The position numbers and the translations under genes are program-made. This document shows, piece by piece, positions 1 through 64,000 of a stretch of DNA of 64,000 nucleotides; within the stretch, counting starts at the first letter, position 1, and every line of letters starts with the position of its first letter. The DNA is from Leidyana gryllorum EB-2025a (taxonomy: Eukaryota; Protista; Apicomplexa), in contig JBLWGC010000002.1 of NCBI GenBank assembly GCA_048772705.1, forward strand, positions 230,729 through 294,728, given 5' to 3'. The notes beneath the pieces are model-generated. The model worked only from the letters and a program-made list of their open reading frames with translations. It was not told the DNA's origin and made no database searches.

Positions 1-576
1 ACTCGGGTACTTGGGCCGGGTCCCGTCCGCGTTCCACACACGATCCACCAGATTGTCCTGACCCTTTTCGATACCCTCCATCACCTTGAGGTCTTCGCAT
101 TTACCCTCGAGAGTCTGGAAACTCTCTCCACAACCGCGGTGAATGGGCACCAACTTGACGTTGTGTCCCTCCAACTCCGCTGATACGTCCTTCAGCCACT
201 GCACTGTGTGCACATAAGGGTCAAATCCCACACGGTAACTTCGACCTTGATACTCTCCTCCTCGGGTACGCAGAAACTCTGGAATCGTGGGACATCCTGG
301 AGTTCCGGAACGCTTCAACTCCCACAACTTGTTGTCCAACTGACGCTCGGCTTGCAGGAAGTAACGCCCATCGGTCCACAGATGTGCTGTGGTCAATTCA
401 ATCACAGCAGTACCCGCACTCCCGGTAAATCCCGTCATGTACTCCCGCCGGGCATCAGCTGGCACTGGATATTCACTGTCATGAGCGTCAGTAGTCGGTA
501 CGAAATAGGCGTCAAGTTGATACTTGCCCAGTTCCTTCCTCAAGAGGTCAAGCTTAGTCTTGTTGTCAAACCCCAT
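1..576 (-). CDS. Xaa-Pro aminopeptidase (aminopeptidase P, M24B), N-terminal part; continues beyond the left edge
   Basis: Hand translation from ATG 576: MGFDNKTKLDLLRKELGKYQLDAYFVPTTDAHDSEY...RREYMTGFTGSAGTAVI...LWTDGRYFLQAERQL. DAHxSEY, GFTGSAG and WTDGRY are hallmark motifs of the aminopeptidase P N-domain. Missing from the ORF track, presumably because it has no stop in the window. An upstream exon is possible. Confidence 0.93.
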   Translation of the reverse strand, partial: MGFDNKTKLDLLRKELGKYQLDAYFVPTTDAHDSEYPVPADARREYMTGFTGSAGTAVIELTTAHLWTDGRYFLQAERQLDNKLWELKRSGTPGCPTIPEFLRTRGGEYQGRSYRVGFDPYVHTVQWLKDVSAELEGHNVKLVPIHRGCGESFQTLEGKCEDLKVMEGIEKGQDNLVDRVWNADGTRPKYPS

Positions 577-1254
577 CTTGGCACCTATGCTGAAAGCGAA
601 AGACTCTGTGGTACGACGAACACCAGCAACCGGCTTTGGATAATTCGATTGGGTAGCGAACAATGTCTCAGGAGGTAAAGCTTCACTCGATCTCCAGACT
701 TCTTCGTATCGCTTCTCAGGACGAATCCGAAAGAACGAACTGTAATATCCCAAAGGATTTTCGCTTATGGGAAATCCTTCACACAGCCACCACAAGTTGA
801 GAGCAACAGCACACAACAACATTCTCCGTTTTTGACCTTACCACCGACAAGAGACGCGGGAACTATGGATCCATTGTCGCCAGGTGTCTCTGAAATGCCA
901 TTCTGCTGTCTGACTTTCCACTTTGCCACCGTAGAAATCTGGGATCGCACCGCGGTCAGCCAGCCGCACACGTGTGTGATGGACTTGAAAGGTGGAGGAG
1001 CCTCTGCTTTAGCTTCAACGCTGCGAAGTTTACTTGTTACCAGTGACGTTGTCACCACAACCCCATTGAGACGTTGGTGGTCATCAACGGAGTTGCGGTG
1101 GACGGTCACCAAATATGCCTGAGGGCAGGAAGTATTGCTGCTACTTAAGGTCGTATGTTGGAATTGCTACGTTATGCTAGTTGTTGTTGTACCTTTTCTT
1201 CCTTCGAGGGAAGTTGAGGATACTGAATTTGTGGCGTGCAGACAGGTGTGTAAT

Positions 1255-3027
1255 TTAACGATATCTGGTGGGTTGAGGAGAGTCGTTGCTGTCGGGTGGT
1301 GACTCATTGCTGTCTGGAGGTGACTCGTTGCTGTCTGGTGGTGACTCGTTGCTGTCTGGTGGTGACTCGTTGCTGTTGGGCGAGTCATTTTCGGGAGATG
1401 CGGACTGCGGAGACTCCTCTGAGGGGGGTGTATCGTCGCTGTTGGGTTCCTTGCTGGAGCTACTATCGTCTGAGGGGGGTGATATGCGTGGGGCTGGTGT
1501 GGATTCGGGGGAGACGCTATCGAAGCCGGAGCGGTGAGGGATTGCGTAGAGGTCGGGGCTGGGATCTGGGCTGCCGCTGCTGCCACTACTGCTGCTGTCA
1601 TCGGGGCTGATACTATTTGTGTCATAATCTGGATCTGAGGGGTAGGTGGAGGGGCTGCTTTCCTCTGAGTCCAAAATATGTTGTCTGCGATCGCCGAGGT
1701 GGGGTTCCATGGCATTGTGTCTCCAGCAGCCGTTTCCGGGTTTCTCGAACCAGTTGTATTCGCCGGCTGGTTCGCGTTTTTCTTCGTCGTCGATGTAGAA
1801 AGTGGTTCTGGTCCATTTGGTGCCACTGATCTGTTGGTATTCCCATTGTTCTTTGGCGAGTTTCTCGAAGAAGGGGTCTCTGGGGTCGACTTTGCGGCTG
1901 ACGATGCGTCCGACTTGGACATAGGAAGCTCTGCCTTTGCAGCTTCTGAGCACCTCTGCGAAGAACTGGTGGACGCGGCGGTCCGGGAGGGCGATTTTGT
2001 TGGTTTGGTCGACGAGTTTGATGACTTCACATTTCTTGGGGCTGAGGTCGGCGGGGAGGGGGGCGACTGTGAAGGAGCGAGTGCTCTGGTAGTAGCTAAG
2101 GAGGTAAATGGGGTATCCCGTCTTTGTATAGATGGCTGCGAACTGGACGTCGCTGTCGCGTTTGTTGTATTTGGAGGTGATGATGAGCGGCTGATTGTCG
2201 GGGAGGAGCTTCAAGCGGAGGGCGTCGGTGACAAAGGCGGCGTGATCGTCCATGGCTTTGATAATGTCGTAGTCTTTGGTGTCTGCGACGGCGGGGTCAT
2301 CCGTGGCCATGAACCAACTGGGGTTGGAGCGGATCTCTTTGCGGCACCAGCAGCAAAGGCCGGTGGGTTTGACGTAAAAGAGGATTCCGCGGGTCTCTGG
2401 GTACTGTCGGGAGGCCTCTCCGAAGGTGCTGGTTATCGTCAGACGGTCGTCGCCTTTGTACAAGTGGTCGTCCACGATGAAATCAAAGTTGCGTAATTTG
2501 ATATTCTCGATACCAATGTTCTTCATCAAGTACTGATCGGAGATGTAATACTCTTCGCGAGCGGCTATCTGACGATCCATAAAGACGATCGACGGGGGCC
2601 GCCCTTTGTCCGGGCTCGTCAAGAAAATCTTCTTGCAGTCAGATGGGAACCCCTCCTGACACAACACGGCCACCAACAGATTGATGTTAAACAGCAGAGC
2701 GTGTTTCAGAGACTCCTCTCCCTGTTCCGACGTGAAAATCTCCCAATGATCGCTCCCGTCAGCCAACGCCAACGCAAACAGCCGACCGCCCGCTGTGCTC
2801 AATCTGATCACCGGAAGCAACGGACACACCGGGGGAATGTCTTTGTCACCACCCAGAAACGCCCATCCACCCGGCCAGATCTCCACCAAAATCCTACCGT
2901 ACTCGGCAGCCCAATGATCACTCACAATCATTGACGAGTCCATATCCTGCACATCAAAACCCTCCTTCCGCCACGCATTCGGAATGGCCGTCGCACCAAT
3001 ATTGGCTATATACTTTCGCTGCGTCAT
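1255..3027 (-). CDS. Hypothetical 590-aa intronless protein with Ser/Pro/Asp-rich C-terminal repeats
   Basis: Long ORF with a globular-looking N-terminal ~450 aa and an SNESPPD repeat tail. No family recognised. Confidence 0.75.
   Translation of the reverse strand: MTQRKYIANIGATAIPNAWRKEGFDVQDMDSSMIVSDHWAAEYGRILVEIWPGGWAFLGGDKDIPPVCPLLPVIRLSTAGGRLFALALADGSDHWEIFTSEQGEESLKHALLFNINLLVAVLCQEGFPSDCKKIFLTSPDKGRPPSIVFMDRQIAAREEYYISDQYLMKNIGIENIKLRNFDFIVDDHLYKGDDRLTITSTFGEASRQYPETRGILFYVKPTGLCCWCRKEIRSNPSWFMATDDPAVADTKDYDIIKAMDDHAAFVTDALRLKLLPDNQPLIITSKYNKRDSDVQFAAIYTKTGYPIYLLSYYQSTRSFTVAPLPADLSPKKCEVIKLVDQTNKIALPDRRVHQFFAEVLRSCKGRASYVQVGRIVSRKVDPRDPFFEKLAKEQWEYQQISGTKWTRTTFYIDDEEKREPAGEYNWFEKPGNGCWRHNAMEPHLGDRRQHILDSEESSPSTYPSDPDYDTNSISPDDSSSSGSSGSPDPSPDLYAIPHRSGFDSVSPESTPAPRISPPSDDSSSSKEPNSDDTPPSEESPQSASPENDSPNSNESPPDSNESPPDSNESPPDSNESPPDSNDSPQPTRYR
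1282..1384. repeat. 21-bp coding tandem repeat (about 5 copies) encoding SNESPPD
   Basis: Unit gactcgttgctgtctggtggt repeated with few substitutions. Confidence 0.9.
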
Positions 3028-3094
3028 ATGTGTACTGCCTCCAGATCTTCAAAGTAATGTGTCAATAAACTTCTCATTTCACATGCAACCCTTC

Positions 3095-3150
3095 GACACT
3101 CAGACACATACGACACTCAGACACAGTGAACCTTTGGACACTCAGACACA
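3095..3150. repeat. Three copies of GACACTCAGACACA upstream of the 590-aa gene
   Basis: Exact copies at 3095, 3112 and 3137. Confidence 0.8.
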
Positions 3151-3283
3151 CTATGGTGAGGGGATTTGAAGGGGTTTGAGGGGATTTGAGGGTTTGAATA
3201 AATTTGAGAGTCGGTTTTGTTCTCATCACGTAACGAACGTGGCACTACCATAAAAAGTAACCCTGCCATACCGCTTCCTCTCC

Positions 3284-4342
3284 TCAGTTGGCGGTGGCGT
3301 GGCTCCCCTTAACGTCGATGACGAAGCGGAATTTCACGTCACTCTTCAGAACGCGTTCGTAGGCTTCGTTGATATATTCGCCTTTGATGACTTCGATCAC
3401 CGGAAGCACTTTGTTCTCTCCACAAAAGTCGAGCATCTCCTGCGTCTCTGGGATGCCACCAATGCAGGACCCCAGAATCTGACGCCGTTTCATCAATAAG
3501 GCGAACGCGGGGAGGCTGTCGGGTTCGGCGGTGGGCGGGGCGCCCACCACGATATAGGTGCCGTCTCTCTTGAGCAGGTTCAGGAACTTGTCCAGAGCCT
3601 TCTTGTTGGACACAGTGTCGATGACGACGTCCAGAGATTGGACCTTCGAGGCGTATTCCTCCTCAGTCACCAAAAAGTCCGTGGCGCCCAGCGACTTGGC
3701 CAACTCTCTCTTTGCATCCGAACGAGACAGCACAGTGACTTCGTTGCCAAAGGCAGCGGCAAATTGCAGAGCCATGTGCCCCAACCCCCCGAGGCCCACA
3801 ACCCCGACTTTCTTGCCGCCCTTCTTCAGTCCGCAATGGTTCAGCGGCGAATAAGTGGTAATTCCCGCACACAGCAACGGGGCCGCGCGATCTAAGGGGA
3901 GGGAATCTGGGATCCGTAGGACAAAGTCTTCCGGGACAACGACATACTTCCCATACCCGCCTTGGGTCCGCTCGCCGTCCGGCAGAGTAGTGCCATAAGT
4001 GAGCTCGGCACCATTGCAGTATTGTTGTAAACCCTCCGAACAGTCTTCACATTTGCGACAACTGCCAACCAAACAGCCAACACCTACGCGGTCGCCTTCC
4101 TTGAATTTGGTTACATCGGCTCCCACTTTGCTCACAACGCCGGTAAACTCGTGACCCGGCACCAACGGATAGGTGCTCGGGAACCACTCATCGCGCACAG
4201 AGTGAATGTCAGAGTGACAAATGCCACAGTAAGCAACTTCGATCAAAACATCGTTGGGACGCGGGTCACGGATCTCGTACTTCCACGGGGCCAAAGGAGC
4301 GCTGGCAGCGGGAGCGGCAAATCCAACGTTCTCAACGGGCAT
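3284..4342 (-). CDS. Zn-dependent NADP(H) alcohol/aldehyde dehydrogenase (cinnamyl-ADH/YahK/ADH6 family)
   Basis: CGICHSD, PGHE, structural-Zn CxxCxxC...C, APLLCAGITTYSPL, GLGGLGH, C-terminal FRFVID. Intronless. Confidence 0.96.
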   Translation of the reverse strand: MPVENVGFAAPAASAPLAPWKYEIRDPRPNDVLIEVAYCGICHSDIHSVRDEWFPSTYPLVPGHEFTGVVSKVGADVTKFKEGDRVGVGCLVGSCRKCEDCSEGLQQYCNGAELTYGTTLPDGERTQGGYGKYVVVPEDFVLRIPDSLPLDRAAPLLCAGITTYSPLNHCGLKKGGKKVGVVGLGGLGHMALQFAAAFGNEVTVLSRSDAKRELAKSLGATDFLVTEEEYASKVQSLDVVIDTVSNKKALDKFLNLLKRDGTYIVVGAPPTAEPDSLPAFALLMKRRQILGSCIGGIPETQEMLDFCGENKVLPVIEVIKGEYINEAYERVLKSDVKFRFVIDVKGSHATAN

Positions 4343-5569
4343 TTGCGATTACGGAATGAACGAACGAGTGACTGTGAGTGAGTGATAGCACTGAATAAAT
4401 CTCTCATCAAAGGCGACGGCATGTCTCTGTCCCATTGGGACACCACACTGTCCCAAGAGCCTTTCTGGCGCTCACTGTTTGTCCCATCAGCCATTCTTCT
4501 ACTCACTCACACCCGAGACACAACGAGCATTAGAACTGACTTTAGTAACAAAACTCAACTTACCTGCGGGGTGCAGTGGCTCGATCAAGAAGCGGCCCGC
4601 AGACAGAGGAGCAAACCATTGCACGGATAACCGGTGTTGTGATTCTGTCGGAAGGGCCACATTCGTTGGGCCTTCCACCTGAGATTTTCTGGGAGGGCGG
4701 ACGAGGCTTGTCTCGGCGCCGACGAAACCCCGAGTTTTAAAAACTAGGGTTTGTCAAGTGTTCGAATTATATTGATCAACAGTTTGCGCTCGCGCAACTA
4801 TCGCCCAAATGGCGCTGCAGAGGAAAATCAATGTAATGATACGAGTGGCTGCACTGGAAAAGAACAGTGTGGAGACTTTGGCCCTACCGAAACAACGACG
4901 ACGCTCGTCCGCTAGTAGTATGTCAAGACAGGGACAACTCGCGCAAACGAAGAAGCTGACTGCTACGGACGCGGCTTATATGGGAAACAACAAGTATTTG
5001 CGCGCTATTGTTTGTACACCGCCCGCCAGACCGCCGGAATGGGTGTGTGTGGAGCGCGTGCGTCAGCAACTCATGTCTGCGCCGTGTCGTTTGCGGGCTC
5101 ACAGATCGCCGCCGACGGCTAATATGGCGCAATTGAACGTTAGAAAGCGGCAATTAAACTCGAATTTACCGCCGCAGGGGAAACCAGAAATTCCGCCATT
5201 TCCAGTGGGAACCTCTTCAAGACTGAGTTTCGAGAATTTGATTGTTAATCGTTTCATCTCCTACAATGACACTCACCCCTTTGAGGGTGGGGCCTCGCGT
5301 CAAACGACTACGGCGACCACATCGACTGATCTGTCGAGTGTTATACAGAACGGATTGAGGATTTGGGCGCGAAATAACGCGCAGAACGGAGGCTCGTGTG
5401 TGGGTTGTGGACTGAGTGACGCGGCTGAGTCTCCAGTCTCAGCGCCGCGCACGACTGTGCGCGAGCAATGCGAGGTCGCGCGCGCGCGCGACCGCAAAGA
5501 AAAGCGATCTGAAAGTCAAAGGGACACACAACCGCGTCAAATTCCCGTTCGACGAAAGGAGGCTCGGAT

Positions 5570-7957
5570 ATGGGCATTTCTGCGCAAGTTGGGCGCACTT
5601 CTGATGTTTCGGGTGTGAAAGAGACTGATAATAATAAGACTGATGAAAGAACTGACATTCCGTCTGCTCAACTGGACCCGACCCCCGCGACTGAAACTAC
5701 GACCACCGCTGCTTGTGGCGATACGAGCTTCACCGCCACCTTCACTTTGACCTCGGTAGCGCGGTTTCCGATCTCCTCGTCGTCTGCCTCTTCGCCCGCG
5801 GGTTCAGAGCTCGATAACCCCCCCAAATCGCCACCGGGCGCGGAATCGCGCGGGCCCGAAGTGGGTATCGATGGGTACTTTAAGGCCACCCCGCCCGATC
5901 AGATACCTCTGAATCTGTATCGGAAGTGGCAGAGCCTCACACACTTAGCCGCTGACCCCTCTGTGATAAACGGCGATGAGATTCTACCGGTGTTGGAGTA
6001 CCATCTTCGGCTGTGTCGGGCTGTTGGACGACGCCGAGCTGCAGTGGAGCTCCGCCGAAAGCCGCTGTCGTTACCTCAAGTTGTGCTCGAGTTGATCGAG
6101 TTGGAGCAGTTGGGATGGCTCCGGAAGCACTATCCTCAGGTGCTGACCTCACCGCTGGACGACCAGGGATACACGATTTACCATTGGGCCGCGTGTCGGT
6201 CACTGCCGAGTCTGAAAGCGTTACTGTATAACGATCGATCCATTCTTTCGATCTCATCGACGGACGGAAAGGACCCATTGATGGTGGCGATCCTCGCTCG
6301 GAATTATGAGAGCTTTGAGCTGCTGTGGAAGATTACGGGGATGCGATACCATCAGAACGCGGATGGGTATTACGCCATTCATACCGCCGCACAACTCGAT
6401 GAGGCCGAGTTTCTCAAACGAATGCTTCAGGACGTTTGTCAATCGGATTTCGAAGATCGATACGGCCGAACTCCGCTACACATTGCCGCTCTTTGTAACG
6501 CTGGGGAGGCCATCAAGCTTTTGTGCGCTCAGCCGCGTGACGCGCTGGTCGCCAGCCTCACCCACAAAGACGTCTGCGGCTATGTGCCGCTGGATTACGC
6601 AATTCAGAACGGCCACTTCAAAGCTGCGCTCCTTCTCACAGACTGTGGACGAACGCCGCTCTCGGGACAATTCAATGTGTCTATGTGCATCGCCCTGGAG
6701 AATGGTCACAAGAAGATTGTGCAATGGGTGGTGCATAACTACGGGAGATTGAGGCCGAATGGGCTCTGGTTGCTTCCTAAGGACTCGACTGGGTGCTCAA
6801 TGTGGCTGGCGGCTATGAAGAGAGGGTCGGTTGAGCTCCTCGATATGGTGATGGAAGCCGAGTTTGATCTTTGGGGCGAGATCGACTCGACGAGCCGAGA
6901 AAGCATTCGGGACGAGGACGCCAATGCACTGTGGTACGCGTTCCACAATGGAATGAAAGACGCTTTCCGGTGGTTCTGGTGGAACTTTCCGTCGAAATTT
7001 GAGTGGATGGCTCAGAAACGCATCAAGGCGTATCTGTTGACCCAACGTCACGGAGACGCGCGACGTGTGTTTCGCATCGTCAATGTCCTCCTCCCGGGAC
7101 ACACTGACAGAGAGGCCGTCCAGTGGCTGTTGGATCGCTTCGAGTGCATTTTCAGCGCCGCCACAATCAGAGAGCTGATGCTCCAGTACCCACTGGGGTA
7201 CTCTGTCCTCCATGTTAACCGGGCGCCGCTGAGCATCATACTGATCAGAGATCCCGCGTCGGCTCTGCAGGACTCGTATTTGGGACTCCTGCGATCGTAC
7301 GGGTACGAGATCGACGATGACTGCGGCTTTATGGACGCTCTCGCTGCCGCTCAGCTCGAACCACCGGCACTTCCACGGGCGGCCGATGCGAAAGCCATCG
7401 GCCGCATTAGCGCTCGGTCGATGCTCAGATTCAAACTGAGTCTGCCGCGAAGCGCTCAACGGCGCTTCCGGGACCCAAATATCGCTGACCCGACTCTACG
7501 GTTCATTGCAATGAAAGTCGCGCAAGTGTTCTTGGCCACATTCCTGCGGAGTCTGTGGGCCGAGAAGGAGCTCGAGGGTTTCTGGAACCTGCGGTATTTG
7601 GCGGAACCGCCCCCGCGTAGGCGCCGCCAGAGACCCGAATTAACGATCAGATTCGGCGGAAAGCGCGAGAGGGCGGCGGCAGCGGGAACAGGAACGCCCA
7701 GCGGCCGGGCGGCCCGGGGAGAAGATGTTCGCAGTACGACGATACCCGTCTCCTCGTCTGCGGGAGAGGAGCCGACTTTGGTCGGGGCGAAGAAGAGTGG
7801 TGCGAGACGGCTCGCTTTCCGAAGACGTGGTGGAGATTACGATAGCCGCGCAGTACGTATCACTACGAAGACGACTCCAAACTCAATAATGGATTCTGTA
7901 GTCGACTCTCTCGGGAAAATGGACAGCGTTCTGTCGACGGAGGATTCGAGGCTTTGA
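5570..7957 (+). CDS. Ankyrin-repeat protein
   Basis: 795-aa ORF with ankyrin-like motifs GYTIYHWAA, GKDPLMVAI, GYYAIHTAA, GRTPLHIAA, GYVPLDYAI. Start uncertain. Confidence 0.88.
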   Translation: MGISAQVGRTSDVSGVKETDNNKTDERTDIPSAQLDPTPATETTTTAACGDTSFTATFTLTSVARFPISSSSASSPAGSELDNPPKSPPGAESRGPEVGIDGYFKATPPDQIPLNLYRKWQSLTHLAADPSVINGDEILPVLEYHLRLCRAVGRRRAAVELRRKPLSLPQVVLELIELEQLGWLRKHYPQVLTSPLDDQGYTIYHWAACRSLPSLKALLYNDRSILSISSTDGKDPLMVAILARNYESFELLWKITGMRYHQNADGYYAIHTAAQLDEAEFLKRMLQDVCQSDFEDRYGRTPLHIAALCNAGEAIKLLCAQPRDALVASLTHKDVCGYVPLDYAIQNGHFKAALLLTDCGRTPLSGQFNVSMCIALENGHKKIVQWVVHNYGRLRPNGLWLLPKDSTGCSMWLAAMKRGSVELLDMVMEAEFDLWGEIDSTSRESIRDEDANALWYAFHNGMKDAFRWFWWNFPSKFEWMAQKRIKAYLLTQRHGDARRVFRIVNVLLPGHTDREAVQWLLDRFECIFSAATIRELMLQYPLGYSVLHVNRAPLSIILIRDPASALQDSYLGLLRSYGYEIDDDCGFMDALAAAQLEPPALPRAADAKAIGRISARSMLRFKLSLPRSAQRRFRDPNIADPTLRFIAMKVAQVFLATFLRSLWAEKELEGFWNLRYLAEPPPRRRRQRPELTIRFGGKRERAAAAGTGTPSGRAARGEDVRSTTIPVSSSAGEEPTLVGAKKSGARRLAFRRRGGDYDSRAVRITTKTTPNSIMDSVVDSLGKMDSVLSTEDSRL

Positions 7958-8153
7958 CTGAAACTGACTAATGGAAAGAGGTCTACGCACTTTGCTGTGC
8001 ATTTACGCACTGTAATACTCATTGGTGGTTTGGGATCCAAAGTAAACAGCGGCCAGCTCTACGAGACGTGGAAGGGAAGAGAAGAGAAGAGTCGGCAACA
8101 GAGACTCCTTTGACTTCGGAGAGACGACTCCTAAAAAGTAGCGGAGAGAGATC

Positions 8154-9200
8154 TCACCAGCGCAATCCGTGTTCCTTGAGCAAATTTGCTAAGGTTTCGA
8201 GTTCCCGAAGTTTGCGCCGCGCCGTCTTTCGTGCCTTCTTCCCCAGTTTCAGGGGACCGGCATTCTGACCGCGCGTCTGGAGGACTTTGTGCATATCTTC
8301 GTACAGCAAATTGAGGATCGGCTGAGAATCCCAACGGTCCCTCCCCTGACGTCTGTGGTGAGGAGGCGGTGGCCGACGATTCTGCTGCTGGGGCGGACGC
8401 GGTGGATTCTTCCCTTTGGTGGAACGGCCCCACTTGTGAGACCCAAATTTGGTCATCAACTCGCCGCGCAGAATCCGTTCAATGCTGCGAGGCGTCACAT
8501 CGAGCTGACCGTCCTCGTATTCGAGCTCCGCCGTGTCTCTCCTCCTGTGTAGGAAACCAGTTGGACGCCAGCTGTCAGTACCGGTCGTTGTCACAGTCGA
8601 TGGGATACCCTCATCTTTGACAACTGCTCCACTCGGCTGCTCGCCGACTCCTCCCGCCGCACACGGGGGAGACGGCTCCAACTCTTCCGTTTTCAACGCC
8701 GGCAGGGAACTGTGTTGAGTCTCGACCGCGCCCGACGCGTCCTCCCTGCCACCCGAAGGGGGGGCCAAGGAGTCGCCGTGTTCGCTCGGAAGCGGGAAAG
8801 AGGACGGCTCAGCCGTTGTTGCGATGGGCACATTGTCGTCATCGACCAAAGATGTGTCATCTCCGTCCTCCGGCAATAATTCGTCGCACCCATCGTCTCC
8901 CTCCACCTCCCAACTCTCCTCCCCTTCCGAATCTTTGGCCTCCCCAAAAGGGTAACCAAAGCTGTCAGTGCCCCACAACACTCCTTCTGTCCGACCTGAC
9001 TCACCCCTGGCTCCCTCTGGGGGGAACCACCCAGTCGAGAGCTCATCACCATCTGCCCAGAGGTCGTCCTCAGCACTCACCACTGGCAGTGCGTTAGCTT
9101 CGAGGTCGTCGACTGAATCAGCTTGTGGGAGTCGCACCTCCTCATCCGATTGGCTGACTCGCAACCAATCGTGTCTGTGGCTTGACTGCGCTGTGTACAT
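8154..9200 (-). CDS. Hypothetical protein (acidic N-terminal half, basic C-terminus)
   Basis: 348-aa ATG-initiated ORF; no family recognised. Confidence 0.6.
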   Translation of the reverse strand: MYTAQSSHRHDWLRVSQSDEEVRLPQADSVDDLEANALPVVSAEDDLWADGDELSTGWFPPEGARGESGRTEGVLWGTDSFGYPFGEAKDSEGEESWEVEGDDGCDELLPEDGDDTSLVDDDNVPIATTAEPSSFPLPSEHGDSLAPPSGGREDASGAVETQHSSLPALKTEELEPSPPCAAGGVGEQPSGAVVKDEGIPSTVTTTGTDSWRPTGFLHRRRDTAELEYEDGQLDVTPRSIERILRGELMTKFGSHKWGRSTKGKNPPRPPQQQNRRPPPPHHRRQGRDRWDSQPILNLLYEDMHKVLQTRGQNAGPLKLGKKARKTARRKLRELETLANLLKEHGLRW

Positions 9201-10471
9201 GATACCCGATAATCACACGTAATAAATGTTTCTTGCGTGTTGTTGCGTGTTGTTGCGTGTTGCACGTCTTGTGTGGGATCACAAGGATCAGTTGCACCAT
9301 TATAACGCAACCCCTCTGCCCAAAAGTGCTTCTATTCCTGCTTCCAGTGGCCAATTATGGCACAAACACTGCGTTCCATGTCGCCTGTGAAATCCCAATG
9401 CCTAAACAGCGGCGGAAAGTGAGTACCGCTCTCAGCCCAGTATCCGCTGTGCAAACACTAATCCTTGTCGTGCTGCCATAAACTGGATTTAAAGAAAGTC
9501 AGATCGGTGCGGCGCCAGTCCAAGCCCGAGCCCAAGTCCAAGTGACCAGACGATGTCTCTAAAACCGACACTAGAAGAACTCGCTCAATTCACATAATAC
9601 CTCAATCCTTCACACTCTGATATCGAATTCCCGGTAAGTCAAGACAGGACGTCCGGTGGGAGCCACAACTCGTCCGCCAACGTCTAATAAACGCGTGATG
9701 TGGTGATCACACGCGCCGAGCCGAACAATATGGTACGTCGCTCCCCTCGACGCTCAAAAGAAGAGTCGCAGGCCGACGTCGTACCCGCACAAGGATCGAT
9801 CACAGAACTACGGCGGATCGGAACAAGAATCAATTAATTGCACCTTGGGGAATCTATCACCATCAATACAGTACATACTGGGACATGCCGTTGCTTGTTA
9901 CATGACTAATTCACGATAACACTCTGTGACAGAACTCACTAACAGATAGTCACCGTCAGTGGGGCGATCCAACTGTTATGCTCCCCCCCCGCAACGAAGA
10001 ATTGCGCGACACACACACGTGTGCTTCACTTGGATCTACGATGTCCACTTCAATCAAAATGTCGCTCACTCCCAGCCCACCGTGTCCTATTGCCCCTTCC
10101 AGACTATCGGATTTTCTCTACTTTCCTCAAACATATTCTACAACCTTCTCTACTTGGTCTCTTTCAAAATGATCTTTCCGCATTCTATCTGGCGTCCCTC
10201 CTTTCGAAAAGATCGGAGGGAGACAGTGTCCCTCCGTCAATGGCTGACTTTGTAATCTCGGGCAGTTCTGGGGTTCCTCCACTTGTAGGTGAAGGGTCGG
10301 TCGACTAGGACTATTTGTTTGGGTATTGAAGTGGACTTGGGGGTGTAAGTTTCCTCGATTAGTGTTTGTTGGCGCGACGGAGGTGGTTCAAGGCGGAGGT
10401 AACTGGGGTACCTCTGTCGGTGGATTTGGAGGAGGGGGTATGCGACATTGCGTTATGTCAACTGTTTCTAT

Positions 10472-10489
10472 ATCCAGCAGTTGTCGCCA
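10472..10489 (-). other. Retrotransposon primer-binding site complementary to a tRNA 3' end (probably tRNA-Ser)
   Basis: Plus strand reads ATCCAGCAGTTGTCGCCA, resembling the 3' half of a T-arm plus acceptor stem, G discriminator and CCA. Identical copy at 11221-11238. Confidence 0.75.
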
Positions 10490-10492
10490 TGA

Positions 10493-10829
10493 TGTTTGCG
10501 TCTGAATTAGGAACACGTAGAGGAGTTTTGTTTTGTTAACCCCACCAGCCCCGGTGGAGCTGGTCGGGTTGGATCTAGATCCACCCCCGGTCCGGCAGGT
10601 GATCTGAGGAGGATCTGATTGCTACCATTTGGTAATTTGGTAATTTAAGGGGTTTTGGCGTGCTATCTATGTTCAGGGTTTTGTATAAAAAGGTTGGTGC
10701 AAAAGAGATTCTAACTATGTGTAAGTCCGTGTCTCCGGGGCCGGGCGGCCCGGAAACGGAGACACAGACAACCGACGGTAGTGCCGATTGTAACCAGCGA
10801 ATAACAAGGTAAACTGAGAAGGTGTAACA
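10493..10829 (-). mobile_element. Putative LTR (about 337 bp, TGTT...AACA termini) followed by a primer-binding site
   Basis: Minus strand starts TGTTACAC at 10829 and ends AAACA at 10493, 3 nt before PBS TGGCGACAACTGCTGGAT (10472-10489). No partner LTR seen. Confidence 0.6.
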
Positions 10830-10832
10830 GCT

Positions 10833-11261
10833 TTGGTGTTTGGGTCGGTTGCTGACGTTGTCCGGCCCCATAATGTCCTTCAAGGTATTCTAGGGTACGG
10901 TAAGTAGCCCTGGATACCGAAAATTTCCCTTTATTTGCCTCCTGTAACGCCGTGTGGAGGTATCCCTACACGGTACCTTGGCGAGGGTACCACAGCGAGA
11001 ACAGCTGCGCCACCACCGCCTGGAAATCCCCGGTTGTGAGGGCCAGGTCCCTCGTCCTCCACAGGGGAAGGTGGTTCCGGAGGTAGGCCTTCTTGGCCTC
11101 CTCATCGGCAATGCCGACGGCGGTCATGTGTTCCTCTAGCTGCGTAAACCAGAGGTCGCAGTCTAGCGGGGTGGATTGCAGAGGCAGTTGTTGAGAATGG
11201 CAGGGTTTCAATAGGTAACAATCCAGCAGTTGTCGCCATTGGTGTTTGGGTCGGTTGCTGA
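10833..11261 (-). mobile_element. Truncated Ty3/gypsy-like LTR retrotransposon relic (LTR end, PBS, gag fragment, LTR end)
   Basis: 23-bp direct repeat ttggtgtttgggtcggttgctga at 10833-10855 and 11239-11261; PBS at 11221-11238. The gag-like peptide DCDLWFTQLEEHMTAVGIADEEAKKAYLRNHLP resembles the WFxQxE...GI.D...K N-terminal motif of Ty3/gypsy Gag. Confidence 0.7.
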
Positions 11262-11587
11262 GTATACTAAAACGGTGTAGCACAGCTTAGCAAACACAGG
11301 AAAAGCGAAACTTGACAAGAAGGGGGTGGGAATGTCGGGTCAGCGACCCTCTGAAAAATGAATGACGATGATTTGTCAGCCCACTGCACCATCTAGTAAA
11401 AGGCGAGATGGTGATAAGCATTAGGTTGACAAAATCGGCGATTTTTGTGTTATATTTGGCGCTGAGGGAATGGACAGAACGGGAGTGTGTGAGTGTTTGA
11501 TTGCGAATGCGAGTAAAATTAGAGACATTCCATCTAAGTAATCCTCTGTTTCCACTATCCAATTAGTTTTACCGTGAATTAAGCATC

Positions 11588-12657
11588 ATGAGCGTTCCTG
11601 TGGTTGAATTGAACAATGGTGTGTTTCTCCCTGTTATGAGTTTGGGAACGTATCGCATGTTCAACGGTGACGGTACCGTTGAGCCGGCAATCAAGAGCGC
11701 TATCGAACTTGGATATCACGCGACAGACACCGCTCAATACTACAACAACGAACAAGACATTGCTGCTGCTGTAAACGCTCATGGAACCACTCGTGAAGTA
11801 GAGATGCCGGTGGTAAAGGATCACCTCGACCACGTGCGGTGGATCAGCGAGAAGGAGTGGGCTGACAATCGCGCTGTGCCTCACGGATTCCAGCCGAAGA
11901 GCAAAATCTTCGTAACTACTAAAGTTTGGGCATCGAACTTTACCACCGAGGGAGTCAAAGCCTGGGTTGATGAGCACACGGCTCTGTACGGTGGTGAAGG
12001 CGACCTGGTGATCCTTCACTGGCCGGGTTTCCCGATCTCTCCGGACGTGCCGGAGGTAAGAATGCAGATTTACGGCACTGTTTGACTTTGTGTTGATAGG
12101 AAGGTGGATTGGGTGTTAAGGACAACTGTTTCGAAACACGCCTCACAGCCTGGAAGGCACTGGAAGAGGCTTATCACGCCAAGAAAGTCCGGGCCATTGG
12201 TGTGTCGAACTTTATGTACAAACATCTCAAGCCGCTGTTGGAAGATATTGAAGCTCGCAAGGCTTCCGGCTGCCCCAAGGCCACATTCCCGGTGTGCAAC
12301 CAGTGCGAGTTCTCGCCCCTGTTGGGCTGGGAGCCGGAACTGGTCAGTCTGATGAAGGAATATAAAATCATTGGGACAGCCTACAGTCCACTGTGCCTCA
12401 ACAAACCGGATTTGATGGAGAACGAAATGATGCTTGAGCTTTCGAAGAAGTATCAAAAGCCCATTTCTGTGCTCGCTCTCCGTTTCTGCTTGCAGAGTGG
12501 TTTGTGCGCGCTCCCAAAGAGCGCATCTGCGACTAATCAAAAGAAGAATCTTGAAGCACTCTGTGTCGCCATTGACGATGAAGATATGAACCGTATCCGC
12601 GAATTGCAAAAGAAGTCTAACATAAGATACTGTCCCGACCCTTTCGCCATTAATTGA
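11588..12657 (+). CDS. Aldo-keto reductase (2 exons; intron 12056-12099)
   Basis: VELNNGVFLPVMSLGT, DTAQYYNNE, IFVTTKVW, DLVILHWP, AIGVSNF, NQCEFSP, AYSPL, LPKS. A 44-nt GTAAG...TAG intron joins the two ORFs in frame. Confidence 0.95.
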
Positions 12658-12685
12658 AGTTATAATCGAAAGAATTTCCCGTTAA

Positions 12686-14932
12686 TTAGCTCCGATGCCA
12701 TATTCGTTGGTACCAAGGTACCGCTCCAACGGCTGGTGTATTCGGCACGGCTTGTGGAGCTGATTGACACGCATTTGGTGCAAATTGACGCGACCTCTGT
12801 TGCTGTTGCTGTTGTTGCAGTCGGAACAGATTTTGTGAAGCAGTGACCATCTGAACATATTGTTGCTTTCTAATACCCTCATTGTGTGACAGCCACGCCG
12901 CAGCCGCCCCGCCCGGCGCCTCCACCAACTTTTGTTGGTGCTGTCGCAATAATATATCGCTCGGCTTTTCGCCTCCCAACTGGCCGCCTCCCCCCAGCGC
13001 AGACGGCACCGCCAGATAGTACTGAGCGCTTTGTGGTGTCTGCTTTCCGGGCGCTGGGATCAACTTTTGTGCTGCCCACTGTTGGGATCCATAGGGAGAC
13101 AAATGCGAATGAAGCATTGACAGTGGGGGACCTATTGTCGGAGGGGGGGCGGGCACAAAGGACACTCCAGGAGGAGGCGGGGGCGCAAACGACACTCCGC
13201 TGCCGGTGTTGGGCTTCCCACTGTCCACCGGACTCGTGCCCGGTGGCTGACCACTCCGCATTTGACTCATCCTGCTGTAACTCCCTCCCCCGTGTTTGTC
13301 GTGTGTGGGCCGCAATCCAATCAAATGTCGCGGCTGCGACGCTGTTCTCGTCTTCTGCGGGACGACACCTCTCCCGTTGACCTCTAACGGATGACGGACC
13401 CTCGCCGGGAGCGTCGCCAGAGAGGCCGGGGAGTTGGTGGCGTCTGTTACCGTCCAGGACGCTCGAGCTTCGAGTACGCCACCAGGAGTGCGCGCCCGAC
13501 TGACCACCGGGCGGCTTTGGGAGCGGCGGCTGATCTGTACCCATCCCGGTGCCGCGGCAGTCTGGGACACAGTCGCTGAAGGACGCGGCACCTGAATGGT
13601 ACGGGATGGGCGCTGATGCATTTCTTTGAGGGTGGCCGCTACAGTGTTTGGCATAATGGTTTGTCGCCGGGTGTCGTGTAACGTGGGTGGATTGGAAGGC
13701 GAGCGCGGGAGGGGGTTCACATTGGGAGTGGTTCTGGGCTGATAGGACGGGCGGACAGTATTCCGGGTGACGTTAGGCCGTGGATTCAACTTGGAGGGTG
13801 AGGGAGGCTTCTCCACCGTCAGAAGGGTAGATCGCGGATTGAGCCGCTGAGGGGACGCCGGTTTCTTCTTCTCTGTTGTCAGAAACGAAGTTCGTAGTGG
13901 ATAAGTGGAGGTGGTGGCGGTTGGTGGGCGAGTGTGTGTGCTAAGAGTGGGAAGCATTGTTCTGCGGTAGAGATTTCGTGTGTTGGCGGTCGGGGAGGGG
14001 CGTCGAGTTCTATCGGGTTCTGGTGCTAAAGTTCGCTCGGCTATTATCGCGGAAGGGCGGAGTGTCTCATTGATATAGCGACTCCGAATCGAAGGAGTAT
14101 TGGACTGTTTCCGGAAACTGGGGACTCTGCTGGTGGACGCCCGGGAGGCCGAGGATCTCTGTTGGGGTTCACTGCGCCGGCTGATATTGGATAGTGACGG
14201 GAGTCGCGAGAAGGATCGGGTGGCAGCAGGCGGCTGATCTTTGCGTTTGAGCAGACTTGAGGCTGTGGGTCGGGCGAAGGAGGGAGCACTTGTGACTGCT
14301 GTTTGTCCCCGGCCGTTTCTGGCTGTGGGTGAGGGGCTTTGTGCGGCAGATTTTTGCTTTAAGCTCTCAAGACGGTCGTGTAATTCGACAGATTCAGTGC
14401 GAAGGGGCAGAACTTTGATGGGTTTTGAGGGCTGTTGTTGCTGTTTGGTCTGATCGTCGGCGGCATTCGCTTGTGGGGGTTTTGGGGCCGGCGGCTCTTC
14501 GGCGGCCTCCAGGAGCTTCTCCATGGCGGCTTTGCGTTCCTGTTCCTGATAGGCGTGATAGTGCGGCCGCGGTGTGGTGACACACCGCCTTCTACGACGA
14601 GTTGTGTCTTTTAAGAGTTGCTGCAGTTTGTTGAGTTCCTCCAGGATGGCTTCAGTTCGTTCATCGATATCATTGTTGGAGGAAGAAGATGACTGGGTGC
14701 GTTGGCGAGGCGGGGCTGCTGCCACTTTGGGGGGCACACGGAGCGCGGGTTTGACTGCTTGGGGCTGTTGGGGAGGCGCGGGGATAATGTCCTCAAGACT
14801 CTCAACAGGGCTGGGCTTGAGATAGTTGTGAACTGAGTTGCGATCTTCGTCGAAACAAACAGATTTGACTGAACCAACAGTCAGCCGGCTTGGCGATGCT
14901 GTGTGCTGCCCTCCACCTCTTTCAAAATTCAT
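12686..14932 (-). CDS. Hypothetical low-complexity (P/S/R/T/Q-rich) 748-aa protein
   Basis: Long ATG-initiated ORF, disordered composition, short coiled-coil-like segment. Confidence 0.7.
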   Translation of the reverse strand: MNFERGGGQHTASPSRLTVGSVKSVCFDEDRNSVHNYLKPSPVESLEDIIPAPPQQPQAVKPALRVPPKVAAAPPRQRTQSSSSSNNDIDERTEAILEELNKLQQLLKDTTRRRRRCVTTPRPHYHAYQEQERKAAMEKLLEAAEEPPAPKPPQANAADDQTKQQQQPSKPIKVLPLRTESVELHDRLESLKQKSAAQSPSPTARNGRGQTAVTSAPSFARPTASSLLKRKDQPPAATRSFSRLPSLSNISRRSEPQQRSSASRASTSRVPSFRKQSNTPSIRSRYINETLRPSAIIAERTLAPEPDRTRRPSPTANTRNLYRRTMLPTLSTHTRPPTATTSTYPLRTSFLTTEKKKPASPQRLNPRSTLLTVEKPPSPSKLNPRPNVTRNTVRPSYQPRTTPNVNPLPRSPSNPPTLHDTRRQTIMPNTVAATLKEMHQRPSRTIQVPRPSATVSQTAAAPGWVQISRRSQSRPVVSRARTPGGVLEARASWTVTDATNSPASLATLPARVRHPLEVNGRGVVPQKTRTASQPRHLIGLRPTHDKHGGGSYSRMSQMRSGQPPGTSPVDSGKPNTGSGVSFAPPPPPGVSFVPAPPPTIGPPLSMLHSHLSPYGSQQWAAQKLIPAPGKQTPQSAQYYLAVPSALGGGGQLGGEKPSDILLRQHQQKLVEAPGGAAAAWLSHNEGIRKQQYVQMVTASQNLFRLQQQQQQQRSRQFAPNACQSAPQAVPNTPAVGAVPWYQRIWHRS

Positions 14933-14972
14933 TGGTCCGTCTCACATGCACACATGCACTGAGTAGGCACTG

Positions 14973-16961
14973 ATGGGAATCAAAGGCTTACTGCCGGCAC
15001 TGGCGGGCATAAAGGTGGGCCTTTGTCTATGAGGGGAGTCCATACCAATTCTTCCTGCAGAAAGAGCGAAATGTACGACATTATGCCGGAGGCAAAGCCG
15101 CCATAGATGGCTTCGCCTGGCTGCATAGAGCGGCCTTCACCTCAGTACAGGAGGTCGTCTTCGGCGGCAACACCACCAGACCCGTCGACTTTTGCATCAA
15201 ACGAGCCGACATGCTCCGAGCCTGTAATGTTGAACCCGTATTTGTGTTCGATGGCGCAAGCCTACCCAGTAAAGCCGCCACAAATGCCGCCAGACGCCAA
15301 GCACGAGCTGAGGCCCGCAATCACGCACAACGACTAATGGATGAGGGCAGAAAGTCAGAAGCTCGCAAAGTATTGGGCCAGGCTATCTCTATCAAGCAGG
15401 AACTCGTTACCGCTCTTATCAAAGCATCCAGAGCCAATGACATTGAATGTATTGTCGCGCCATACGAAGCTGACGCTCAACTTGGCTATCTCTCACATAT
15501 AGACTACGTACAAATCGTTATCAGTGAAGATTCTGATCTCCTCCTATACGGCTGTAAAGAGGTCCTCTTCAAACTCGACGATGCCGGCAACGGTATCGCC
15601 ATATCTGCCGCTGATCTCCCTCAAGCGGGTATATTCCCACCCGATCGCTTCACGCGAGACGCTCTCATCGTACTCTGCTGCTTGGCCGGATGCGATTACG
15701 TTGACGGCGCCAAAGGGGTCGGCATCAAGAAAGGGGCCAAGTTTGTCAGTAAAGTCTTCGGAGGCCTCAAAGAATCAGATTGGGATCACACCCTCGACGA
15801 CAAGGAGAATACTGACCCCAATCTGAATGCTGACCCTCCGAGCCCCGTACGCAAGGAACCCACCACCCCCTCACATAGACTCAAACTTCTCACAACGGAG
15901 CTCAAAGCCACCGGCTTCGAAGTCCCCGAGACATACCATGAAGATCTAAAGCGTGCACTATATACTTTCAAATATCAAACTGTCTTTGACCCTCGATCAG
16001 TAAGTCCGTCGTCTATTCAACGAACACACACGTGTGTGGTGCGACATGTCAATCCTTTGTGAAACTGTGATATGATATTGGTTGAGTAAATTGTCTCAAC
16101 TCGCTGCAGCAACGATTGACACGGCGATTTCCTTTGCCCGACAATGTGTCGGAGCAATTGGCGGATTTCATTGGCCCCATGATTGACTGCGAGGAAGCAA
16201 TCAAGTTGTGTAGGGGCGACATCAATCCTCATACTCGAGAACCCACCGGGCTCGAGGATGTCCCGATAGTTAGTAACGAAGCGAAGCGAGCGCCGAAGCC
16301 GCGCACTTGGCTCGACCAGCTGGGAGCTTCCAAGAAAGCTCAAGCAGCAACAAGCAACAGCAGCAGCAAGTACTCAAATGCGGCCTCTAAGTTCACGAAA
16401 GGCCACCGCCGGACTCCGGCCACTCAACAGACCGGATCTCCGCCCCAATCTTCCGACATCGTCGCCGTTGGGCCTCGCAGCCGAAAGCGTGCGAGGACAA
16501 CGAGGTCTCCTATCCGACTGACACAGGGGTCTGGGGCCCACTCGGCTCCGTCACCACGCGATTTGGAGTCAGAGCCCGCCGCCTCGAAGCCACGGGCGCG
16601 GGTTACAGGGATTGTGACTATGAAGGATCTACAGCCTCAGTCATCCAGCACTGCAACGAGTGGGACAGCTACGACGTTACCCAGTATCAGCGACAGACTG
16701 TCGAATCTACACAGTTTTGCTGAAGCGACGATGTCTCAGAGGTCTCAAAGGCCGGCAAGTCAGAGGCCAGCGTGTCCGGGACGGAAGCGCAAGCGATCGC
16801 CGAGCAATAGTCCGGCGGTTGACGATTGCACACCAAAGAGTGGTGCTTCGTTGGAGGAGATTGGGAGCACTCTATCGTCGCTTCCCACCACTGTAGAGCC
16901 GAAAACACTGGGCAATATGTTCTCTGCGAAATTGGACAGCTTTCGGTCATCGATTTGCTAA
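14973..16961 (+). CDS. EXO1: Exonuclease 1 (XPG/RAD2 family); introns 15015-15060 and 16000-16109
   Basis: MGIKGLLP...AIDGFAWLHRA, FVFDG, APYEADAQL, SEDSDLL, LAGCDY, GVGIKK, FKYQTVFDP. Both introns restore frame. Confidence 0.95.
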
Positions 16962-17047
16962 GGTGCGGCACGACACGTTATTGGAGATTGGTTCTTTGTA
17001 GTAGTGGGTGGGTCAGGCTTTAGCAGGTTTATGTGTCATCAAAAAGC

Positions 17048-17491
17048 TCAGAAGAAGAAACCAATGATTTTGCCACCAGTGTGCTTCCTCTTAGCCTCTT
17101 CGTGGTCCATAATGCCGTAAGTGGTAGTGAGGACAACGTGGCCGAATTGACGAGACGGCAAAAGGTTAGAGGTGACTTGCTCAAGGTCCTTGATGGGCAC
17201 ATCGTAGCGGGGAGAGATGACGGCACACTTGTTGATGCGACCCAAAAGGTTCACAACAATCTTTCCGGCTCTCTTGTCATCGATGATCTCGAATTCGCCA
17301 ATGTAACCTGTTCAGGGGAAAGTGTATCATCGAGCGCACACAAACCAATGTTCCTTACCCTTCTTCTGCATGACAGTCAGGAAGTGGATGATGACCTTCG
17401 AAGAAGGACGGATCATCACCTGTCTCTTGGCGGCCTTCTCGGCGTTAACGATTGCCTTCAAGGCATCAGCCAACACATTCATACGCACCAT
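17048..17491 (-). CDS. RPS15A: 40S ribosomal protein S15a (uS8); intron 17308-17358
   Basis: [19 protein letters not shown]...RPSSKVI...GYIGEF...[12 protein letters not shown]...LLPSRQFG...GGKIIGFFF. Confidence 0.98.
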
Positions 17492-17637
17492 GGTGTTTAC
17501 TGCAATCCAATTATCAACCGATCCCACCAATACTCCTTACCTTCTGGCTCGGCCTGCCACCCGCGAAACGCAAAATAAATGCACAGAACACCCTAAAAAA
17601 AATCACATTGTTTTCACACTGTTTCGTCTCACTCCGC

Positions 17638-19268
17638 ATGCCTCGTTCCTGCTGCATGTTCAACTGGCACTGAGTGCTAATGCTGCCCTGCACTCGTCTT
17701 GTGTCCCTCATCTTTCTCCTAATCCATGTACACCGAATAAGAGCAGCCAAACCTCTCACACCTGCTGAAGTCACCAAGTCATTTCCTGACCGCCCAGATA
17801 TTCGTGCCCATGCCACTCCTGCCATCCCGCCCTTAAATGGGGCGCCTCCCATATTCAACTCGCCCGCCAAAATCGTGAGTCCTCAAACCACACCTCAAGA
17901 AATCCCATCCAGATGGAAGGCCTCACCACTATATATGCAATCCTCAATAATTGGGTCGCCAAATGGATACCCCCTCAACCTGTTCTCCCACACTACAAAC
18001 ACGTCTGGTCCCAGAACGCAGCCATAGGTTCAAAAGCCTCCTCCGTCCGCGACGAACTCAAAAAGAAAGCTGGACTTTGGGGGTCGGTCATCACACAGAT
18101 CACAGACTTAGGCTGCCGAGACAACATTGCTGCCAAACCGGAACTATTCGGCACAAAAGGAGGTGACAAACAGCAGTCACCCCCCGGCTATCCCACATGT
18201 GCCATCAAGTGAGTCGTATCAGCATCACCACCAGCACCACTACTAAACCCACAGCTTCTATAAAACCCTAAACGACGAGGGCAGAGAGCAGCTCGGCCGC
18301 GCACTTCGAGACTTAGCCACTCGCGCAGACACCCACAAAATCTTCAACAATCACCTCTGTCCCTTGTACGCCTACAAATTCGAATTGCCAAAAGAATTCT
18401 GCCCGCTGGTCGCTGATCTCCTCAAGGCTCTGCCCGCTGCCGTAGATGTAGCCGACTCCGCACAGTTCGCAGAGACCGCTGCTTGGGGTGACGAAAAGGG
18501 CGCCATGTGGCTCGCCCTCAACAGCAGAGTGGCACGCATTTCAGACACAGAAAGCTGGGCGAAAGCTCATGAACCTCAATTGCCAGAGGCAGTCAAACAG
18601 AAACTGCTCGCACAGGGATATTCAGAGGCAGACATATCTGGAGGGGGCCGAAAAACCGCCCGCGAGATCTACCAGCGCCTTGGTTATCAGGTAAGGCTTC
18701 ACACAAAGCTCTCAGCAATTTGTTCGGCAGCCCACCGGTAGCTGGACAGACTTTATGGCGAAGCGTCGGGAAGAATTAAAAGCGAAACCAGTCAAGGAAC
18801 GGGCGGCTGGCCTGACAGAGCTATTGGACCTGGCCAGATATAGAGATCAAGCTTTAACAACTCTCCGGTTCGTGAACGGGGTCAAAAATGTCGTTGCTCG
18901 CAGCTTATACGAGCATTGGGATAATCATCAGTCTCACCGATGGCGTTACGCAACGCCACTCCTTCTGCATATCCTTCTCGAAGGCGATAGTATCCTTAGA
19001 GTGAACAGTGATGCGGGTAATTGATTCCATCAGAATCCAAGATTACGAGGGAAGAATTCGTGTACCGATTCGCCTGCACAAAGAAGAGAAAGGCAATATA
19101 ACCAAGCAACCCAAGTTTTCTCACATCTTCCTAGGTTGCAGTAACCAGAGCAACACGTATAACGATAATTGCACCGTCCACCATCACCTGTACACTGAAC
19201 GTGCCCCACTTGACCCAAATAGGTGCTCTTCCCCCGCCAGTCTTGCCAGTGGTATGAACGCAAGGTAG
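17638..19268 (+). CDS. Hypothetical multi-exon gene (boundaries approximate)
   Basis: Successive + strand ORFs (17913, 18364, 18755, 19008), some separated by short GT...AG segments (e.g. near 18210-18254 and 18691). No family recognised. Confidence 0.45.
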
Positions 19269-19425
19269 GATTCTTTGGGAAGGTTGCTGGATAAGCGTCG
19301 TCAATCACTACAGGCAGAAAAGGCCACCTGGAGCTCAGTGACCCAGCAACCCCACCCAAGGAAGTTCCCAGCCCCAATTGACCTGATCGAGTGAAAAGTA
19401 GCATTGCCGGACCTCATCACCTACC

Positions 19426-21073
19426 ATGAACGAGGGTAGGAGCGCCGATAATCAAACCTACAACAAAGACCTTCATCACACGTGTGCGGAAGCCAGTGTG
19501 TCTCCGTGGGTACAGCATCAAGCAGTGCCATGGTGTGTTTTGGCGCTTGCCCTCGGCCTAGCAGGATGGCTACTGGCATCTTTAGTGCTGCCGTTGGTAG
19601 CGGCGTTCATCTTGTGCGTTCCGCTGTTACCCTGCCGCGATGATGCTCAAAAGGGTGATCTGAGTTGGCGATCTAGTTTGAAGTATGCCTGGATCAATGC
19701 TCGGAAACGTTCGGTACTCAAGAAGCGTAGATCTATGACACTGCTGAGTGTTGCTGTTCAAGCTTTCCTTGCGTGTGTGTTGGCTCACTGCCTTCTTCCA
19801 CAATGGTGGCACGGCCTAATTCGCGTGTTGTGTGTGCTACCTCTCGCCAAGGAACTCGAGCATGGGTATCATCTGATGACAGATCTGCTGGGGGGAATCC
19901 GATGGCGACCGACGGGATCATATGCGACACGTTCTGTGGTGGTATGTATGGAAAGTGTGTGTGGTCTTACTTGACCCCCTGCCAGGTCTTAAGTCTATTG
20001 GGTGCCGTAGGTGGTCTTGCCACCGCAGTATTGATGGGGCTGGTGATCTTAGAAGTATGGAACATATCGGACGATCGAGTACCCGGTCATACCGGACCCA
20101 TGACTAAATACGCTGAGTGGACGGAGACAGCTGTTTCCCAAACGCCTTGGCGACTATTGAGTATCGAGTCGAGTCAAGACTTGAGCACGGTAGCTGTAGA
20201 TATTCGCACTGCGCTATTTGGCGCGGTTGGAAGTATTTGTACTGCGCTCACAGCTATCTATTATATACTATGTGCCCAGCGAACGCCTTGGGACTACGTG
20301 CAGATGGTGAGAGGAGGAGAGGAATCTGCTGAGATAATGTTGTGTGGTGAACAGGCAGGAGAAGTCGCGAAATTACCCAATCTAACAGATCGATTACAGA
20401 AGGGTGTGACAAGCGTCCTCAAATGCACTGCAGAGCGCGTAACTGTTTATGGGTACGCAAGTCAGGGCTTGTTGGAGGGAATGATCGCTCCTATTTCAGA
20501 CTCGCAGGTTTCTGTGTGGCAATTTTAATCGGTTGGCCTACACCCTTTTTGTATGGTGTGATTAGTGCCTGGCTCGGACTCACTCTGGCTGTGCCCCCAG
20601 AAGGTTTTTTTCTGATTACTGCTTGGAGAGAATGTGACAGTGCGACATTATTGAATGTCGTCGTACTGGCGATAATTACTATTTACAGTGTGTAAGTTTA
20701 TGTTTATGTGTCACACATCGGACAACGTTGGATACGGGAGTGTGTGTGCGCTGTGTTGTGTCATAGTACCGCTCTGATGCTTCCCTGCAGCATTTCGTTT
20801 TGGTATGTTCCCATTTTGATTCACTCCAAGAGTGGGCATTTGAACCCGTATTTGTTCGCTTTGCTGTTGGTGGCTGGGGGTCGCGAAATGGGCCTTCCTG
20901 GCGTGATCATTGCGCCATGCTTGGGTTTGGTGCCCACAGAGCTTCTGGAAGCGACTTGGGCGAGCATTCCCTTGAGCAGGACGCATCTCAGTCCGATGCC
21001 GGAACGGACCCCCTGTGGTTCACGTATGTCAACCCAGACCCCCGCTACACCAGCGGAGCACAAAGAAGAGTGA
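19426..21073 (+). CDS. TMEM245/AI-2E-like multi-pass membrane protein (multi-exon)
   Basis: Many hydrophobic helices. C-terminal GHLNPYLFALLLVAGGREMGLPGVIIAPCLG resembles the TMEM245 motif HPYLTGLAVAGG...GLEGAIIGP. Introns near 19942-19985, 20453-20499 and 20692-20790. Confidence 0.7.
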
Positions 21074-21118
21074 TAAGGTTTTCCGAAAGTGAGTCCCAGA
21101 GGCTGTTAGAGGTGGCTA

Positions 21119-23302
21119 ATGCTGCTGTCCATCCCTAGCGAGGTATTGAGGGAGCTAGTGGCTTTTCTGGCTCCATCCGAAGTATGTTTGAAGATTGCCC
21201 CACTATGCCGTGCTGGTAGGCACTTTGTGGATCAGCTGTACTGGCCCCTGTACTTGGACATTGTTTGCGATGATTTAATTCGTATCACGCGGCCCATTCT
21301 GGCGCTCCCTCCCTTACATGACAACATAGTTGGACCTATCCAGCCACAACCGCACAATATCTGGTTTTTGCATGTTCAATGCGAGAAACGTCGACGATGG
21401 CACCGACGTCGGCTGGGTGATTGCGATTCGGACGCAGATGGCAGCGAAGCGCCCAGAAGTTTGGCCCAATCCACTCAACCGGCCGATCCACACTGCCCTT
21501 TCACGCAGTTACGCAGTATGGCGAGGGACACTTTTGTCTACATGACTCTCTCACAGCCGCCCCGCGATATGCCAGGATGGTTGGTCAGAGCTCTCAAACA
21601 CGTTCGCAGTCTCACCTATATGGGAGCTGATCGTCCCTTCCGCCACAGCCTTTTAGCGCGGCAGCTCTTCGGTCAAGCTCAGACCCCTTCATCATCATCG
21701 AAACCCTCCTCTTCCCCCATACACGAACATTTGTCCCTCTTGGATTATTTTCAGGTGCTGTTCGCAAATCATGGCAGTCTCGTCACCTTCCATCTTGAAT
21801 GCTCTGCCAAGTTCAGCAGCTTCATCAACGGACCTGAAATCCCGCGCTGTCCGCGCTCCCTTTTGGTGGATAAGGATCTCGCAAGTTATCCTGTAGGTTC
21901 CTCGACACGCAGCAGTGAACAGAGCTTGGACGGCTCAGGACACCTCTTGGGATTAGAGAATGAAATCCACTGGGAGTGCTGGACGCGCCTGTTGAATCAG
22001 ACGGTCCGTCAGTGGAAAGGTGATTTTACTGAGCTCAGAACAGCGAATCTGAGCGGGTCCTATCTGCCCGCCGCCTTGGCCATTCTCAGCTCCGTTGGCG
22101 CTCGCTTCCCCAAACTCAAGAAGCTCACCATCAGAGGAGTGATAGCTATCGGGAAGTTTGGACTGGAAACCCTCAGGCAGATCGCCGCTTGCCCGACACC
22201 TCCCTCAGACGAAGAAAGCGACGGAATACCGGCCAATCCCCCAACATGGTGGCTACAGGATGTGCTCGCCGCACTGTTACTCGCAAATGACCCCTTTCGC
22301 TGTGTCAGTGTGGTCCAGGACAGGGCGACTATAACGGACAGAACTTGGTACTGGGCGAAGAAGCTGACTCAGTTCTTCACACAGAAGAATTTCCCCGTTC
22401 TCGAGGAGCTGGTACTGCACGTGGGTCACGCCAGCCCCGAAAGACGCCTCTGGTGGTCGCTACTGATGGCCGACCTCTTCCTGTCAGACACACTCAGAAC
22501 ATTGGAGTTCGACTGTTCAGCCGAAAGTTTGACCCGCGCAGTGGCTCCGAGTGAGCACCCCTGGCCAGACGGACCCCCCAACGTGTCAAACCTGGGCATT
22601 CTCAGTTCTCTCACTGTACCCACGTGCAGATTCCCGAAATTGAAGGTCATTAGGCTGGCAATTGCTTACAGTGTGTTGGATCTGGCGCGAGTTCAGCGAC
22701 AACTAAATGAAGCATTGGCAAATCCAAACATCACAATCCAAGTCCGAAGACTTCACCTATTCGTACTTTCAAGGGACTTGAACGCACAAGCTGACCTTTT
22801 CGAGCGATGGGAGGAAGAGCAACGCAACCTGATGCCTTTCGCTGAAACTGTCAGCATGTTCCCCTCAGGAGGAGTGCTGGAATTGGATTTCTCAGAAACG
22901 CCTCCAATGACACCTAGACATGCTCGCAACAATTGCTTGACCCCCAGATCAGCTTGGAATCCGGACGACGCAAGTGATTTTCCCCTACGCTTTGGCAATA
23001 TACGAAAACTTCACTTGGTGAATCTGGTACCCGGATCCAAGGCTCATCGTAAAATCTTGTCCCGACTCTGCTTTGATGGGTCCGTCCTTGAGACAGTGTC
23101 AGTGAGATGTGCCGAGAACAGCTGTGGCGAAGATCCCCCCTTTTGCGCGGAACAATTCCTTCGGCAACTTCCTTCGTTCTCGAACAAGGATATACAAATC
23201 ACTAGGCCAAAATATACCCTGACTCCCAGCGCCCATCCCTTTGATAATCCAGCGAGCTCAAAAAATGCGCATTCGAGGGTCGGGAGAGGGCAGTTTTCGT
23301 GA
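21119..23302 (+). CDS. F-box protein with degenerate LRR-like body
   Basis: N-terminus LLSIPSEVLRELVAFLAPSEVCLKIAPLCR fits F-box consensus. Repeated FPxLxxLxI segments (FPKLKKLTI, FPVLEELVL, FPKLKVIRL). Confidence 0.72.
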   Translation: MLLSIPSEVLRELVAFLAPSEVCLKIAPLCRAGRHFVDQLYWPLYLDIVCDDLIRITRPILALPPLHDNIVGPIQPQPHNIWFLHVQCEKRRRWHRRRLGDCDSDADGSEAPRSLAQSTQPADPHCPFTQLRSMARDTFVYMTLSQPPRDMPGWLVRALKHVRSLTYMGADRPFRHSLLARQLFGQAQTPSSSSKPSSSPIHEHLSLLDYFQVLFANHGSLVTFHLECSAKFSSFINGPEIPRCPRSLLVDKDLASYPVGSSTRSSEQSLDGSGHLLGLENEIHWECWTRLLNQTVRQWKGDFTELRTANLSGSYLPAALAILSSVGARFPKLKKLTIRGVIAIGKFGLETLRQIAACPTPPSDEESDGIPANPPTWWLQDVLAALLLANDPFRCVSVVQDRATITDRTWYWAKKLTQFFTQKNFPVLEELVLHVGHASPERRLWWSLLMADLFLSDTLRTLEFDCSAESLTRAVAPSEHPWPDGPPNVSNLGILSSLTVPTCRFPKLKVIRLAIAYSVLDLARVQRQLNEALANPNITIQVRRLHLFVLSRDLNAQADLFERWEEEQRNLMPFAETVSMFPSGGVLELDFSETPPMTPRHARNNCLTPRSAWNPDDASDFPLRFGNIRKLHLVNLVPGSKAHRKILSRLCFDGSVLETVSVRCAENSCGEDPPFCAEQFLRQLPSFSNKDIQITRPKYTLTPSAHPFDNPASSKNAHSRVGRGQFS

Positions 23303-23474
23303 ATAGAGAGAGAGAGAGAGATACATATATACATATGTATGGATACACACGTGGTGGTGAGCGTGAGCCGCAGGAGGTATATTTCTACCTCGCTGGATGT
23401 AAGTGGAGGAAGCAGCCTCGATCAACAGGCAGACAAACGGAGGGGCTGGGCGTGAAGCAAAACTATGGCAAGCA

Positions 23475-25195
<1,721 letters not shown>

Positions 25196-25196
<1 letters not shown>

Positions 25197-27350
25197 TAGA
25201 TTTTTTTATGGCCGAAGATTAGACTTGCCGCTGGGGATGCATTGCTGGGCTGTTTCCACCCTGCCCTTCGCTGACGAGCGTGATGCTCGTCTAGTATAAT
25301 GAAGGCCAAGAAGGTTGGGAACCCTTTCCGCACTGCCAACTGCTCTCTCCACCGCCCATCCTTACTCCACTTCTCCCTGTACCGCCCCCTGAAAGACATT
25401 GCCAACTTTGGCTCAAGGCCATTCCCCGCTGAATTTGAAGTCTCATCTACCAAATTGAACTCCACTCACAGGAGTTGATAGGGGTCGTGCACTCCTCGCC
25501 GGGCGGAGTGGCAGCTGCAGCATTGTTTTCTTTCCCCATCTGCCGTTTGGCGAAACTTCTGGCTTCAGTTGATGCGAATAGGTGCTCAAGCTCCTTCAGA
25601 GCGACGATCACTCGAACGAATCCTGGGTCGTCATCCGGCGTATATATACTTTGGGCCTCAAAGACCACACCTCCCGCCTTGTCTGCAATTAGGGGTGTAG
25701 CGCGGTGTCATATGGAAGCCGTCTTACTCTCCAAGACGGTTACTCTCCAGCCCAGCACCTTCTGGACCAGCAGGTTGAACAGCCTGATAAGATTGGCGAG
25801 ATCGCATTACGGGACTGTAGCTTAGTGCCCCTTACTCTTGTTTGAACTTGCCTTCTTGCCGTAGAGCGTCGAACCGCTTAATGGCCCCGTCACGTTCCTT
25901 TCGTAAACACTCCACCAGATTCTCGCCCGCAGGCTCGTCCATTCTCTGCAAAAGTGTCAGGGAACGCCTGATACCCTTCCCGCGCACACGTGTGTGCATG
26001 GCCGAGACGTGACGTCCACGCGGAAGCACGTTGCCAAGCACAGTCGAACGTATATATATATGTATAGCCGGTGGCCTCATAACTCACAGATTGGGGTCGC
26101 GTTGCTAAATCCATTGTGAGTTTCTGTACTTCAGTGATCAATTGTTGGCGCACTTGGTTGGCCTTCTCGAGTCTGGCGGTCAAGTCTGCAATGTGAGCGT
26201 CCTTGCGGGCGTTCCCTGCAATTTCGCCTTCTGCGTCCTTGAGTTCCGCACGTAGACGATCGAGCTCAGCATCCCGATCCGCTAGTTGTTGTTTCAGCAT
26301 CCTGACGATCGGTGTTTGATCGACACCTTCATCGGTGGTGGCAACAGTGCTAACGGGCTCGGGTTGCGGCGAGGTAGCAGCAGCGGTGGTGCCTGGAGTT
26401 CTGGATGTGTTATCTCCACGGATGTCTTGTTGTTGTTTTAAACAGCGCTGCGCAATGGATTGTGGGGGGAGTCGGAGGTTTTGGTTACCCTGAGAATACC
26501 GATTTGGGTATTGAGGCATTCGCATTGTTGTTCGGAGATTGCTAGATTACTTTGAGCTTCTTCTTGAAGGCTTAAAGCATGTCTTCGTTCCCTTTCTGCT
26601 GTTCTCAGCTGGGCTTCAAGTTCTTGGATCTTGCGTTTGAGCTCGATGGACTCGGAATTGCCCAGGAGGCTCTGGTTTTCAGCTTGTTGTGCTTTGGCGA
26701 CGAGCTCTGCGAGTTTGAATTCCAGAGCGGCTGGGGAAACATCGGTTCCGGGTTCCAAGACTCCGGCTGCCGTGTTATTCCAGGATTCGAGTTCGGCTTC
26801 ATATCTTTGAGTGAGGACGGCTAGCCGTTCCCGGTCCTCAACGAGCTTTAGGAGTTGCGTTTGGTCCATACGGACGGGAGTCTCATTAGCGGAGACGGAG
26901 ACTTTGGTCCCGAGTTCGAGGTGGTCGCGTTCCAATCTAGCTAAGCGTTCACGATACTCGGGGAGCATAGCAGCCGTCCTCTCCGCCTGCGGGTCGCGAT
27001 GTTCGATATTGATAGGGCGGCCTTTGCATACGCATTGCCGAGGGAGGAATGTACTTACGAGTCTCAACTGTTCCTTGAGGGCCTGTTTCTCCTTGCCTAA
27101 ACGTTTGTTATCCAGAACTTGTCTGTCCAAGGCTTCCTTCCAAGCATCACGGATCTGCGAAAGAGTGTGAGTGTGTGAGTGAGTTTGGTGTTCGTACTTT
27201 GGTCCAAGTTTCTTGAGCGTCTCGTTGGAGTCGTATGTTCTTGGCTTTGAGGTTGTCAACATCCTTTTCGAGTTGCTGAATCCTGTGGGGGATAAGGGAG
27301 GTGTGGTGGGTGGCTTGCCTGGAATAGGGGTCCTCAGCCGTCGCCTCCAT
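25196..27350 (-). CDS. MAD1-like spindle-checkpoint coiled-coil protein (multi-exon)
   Basis: Long coiled coil, then IRLFNLLVQKVLGWRVTV, FEAQSIYTPDDD and KGFPTFLAFIILD. These parallel the MAD1 C-terminal domain (FRxACYxLxGYxI, RLTSxYAE, SIPAFLSSLTLE). Confidence 0.65.
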
Positions 27351-27377
27351 TGTTTTTGGCAAAGGTGTTTTTAGAGA

Positions 27378-28085
27378 ATGAGTTTGGGTGGGAAGAAGTA
27401 TTACGATAATGACCAGTTGATCAACCCTTCCTTTGTACTGGGGCCTTTCCGACAAAGTATCCGGATCGAGGAGCTCCGTCGGCGCATCCCGTTACTGCGG
27501 GTGGACGCTGAGAGACTGTTGCGGACTGTGGCAGTGGGTGTCGAGGATCACTGGAAGCAGACCAGTGAGAACGCCGATGCTGCTTGGGAGAATCCCCGGG
27601 ACGTATATTTTCGGCCCAAAGTGGGAGGCAGCAGCCGGAGTGATGGAGCAGCGAAGTTAAAAGCAGTCTCCTCGCGTGAAGAATGGCCAGAACTATGGAC
27701 ACTGGCGACTAGTATCACCCACCAAATCCTCGCTGACAGGGACATTTTCACGCTCTATGTATCGACACCAGCGGTCGGAGACAGCACTCCGATCAACAGA
27801 GACGACATTGGCACTCCCTCCAATAAGGCTACCGGGAGCACCTCAACGTGCGGCGTTGTTGACGAACGACTGTGTAAGACTGGGGACTATGAACATTATT
27901 GGCCCCCGAAGGTCGTACAACGCTGGGACTCCCACAAGGTTCCGAGCGGCGAGTGGCGGAGTAATATGGCTCTGTGCGTAGGCGAATTGGTCAGCAAGAT
28001 TGGAAGTAAAGATGATGATGAAGCGATCAATCATCATCATCAACCCATGTCCGATGATCGACTCACCTCCCCTTCCTCGTCGTAA
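27378..28085 (+). CDS. Hypothetical protein
   Basis: 235-aa ATG-initiated ORF divergent from the MAD1-like gene; no family recognised. Confidence 0.55.
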   Translation: MSLGGKKYYDNDQLINPSFVLGPFRQSIRIEELRRRIPLLRVDAERLLRTVAVGVEDHWKQTSENADAAWENPRDVYFRPKVGGSSRSDGAAKLKAVSSREEWPELWTLATSITHQILADRDIFTLYVSTPAVGDSTPINRDDIGTPSNKATGSTSTCGVVDERLCKTGDYEHYWPPKVVQRWDSHKVPSGEWRSNMALCVGELVSKIGSKDDDEAINHHHQPMSDDRLTSPSSS

Positions 28086-28237
28086 AATTCAAACTAGCTA
28101 GAGCAAGCAGCCAAGCCACGCCGTTGCCGTCGTCCAAGGAGGGTCCCCATGTAGTACAATTAGTTAGTGGGACCCCGAGACGACGCCCCCCCTCTCTGCT
28201 GTCGACATCTCTGAAGGCCATGGAATTGGTTTACAAG

Positions 28238-28714
28238 CACACACTCACTCATACACTCGCACACACACACACACACGCACTGACTCCACCAAAGTTCGAC
28301 TGGAATGGAGAAGTCGAAGATCGAGACGGGTTGGCCCCAATGAACACCGGAGGGATGTCTGTTAGTCGTCCCTTTATTCTGTCCGTCCTTCTCTCTGTCT
28401 TCTTCCCTCCGTCCGTCCGTCTCTCTCTCATTTTACCTCTCTCTTCTGCTCGCCCCGGCTGACTGTCAGACGGTCGTGTGCCCGAAGTCTTCTTCCCTAC
28501 TGGACTGACCGCCGACGCTTTGCCTCCCCGGTTTCTCCTTCTCCCTCCCTCCCTCTCTGTCTGTCTGTTTGTGTGTCAGTCTCTCTTGCTCTTTCCCAGT
28601 CGCTAGGTCACCCCTCTCGAATGAACACAAGAGTCAGTAGGCATTTTGTCGCCCACTCAAGTCGGCCCTCTCTCTTTGTGCACCAGCGATCTTTGTTGCA
28701 CGCCCGCTTCATGC

Positions 28715-28745
<31 letters not shown>

Positions 28746-28870
28746 CGCGATGTTGTGTGTGTGTGTGAGCGCGCGATGTTGTGTGTGCGGGGTCGCTACT
28801 GAGAGCGTTGTTGTTGGCCTGCAGCGTCTCTCTCTGTCTGAGTCTGAATGTGTTTGTGTGGTGGGGGGAA
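28238..28870. repeat. CA/TG/CT microsatellite-rich non-coding region
   Basis: Runs such as (CA)n near 28260, (TG)n(AG)n at 28715-28745, and CT-rich tracts. Confidence 0.8.
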
Positions 28871-29474
28871 GTACTATCATCTTAGCAGCAGCTTTTTCAA
28901 TTATGCTCATTATGTTGTTCATCAAACTCTCTCTCTCCACCTCTACCCGGTGGTCTGTGTGAAGGTCTGTTGTGCCGTTGCAGTGGCGAGGAAATTAAGT
29001 GCCATTACGACTTCAAATCTTGTTTGGGCCGTCTCGAACGTGCACATGGCTCAGTGAAAAGTGAGTAGCGCACGCGCGCGTTTAGTCCACTAGAGAAGAT
29101 ACGAATTGGAATCTTGCTTATTGTCTCGTCTTGATATGTCCTCCACAGATTAACATCCCATCATTGCGGAACTTTTGTGTGTCGGTGATACACAGTCAGA
29201 CTCGGCGAACAGCGAGTGTAGATACCCGGTGGAGAGAAGAAAGTCCTCAATCCGAATGCCTCCAGCTTCAATGCCGAAGTCTGGTCTCAACCAGTACCGG
29301 TCGAGGAAAGTCAGCAGCTATTCAAGGAGAGGAATGAGATGAACACGGATAATGTATGTCAGTCAGTCGTGATAACTGTGTGTGTGAGAGCGATTATGGT
29401 CTATATTAAGATCAATAGTACAAGACTGAAGGGTATGTGGCTCGGGTATGTCAATGTATCGATAAATCCTGCAG

Positions 29475-31414
29475 CTAATTAGCCGGTGCCTGTGCTGCAC
29501 TACGGGGAGCCGGCCCTCTGCCTCGGAAGGGACGGCCGTTACCCCGACCTCTTCCCCGCTGCTGGGAGCCAGGCTGGCGAGGACGCGGGGTCACGCCACG
29601 CCCGGGGCCACCTCCAGCCAAGGCATACCGGTCAGCCGACATGTCATTCTCAACATTGACCTCAAATCCAGCCGACTCTTGTTCTTCCGAGGGACGTCCT
29701 AGTCTTCCCCAATTTGGGACCTGCAGACGGATATGCCCGCTGGAGAGATCAACGCGAGCGTTCTGGATTGTGAAGAAAGTGCCCATCTCCATCAGATTGG
29801 GCGCATTTGCGGAATTGTTGGGTTTGGCACCACTTATCAGCAGTTGCACAATACCAGTTTCGTCACCAACCACCACCATTCCTCGGTTAGTTCCTAGCTC
29901 TTGCAAAGGTTGGTGTACCTTAACCACAAGGCTGTAACCAGGACCATTGGGGTTTATCTCCTGCAGGTACAATCTAATTTTCAACCACAAAGATATCAGT
30001 CTACGTGAACTATCGCGCCCACTTAAACAAACGCCCATTCGACAACCCACCACCAGATCTGGTACTCGGGCGAAGCCTGGCCCACGCGCGCAGCCGGCAA
30101 GCTCACTACCACCGTGCCACCACTTGGTCACAATGTTGATGTGAACTCGCCGCTGCGCTCGCTGGCCCACAGGCACAAACGCAACCCATTCCCAGTGCTG
30201 GACGGTAACGGCACGTCGGGGTCGCAATCACACTCACAAATACACAAACACGAGCACACACGCGCGCACACACGCGAGACGGCACCGCCACATCATAAGA
30301 GAACCCCCATATATCCCACAGACAGTCTCTACCCTTATGCGCACGAGTCAACAAGAACGGCGAGGACTTATACAAACGGCGTTTCATCTTACCTGGACTT
30401 TGGACCAGCGGATGGGTTGATTCCCTTGTTGACGAGGCGGGGGAACGTAGCCAGTGGGGGGCGTGTAACGCGGCCTTAAAGCGGATGGAGTGAAAGGGAC
30501 GGAAACTTACATGCGGTTGTGGTATCGGTATTCGTGGAAGAAGAAGAGGCCAGCAAGCGACTTAAGATCTGAAGTAGAACGCCAGGCATTGCCTAGCGGC
30601 ACAAGCTGGATGGAATATCCGTTCTCATCGGGGGAGGCTGACTGCATCTGCTCAACCTCCTCATCCGAGATAGTTTTCCGGTAGAGATAGAGTTCAATGT
30701 TATCACAGGCGGTAGCGGGATTGGTATTTACCCCCCAGTTGTTGCCCAGCCGATTAGACAGATGGTCTAAGTCCGGCCGCACCAAGACGATGTTGCAGGT
30801 CTTTTCAATCACTGAGATTTGTTGTCCCTGCAATCGCTGGTTGGGGCCAAAACGCCCGCATGGAACCTCTGATGGGGGGATCGCATATCGGTCGCCAGAG
30901 ATCCTACCTGGCGAGTCGGGATACCCTTGACTGACTGCTCGGCGGCGGGCCTGCACGAAGGCGACGAATTCACGCGGGCGGCTGCTTCCATCTGGGCCAG
31001 CCGCATGGGTGCGGAAAACGACCAAAACGGCCGCGCTGGGGCAACGTAACAATAAAGGTGTAGTGTGCTCCACTGGGCCGTCCTCTTTTGAAGTGTTGAC
31101 GATTGTCACTTCCGCGAACACGCTGTCAATAATACCATCAACGAGTTGGACATAGCTGCGGAGAGAGTCGTTCATCATCGGGGACTAACCGCCAAACTCA
31201 CAAGATCTTAAACTTCTTCAGCCGTCCTTCAACGCGACTTGCGCAGAATGGTCCCACATAGTAACTCATTAAGCGAGCTGCAACGGCATTTCTGCAGAGA
31301 AAATCAATGCTCCTTACACTCCACGAGCTGCTTGAAGTAGGTTTGGTCCTCGGACCGAGTGAACTCAATATCAACTCGGTACCGTGTGGTGTCCTGTGAG
31401 TATTCGAAGGCCAT
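29475..31414 (-). CDS. Fusion protein: plant NUDT14-like Nudix fold (degenerate Nudix box) + At4g28440-like OB fold + RG-rich tail; 5 exons
   Basis: Introns at about 31278-31317, 31156-31201, 30475-30510 and 29961-30392 join one frame. Nudix part: AAVLVVF, EVPCG, ACDNIELYLYR, IQLVPLGNAWRSTSDLKSL. OB part: QPIRWSKVQEINP, VVVGDETG, TIQNARVDL, IRLQVPNWGRL, FEVNVENDMS. Confidence 0.75.
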
Positions 31415-31669
31415 GCCTCCACCCTCACATGGAACGAGAAGTTCAGCTGGCATTTGGGGTTCGATTGGTTAGTCGTGGATGATCTGCTTCTGTGGGGGAA
31501 TTAATCACTGAAAGTGCATCTAAGTCTTTGTTGAAGGTAGATCTTTTGGGCACTCAAGGCACACAAACGCACACACTTTAGCGTATCAAATGTCTTTTTA
31601 GGGTCTATTAACTACTTTTTAATGTCACCGTTGTCGTTTTCCAACGGCACGAATGTCTTTGGCCACAAC

Positions 31670-32734
31670 TCACTCCCCCTGTTGAGCTGCTTGACCCGCT
31701 TCCTGCGCACGTTGACTCAAAGCCGCCGATCGTGCCTTCAACCGCTCGCTGCGGGCCTTGTTGCTCAACAACTTCCGCAATTTGGCAGCAGGTCTCCACA
31801 TAGCATATCCGTCCTCCCTGGAATTTGCCCATAATTCACATTCAGTGAAATCAACACCTACCGATTGCTTATCACGCTGAATCCTAAACGCTCGTACCAC
31901 TCCTTGATTTCTGGATTGGCTGCAAATGGACGATGTTTAGCTTATCGACGAAATATGACTTTATCCTCTCACCTGACTGTACCACTAGGCTACTCGTCCA
32001 ATTTTGATTCAACTGCAACTTCTCCACCACTGACATGAATTCCGAACCAACGCGCTGCCCTTGCCACGCTTTAGCAACTTGGAGTTCCAGTATATGGATG
32101 TTTCTCAGTATCTCATCACTGCCAGTTAGTGCCATATAGCCGACCAGTTCGGGGGTTTCGGTGACAAAGGAAGGGCGTTCCTTGCTTGCTGGAGCTGCTT
32201 GTGGCATTGCCACTTCAGCTACACCATCTTGTTTTTCGATGCCGGCATGAAGGCCTTTATCACCTGTGGGGACATCTTCGATGGCCGGCGCGTCATTAGG
32301 TGGCTTCAAGCACAACACCCAAGCGACTGAAGAGTGGATGTCGAACAGCACACGTGTGTGTGCTACTTACCCCGAGTGCGGAACAAGTCGTCAAACTTGT
32401 CTTCATCACTCCATCCCGGGCTTGAAGCTTTAGGCAACTTTACCCCTGATTTCAGGTATATCTCCGACATATTATCCCGACACAAACTCATCAGGGCCTG
32501 GTCAAATTGCATAACCTGGCCTTGGTACATGAGTTTGGGAGCGATATCATTGATGACGAGAGCACTACTGCATATTAACTGGATGAAATCAGTTTTAGAT
32601 TTGAGTCTTTGAAGACTTCCTTTATCCCACGACTCAGCTCCGGGAATTAAAAGGCAGCGGGCATTAGGATGCCATGGTGCTCGCGGGTCATCCGCTAATT
32701 TGATGTCAGGGGACCACTTGAGGGGAGGCGCCAT
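31670..32734 (-). CDS. N-alpha-acetyltransferase 40-like GNAT (NatD); multi-exon, 3' end approximate
   Basis: LCRDNMSEIY, GWSDEDKFDDLF, VGYM, IHILELQVAKAWQGQRVGSEFM (acetyl-CoA motif A). Intron about 32327-32370. Confidence 0.7.
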
Positions 32735-33568
32735 TGTTTTTTTTCTGCAACTGGAGAAGGAACGTCCAACTGCGGGCTGTATGCTGATGGTATCGAGCTG
32801 TTCTAATATTATCAAACATGCCTCCGTGGTTGTTTCGACGTCTGTGAACGCCTGGCAATTGTGTGAGATCGTATGAGATTGGGGCGTCGACAATCTGAAA
32901 TGCACTCTGAGAGACGATTTCTTGGAAAGCCCACTTTTCCGCTTGACCGTCGACCAGGGTGACGAGGACCTTTCCATTGGGCACTGAGAGTATCTGCTGT
33001 GCTGATTGCAGGAAGTCTGCGAGCAGCTGTTTATGAATGGCTGCGTCTTCGCAGCCGGCGTGGGGATGATTCCACATGATTCTATCAAATTTGGGCTCGG
33101 CGTCGGAACCCAATGTTTCGGTGAGTCGTGTGGCGTCGATCTCATGTCGAAGAGTCACCTGTGGGTGTGGCGTGATGTAATGGTTGGGTAACAGGGAAGG
33201 ACTGACCTCTGGGGCGGCTCGCGGTAATGCCAAATAGCGTAGTATAGGCGTTGCATTGGTATATAGATCGCGCACGGCATTCGCTGACTCCAAGCTGGTG
33301 GCAAAGATGGTCAGATGGGAGGGGAGAGATGGCAGTGCGGAGTCATCTTGGGTTGGACAGTCGAGGAGGCGCGCTAAACTGTTGTGAGATTAGTCGAGAT
33401 GGCTCAGCAAGAGAAGGCTCACTAGTCGGGATCGATCAGTTTGGCTGCGTCTTTGGTCTTAGTGGGCAGAATGCCCCGCACACGGCTTTGTTTTGAGTGG
33501 TATTTGTACGACTTTACCACTGCTTGAGAGAACGAGAAGTCTCCCTCTCCCAGCAGCAGCAGGCGCAT
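32706..33568 (-). CDS. BMT5/DUF2431-like SAM-dependent rRNA methyltransferase; intron about 33379-33512
   Basis: Exon 1 MRLLLLGEGDFSFSQAV; exon 2 IFATSLES, IDATRL, FDRIMWNHPHAG, LLADFLQSA, VLVTL. Confidence 0.85.
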
Positions 33569-33595
33569 TGCACTTTTTTTGTTCCAAAAAGCCGC

Positions 33596-34000
33596 ATGTC
33601 AAAGAAGAACAACAGAAAGCTGCGTCTACAGAAGCACGCGGCTGCGTTGGCCGAAGAGGCTTTGAGGGAGGAGAAGTTGGCTGAGTCTCGCGAGAAGCGT
33701 CGGGAAAAAGCGGTGGCGAAATCCATGGATGAAGAGGTGAGTCGTTTTGCTGTTCGGCCCTACCGAGACCTGCAGGTTCGAGATCTTCGTCGTCGCAGAC
33801 GGGCCCAACAGCAGACAGCGGATGTCAGTATGGACGATAGAGACCTCTCTAAAACTCGAAAGTCGAGAGACAAGAAGATTCAGCGACGTATCCGCAAGCA
33901 AGAACGTAAGTCAAGGCACGCGTGTGTGTGCGAGGTCATGTTTTGTGTAGTCGCAAGTACTAAAAAGTCAGAGAAAATCCGGGCTGCTCTCTTCCTTTGA
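33596..34000 (+). CDS. Small basic K/R-rich hypothetical protein with two probable in-frame introns
   Basis: MSKKNNRKLRLQKH... with GTGAGT...CAG (about 33738-33776) and GTAAGT...TAG (about 33906-33950) segments. Confidence 0.6.
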   Translation: MSKKNNRKLRLQKHAAALAEEALREEKLAESREKRREKAVAKSMDEEVSRFAVRPYRDLQVRDLRRRRRAQQQTADVSMDDRDLSKTRKSRDKKIQRRIRKQERKSRHACVCEVMFCVVASTKKSEKIRAALFL

Positions 34001-34099
34001 CTCATCTCTCAAGTTCTGTCGGTGTCTGTTTTGGGGCTGGAAAGTGCGAGTGTCTGACTTTCTTTCGCTGTCTGTAAATTTTTTGAGGTCCACCCCAAG

Positions 34100-34612
34100 A
34101 TGAGCAACAATACTATCCAGCGCACCTTTTTGATGGTCAAGCCCGATGGTGTCCAGCGCGGTTTGATGGGAGAAATCATCTCTCGATTCGAGAAGAAGGG
34201 CTGGAAGATGATTGCCTCCAAGTTCATGTTGGCTGACAAAGAGTTGTTGGAGGAGGTAAGCTAAACAACGACCTTCCGCTGAGTCAAACTACTCCACCTG
34301 CAGCACTATGCCGAACACAAAGGCCGTCCCTTCCTGCCCGGTCTCATCGAGTACATGAGCGCTGGTCCCGTCTTGGCTATGGTCTGGGAGGGCCCCGACG
34401 TTATCGCGCAATCCCGCCGTATCGTGGGAGCCACCCGTCCTTGGGATGCCGAGATCGGCACTATCCGCGGAGACTACTGCGTGTCCGTTGGCCGCAACCT
34501 CATCCACGGATCCGACTCTGACGCGTCGGCTGAGCGCGAAATTAACCTCTGGTTCAAACCCGAAGAGCAGGTCACCTGGGTCCCCTGCGACAAGGCTTGG
34601 CTACTCGAATGA
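34100..34612 (+). CDS. NDK: Nucleoside diphosphate kinase; intron 34256-34303
   Basis: [61 protein letters not shown]. Confidence 0.98.
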
Positions 34613-34993
34613 ACGAATGTGAACTGACTACCGGACGAACTGACTGACTAACTCCTATCTTCAACGATTATCAATCCCCCTTGCTCTCGGTCTCCCCTCT
34701 TTGGCTCTTAGACCACCTCCTGACCTCACCACACCACTCCAAGACACTCATACACACACACACACACACGCAGAGACACACAACTTGAACGTCGCAAATG
34801 ATGATATTTGGAATCAGATTCCTCTTCAGACAGGCTGCAAAGCCGTGTTGATTAATGTTCCATCTGATTGAATATGTGACATTAGGGCGTTGATTGCTTT
34901 AGTTAAAGATAGGGATGAGAAAGTACAGAGGTCTGGGTGCTGGTGCTGCCGGGTGTCCCGGAGGCAGTCCCGTAATAAAGCGGAAGAAAGTGA

Positions 34994-36151
34994 ATGGTAT
35001 CTTTGAAAGGATTATTCAATGGGGGTCGTGCTGACAATGAATCACAAACCCGTACCCCGTCGTTTGCTTCTTGGAATTCCTCTATATCCTCGGCTGGGTC
35101 AGATGTGACTCTGCTTGCTGTAAGCACGAAGAAACTCCCAAAAAGCAACTCTTAATTCTAGGCTCGCATCCGGCGACGTCTTCGCAGGCAAAAACGACAA
35201 GGCGATGGATCCTTTGTTGATAGCTCGAGCTATGGCCCGCGCTTAGGTGACCTCTCAGACGGCCTCTGGGATCTGTTGGTCCCGCTGCCTTGGCGCGAGG
35301 ACCTCTCCAGCCAGTTGAGGGTTGCGCTCATCAACTGTTGGATGGTCGACTCGCACTTCCGCCATACTGACTTTAAACAGGAAATGATTGTCAAAGCTCA
35401 CAGCGGGACCAACGATCAGCAGATTCTTTCCGTCTCGACTCTGGGGAAAGTTGCCTGGAGACATCAAGACGATCGAGGTCTACCGTGCGGCTGCCGAGGA
35501 GGCTCCCTCTGGCGGCTACGCTTCGAGCGCACGGGCCAAATTGCACCACCCGTAACGTCTGCCAACTACTTCTGTGTGGGACGCAACCCACATTTAGTGC
35601 CTCCAATACCTCCACTCACGTGCAATCTCCTCGGAGGTGTAGACTACTGCGTAATGCAGTATCTGGGCGAAGAGATCCCATGCATTGAAAGCAGTGCCGG
35701 ATGCGTCAAGCACCTCATTGGTTCCTACTTATCCGCCGGCACCAGCTTGTCAACCGCCCTCACTCGACAACCCTCCTCCAAATTCCTGAGTCTGCGCAGC
35801 AGGTGCCCCGCTGCTCCACTTGTTCTCCAAGACCCTACTTCCTCCTTCTTCAACCCCTCCGCCAGCCTCTTGTCATACTATGAACAGGACTTACAGCGTA
35901 TGGAAGGTGAGAGCGCAAAATCAGACCCCGGTCCATCATCAATCACGTTAGCCATGTTCTTCCATGCCGCGACTGGTGCACACATAGGCAGCTGCAAGAA
36001 AGGCTGCACTCCTCAATGGATTTTGAGCGATGAAGTGCTCGTCAATCGGTCCCACGCACTGCGGCTAACTCTTATTGATAACGTCACGGATGCAGCCGCA
36101 GCTTTCAATCAACCACCTCATTCTTCTAACTCAATTAGTCGACCAGCGTGA
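34994..36151 (+). CDS. Hypothetical protein; intron 35120-35161
   Basis: An ATG exon splices in frame (GTAAGC...TAG) into the 291-aa ORF. Confidence 0.55.
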
Positions 36152-36166
36152 TCAAAAAAGACTCAA

Positions 36167-36893
36167 TCAAAATCGCTCTCCGCGGATCTTTCGTGCCAAC
36201 AATATATCCTTTTGCATGATTGTCACTCGCCGTGCATGAATGGCGCACAAGCTTCTCACATGTCAAATACAGATTCGGCATCGTGTGTGTTACTCACTTT
36301 GTATCCTCGAACAAACCAACCAGATATGCTTCCGCGGCTTCCTGCAGGGCCAATACAGCTTGCGACTGAAAACGCAACTCGTTCCTGAATCAAATCAACG
36401 CCAGTCAGCTTCACACACTCTCGCGATACAAAACTGCCCACTTGAAGGTTTGTGCTATCTCCTTCACCAGCCGCTGAAACGGCAACTTCCGGATCAATAG
36501 CTCAGTAGACTTTTGATACTTTCGAATCTCACGCAGTGCTGTAATAATGCGAAATGTCGCATCTCATTGACACAGAATAGGGAAGCACGCAACAGATATC
36601 AACGACGAACCCCCGCAAACACTTAGATCATTAAACGATACACCAACGGAGACATGGATGGGGCACACACGTGTGTGCGTGACAGTGAGTGTGGTGGAGG
36701 CACAATCAGAACAGCCCCAGCACAGCGACAACACCTTACCGATCGTTCCCGCTTTGTAACGCGCAATGGGTTTCTTGGAAGTAGAGCTTGCGGGTGCGGA
36801 TTTGCGTGCTGCCGCTTTACCAGCAATGAGGGATTTCCGGGACGGACCCTTGGCAGCAGTTGTCTTGCGAGCAGAATGGCGCGTTTTGGACAT
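36167..36893 (-). CDS. Divergent histone H3 variant (4 exons)
   Basis: Spliced protein [140 protein letters not shown]. Confidence 0.95.
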
Positions 36894-36905
36894 ATTTTAC
36901 GATGA

Positions 36906-39356
36906 ATGGTGGTCGATCCTAGTCTGTGTCTTTTAGCAATCGAGGGGGGCTCTGTCGATTGGGATCTTATTGAAGTGTCAAATCCCACTGTTCTAGGGGA
37001 GATCTTGAGTAGAAGAGCAACCGTGACTATTCGTAGAAGCATTGAAGACTGCTCAGTTGGCATTGTCCACGGCAGTTGTCGTACGTACGCCAAAGAACCT
37101 GATCCTGTGCTTGTTGTATCAGGCCTAGAGGACCTTTATACCTTAGAGAAAGTATCTGCCACCGAAATGACCCTCCAAATGCTATTACCCATTGGCCCTA
37201 GGGGTGGTCCTCCTGCGGACGATGTACCCTCTAACCGGGACCCCGAGACCATGAGCAACAGCACATCGTCTTCCACATGCGTGGTCAGTGAAATAGTTAC
37301 GTTCCGAACGCTACGACCTGCTTGTTCTGACCTCTTTGCCTTGCATCAATGGCTCTTGGAACAAACTCGAACTCGAGCTCATGTATGGACTCTCCCGGGC
37401 AACGAAGCCTTCTGTGGCGTTACGGTGGAGCAATTGATGAATGCGCCAGTGTCGGTGTCCACTAAGGAGGCCCTCAATACCTTCTTTGAAATGTTCCCCG
37501 TGCTGGTGATTCCACCTCGAAGAATGAAAGGTGCGATTGCGAAAGGTGGCATTGTTGACGACTCTATGGCTGAGGCGCTACGCTTGCCGTGGCAGTCTTA
37601 CGAATTGATTCCTCTGGCCCAGGGTCAAGATCTGGCTGAGCTATCAGCCGTTTTCACTGAGAATCTACGACAACATTTGAGAGAATACGGCGAGTCAGAG
37701 AGGGAAAGTATTCATGAATTCTCATTTTTCACGGCCCTGTTTGTCTTTACCAGCAGCTGTAAGTCGGTCCCGGAAGCGTCTGGTGCGAAAGACACAACTT
37801 CTCGTCTCAGGTACCCAGATTGAGCTTGGGTTGTCGGCACTTCAAATAGAAGGGGCCAACTTGGCAGCAATTCAGGAATACACCGCCGGTGAGTACAGTG
37901 ATGCAGCTGTGAAGTTCCCCATGTTTGTATTCGTGTTCGTGTGTGTGTGTGTGTGTGGGTGTGCGTGTGTTGGCCGTCTCGGCAGCAGGGACAACGTATG
38001 TTACGTTACGTGCTTTTGACGGACGATCGATCGCCACTCTGCGATATTCAGATCTACTGAGTCGTCCGATCTGCGCGTATCAGATAATGCGCTATTTTTG
38101 TACTGCCGTTAAGAATGGTAAGACGATTGGTTAGCTTGGAGTGGCGATGGAGAGCTCCCGGGAATTCAGGGTTCGAGTTTGTTGTGGCACCTATGCCAGA
38201 TAGAAGCTCGCTGTTTCTCGATTGTATTGGGGGGTTAGAGCTTAAAACGCATGAAATGACTGTCACGCATAAAGTCGGAGTGAGGGTAAGTGTGTCAGTG
38301 GTCGAGGGGGCGTTGGCATAAGGCCGTGTGGCAGATGACATTGTCGTTGGCGAAAACAGCTCTGTTGCGAGGGGTGCCGCAACTACGCGATATAAGTCGG
38401 AGATTAGACCCCAGCACATTGGTCAAGTATCATTATGGTCACAGCGTGACCGGCCCTGTGTCGTTGGCGGACTTGATAGAAGTCGAGCCAGCAGTTCAAT
38501 TGTCGATTTGTGAGCTGCCTGTGATGTTGCAAGGTGCGCAGGTGCCGATGGGTATTGGCGATCTCATGATCTGGCAGCGTTTGATGATTTGCTGAGGGAG
38601 GTTTTCACACGCGGACTGCAAGTGAGCTCGAACAAGTATGCTCCACTGCAAGATGCAATCTATGCCGAGAGGGATTACCACTCGTTCGGCAACGCCACGG
38701 AGTGCTGGATCCCTTGGAACTGGCGGATCGCTCCCATCAACGGTACGCTGCAGTGGCTCCGCTACCATATCTATACATCTCTCTCACTCTGTCAGAAACG
38801 ACCAGAATTATGCTTATGGGGCAGGTCAGCGGGAAACGGATGCTCTCCGATGCATTCGAGTCGCTAAAAGTAATGGGGATGGCGGAGAAACAAGATTGCT
38901 GGCTGCCGATGTTGCTGGCGGGACGCGCCTTCGTCTGTGGCTTGCCAGAGAATATATTAGACCACTTGGACGACGAGGGCAAATTAACTGTTCGGCCGTC
39001 CGCACTGTCTGAAAATATCAAACCATATGTGATTGAGTGCGATTCTCGCAGGTTGCGATGGCAGTGGCAATCTCGCTTGACGGTGAGCTGTCCTCCCTCC
39101 CAACCAAACTCCAATCACCCAGACTCTCTACAAGTTGTGCCCATTCTGGCCCAAGGAGATCCTGTTCGAGTATTTGTCCCCCACTTTGAACTTCGACGGG
39201 GCTCCGTCTTTTGAAGAGATTGTGTCCACATATTTGAAGGTGAGGCAATGGGAAAGGAGACTCCATCAAGTCATCAAACTAATATTACAGCCGTGCACAA
39301 ACAGTCCTTTGCTGGCTAACCAAGCGCTCTGCCTTGAGCACAACACACAACGATAA
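36906..39356 (+). CDS. Hypothetical multi-exon gene(s); boundaries approximate
   Basis: 305-aa first ORF followed by further + ORFs separated by GT-AG segments (e.g. about 38510-38578). No family recognised. Confidence 0.45.
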
Positions 39357-39739
39357 AACCGTCCGCGCCGCCTCTATGTATATAAAACGTCAATGTGTTG
39401 TTCGCGGAGTCCTTAGCTGCTGAGTTTTCATTGAGGGCTTTTTGGGTGCACCTGCATTTCAGCATTGTGAGACGTCATCCAAACGAATTTCGGCACCGAA
39501 GCCACTCAATTCCCTAGACGATACAACAGCGCCCTGCGAAATCCGTTCAGGAAGGGAAGGCGGGACCGACTATAATATACACATGACGGGGACATGTAAA
39601 CAATTCAGCCGGCACAACTCCTCGCTTGACCGAAAGTGTCTTGAGTTGCAAGCGCCACCAGTCAAATATCACCTCGATTGATCGCTCATGCGAGGCAGGG
39701 TGCACACATATTCAGTCAGTCAGTCAAGCTAATCATTCT

Positions 39740-41006
39740 TAGGCGCGGTCCATTCGTTTCTTGCGCACTGATGGTAATGCGGTTGCGCAACGCTTCATTC
39801 GTGCAGCTGCAGCCGCTGCACTAGCAGCAGCGCGGGTAGATGACACAAGAGCTGACGCCGACGCCGAACTCCCGAAAGACGAAAATCCTCTGCCTGCTCA
39901 AAAGCAAAGTCAATATGGCACACACGTGTGTGGAGCGTGGCGCACAATGTGTTTACAATGATCAATGATTACAATGGTTCAGACGCATTGTGCCTATTAC
40001 TCTTGGTCATAGCCGGTAGAATATGTCAAGCCCACGGCTAATGAACAACTGGAAAATAAGAAGCCACAGTCCGGCAGGTGCCGCAGTCAAACAAGCCCCA
40101 TCATCCGACCGGGCGGCAGCGTCGTGTACAAACACTTGGGGAGGTAATAAGACTACACACGACCATTGATACGGGTACGACAAGTATGATAGAGAATGAT
40201 TGATCATTAGACGTATTAATTATGAGTTACAAAGCAAAATGAGCTCCGCCGCACAGGGAATTCACATTATACGAAACGGGGGAAGCAAGAAGGGCGAGTA
40301 TTCTTTCCACGTTGTCACCAGCACAGGATACGAGGGCATATATTTCAGCAGCAGCAACAGCAGCCGATAGATCGATGAATGAATGAACGAACGAACGAGC
40401 GAGACAGACAAACAGATTCACGATGGCCGCCGGTGACGTACCTGGCATAGAGCTTTGGTCTGACGTGGGCGTCTGAGGCGATGGATGATGGTGTATGGCG
40501 TGCATCATCGTGATAGGATCTATGAGGCGGGAGTGCCTCGGTACCTGGGCCCGGCTGGGCCGGGTGCAGGAAGTGGAGCTAATCAAAGTTTCCAATGGAT
40601 CACTTCCGCAATCACTGTGGCCTCCACTGTCATGTGACAGGCCACTGGCTGTTGTACTGGACCTGTGGGGACATCGCTTCCCATGCTCCGGGCACGACTT
40701 TGCATGATCGAACTTGCGAACATACTCGGTGGACCCACTGAGCGTCGAATCTCGGCGCGGGGGAGCGCTCATCAGGGACTCTGCTTCGAAACTTCCACTT
40801 CGTGAAATAGATGTCACCGGGAAAGCGTCGATGCGTCCCGAGCCGCTTCGCGACGTATTGCTGCTTGGGCTTTCCGAAGTTTGTCCAAGACGGCGGAGGT
40901 GTTGTCTAAGGTTGCAGTTATATTTGCTTCGCCATCGAATCGCAGATGCGGAAGCAGCGGCTGCTCGAGTATTGGTATCAAAAACTGCGCTCTCGACAGT
41001 ACTCAT
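39740..41006 (-). CDS. Possible hypothetical Ser-rich multi-exon gene
   Basis: ORF from ATG 41006 (MSTVESAVF...) and intron-like segments near 40440 and 39893-39956. Structure unresolved. Confidence 0.35.
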
Positions 41007-41031
41007 GGGTTGTTTGCCACCAAAAGTCTTC

Positions 41032-43143
41032 CTACCGCACTGCTGCTGCCTCTTTCTCACCACTGTTCTCTAGGGCTGCTGTTGTTGTTGGTCGTGGCTT
41101 CGCCAGGATGCCCAAAAGGTCGCTCAGATCTTCGGCAATCTCTAAACTGGCGGAGGGATAGGAAGCTTTGAAACTTCGAAGGCTCATATTTCTCAATTTC
41201 ACTTTAAACATGCGGTTCATAAGCCACGTCCGGACGATCACTCCCGTCAGCTGGTAGTCGGTGCAGAAGGTTCCGAAATGGTTCTCGAGGACATACGACA
41301 CATTCCCTTCTTCCTGGCCCGGTAGATAAGAGCTCAGAATGATGGGCAACGATCGAGTCGTAGCCTCGGCTATAGTGCCCGGACCCGCCTTGCTGATCAA
41401 AAGGTCACTCGCCGTCATCAGATCGTGCATATGGTTCGTAAAACCGTACACCACGACCCTCACCCGGAACGGTGTGACTGCGTGTGCCTCCAAAATCCGC
41501 TGGCACTCTTGGATTCGTTTCTGATCCTCGAGATCCTGACCTTCGGGCAGCGCGTCTTTGGGCCGCAGAAGCACCGAATCGTCCATTTCCGGGCTGCTCT
41601 CAGTCTTAGCCGCTGCGGTCAGATCCGTATACCCCACTGGCCCCATCAAGGATAAATCGTCTTCTTCAAGTTGCTTAAAGATCGCTCTCAATGTTGCCGA
41701 ATCCTCGCTCGCGCACCTCCGAAGTCGCGTAGGCTCCTCAGAGATAGGCGGTGACTGCGGCAGCACAGGGACGGAAGCCTCGCGCCGATTCCCTCCCACC
41801 ATACTGGGTGTCATCCCCAACAGATCGACATCGCTCAGCGCGCGCACAGCCGGTGAAAGGCAGGGCTTACAGGGGGCGTCTGCGTTGAAACGAGAATGGG
41901 ATTTCGAATTGTGGTGTGCGTGTGTGCGTGTCTTACCGGCGGCATTGAGGGAACGGTGGGCTTTGGGCGTATGGATATTGTGAAGCTCATCGGGCGACAG
42001 CGTGTTGGTTGGTGACCCGACGGAGGTGCTGGCGCTGCGTAGACGGCGCTGTCGGTCGCTGGTGGGACGGGCGTCGTCGGAAGAAGAGTCCTGTTTGGCG
42101 ATTCGCGTGTGTGTGGGCGGGGCCTTTTTCGGTTTGCCGCCTTCCAGGTGTTGGTGGTCGGAGGCTGGAGTGGCAAAGTCACTGATAACGACCTGTCCAT
42201 TGTGTATTTTATCTCGTAGTTCGCTCAGTACTCGTTGTCGGAGCTGTTCGTTCTTGCCGCAGATAATGACCAGTTGTAGTGGTACTGTAGTGAGTTCATA
42301 GTCCGGATGGAATAGTTTGTCAATGTCGCCAATTCGGTGCTTGGAGGTTGCTTTGACTCTCGCTTTGAGAGTGTCCTGATCAGCCAGGAAGGTCTCCACT
42401 ACTGAACTAGCTATCAAATCTATGTTGCCAACTCCCTCTCCTCCACCGACGAGGAGAGCGGTTGGCCAGTCCGGACACAGACCGAGACGTTGTCTAACCG
42501 CTGCCTGCATCTGTGGCTTCTGCTGAGGAGATACGCTCTGCCAGAAGTCCCGACGGAGCGGCAGTCCGAATTGGCGTATGTTATTTTCGGAAATGCCCTC
42601 GTGGAGGGCGACTTCCTTGACAGCCCTACTAGGCAGATAGATCCGAGTAGCTTTAGGGTGGAACCAGGTGGGGTGAGCTCCGCCGAGATCAGTCACGATG
42701 GTCACGAACGGGATTCCAGTGCACTTAAGTTCGTGTAGAATCTGCAGAGGCACGTGTTGGCAGAGGGGGTGGACAGAAATAATGAGGTCGGGCTTGATGG
42801 TGCTAAAGACTTTGGCAAACGATGTGCCCGAAACAGCGTATCCAGATGATAAGAATAGAGAACGAGAGATCGGGGATTGACTGGACTCGTACATCACTTT
42901 CCAGCACCAAGGATTCTCAGACGCGAATCTATAAATGGGAACAAACGCGTTGAAGGGCCAGCTGCCATACGTCGTCCACAAATCCAATATACTGATATCC
43001 AGCGCGTCGGGTCCATAAACTTCCTCCAACGCGTCGCTAATCGCGCGAGCTGACGCCCGATGCCCGCCACCCGTATCACTCAGTAAAATCAACACGCGCC
43101 GTTTGTAGTCAGACGTCACATCGCTCGCACTGTGTGCACACAT
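41032..43143 (-). CDS. Plant/algal-type monogalactosyldiacylglycerol (MGDG) synthase (GT28) with a large insertion; alternative start 43326
   Basis: VLILLSDTGGGHRASA, KPDLIISVHPLCQHVPL, IPFVTIVTDL...HPTWFHP, FGLPLR, LLVGGGEGVG, IICGKN, LLISKAGPGTIAEA...LPIIL...GQEEGNV. These match MGD1-type motifs in order. Confidence 0.92.
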   Translation of the reverse strand: MCAHSASDVTSDYKRRVLILLSDTGGGHRASARAISDALEEVYGPDALDISILDLWTTYGSWPFNAFVPIYRFASENPWCWKVMYESSQSPISRSLFLSSGYAVSGTSFAKVFSTIKPDLIISVHPLCQHVPLQILHELKCTGIPFVTIVTDLGGAHPTWFHPKATRIYLPSRAVKEVALHEGISENNIRQFGLPLRRDFWQSVSPQQKPQMQAAVRQRLGLCPDWPTALLVGGGEGVGNIDLIASSVVETFLADQDTLKARVKATSKHRIGDIDKLFHPDYELTTVPLQLVIICGKNEQLRQRVLSELRDKIHNGQVVISDFATPASDHQHLEGGKPKKAPPTHTRIAKQDSSSDDARPTSDRQRRLRSASTSVGSPTNTLSPDELHNIHTPKAHRSLNAAGKTRTHAHHNSKSHSRFNADAPCKPCLSPAVRALSDVDLLGMTPSMVGGNRREASVPVLPQSPPISEEPTRLRRCASEDSATLRAIFKQLEEDDLSLMGPVGYTDLTAAAKTESSPEMDDSVLLRPKDALPEGQDLEDQKRIQECQRILEAHAVTPFRVRVVVYGFTNHMHDLMTASDLLISKAGPGTIAEATTRSLPIILSSYLPGQEEGNVSYVLENHFGTFCTDYQLTGVIVRTWLMNRMFKVKLRNMSLRSFKASYPSASLEIAEDLSDLLGILAKPRPTTTAALENSGEKEAAAVR

Positions 43144-45410
43144 ACCCGACGAGCTGGACGACGAGAAAAATTCAACCAGATTGTGCCATTTCACGCCCAA
43201 ACGCCACACCCCATTCGCCACCGGGTGTCCTGGGAAGTGTTCGGACCGTTCTGTCCCCTGCCATTTTTTTTTCCTATCTAACCCATAAATATATCTTACC
43301 TTGCCACCATTTCCCTCCCGTTGCATGTGTGTGTTATCTGATCGACCAAGAGGGCGTTTTAAAGACTACCAGAAGCCTCACCTTCTGGCAAGCAGAACTG
43401 ATGCCCCAAATTGACTCGTCCGGGCGCTATCAAACGGGCAGACCCAACCCTCTCTGTTCAACTTGCGTGCGTTCGATACATTGAAGACCAATGATTTCCT
43501 CTACTGACCCAATCACTTGGTGTCCCGGGCCGACGCTCTAAAGGTGGGACAGCCGCGCTGCTGCCCCCAACCGCAAAGCCCAACAACGACTGGTCGACAG
43601 GTGGCTGATTGGAGCTCTCCAGACTCCTTCTAGTCGAATCCTCGTTCCTACATTCCTTCAATTGCTTCCTCGGACTTTCGAAGGCCTCCTTCCAGCGCTC
43701 TAATCGCCAAGGTGGTTCATTCAAGTCCCATATAAATTCAATTGCTTTCTAAGGTGGTTCGTTGGCGTCTAATACCTAACCGTCTCCGAGTCTAATCCGA
43801 TAGCATACATCCCTACACACTGCTAACCGGGCTCCCTTTTCCATCTGATTGATGCTCAATCGTACATCAACCAGCGCGGGGAGACCCAATAATGACGGGT
43901 ATCAATAGTGGTCGCCTGCGGCGTGCATCCGCTGTGTGATCGAATCCTCTGCCCCACACTCCACCAATCGTCAACCACCCCGAATTTCAGGCCTCACAAA
44001 CTTCGGGACCCGAAATCAGCTTCGCGAGCCTCTGTAATCAACGTGCGCTTTCGCAAAGCACGAGGCGCGGCGCCCATCATTTGGGTCGCAGAGTTAGTCT
44101 ACCATAAGTATCTCACTCAAAAAACCCCTATAGTCAGCTACCCCCCTATAGTCAGCAACCCACAATCCGCAGTTCAAATTGTGGAGCCCACACCGCGTCG
44201 AGCGTGCTGGTAAGCACATAGGCTGGGGTTAGTACTGTTGAGATTTTTGATTACTTGTGAACCCAATTGAGATGACTATAATTGGGACGACTCGTATCCC
44301 ATGGAAGCCACTTGGTCTACCCCAATCGCCTAACCGACATCGGGGCCGGTCAGAAAGCGGACAAAGTTTTATCCGGACCTACTCCGGTGTTGGGCATATC
44401 AAGTCAGGGCGTCGTTAGGTTAGTCTTGCCTCTGCCCACTGCCCTCCACAGATCTGAGCCGAGTGCGCATCAACTTACTGCGTACAGTAAAAGAACAACA
44501 AATGGTAAACTCCATCTGGCACACGTGTGTGTAATGTCGCGGGTCCCCCAAGGGGGGTAGATGGTCGTGCCTAGCGCCTCAGAAGGATAATTGGCATCCA
44601 TAGCCACACTCCAGGCTCGGCAGTTACCACAGAAAGTAGATGCAAAACTTGGTTCCCTCAGTACCAGCAGAGAAGCACATGTCGGCATATGCTGGATTGG
44701 CACTACCCTACCGACGTAAGATGCGGTGGGCGAAGAACGGTGTGAATATAGGACGGTCGTCAGTTGCTCTCCACGGGCCGAAAGATTGCAGAGGGGGGTC
44801 AGGCCAGTCCTAAGGGCGGCTCAGGTGCGAATCGGGGTACCCGCTCAGCTTTTTTCTGAACCTCGGTCCCCATCGATGAGGTCGGTTTCATAAGCGGGAT
44901 AGACGGAGATGGAAAGGTGGTGTCATCAGTCACCAAAGAACAGCATCGCAAGTGAACGTCTGCCTCAGCCTCCTCCCCTGTCCACCCAGCGCTATCTGAC
45001 GTGGAGGTTCCCCAGTTGCTTCTCGGAAAACATTGTCGTTCACTCTCCCCATTCTACGACCCCGAAGGCGCGCAAACGATGCAGACAGAAGGCGGGATGC
45101 ATGCTGACACCTGCCGTCACCTCTTAACACTCGGCTGACGTGCCGGATTAGATCTGAGTCGCAGTGAGCTGCTTTGTGATTCCAAGATACCTCAATCTAC
45201 CGTGAAGTATGATGTGTGTGTGTGTGTGTGTGTTGGCAGAGCACATTGGATGGCTGTGCGCGGCACCCTCTGTGGCCAATTTGGCATATACGCAACGATC
45301 AGCAGAGGTATCACTCAGGAGGTGTTGTAAGTAGCGGGTACTGTGTCAGTGCCCCACCTGGGTTTGAGTAGCAGATCCGGTGAGGGAAAAGTTCGCTACA
45401 CTGAGACGCG

Positions 45411-45791
45411 ATGTACTCACCCATCGCTTTCATATTGCTGCTTGTGAGTGTGGGGGCGACGTTCTGGGCCCCATACTGGTGGCCATCGCATCACAGCTCC
45501 CACCTGCCTCCCTATGAGCCATTGTTGATGGGTCCCGCCCCACTTGGTGGGCCATCCACTCAGGGTTTCGGTGGTGGCCCACCGTTCCGTCGTCGTCGAC
45601 TGCCCATCTCGGGATTTCCCAACAGGAGGTGGAGAGACGTGTACTGGCGCGAGCCCGAGGACGCGGGGGGCGTAGGCTCGGATGCGGATCGCACATTGCA
45701 GGCGCGCACTTACAAACGAGGACGTTCGGGACACGATCACTCAAGTGCTGCCTTGGGAAAACTATTTGACGTGTTCTCAAAACTCGCCTGA
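45411..45791 (+). CDS. Small putative secreted protein
   Basis: 126-aa ORF with a signal-peptide-like N-terminus (MYSPIAFILLLVSVGA). Confidence 0.5.
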   Translation: MYSPIAFILLLVSVGATFWAPYWWPSHHSSHLPPYEPLLMGPAPLGGPSTQGFGGGPPFRRRRLPISGFPNRRWRDVYWREPEDAGGVGSDADRTLQARTYKRGRSGHDHSSAALGKLFDVFSKLA

Positions 45792-46207
45792 TCTCAGCCG
45801 CCCCACATTGGATTGACACTGTGATGAGAGATCGCGCGAACGTATTTCACATAACGAAGCCGTGTAACCCCTCCGTAAACCCTCTCGTCAGTATTTGGAC
45901 AGAGAAGCTATCCGTAATTCGTCGCATCGCCACAGCAAATGGATTTTGACCTGCAGAGGCATCCTCTTTGGTGACACGGGTTTGGGTGGCAGACAAATGC
46001 CGCTCCCGTCCTGACCCTTCAAAACGTCATGGATTGCACAGTGATAGTCGGCAATTCCGGATGTATATAAAGTGTTCGTGAGAAATAGGAGCTTCGACAC
46101 AAAGACTACAGCTCTCGCCAGACACAGAGTCCCTTACATATTTATACACACACACACACAAGCCAAGCACTCGCACACACGCACACACAGAGGGCGCTGA
46201 GTATTGC

Positions 46208-48376
46208 TTAGTGGAGTATGGAGGCACAATAGATGGCTGCGACTTTGAGAGTTAACAAAGAAAAGGTGAAGAGGGCAGCGGAGGTTTGAGAAGGTTGGGC
46301 GGAGCGGAGAGGCCAAACTTGGGCTTCAATGATAGTGTCGGAACTATATGAATAGGCGAGGACCCTGTGGAAGGGCTCTTTCTGGGGGAAGAATAGCGCT
46401 GTTAACGAGACTTCGCCATTGTCGAAGAGGACTTCGACAGAGGAGACGTCGAGTATCGCGTGGACAGTGGTTGTTGGGAGTGAAAGTCGTCGTACAGCGG
46501 TGGTGAGATTCATATTCTCGTAGTCGTTTGAGAAAGCATTGACTGAAGGAGAGCGCAGAACGTAAAATAATGGGACTGTGTCCCGAATGGTCAAACCGAT
46601 CTCGACAAACTCGGCCAAGTCTGACGAGAGGCTGATCCCATTGTCAAATCGGAAAGCAAAGACTCGCGTTCCGACGTTGCTATCAGCCTCAGTCACGGGA
46701 GGTAGTCCCCGGACGGTCGCTTGGAGCTCAATTCCGGGATTGTTGTTATAGGTGAAAACACAGGGGAGTCCGCGTGAGAGTGAGTCGTCGTTGGGAGCGC
46801 CTCCTGTCTGAGCGAGGTCCTGGTCGATGGCACGGTCGTCGTCGTCGTCTGACGGTCCGTCGACTGTACAGGTCTGATAGGGGCGAGCGCGTAGTCGGTC
46901 GACGGGCACAAAGTGCTGTTTGAGTACGTAATCAGGTTCGTCAACGGAGAAGCCTCTGTTGACGAGGCTCAGTTGGCGGGGATGGGTCATTCCCGACCTC
47001 CAAGGGAAGGTGGGTACGGTATTAGCATAGATCCAATTGTTCATCCAGGCCTGGTAGATGACCTCTTGCTCGCGATCGGCGCGGTAGAAAGTGGCCCCTC
47101 CAGTGTGGTCTGGTCCGTGATCTAACCATTTGGGATACTTTGACGGGTTCTCGATGGGCGAGAAGGTCCACACGTGACCGACTTGGGTGAAAGTCCCCAC
47201 GAAATACATTGTTCCTGACCCAATGTCCAATTCCTCATAATATTTGTGGTCGTCCTCCTCGGGCAGGGCGGGTCCGCCATCCTTGGCGGGCAGGCGGCTC
47301 TCGATGGAGACGAGGAGGACAAAGAGTTCCAGTGGGTCGGTGTCCTCGAGTCTCTCTTTCACGGGCAGCCGGAACAGATCCGGCGTCCGCCACAAAGCGC
47401 TCATTCCCCATTGCGGTCCGCCAACGAGATTGAGATAGTTACATTGCGGGTCGTGTTCCCGAAAATCACGTGTCCGAGGGTCGTCTCCATCAAAGGTGCC
47501 AAAGGCACTCTCCGGCGTCCATTGCCTCAAATTGAATGAACTATAAAAGGTGATTCTATCACAATTTGCCAAAGCCATAATGTACACTTGGGTCGCAAGC
47601 TTATATATCTTGGGGTCGCGGTTGTACTTTTCCCATGACGCTGGTGTGACGAAATCGGGTTCCCACGTATCGTCTGTGACGTTCCATTGACCTTCGCGCT
47701 TCCAGTATCCCAGATTCATCCTCTCCATATTCGCCAATCCCGCGTCGTTCATGTCGACATGGGTAATAGACCCATATCCAGAAGGACTAGTCGCATTTCG
47801 CAGCATAAATCCGGAGCGCTGCTCCTCCATATGACTGTACTCGGCCTCCTGCTCGCCACCACTAAACTCCGTCCGATCCGTCCACCATAAAACCAATGCA
47901 TCCTGACCGTAACCCGCCTGATTCACGTCGTCCAATACTGCGTGGCCATTCATAACCATCCCAGTATACATGTCGTTCATCAGCTCTTCCCGCAAACCCC
48001 GCGGCTCGATAGCCACGCCGTGGTCCCTCCACTGTATCAGGTCCTCACTGGTCGTCCACCGCCAATGCGTAGGGGCCTCTGTCATCCGATACGGCGAGTG
48101 CTGGTAGAACAGGTGGAACAGTTGACCATCGAAAACCATTCCACACGGCTCGTCCCCCCACCCTGCCGGTGTCGACAGGTGCAGCTGAGGCCGCCACTTC
48201 TCACGCCAAGTCGGCGGATAAACTTGTTCTATCGCACGCGGGTACTCCTCCTCGTCCTCCAGCGACACAGGCGGAGCCACTATCCCTCTAGTGGGCCGCC
48301 TCAACGATCCCCCGGCCCCCCACGACAACGAATATGACAGTAGACATGTCGCGTACAATATAGCCGACAACATCAT
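46208..48376 (-). CDS. GH32 (invertase/levanase fold) protein with signal peptide and GPI-like tail; catalytic motifs altered
   Basis: WRPQLHLS, WGDEPCG (for WMNDPNG), FHLFYQHSP, HW...SEDLIQW, RDPKI, WRTPDLF (for WECPDLF), MYFVGTF, WLDHGPD, AWMNNWIYA, PRQLSL, DVSSVEVLFDNG. Intronless. Confidence 0.9.
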   Translation of the reverse strand: MMLSAILYATCLLSYSLSWGAGGSLRRPTRGIVAPPVSLEDEEEYPRAIEQVYPPTWREKWRPQLHLSTPAGWGDEPCGMVFDGQLFHLFYQHSPYRMTEAPTHWRWTTSEDLIQWRDHGVAIEPRGLREELMNDMYTGMVMNGHAVLDDVNQAGYGQDALVLWWTDRTEFSGGEQEAEYSHMEEQRSGFMLRNATSPSGYGSITHVDMNDAGLANMERMNLGYWKREGQWNVTDDTWEPDFVTPASWEKYNRDPKIYKLATQVYIMALANCDRITFYSSFNLRQWTPESAFGTFDGDDPRTRDFREHDPQCNYLNLVGGPQWGMSALWRTPDLFRLPVKERLEDTDPLELFVLLVSIESRLPAKDGGPALPEEDDHKYYEELDIGSGTMYFVGTFTQVGHVWTFSPIENPSKYPKWLDHGPDHTGGATFYRADREQEVIYQAWMNNWIYANTVPTFPWRSGMTHPRQLSLVNRGFSVDEPDYVLKQHFVPVDRLRARPYQTCTVDGPSDDDDDRAIDQDLAQTGGAPNDDSLSRGLPCVFTYNNNPGIELQATVRGLPPVTEADSNVGTRVFAFRFDNGISLSSDLAEFVEIGLTIRDTVPLFYVLRSPSVNAFSNDYENMNLTTAVRRLSLPTTTVHAILDVSSVEVLFDNGEVSLTALFFPQKEPFHRVLAYSYSSDTIIEAQVWPLRSAQPSQTSAALFTFSLLTLKVAAIYCASILH

Positions 48377-48558
48377 CGGGGTTACCCAACCGACTACACC
48401 AACAGACTGGTTCAAAAAGGCACACAACGCCTATTCTCAACTTGATACACCCTCGTCCCAAATCTTCAACTACCCCAACTCTGCCACTGACCCTCTCCGT
48501 GCCATACCTCGTTGGTACCACACCACATACCACTAAAAAAGTGGCTTTTGGGGGTGCC

Positions 48559-48802
48559 ATGATGGAACGGCAAGACTCTTGGTCACCAACTATACAAATG
48601 GGATGGCGAGGCCAGGGCATCGAGTCCGCCCCTATCCGTAGTCAACTGATGGCTGCGTCGCAACGACGAAAACCCGATGATTTCCGCGCCTTAGTCGAAT
48701 CCTACATCGACCGATTCGAACGAAACGCGGCTCTACTTGATGAAGTCCTTGCACTCCACTATGGTAATATCCTAAACAGACGATCACGTCTTACGAGCCA
48801 CG

Positions 48803-48837
<35 letters not shown>

Positions 48838-51480
48838 CCGCACACACAAACGCGAACACAAACGCGAACACACGATCGCTTCCCCTCCCCCGCGCCCCGT
48901 ATTTGACAACTTTGCCTCTTATGTCGCCTTGCAGTGGTGTGGACGAACGAGCTGAATGACTTGGCCGAGCGTCTCTTGAGCTTTGGCTGTAATCCTTACG
49001 CTCTCGACTTCCATGGAGACACCGCATTTCACTATGCCGTGCGTGGGGGTAATCTGCGCTTTCTCAAGAGTGTGTATCCGCGCGTTGGAGACAAGATGTT
49101 TGATATATTGAACTCTCATCAATGCAACTTGGTGCTCACAGCCGCCGCCGAAGCACCTGATGAGGCTGCGTTAGAGGTTCTGAATCTGATGGAATGGATG
49201 TGGTACCATGGTGTGACTCTTGAGTGCCGTGATGCGCAAGGAAAGACACCATTATTGTGGGCCGCTCAAAGGGGTTCTATAACCTTGTGCCATTGGTTAC
49301 TGTCGCGCGGTGCAAATTTGGGCCATCGTGATTACATGGGCCGAACAGCTCTGCATATGGTCTGTTCATCCGGCGACTCTGAAGTCGCTCTCTTTTTGGT
49401 GAGGTTCGCAGGCTGGTGTGGCGTTCAATTTGTTGTCACAGTGTCAAAAGGGGGCTGTCAATCTAATAGATTCTGAGTCCAATGACGGTAAGCCGGGATC
49501 GTCGTGTGTGTGTTTGACTTGTTGTTGTTTGTGCAGATGTGCGAATAAATACGCCTGTCAAGATCTGTTGGCAACGGAGCCATTACTGGCTCGCGTTGTC
49601 ACTGAAGAGGTGGCAGATTTGCCACGCAATGTTCGGGCGCTGTACATTTCTGTCAAATCGGTTTGCTTGGGTGAGAGTGATAAGAAGTTTGTTCCATCGA
49701 ACATGTGTGTGCAGTTTGCGCTCTTCCTCAGTCTTTGGAATTTGATGCTGGGATCCGTAATGCATTACCGGCTGCTTCAATTGGAGTCTCCCCGTGCGAC
49801 CGTCCTGGGCATACTTTTCTACACATTTATCTTCTTTGACCTGGTCTTCTGGCTTCTGTGTAAGTCCTTTCAAGGAGGAGGTGCGCTTGTCATCAATGTC
49901 CCGCTCAGCTGCCAAGACTGACCCGGGATATGTCAAAGAAGGCGTAATCCAGGATCAGAGTTATCGGTGCAGCAGGTGGGAGACAGATGGCGTTTCGATT
50001 CGGCGAAAACACTACCGATTCGCTGCAGATCTTTCAGCAACGATATCATCAACTTTGATAGAATGCCAGTGCCCGGGAATAGTAACTCGTCAGTGATCAA
50101 GTTGGTCAAGTTGGAAAGGTGCGTTGCGTTGGACGTCCGCTTCCCTTTGAAATTCTCGCTGTACAGAGAGGCTCTGAAGCTGACCAGTGAATTAGTGATG
50201 CTCAATCGACAATATAAGCCAATGAAGAATATGAAAAGGAGCGACGATTTCGATCACAAGTTCGACGAATATGCAGAGAAACTGCACAAAATACGAGTGA
50301 GCGTTCGTTCGTAGATCGGCGGCGGATCGATCGTGTGTGTTTCTTTCATCAGGGGAGCTCGAACAAGTTGGCTTCCAGCGTGGCAGAGGCGAGGCGAGCT
50401 GCATCCGATTCGCCGTACGTTGCTGCCGTGCTCGAAGGGGGCGGAAAACGCCGGCCTTGTTTCACGTGCCATATCATCCGACCTTTTCGGTCTCACCACT
50501 GCTCCGAGTGCGCGGCCTGTGTGCAGTAAGTGTGCTCGCTCTCTCGTCCGTTTCAGATTGGCTTCTTCTCACGCGCGCAGCCGATTTGACCACCATTGCG
50601 TGTGGGTGGATAACTGTATTGGCATCAACAATCAACGGTCCTTCTTCTTGTTCCTGTCCTCTCTGGTGGGCGCCTTGACGGTATATTTCGTCATCTTTGC
50701 GTCTTACTGCTACGATCACGTCATATATGGCGGCAAAGAGGAGGGGCAGTACACACCCATCAACTTGCTCAAGTTGTTGGCTTCGGTAAGTAGTGCACTT
50801 TTGAGTCAATTAATACATCCGGTTCCAGGTGACCTTCTACGTCGGTCTGATGAACGCCGCGTTGAACCTGGCCTGGTTTATTTTCTCGGGGTTCCTTCTG
50901 TATCGTACTACAAAATCGATGTTCTCTGATTTGACCTTTTACGAGAGTTTGAGACCGTAAGTCTACGGGATTTCGGACTTGTTGCTGTGGATCAATGTCG
51001 CCCGCAGACCCAACCACGTAGTGCGTCGATACGGAACCCAAGCCAAAGGATGGCTGTGGGAGCTGCGAGGCGTCGGCTGTCTCGATGCAATAATGTAAGC
51101 GTCCATGGAGGAGGTGCCTGTTGTGTGTCATCTCTTTTTTGTTCAGCAATGCGTGGCACTTTTGTGCTCAGTCCAATGCAAGAGATAGTGTCAACTACGG
51201 CACCTCGGACGCTGTCGAGTTACTGCCGCTACGGCGCCAGGGCGCGGGGGATTCTCCGAAAAGGTCGCGCAAGTACGCTGTGAAGACGCCGCATGCGCCT
51301 GAGACCGCTGCGTCGCCGCTGCTGACGAAATCCACTGCTCATCCGCCAGATACAGCGGCGAGTCACTATCCTATGACCGTATCACCAACCGATCAGGATC
51401 AAGGATTGGCCTGGCGGTGGATGAATCAGGGCCCTTTCCGCCAAGTGAGTGCCAAAGGTGCCCGGTCTCCATATATTTGA
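48559..51480 (+). CDS. Ankyrin-repeat DHHC palmitoyltransferase (Akr1/ZDHHC13/17-like), multi-exon
   Basis: Ankyrin motifs GDTAFHYA, GKTPLLWAA, GRTALHMV; TM helices; CFTCHIIRPFRSHHCSECAACV / RFDHHCVWVDNCIGINNQR. Confidence 0.93.
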
Positions 51481-53218
51481 TCTTCGGCAGACCTCAAAGG
51501 GCAATACTGGTATAATTAGTTACATCGGCGACCATCAACAGCAGTTCTTCTCTCCCGACCGAGCTCAGCAAGCCGCACCACGGTAGCAGAACTTCGCCTA
51601 CTCGACCCTTTTTTTTTCTTCGCCCAAGTAATATGCCCATTGGAGTTGCAACCAGCCAATACGTCCCCGCGTTTGTACCTCCCCCCGATGTCATAGAGTC
51701 CGTCGAGAATGCACAGAAGATCAAACCACAAGTCACTCTTCCACTCCACTCAGCTGGGCAAAAAACAGGCCCGACTGAAAGTCTTCTTAGCCTCGTCTCC
51801 CATAAGCTCTCTGATATCACTGCAACAATCTCTAACCTGGGAAGCTCCCTATGGACAAGTTCACGCGGGATTTTCTTTGCCGGTGGCCGACAGGTCGCTG
51901 CTGTTGAAGCTCAACACATCAATTCAACCATCTTTGAGCAAGTTTGACACTCCCAGCAGATGGCTCCCCTCCCCGTCGCCCCAACCAACAAAATCCAAAT
52001 AATAGACGCATACTTTCCTTCTCCGGCTTCATTTTTCTGGCATCAAGCCACCCCCGCACATGGATGGAGCCTGTGCATCTCACCAGCCCAACAACCGATG
52101 TGTCGCATGTTAGGCCTACCGCAGAAGCGCGTGCGCCTGCCTCGAGGGCCGAAAAGAAAATCAAGGCCGTTTCGTCCATACCATACTATCAGGTCAACCA
52201 ACTTCGCACACAGCGATCCCCTTTGGCCTCCGCAAGGCTTCATTTCAACTTAAGTGGAGCTCGACTGACCCACTCAGTCCCATCTCTCCGTCACGACACC
52301 ACTTCAAGACTTCGTAGTGTTGAAAAGCAGCACTAAAAGGGGCCCACGGCTCAATTATCCGCCTGAATAAATCATATCCATCACTCTTCTGGGTGAAATT
52401 GTTAACGACCCCTTCTGAGCGAGATAAACTTGGGAAGCGATGAGGTCTCTATGCAGCATTCCTCCTCACTTTTGGCAGCATGTCTTAAGCAGTAATTCAT
52501 TCCACAAGGTGACGACCTCAGCTGGTCGGAGATCAGCAGATCTGATACGTCAAACCACGGAGCCGTGATCCCTTCGGGTTATACAGCCCTATGATAATGA
52601 ACCCCACTCTTGTCACTTCATCTGTTATTGTGGTGCATGTACTATTTTACTTGGTGGGCTGGAGCCGGCTCACACGGAGACACCGGCTTGCAAACACGCA
52701 CGTGTGCTCGGCACAAATAGATCTAATTGATTTCACGAATGAGTGATGGCGAGGAAGGGTCGAAGAAGCGAAGCGGATGAACCTACCGTGGACGGTCCAG
52801 ACGCGTCGGGGACTCGGAGGACGATTCACTCCATGAGTAACCAATACAACCGGTCACCAATTAAAATCCCCGAATCAACAATTACAATGGGGTGCTGCAC
52901 TCTCTTAATCAGGCACCACCAGGCGGTTCAAAGTCTGATTTCAGTATGTTGGCAGCATATGACATGTTGTGTTGAAGGGTTACACAATCAATTGACTATC
53001 CCCGCTGTTTGCAGGACAAACGACTACACTTGAAGTCCTCCAAAGCAACTCTGTTAGCTCGGGATCGACCTCCAATCTGCGCAGAGCTGTGGCCGACTGG
53101 CTATCGCCGCACCGAACTCCATCGCACCTCCGATTTCAAGGATATTCACTATACACATCACCCCCGACTCCTCGTCCGCAGGTGTAATCGAGTCGGATAC
53201 GCAGAGTAAAGGATGTTA

Positions 53219-53820
53219 TCAATCCGCGTGGCGCGCCTCCCATCTCACGATCATCTTGACTTTGCGTATGCTCGCCTCCTCAAGTGCCTCCCACACATCA
53301 CCGCTTCACGCACCAGGCAATGTCTCAGGCGTGTTCTGCCTGTTCTCACTGCCGAAAGCTCCTTATCAAAGTGACAAGAGTTGCAACATCAGTACCAAAT
53401 CTCCCGGCTGGATCGGCTGTCAGCATCCTGCGAAGATCGTCAGTGGTATCACACAACGTCAGGTCGTCGACGTCTCCCGGTCTATTCGGAGCCGTGGGAC
53501 GAGGCTCAGGATCAGTACCGCTGGCCGCATTTTGCTCTGGAACGGCAGTCACACTGTTCATTGGTGGTGCAGGGTGAGCCACGACCGTCAGATTCTCGCC
53601 TGTATCATCTCGAGTCACATCGTCCATTGGTGGTGCAGGGTGAGTCACGACCGTCAGATTCTCGCCCGTAGCATCTCGAGTCACACCTTCTCTGATCACC
53701 CAGTACGGTTGCCTCCATTCATATAGGAAGCCAGCCGCTAAACACTTGAATCTATTCACCCTCGATTTCGTCCAAGTGCAGAAAGGCAACGACACACTCG
53801 CACGACTCCAATGTCATCTC
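53219..53820 (-). pseudogene. Second, variable or decaying gene in each array unit (other copies about 56822-57411 and 60391-60990), with a 66-bp internal repeat
   Basis: Conserved GTGAGA...AAG intron and last exon (GDVWEALEEASIRKVKMIVRWEARHAD). 5' frames differ between copies. The 22-aa repeat VTRDxxGENLTVVxHPAPP is at 53559 and 53625. Confidence 0.45.
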
Positions 53821-54044
53821 TGTCAGCCAGGCCACCACTGTCATGGACGCTTTCTCGCAGGCACAGCGTGGAGCCGCTGCTGTTGAGCACTTTGATTAAC
53901 AGTAAAGTAGCGATCTTCAATGCCTCAGGGCGATTGTGACCACGCCAGCGACCGGGATCGAGATACCTCCGTCTTAGAGTCCACAACACGTTAAAGTCAA
54001 GCGCATTCACACCAAAACAGAGTGCCACTGTCATCAATCAGTCA

Positions 54045-56032
54045 TTATGTGCTCTCAAAATCCTCCTCCTCGGCTTGAAGCAATACTTCTTCTTGCAAAC
54101 TGGGAGGACAGACAGCCGGGAATATCACACTCACATTCCAACACTCCAATTCTGTGAACTTCTGATCCAGCAGCATGCGACCGAACCACCAATCGTTGAG
54201 ATAAATGATAGCCACGTTGTTGAATATTCCGCCCACAGACGGCTGAGCCTCGCGCAATGTCGATTCCAACATCTCAGAGTACCACTGATTGACGAATACC
54301 TTTGGCACGCTGGCGTAAACGTCGAGCTGGAAGAGGGGAAAGGGCAGAAGGCGATCACTTGTCTCTACCTCTCGAGGCCACTCCACACTGGCGTCAGCAG
54401 ATAGAGCCATCAGATATGTATCGATCTCATCAGCCGAGCAACGGACGCATTTCAGCACTGCGCGGAGAGTGGCGTCTGTGTAGAGTCCGGATACGAGTTC
54501 CAATTGCACCTTAGGCCACGGGTATTGCAGAAGCGCTGCAGCTTGAAGACCGAAGCGAATGCGAACGCCTTTCCGTCGCCACATAGAGTGGCCAATCAAG
54601 AACCAATAAGTCAGGGTCAGCATACTCAAAGGTATTCCGGTGACACCGACATATTGGATGTGACCTTTCTCGATCACTCGTCGAATGCTTTCCGGTGGGT
54701 TATATCGTTGGAGGTGAAGGCACAGCACCCGAACACAATCGGGAGACCAACATGGGGGAGCGGTCTCTCCAAGATGCGCTGCGGTGAGCTCCCAGCCCTC
54801 CAGAGGTAGTTCAATCCGCTTCAAGTTGTGGAAGGGCAGATTTTTTATCAAGTCCTCGGCCAGAGTTGGAATGGTTGCGTCATTGACATAGAGAACCCGT
54901 GTCACCAATGACCAATCCACTGGATGCACCAGGCCGGTGGCGTTGAGATACGCTGTGTTATCTCTCATCAACCCGATGTTTGTGGGAGGAAATACAGCGG
55001 GAGGTTCGGTCAGTGGGAGTGCCATCCACCGGACAGGGGGGGATTCCAGATCCCGGGTTTGCGCCAACCGGAACCATCCTAAGCACGTACGCACACGCAC
55101 AGCCACAGTCCCGTCTCGTTGAGTCTCCTCGAAAGTCTCTTGAGGCTGCAGCCACACCCAATACGGACTCGAATTCACAAAGGTACGGCACAGCGGATGC
55201 ATATTGCGCTCTCGATCGATCCATTCTCGCCTGAGGTAGTTCAGCAGTCTCTGTGCCCCTCTGCGTTATGTGTCATTGAAGGCTCTCACATTGCTCACCT
55301 TGCGCAATTGGGCCATTTCTTGGAGCTCCAATGATGCAATTCCAACACATCGCGTGTCCAATCCTCTGCTTTGGGTAAGCAGTGCACCAGAGCGGCTGAC
55401 GTCTTCCAGCCCCCGTTCACAACAGCAGAAGGACGGTTGTTGATGTGTGAAATCCAAAACTTGAACTGTGGCTTCGTCACCGACACAATGAAGCAATCCG
55501 GGCCGTCACCCACTGCTTGACGGAGCGCCACCGCCATATTGTGTCGAATGAAGGGAAGGTGTTGACTTTTCACAGCCAAAAACTCCAATATTGGTGCCTC
55601 GATCTCCAGAAACCCTTCAGTGAAGCGGGACCATGTTAAGTCCAGATATTTCAGTGTGGGGAAATGGAAGGTATGAGACTGCCACGACCCTCCACTCCGA
55701 AAAGTCACGCCTATGGTCGCCGTCGTCAGTTTTGGAAGCCCCCATTTGCACATCTTCTGCAATAGATCGATGACAATGTGATCCTTTTCAGTCACCCCGA
55801 TCCAGAAGAGCGATTCCAGATGTGGGCACGATCTGTGCAGCCATGCTTCGAACCACGACGCGCGCTGTACCCAGGTCCACTGTTGTGATGTGAGATGGAG
55901 TTGTTGCGAAATCAACAGCGAACTTTCTGAGTGAAGAATGTCGTAAACCTGTTTCGAGATTCCAGCCACTCTTGTCAGCTCCCACAACGGTAGGAAGCGA
56001 AGAATTTGAGTCCAAATGTGGTCACTGAGCAT
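54045..56032 (-). CDS. F-box/LRR-like protein, array copy A (about 650 aa; intron 55261-55298)
   Basis: LSDHIWTQILRFLPLWELTRVAGISKQVY is F-box-like; CPHLESL, LPKLTTA and FPTLKYLDL are LRR-like. A 38-nt GTGAGC...CAG intron fuses the 245-aa and 385/399-aa ORFs in frame (NCAR|GAQRLLNYLRR). Confidence 0.8.
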
Positions 56033-57623
56033 TCTTCAGCACTAAACACCCCAGAAATCGTGTGCACACACTCGTGTGGTGACTGAAGGAAGTTGTGGGC
56101 AGGTGTCCTTTGGTCATGCCGCAGAGCTTTCCAATGCTTTAGACTGGCATGGAGCTTCACGGAAGCACTGAATCCCATGTCTCCCTCACAGAACCACTTC
56201 AGAATCTCGTGGTGTTGAGTATCAGCACCAAAACAAGCGCACTGCTCAATGATCCGCTTGAGTGTAGCTATCATCCCCTTCTCACTTGAATCGTTGATGA
56301 CCACTCTCGAGCTACACTTGAGTAGCGACGCTGCTTCACGTGGAGAGCGATAAGGGCTCTATGCAGCGTTGGTCTCACCTTTGGCAGCATGTCTCATGTG
56401 ATAATCAATTTTACATAGTGACGACCTCAGCTGATGAGACGCCAGCAGAGCCTATAGCCATTGCTCCCATATGACGAGTTTTTTCACTCCGTCAATAAGG
56501 CACCACTAGGCACTTTAGATTCTGATTCCAGTGTGTTGGCAGTGTATGACATGTTGTGGTGAAGGGTTACACAACCAATTGACTATCCCCGCTGTTTGCA
56601 GGACAAACGACTACACTTGAAGTCCTCTTAAGCAACTCTGTCAGCTCGGGGCCGACCTCCTTCTATACAGGGCTGTGGCCGACTCGCTATCGCCGCACCG
56701 AACTCCGTCGCACCTCCGATTTCAGAGATATTCACTATACACATCACCCCGCGCCGACTCCTCGTCCGCAGGTGTAATCGAGTCGGATACCACTTCAAAT
56801 GGCGCAGAGTAAAGAATGTTATCAATCCGCGTGGCGCGCCTCCCATCTCACGATCATCTTGACTTTGCGTATGCTCGCCTCCTCAAGTGCCTCCCACACA
56901 TCACCGCTTCACGCACCAGGCAATGTCTCAGGCGTGTTCTGCCTGTTCTCAGTGCCGAACGACCGCCATCAAAGCGGCAAGAGTTGTACCGTTAGTAATA
57001 AATCTCATACTTGGATCGGCTGTCATCATCGTGCGAAGAGCGTCAGCGGTACCACAACACGTCATTTCGGGGACGTCTCCCGGTGCAATCGGAGTCGTGG
57101 GGCGAGGCTCACGATCAGTACCGCTGGCCGCATGTTGCTCGAGAACGGCAGTCACACCGTCAAAACGTGTTGCAGGATGGCCTCCGACCTGATTCCGCCC
57201 CGTCTCGAGTCACACCGTCAATTCTCACGACCGTCAGATTCTCGCCCGCAACATCTCGAGTCCCACCTTCGCTGTCCACCCATTGCCGCTGCCTCCAGAG
57301 GATACAGGAAGCCAACCCACAAACACTCAAGAGTTGATCAGCCTCCATGTCGTCCAAGTGCAGAATGGCAACGACAGCCTCGCACGACTCCAAGGTCATC
57401 TCTGTCAGCCAGGCCACCACTGTCATGGACGCTTTCTCGCAGGCACAGCGTGGAGCCGCTGTTGAGCACTGTGATTAACAGTAAAGTAGCGATCTTCATT
57501 GCCTCAGGGCGATTGTGACCACGCCAGCGACCGGGATCGAGATACCTCCGTCTTAGAGTCCACAACACGTTAAAGTCAAACGCATTCACACCAAAACAGA
57601 GCGCCACTGTCATCAATCAGTCA

Positions 57624-59611
57624 TTATGTGCTCTCAAAATCCTCCTCCTCGGCTTTAAGCATTACTTCTTCTTGCAAACTGGGAGGACAGACAGCCGGTA
57701 ACATCACACTCACATTCCAATACTCCAATTCTGTGAACTTCTGATCCAGCAGCATGCGACCGAACCACCAATCGTTGAGATAAATTCTAGCCACGTCGTC
57801 GAATATTCCGCCCACAGACGGCTGAGCCTCGCGCAATGTCAATTCCAACATCTCAGAGTACCACTGATTGACGAATACCTTTGGCACGCTGGCGTAAACG
57901 TCGAGCTGGAAGAGGCGAAAGGGCAGAAGGCGATCACTTGTCTCTACCTCTCGAGGCCACTCCACACTGGCGTCAGCAGATAGAGCCATCAGATATGTAT
58001 CGATGTCATCAGCCGAACAACGGACGTATTTCAGCACTGCGCGGAGAGTGGCGTCTGTGTAGAGTCCGGATACGAGTTCCAATTGCACCTTAGGCCACGG
58101 GTATTGCAGAAGCGCTGCAGCTTGAAGACCGAAGCGAATGCGAACGCCTTTCCGTCGCCACATAGAGTGGCCAATCAAGAACCAATAAGTCAGGGTCAGC
58201 ATACTCAAAGGTATTCCGGTGACACCGACATATTGGATGTGACCTTTCTCGATCACTCGTCGAATGCTTTCCGGTGGGTAATATCGTTGGAGGTGAAGGC
58301 ACAGCACCCGAACACAGTCGGGAGACCAACATGGGGGAGCGGTCTCTCCAAGATGCGCTGCGGTGAGCTCCCAGCCCTCCAGAGGTAGTTCAATCCGCTT
58401 CAAGTTGTGGAAGGGCAGATTTTTTATTAAGTCCTCGGTCAGAGTTGGAATGGTTGTGTCATTGACATAGAGAACCCGTGTCACCAATGACCAATCCACT
58501 GGATGCACCAGGCCGGTGGCGTTGAGATACGCTGTGTTATCCCTCATCAACCCGATGTTTGTGGGAGGAAATACAGCGGGAGGTTCGGTCAGTGGGAGTG
58601 CCATCCACCGGACAGGGGGGGATTCCAGATCCCGGGTGTGCGCCAACCGGAACCATCCTAAGCATGTACGCACGCGCACAGCCACATTTCCGTCTCGTTG
58701 AGTCTCCTCGAAAGTCTCTTGAGGCTGCAGCCACACCCAATACGGCCTCGAATTCACAAAGGTACGGCACAGCGGATGCATATTGCGCTCTCGATCGATC
58801 CATTCTCGCCTGAGGTAGTTCAACAGTCTCTGTGCCCCTCTGCGTTATGTGTCATTGAAGGCTCTCACATTGCTCACCTTGCGCAATTGGGCCATTTCTT
58901 GGAGCTTCCATAATGCAATTCCAACACATCGCGTGTCCAATCCTCTGCTTTGGGTAAGCAGCGCACCAGAGCGGCTGACGTCTTCCAGCCCCCGTTCACA
59001 ACAGCAGAAGGACGGTTGGTGATGTTTGAAATCCAAAATTTGAACTGTGGCTTCGTCACCGACACAATTAAGGAATCGGGGCCGTCACCCACTGCTTGAC
59101 GGAGCGCCACCGCCATATTGTGTCGAATGAAGGGAAGCTGTTGCCTTTTCACAGCCAAAAACTCCAATTTTGGTGCATCGATCTCCAGAAACCCTTCAGT
59201 AAATCGGGACCATATTAAGTCCAGATATTTCAGTGTGGGGAAATGGAAGGTATGAGACTGCCACGACCCTCCACTCCGAAAAGTCACGCCAATGGTCGCC
59301 TTCGTCAATTTTGGAAGCCCCCATTTGCACATCTTCTGCAATAGATCGATGACAATGTGATCCTTTTCAGTGACCCCGACCCAGAAGAGCGATTCCAGAT
59401 GTGGGCACGATCTGTGCAGCCATGCTTCGAACCACGACGCGCGCTGTACCCAGGTCCACTGTTGTGATGTGAGATGGAGTTGTTGCGAAATCAACAACGA
59501 ACTTTCTGAGTGAAGAATGTCGTAAATCTGTTTGGAGATCCCAGCCACTCTTGTCAGCTCCCACAACGGTAGGAAACGAAGAATTTGAGTCCAAATGTGG
59601 TCACTGAGCAT
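57624..59611 (-). CDS. F-box/LRR-like protein, array copy B (intron 58840-58877)
   Basis: Near-identical to copy A; intact frame and splice sites. Confidence 0.8.
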
Positions 59612-61213
59612 TCTTCAGCACTAAACACCCCAGAAATCGTGTGCGCACACTCGTGTGGTGACTGAAGGAAGTTGCGGGCAGGTGTCCTTTGGTCATGCCG
59701 CAGAGCTTTCCAATGCTTTAGACTGGCATGGAGCTTCACGGAAGCACTGAATCCCATGTCTCCCTCACAGAACCCCTTCAGAATCTCGTGGTGTTGAGTA
59801 TCAGCACCAAAACAGGCGCACTGCTCAATAATCCGCTTTGAGTGTAGCTATCACCCCCTTTTCACTTGAATCGTTGATGACCACTCTCGAGATACACTCG
59901 AGTAGCGACGCTGCTTCAGGGTGGAGAGCGATAAGGGCTCTATGCAGCGTTGGTCTCACCTTTGGCAGCATGTCTCATGCGATAATCAATTTTACATAGT
60001 GACGACCTCAGCTGATGAGACGCCAGCAGAGCCTATAGCTCCCATATGTCGAGTTTTTTCACTCCGTCAATCAGGCACCACCAGCCATTTTAGATTCTGA
60101 TTCCAGTGTGTTGGCAGTGTATGACATGTTGTGTTGAAGGGTTACACAATCAATTGAGTATCCCCGCTGTTTGCAGGACAAACGACTACACTTGAAGTCC
60201 TCTTAAGCAACTCTGTCAGCTCGGGGCCGACCTATACAGGGCTGTGGCCGACTCGCTATCGCCGCACCGAACTCCGTCCCACCTCCAATATCAGAGATAT
60301 TCACTATAAACATCACCCCGCGCCGACTCCTCGTCCGCAGGTGTAATCGAGTCGGATACCACTTCAAATGGCGCAGAGTCAAGAATGTTATCAATCCGCG
60401 TACCGCGCCTCCCATCTCACGATCATCTTGACTTTGCGTATGCTCGCCTCCTCAAGTGCCTCCCACACATCACCGCTTCACGCACCAGACAATGTCTCAG
60501 GCGTGTTCTGCCTGTTCTCAGTGCCGAAAGCTCCTCATCAAAGTGGCAAAAGTTTCACCATCAGCAATAAATCTCACGGTTGGATCGACTGTCAGCATGT
60601 TGCTAAGAAGGTCAGGGATATCACGAAACGTCAGTCCCTCGAATTCTCTCAGTGCATTCGGAGCCGTGGGACGAGGTTCACGATCAGTACCGCTGGCCAC
60701 ATTTTGCTCAAGAACGGCAGTCACACCAGCAACTGGTGGTGCAGGATGAGTCACGACCCTTTGATTCCCGCCCGCAGCATCTCGAGTCACACCGTCAACT
60801 GGTGGTGCAGGATGAGTCACGACCGTCAGATTCTCGCCCGCAACATCTCGAGCCCCACCTTCTCTGATCACCCAGTACGGTTGCCTCCATTCATATAGGA
60901 AGCCAGCCGCTAAACACTTGAATCTATTCAGCCTCGATTTCGTCCAAGTGCAGAATGGCAACGACAGCCTCGCACGACTCCAATGTCATCTCTGTCAGCC
61001 AGGCCACCACTGTCATGGACGCTTTCTCGCAGGCACAGCGTGGAGCCGCTGTTGAGCACTTTGATTAACAGCAAAGTAGCGATCTTCAATGCCTCAGGGC
61101 GATTGTGACCACGTCGGCGACCGGGATCGAGATACCTCCGTCTTAGAGTCCACAACACGTTAAAGTCAAACGCATTCACACCAAAACAGAGCGCCACTGT
61201 CATCAATCAGTCA

Positions 61214-63201
61214 TTATGTACTCTCAAAATCCTCCTCCTCGGCTTGAAGCAATACTTCTTCTTGCAAACTGGGAGGACAGACAGCCGGGAATATCACACT
61301 CACATTCCAATACTCCAATTCTGTGAACTTCTGATCCAGCAGCATGCGACCGAACCACCAATCGTTGAGATAAATGATAGCCACGTTGTCGAATATTCCG
61401 CCCACAGACGGCTGAGCCTCGCGCAATGTCGATTCCAACATCTCAGAGTACCACTGATTGACGAATACCTTTGGCACGCTGGCGTAAACGTCGAGCTGGA
61501 AGAGGGGAAAGGGCAGAAGGCGATCACTTGTCTCTACCTCTCGAGGCCACTCCACACTGGCGTCAGCAGATAGAGCCATCAGATATCTATCGATGTCATC
61601 AGCCGAGCAACGGACGCATTTCAGCACTGCGCGGAGAGTGGCGTCTGTGTAGAGTCCGGATACGAGTTCCAATTGCACCTTAGGCCACGGGTATTGCAGA
61701 AGCGCTGCAGCTTGAAGACCGAAGCGAATGCGAACGCCTTTCCGTCGCCACATAGAGTGGCCAATCAAGAACCAATAAGTCAGGGTCAGCATACTCAAAG
61801 GTATTCCGGTGACACCGACATATTGGATGTGACCTTTCTCGATCACTCGTCGAATGCTTTCCGGTGGGTTATATCGTTGGAGGTGAAGGCACAGCACCCG
61901 AACACAGTCGGGAGACCAACATGAGGAAGCGGTCTCTCCAAGATGCGCTGCGGTGAGCTCCCAGCCCTCCAGAGGTAGTTCGATCCGCTTCAAGTTGTGG
62001 AAGGGCAGATTTTTTATTAAGTCCTCGGTCAGAGTTGGAATGGTTGCGTCATTGACATAGAGAACCCGTGTCACCAATGACCAATCCACTGGATGCACCA
62101 GGCCGGTGGCGTTGAGATACGCTGTGTTATCTCTCATCAACCCGACGTTTGAGGGAGGAAATACAGCGGGAGGTTCGGTCAGTGGGAGTGCCCTCCACCG
62201 GACAGGGGGGGATTCCAGATCCCGGGTTTGCGCCAACCGGAACCATCCTAAGCACGTACGCACACGCACAGCCACAGTCCCGTCTCGTTGAGTCTCCTCG
62301 AAAGTCTCTTGAGGCTGCAGCCACACCCAATACGGACTCGAATTCACAAAGGTACGGCACAGCGGATGCATATTGCGCTCTCGATCGATCCATTCTCGCC
62401 TGAGGTAGTTCAGCAGTCTCTGTGCCCCTCTGCGTTATGTGTCATTGAAGACTCTCACATTGCTCACCTTGCGCAATTGGGCCATTTCTTGGAGCTCCTA
62501 TGATGCAATTCCAACACATCGCGTGTCCAATCCTCTGCTTTGGGTAAGCAGTGCACCAGAGCGGCTGACGTCTTCCAGCCCCCGTTCACAACAGCAGAAG
62601 GACGGTTGGTGATGTTTGAAATCCAAAATTTGAACTGTGGCTTCGTCACCGACACAATGAAGCAATCCGGGCCGTCACCCACTGCTTGACGGAGCGCCAC
62701 CGCCATATTGTGTCGAATGAAGGGAAGGTGTTGACTTTTCACAGCCAAAAACTCCAATATTGGTGCATCGATCTCCAGAAACCCTTCAGTGAAGCGGGAC
62801 CATGTTAAGTCCAGATATTTCAGTGTGGGGAAATGGAAGGTATGAGACTGCCACGACCCTCCACTCCGAAAAGTCACGCCTATGGTCGCCGTCGTCAGTT
62901 TTGGAAGCCCCCATTTGCACATCTTCTGCAATAGATCGATGACAATGTGATCCTTTTCAGTCACCCCGATCCAGAAGAGCGATTCCAGATGTGGGCACGA
63001 TCTGTGCAGCCATGCTTCGAACCACGACGCGCGCTGTACCCAGGTCCACTGTTGTGATGTGAGATGGAGTTGTTGCGAAATCAACAGCGAACTTTCTGAG
63101 TGAAGAATGTCGTAAACCTGTTTCGAGATTCCAGCCACTCTTGTCAGCTCCCACAACGGTAGGAAGCGAAGAATTTGAGTCCAAATGTGGTCACTGAGCA
63201 T
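61214..63201 (-). CDS. F-box/LRR-like protein, array copy C (intron 62430-62467)
   Basis: Near-identical to copy A; intact frame and splice sites. Confidence 0.8.
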
Positions 63202-64000
63202 TCTTCAGCACTAAACACCCCAGAAATCGTGTGCACACACTCGTGTGGTAACTGAAGGAAGTTGCGGGCAGGTGTCCTTTGGTCATGCCGCGAAGCTTCC
63301 AGTGCTTTAGACTAACATGGAGCTCCACCGAAGCACTGAATCCCATGTCTCCCTCACAGAACCACTTCAGAATCTCGTGGTGTTGAGTATCAGCACCAAA
63401 ACAAGCGCACTGCTCAATGATCCGCTTGAGTGTAGCTATCATCCCCTTCTCACTTGAATCGTTAATGACCACTCTCGAGCTACACTCGAGTAGCGACGCT
63501 GCTTCAGGGTGGAGAGCGATAAGGGCTCTATGCAGCGTTGGTCTCACCTTTGGCAGCATGTCTCACGCGATAATCAATTCTACATAGTGACCCCACGCAG
63601 CCACTCCATACAGACGAGGACATGGCGCCCCCGACGGACCCGCTGCAGCAACGACCTCAGCTGATGAGACGCCAGCAGAGCCTATAGTCATTGCTCCTAT
63701 GTGACGAGTTTTTTCACTCCGTCAATAAGGCTCCACTAGGCACTTTACATTCTGATTCCAGTGTGTTGGCAGTGTATAACATGTTGTGTTGAAGGGTTTC
63801 ACAATCAATTCACTATCCCCGCTGTTTGCAGGACAAACGACTACACTTGAAGTCCTCCATCTACACAGGGCTGTGGCCGACTCGCTATCGCCGCAGCGAA
63901 CTCCGTCCCACCTCCGATATCAGAGATATTCACTATACACATCACCCCGCGCCGACTCCTCGTCCGCAGGTGTAATCGAGTCGGATACCACTTCAAATGG

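What the first reader, a model, noticed from the sequence alone, without database searches (positions are those of the whole stretch)
41032..43326. Chloroplast-type MGDG (galactolipid) synthase with no visible plastid-targeting leader
Seen: a full ordered set of MGD1-type motifs. Only about 15 aa precede the catalytic domain from Met 43143, and the longer start (43326) has no hydrophobic signal peptide. Established: this GT28 subfamily makes the main thylakoid lipid in plants and algae, and proteins for complex plastids need a signal plus transit peptide. Inference: in what looks like a non-photosynthetic protist, this may be a plastid-derived enzyme relocated to make glycolipid on non-plastid membranes, or one with changed sugar or acceptor specificity. 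MGD-like genes may already be noted in some non-photosynthetic protists, so novelty needs checking.
Basis: partly seen in the sequence, partly recalled or inferred. Interest (0 to 1): 0.85.

Follow-up and report, generated by a model that had tools for sequence, protein, structure and literature searches.

The report
Leaderless galactolipid synthase in plastid-less gregarine
A gut parasite related to the malaria agent has lost its chloroplast-derived organelle but still carries an intact gene, without any organelle address label, for the enzyme that makes the main chloroplast membrane lipid, so it probably now makes a sugar-lipid on other cell membranes.

Summary
Window 41032-43326 (-) is one uninterrupted 764-aa ORF encoding a true MGD1-type GT28 enzyme: Pfam MGDG_synth, Arabidopsis MGD1 E 1.5e-72, Foldseek TM 0.88. 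It keeps 62 of 65 positions that are conserved in 112 algal MGDs.

The genome is a 15.5-Mb gregarinoid eugregarine. Six-frame searches find no IspH, DXR, SufB, Tic20, Tic22, FabZ, FabH or plastid-type 16S. UDP-glucose 4-epimerase is present.

Seven orthologues, from Gregarina, Protomagalhaensia and three unnamed assemblies, form a clade. That clade is sister to an unnamed transcriptome protein and then to photosynthetic Vitrella (95/97), inside the red-plastid MGDs. This fits inheritance from the plastid-bearing ancestor.

All gregarine copies have 5-30 aa before the catalytic domain, and no signal peptide. Vitrella has 153 aa and algae a median of 113.

Two gregarine-specific features stand out:
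- A remodelled membrane/diacylglycerol-capture loop.
- A disordered insert of about 210 aa, rich in R-x-x-S sites.

Most likely it is an active glycolipid synthase, probably making MGDG, on non-plastid membranes.

The G. niphandrodes orthologue is annotated and appears in one published tree, but I found no discussion of it. The scan had separately noted the insert on this same stretch.

The parts
41032..43326 (-). Whole open reading frame, 764 aa from the first ATG: MGD-type GT28 glycosyltransferase
43144..43326 (-). Optional 61-aa N-terminal extension (Met1 to Gly61). It is non-hydrophobic, predicted disordered and has no counterpart in any orthologue. The start codon is ambiguous.
   Evidence: coding score 0.095 bits/codon against 0.006+-0.06 for upstream windows
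43141..43143 (-). Second ATG (Met62), 15 aa before the domain. This is the position where the orthologues start.
42391..43104 (-). N-terminal Rossmann-like domain (residues 75-312), the acceptor side
   Evidence: PF06925; pLDDT >90; aligned to 4wyi residues 3-236
43048..43080 (-). Glycine loop SDTGGGHRASA, with Thr85, catalytic His89 and Arg90 (= AtMGD1 T151, H155, R156)
42799..42978 (-). Membrane-binding / diacylglycerol-capture LOOP (residues 117-176 = AtMGD1 about 182-240). W117, W123, P124 and F125 are kept. Fourteen gregarine-conserved residues are rare in algae.
   Evidence: Fisher p 4e-6
42280..42390 (-). Gregarine-specific insert 1 (residues 313-349), about 37 aa, shared by all eight gregarine sequences
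41545..42171 (-). Gregarine-specific insert 2 (residues 386-594), about 210 aa. It is disordered, rich in Ser/Pro/Ala, and carries five R-x-x-S sites and a weakly shared R-x-x-S-[DE]-x-D motif. It is absent from P0006 and from all algal MGDs.
41077..41544 (-). C-terminal Rossmann-like domain (residues 595-750), the UDP-sugar side
   Evidence: PF04101; 4wyi residues 267-396; pLDDT >90
41302..41391 (-). Nucleotide-sugar binding motifs KAGPGTIAE ... PGQEEGN (residues 646-675), invariant across gregarines and algae
43327..45410 (.). About 2.1 kb gene-poor divergent upstream region. It holds no convincing leader exon; the only weak candidate is the ATG at 44688.

Best explanation
The gene encodes a catalytically competent, soluble-monotopic GT-B glycosyltransferase of the plastid MGDG-synthase (MGD) lineage. 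It was inherited from the plastid-bearing ancestor shared with chromerids and kept after this eugregarine lineage lost the plastid.

It has no signal or transit peptide and no transmembrane segment. It should therefore be made in the cytosol and dock through its N-domain loop onto the cytosolic face of a non-plastid membrane that holds diacylglycerol and an anionic lipid. That membrane could be the ER, the pellicle/inner membrane complex or another endomembrane.

There His89 would deprotonate the sn-3 hydroxyl of diacylglycerol. The hexose of a UDP-sugar held by the C-domain would be transferred with inversion, giving a beta-hexosyl-diacylglycerol. The donor is most probably UDP-galactose, which the genome's own UDP-glucose 4-epimerase can supply.

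The gregarine-specific remodelling of the capture loop is read as adaptation to the new membrane or lipid pool. The large disordered insert with basophilic kinase sites is read as a regulatory add-on.

Shown here: family, fold, intact catalytic residues, orthologues, phylogeny, lack of a leader in the ORF, and absence of plastid markers. Inferred: enzymatic activity, donor sugar, product, location and regulation.
For: Family and fold:
- PF06925, 101.6 bits.
- AtMGD1 E 1.5e-72.
- AlphaFold core pLDDT >90.
- Foldseek 4wyi/4x1t E 3.6e-23, TM 0.88, with MurG next at 2e-7.

Catalysis:
- 62 of 65 columns that are at least 95% conserved in 112 algal MGDs are kept in this protein, and 58 in all eight gregarine sequences.
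- The counterparts of T151, H155, R156, W182, W188, P189 and F190, which PMC7419546 describes as functional, are all kept.

Conservation and expression in relatives:
- Seven orthologues at 43-53% identity overall (up to 62% over the conserved core columns).
- Three come from trophozoite transcriptomes of cockroach gregarines.
- An exhaustive profile search gives four gregarine-type clusters at 820-1018 bits, then Vitrella at 461.

Origin:
- Careful ML tree: eukaryotic MGDs 100/99, red-secondary clade 97/95, Vitrella+(GHVO+gregarines) 95/97, gregarines 99/97.
- The AU test rejects gregarines outside the algal MGDs (p 0.010).

No leader:
- Extensions of 5-30 aa in gregarines, against 153 aa in Vitrella and a median of 113 aa in 102 algae.
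- In-frame stops just upstream in five related loci.
- No TM segment.

No plastid:
- IspH, DXR, SufB, Tic20, FabZ, FabH and Tic22 are absent.
- The only SSU rRNA hits are nuclear 18S.
- This agrees with the literature on Gregarina and most eugregarines.

Donor supply: GalE at 378 bits, over its cut-off, with best hits in Protomagalhaensia and Gregarina at 70-71%.

Precedent for MGD outside plastids: diatom MGD-gamma localises to the ER and epiplastid membrane.

Loop remodelling: 14 of 60 loop columns against 12 of 310 elsewhere, p 4e-6.
Against: - There is no RNA, protein, activity or lipid evidence for this organism. One weak signal-like ORF exists at 44688.
- Close Chloroflexi paralogues of this family differ in donor sugar, UDP-Gal versus UDP-Glc, so family membership does not fix the product.
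- No DGDG-synthase candidate was found among the four GT4/GT5 loci. A classical MGDG-to-DGDG pathway is therefore not supported, and the role of the lipid is open.
- Absence of plastid markers rests on one draft assembly of unknown completeness.
- Tree placement was sensitive to long bacterial outgroup branches in a first quick tree.
- The group tested by AU was chosen after the tree had been seen.
Confidence: 0.65

Rival explanations
1. Same fold, different chemistry. The enzyme is active but has changed its donor (for example to UDP-glucose) or its acceptor (for example to ceramide, a sterol or another lipid). It would then make a glycolipid other than MGDG on non-plastid membranes.
For: - Lineage-specific, conserved substitutions are concentrated in the acceptor/membrane loop. 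They include positions that are 62-93% conserved in algae: A to S136, K to E137, F to S151, Y to S148.
- Donor specificity is known to flip between close GT28 paralogues in Roseiflexus.
- No DGDG synthase was found to use MGDG.
Against: - The UDP-sugar-binding C-domain motifs are invariant with galactose-using algal and plant MGDs.
- W188, P189, F190, T151 and H155, which contact diacylglycerol and phosphatidylglycerol in AtMGD1 models, are kept.
- GalE is retained together with MGD in the same gregarines.
Confidence: 0.15
2. A cryptic plastid-derived compartment persists, and the enzyme is sent there by an unannotated upstream exon or by a non-canonical route.
For: - Some eugregarines (lecudinids, urosporids) keep a genome-less plastid.
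- The transcript's 5' end is unverified.
- A 2-kb gene-poor region lies upstream, with one weakly hydrophobic ATG-ORF at 44688.
- MGD is otherwise regarded as specific to plastid membranes.
Against: - No Tic20, Tic22, FabZ, FabH, IspH, DXR or SufB, so not even the FASII-only type of plastid is supported.
- Short leaderless N-termini bounded by in-frame stops occur in five related loci, and three trophozoite transcriptome-derived ORFs are equally short.
- Gregarina is reported to lack the organelle.
Confidence: 0.1
3. The gene was acquired sideways from an alga or a bacterium by an ancestor of gregarinoid eugregarines, or is contamination, rather than being a relic of the apicomplexan plastid.
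For: - Only gregarinoid-type sequences were found among apicomplexan parasites.
- Botte et al. found no homologues in other apicomplexan parasite genomes.
- The first quick tree did not join the gregarines to Vitrella.
Against: - Sister relation to Vitrella at 95/97 in the careful tree.
- AU rejects exclusion from the algal MGDs.
- Chloroflexota sequences form the outgroup at 100/99.
- The gene sits in a contig of at least 290 kb with ordinary eukaryotic neighbours and uniform composition.
- Orthologues occur in at least five other gregarine data sets, with a shared insert.
Confidence: 0.06
4. The protein is a decaying or non-enzymatic relic, a pseudo-enzyme or scaffold with no glycolipid product.
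For: There is no direct activity data. The long disordered insert splits the C-domain. The enzyme's normal organelle is absent.
Against: - The frame is intact over 764 codons.
- 62 of 65 family-conserved positions, including all catalytic and nucleotide-sugar motifs, are kept across eight diverged species.
- One orthologue (P0006) lacks the big insert yet keeps the same core.
- The gene is expressed in trophozoites of relatives.
Confidence: 0.04

Closest known systems
Arabidopsis thaliana MGD1 (type A MGDG synthase; PDB 4wyi, 4x1t)
   Same: GT28, GT-B double Rossmann fold. It shares the catalytic His in the GGGH loop, the W-P-F residues of the lipid-capture loop and the KAGPGT and PGQExGN nucleotide-sugar motifs. 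It is also monotopic, with no TM segment. E 1.5e-72, TM 0.88.
   Different: AtMGD1 carries a chloroplast transit peptide and works on the inner envelope. The gregarine protein has no leader, the organism has no plastid, the capture loop carries 14 lineage-specific conserved changes, and inserts of about 37 and 210 aa interrupt the linker and the C-domain.
Vitrella brassicaformis MGD (P0008), the nearest named plastid-targeted relative
   Same: Next sister lineage in the tree after the unnamed protein P0041 (95/97). It is the best non-gregarine hit (343 and 461 bits) and shares GGGEGVG instead of GGGDGVG.
   Different: Vitrella has a 153-aa extension that opens with a hydrophobic signal-like segment, and it lacks the gregarine inserts.
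Gregarina niphandrodes XP_011130274 (P0007), 'monogalactosyldiacylglycerol synthase, partial'
   Same: It is an orthologue, up to 62% identical over the core. It has a short N-terminus, both inserts, and comes from a plastid-less host lineage.
   Different: It is a different species. Its gene has an intron after GGGHRASA, which the public model reads through, and its insert sequence is unrelated apart from short motifs. It has been used as a tree tip in PMC11638560 without comment.
Phaeodactylum tricornutum MGD-gamma, and plant type B MGD2/3
   Same: These MGD isoforms act at or outside the plastid surface: ER and epiplastid membrane for MGD-gamma, outer envelope for type B (abstract of PMC4066442). 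They show the fold can work on cytosol-facing membranes.
   Different: Those cells still have plastids, and the isoforms coexist with a thylakoid-serving MGD. Here a single copy exists in a cell with no plastid.
SQDG pathway retained in the plastid-less dictyochophyte Ciliophrys sp. Baltic (bioRxiv 10.64898/2026.03.27.714854)
   Same: It is a conceptual precedent: an enzyme set for a thylakoid structural lipid survives complete plastid loss.
   Different: The lipid and enzymes differ. That organism lacks MGD and DGD, and it is a free-living stramenopile, not an apicomplexan.
Bacterial GT28 relatives: Chloroflexota MGD-like enzymes, Bacillus UgtP, MurG
   Same: They share the superfamily and fold. 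Chloroflexota are the nearest bacterial kin.
   Different: UgtP-type NCBIfam models score 95-107 bits against cut-offs of 500-557. MurG scores 25.7 against 250. The PDB UgtP-like chain gives only E 1.6e-12. The bacterial sequences are separated from the eukaryotic clade by a 100/99 branch.

Membership tests
Eukaryotic MGDG synthase (MGD, CAZy GT28) | Match to the MGDG_synth N-terminal domain model above the curated threshold, plus a GT28 C-terminal domain | tested here: met
   PF06925 scores 101.6 bits against a cut-off of 25. PF04101 scores 32.1 against 22.
Eukaryotic MGDG synthase (MGD, CAZy GT28) | GT-B fold closest to solved MGD1 | tested here: met
   Foldseek gives 4wyi/4x1t at E 3.6e-23 and target TM 0.88, far ahead of MurG. 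Core pLDDT is above 90.
Eukaryotic MGDG synthase (MGD, CAZy GT28) | Catalytic His155 and neighbours (T151, R156), plus loop residues W188/P189 needed for activity and activation by phosphatidylglycerol | tested here: met
   T85, H89, R90, W123 and P124 are present. 62 of 65 family-conserved columns are kept.
Eukaryotic MGDG synthase (MGD, CAZy GT28) | Phylogenetic position inside the eukaryotic MGD clade | tested here: met
   The eukaryotic clade has 100/99 support. The protein is nested in the red-secondary clade (97/95) and is sister to Vitrella (95/97). AU p is 0.010 against exclusion.
Eukaryotic MGDG synthase (MGD, CAZy GT28) | UDP-galactose:1,2-diacylglycerol 3-beta-galactosyltransferase activity | not testable with these tools
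   This needs an enzyme assay. Donor sugar varies among close bacterial paralogues. GalE is present as a possible UDP-Gal source.
Eukaryotic MGDG synthase (MGD, CAZy GT28) | Plastid envelope or thylakoid location through an N-terminal targeting peptide (bipartite in complex plastids) | tested here: not met
   The extension is 15 or 76 aa with no hydrophobic segment. Orthologues have 5-30 aa bounded by upstream stops. No plastid markers are in the genome. The 5' end is not verified by RNA.
UgtP / YpfP-type processive diglucosyl-diacylglycerol synthase | Equivalog-level match to NCBIfam NF010135 / NF010134 | tested here: not met
   It scores 106.6 and 94.8 bits against cut-offs of 500 and 557. 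The PDB 9wde chain gives only E 1.6e-12.
MurG (lipid I GlcNAc transferase) | Equivalog-level match to TIGR01133 | tested here: not met
   It scores 25.7 bits against a cut-off of 250.25.
Classical galactolipid pathway (MGD plus DGDG synthase) | A DGD1/DGD2-type GT4 enzyme in the same genome | tested here: inconclusive
   PF00534 and PF13692 find the same four loci.
- Two are starch-synthase-like.
- One is PIG-A (PF08288).
- One is a generic GT4, which I read as ALG2-like from its motifs (my own knowledge).
None matched a DGDG synthase in the PDB. I held no DGD query sequence for a direct search.

The most novel reading that the evidence does not exclude
Gregarinoid eugregarines make a genuine plant-type galactolipid with a plastid-derived MGD on non-plastid membranes such as the pellicle or ER. 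They would be the first plastid-free eukaryotes known to run MGD-based galactolipid synthesis. The capture loop would have been re-tuned for the new membrane, and a phospho-regulated disordered insert would control it. This would overturn the statement that apicomplexan parasites have no MGD homologue. It would also give a genetic handle on the old puzzle of galactolipid-like lipids in Apicomplexa.
Probability: 0.45. Interest if true: 0.8.

Novelty: new variant of a known kind. Interest (0 to 1): 0.66.

Why it matters
MGDG synthases are described as conserved in photosynthetic eukaryotes and specific to chloroplast membranes (PMC11638560). The chromerid enzymes were reported to have no identifiable homologues in apicomplexan parasite genomes (PMC3191030). 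Here the enzyme is intact, conserved across several species and leaderless in the very apicomplexans that have lost the plastid.

If it is active, three things follow:
- A plastid lipid enzyme can outlive its organelle by moving to host membranes.
- It adds a second kind of case beside the SQDG pathway of a plastid-less ochrophyte.
- It gives a testable entry point into non-plastid glycoglycerolipids in Apicomplexa, and into how monotopic enzymes are re-tuned for a new membrane.

It is also a clean marker gene for gregarinoid gregarines in insect-gut data.

Tried and rejected

DGDG synthase:
- I had no stored DGD sequence, so I could only inspect all GT4-type hits.
- None looks like DGD, but the test is weak.

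First quick tree:
- It included long bacterial branches (Saccharimonadota, Micropruina, Dormiibacterota) and a 'Zetaproteobacteria' MAG contig that groups with an algal MGD.
- It put the gregarines at the base of the eukaryotes.
- I treated this as a long-branch effect, removed six rows (L010, L029, L048, L078, L088, P0118) and rebuilt.

Other checks that led nowhere or were rejected:
- Identity of P0041 (EukProt record GHVO01068336), the long-branch sister of the gregarine clade, could not be established.
- No synteny was seen with the G. niphandrodes locus.
- A mitochondrial-type presequence was considered because the Gregarina spp. N-termini are basic and Ser-rich. It was rejected as a general feature, because the window protein, P0001 and P0006 have acidic N-termini.
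- A plastid genome was considered because of two inverted bacterial-SSU-model hits on contig C73. It was rejected, because they are nuclear 18S.
- SQD1 was considered for a GalE-like locus (L003). That locus is UDP-glucuronate decarboxylase.
- Start-codon choice (Met1 versus Met62) could not be settled by codon statistics.

Full report
THE OBSERVATION

Window 41032-43326 on the minus strand is one open frame of 764 codons. A stop lies 13 codons before the first ATG.

- Pfam gives MGDG_synth (PF06925) at 101.6 bits against a cut-off of 25, over residues 89-256, plus the GT28 C-terminal domain.
- Against the PDB, the best match is Arabidopsis MGD1 (4wyi) at E 1.5e-72. It aligns in two blocks, residues 73-312 and 619-749. 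The next entry is a UgtP-like glucosyltransferase at only E 1.6e-12.
- NCBIfam models for UgtP-type enzymes and MurG score far below their cut-offs: 95-107 against 500-557, and 25.7 against 250.
- An AlphaFold model built on a 21-sequence alignment is confident over both Rossmann-like halves (pLDDT above 90 for about 75-390 and 595-750). It is disordered over residues 1-66 and 390-591.
- Foldseek returns MGD1 apo and UDP-bound structures first (E 3.6e-23, target TM 0.88), with MurG next at 2e-7.

There is no transmembrane segment anywhere.

IS THE ENZYME INTACT?

I aligned the protein with the 120 best database hits.

- Of 65 columns that are at least 95% conserved in 112 MGDs of plastid-bearing eukaryotes, 62 are kept here and 58 in all eight gregarine sequences.
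- The three gregarine-wide differences are mild. D227T matches the Thr found at that position in Arabidopsis. The others are D297E and L366V.
- PMC7419546 describes functional residues for AtMGD1: the catalytic base H155; T151 and R156; and W182, W188, P189 and F190 of the lipid-capture loop. These map to H89, T85, R90, W117, W123, P124 and F125, and all are present.

WHO IS THE HOST, AND DOES IT HAVE A PLASTID?

The assembly is 15.5 Mb in 237 contigs and holds a single MGD copy.

Identity of the host:
- The closest MGD proteins are from Gregarina spp., Protomagalhaensia and G. niphandrodes.
- An independent gene, UDP-glucose 4-epimerase on another contig, has its best hits in Protomagalhaensia wolfi (71%) and Gregarina sp. 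Poly (70%).
- The organism is therefore a gregarinoid eugregarine. Earlier notes of this scan on other pieces of the genome say the same.

Search for a plastid:
- Six-frame profile searches of the whole assembly find no IspH, DXR, SufB or Tic20.
- They also find no FabZ, FabH or Tic22. The last three matter because lecudinid and urosporid eugregarines keep a genome-less plastid that runs fatty-acid synthesis (PMC9847631).
- The only matches to the bacterial SSU rRNA model are nuclear 18S genes.
- The same method found MGD, GalE, PIG-A and starch-synthase-like genes, so it works on this genome.
- This agrees with published views that Gregarina and most eugregarines lack the organelle. The caveat is that completeness of the assembly is unknown.

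ORIGIN

Nearest bacterial relatives are Chloroflexota, as published for the family (PMC3276260).

- A careful ML tree (44 rows, 435 columns, LG+C20+F+G4) separates eukaryotic MGDs from Chloroflexota at 100/99.
- It nests the gregarines in the red-secondary-plastid clade at 97/95.
- It joins Vitrella with (an unnamed transcriptome protein P0041 + eight gregarine sequences) at 95/97. The gregarine clade has 99/97 support.
- An AU test rejects the best tree in which all 29 plastid-bearing MGDs form a clade that excludes the gregarines (delta lnL 34.6, p 0.010). The group was defined after the tree had been seen.
- A first quick tree, which still held very long bacterial rows, placed the gregarines at the base of the eukaryotes. 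I left out six rows (L010, L029, L048, L078, L088, P0118) for the final tree, so the placement is sensitive to long branches.
- An exhaustive profile search of 1.84 billion cluster representatives finds only four gregarine-type clusters (820-1018 bits). There is then a gap to Vitrella (461) and the algae (at most 419).

The simplest reading is vertical descent from the plastid-bearing ancestor of apicomplexans and chromerids.

THE MISSING LEADER

Length of sequence before the conserved domain:

| Sequence | Residues before the domain | Max hydropathy, 11-aa window |
|---|---|---|
| Seven gregarine orthologues | 5-30 | at most 0.88 |
| This gene, from Met62 | 15 | 0.22 |
| This gene, from Met1 | 76 | 0.63 |
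| Vitrella | 153, with hydrophobic opening | 2.33 |
| 102 algal MGDs | median 113 | not summarised |

- In the five related loci I could read (G. niphandrodes and four Logan contigs from three species), an in-frame stop lies 2-10 codons upstream of the start.
- Three orthologues come from trophozoite transcriptomes (PMC8051059) and are equally short. They also show the gene is expressed in relatives.
- On the minus strand of the 2.1 kb upstream of this gene, only one ATG-ORF is even mildly hydrophobic (at 44688; KD 1.87 over 10 aa).
- Codon statistics do not decide between Met1 and Met62. Met62 matches the start position of the orthologues.
- By eye, the Met1-Met62 stretch holds a GTAAGA donor-like site and a pyrimidine-rich CAG acceptor-like site. 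I did not test these.
- RNA reads could not be consulted.

GREGARINE-SPECIFIC FEATURES

(a) The capture loop. The region equivalent to the AtMGD1 LOOP, which binds the membrane and captures diacylglycerol, is residues 117-176.
- It is almost invariant among gregarines: 44 of 60 columns are conserved in at least 7 of 8 sequences.
- Fourteen of those columns carry residues found in fewer than 10% of algal MGDs. Some replace residues that are 62-93% conserved in algae.
- Only 12 such columns occur in the other 310 core columns (Fisher p 4e-6).
- The nucleotide-sugar side is unchanged.

(b) Insert 1. A roughly 37-aa insert (313-349) is shared by all gregarine sequences.

(c) Insert 2. A roughly 210-aa insert (386-594) follows the CGKNE helix.
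- It is disordered and rich in Ser, Pro and Ala, with five R-x-x-S sites. A short R-x-x-S-[DE]-x-D motif is weakly shared with the other species.
- One orthologue (P0006, 461 aa) lacks it, so it is dispensable for the fold.
- The scan had noted this insert separately (s1-587471).

HOW IT MOST LIKELY WORKS

Shown: an intact MGD-type catalytic core; no targeting peptide in the ORF; no plastid markers; GalE present.

Inferred:
- The protein is made in the cytosol.
- It docks through its loop on the cytosolic face of an endomembrane or the pellicle, at a site that offers diacylglycerol and an anionic lipid.
- It transfers galactose from UDP-Gal with inversion, giving beta-galactosyl-diacylglycerol.
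- The remodelled loop reflects the new membrane, and the insert is a phospho-regulated module.

MGD-gamma of Phaeodactylum already works at the ER and epiplastid membrane, so a cytosol-facing MGD is plausible.

The donor is uncertain, because close Roseiflexus paralogues use UDP-Gal or UDP-Glc. No DGDG synthase candidate was found among the four GT4/GT5 loci, so the product may be an end product or feed an unknown step.

KNOWN OR NEW?

- Full-text searches pairing gregarin* with monogalactosyldiacylglycerol, MGDG, galactolipid or galactosyltransferase returned only one relevant paper. It lists the G. niphandrodes accession among tree tips of 'plastid-containing eukaryotes' without comment.
- Botte et al. 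2011 stated that chromerid MGD and DGD have no identifiable homologues in apicomplexan parasite genomes.
- A 2026 preprint reports a plastid-less ochrophyte that lacks MGD and DGD but keeps the SQDG pathway. That is a conceptual precedent with a different lipid.
- Subscription-journal papers were not searchable, so prior mention elsewhere cannot be excluded.

I class this as a new variant of a known kind. The enzyme family is ordinary. The unusual part is the context and the modifications: a plastid-less host, no leader, a re-tuned loop and a large insert.

VERDICT

- The most likely mechanism is an extraplastidial glycolipid (probably MGDG) synthase, at confidence 0.65.
- Interest is 0.66.

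Noticed in passing
L091:5293-8227 (Gregarina niphandrodes KK211462.1): The public gene model for the orthologue (P0007) reads straight through what looks like an intron just after GGGHRASA. This produces a repetitive HTFVDH stretch. The true continuation is in another frame. The 3' end is duplicated across an assembly gap, which probably explains the 'partial' label.
   Followed up: partly
L029 (JAPPOJ010000077.1, 'Zetaproteobacteria' MAG): A contig binned as a bacterial MAG carries an MGD that groups with an algal MMETSP sequence (P0118) inside the eukaryotic clade. It is probably eukaryotic contamination of the bin, or else a transfer.
   Followed up: no
L092 / L093 (G000 contig C73, 452-5214): Two nuclear rDNA units (18S, 5.8S and the start of 28S) face each other head to head, with truncated 28S pieces between them and a tRNA at the contig start. 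This is either a palindromic rDNA arrangement or an assembly artefact.
   Followed up: partly
L006 (G000 contig C180, about 19765-23205): One open frame combines a weak alpha-amylase catalytic-domain match with GT4/GT5 starch-synthase-like domains. It may be a fused glucan-metabolism enzyme.
   Followed up: partly
window 43150-43300 (-): Inside the Met1-Met62 stretch there is an AAG|GTAAGA donor-like site, and further on a pyrimidine-rich tract ending in CAG. If these were spliced, the Met1 frame would be broken, which would favour Met62 as the start. This was seen by eye only.
   Followed up: no
window 41545-42171 (-): The disordered insert carries five R-x-x-S sites (for example RRLRSAS, NRREAS, LRRCAS). 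The last is followed by a predicted amphipathic helix. This looks like a kinase-regulated segment.
   Followed up: partly
window 40227-41063 (-): A 278-aa Ser/Pro-rich ORF with a GTG start lies directly downstream on the same strand and overlaps the MGD stop by 32 bases. It was not characterised.
   Followed up: no
L003 (G000 contig C51, 175731-176273): A UDP-glucuronate decarboxylase (UDP-xylose synthase) homologue is present, E 5e-71 to the human enzyme. It shows further nucleotide-sugar metabolism in this gregarine.
   Followed up: partly
P0041 (EukProt GHVO01068336): A very long-branched, leaderless (6 aa) MGD from an unnamed transcriptome is sister to the gregarine clade (97/97). Its organism could not be identified here.
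   Followed up: partly
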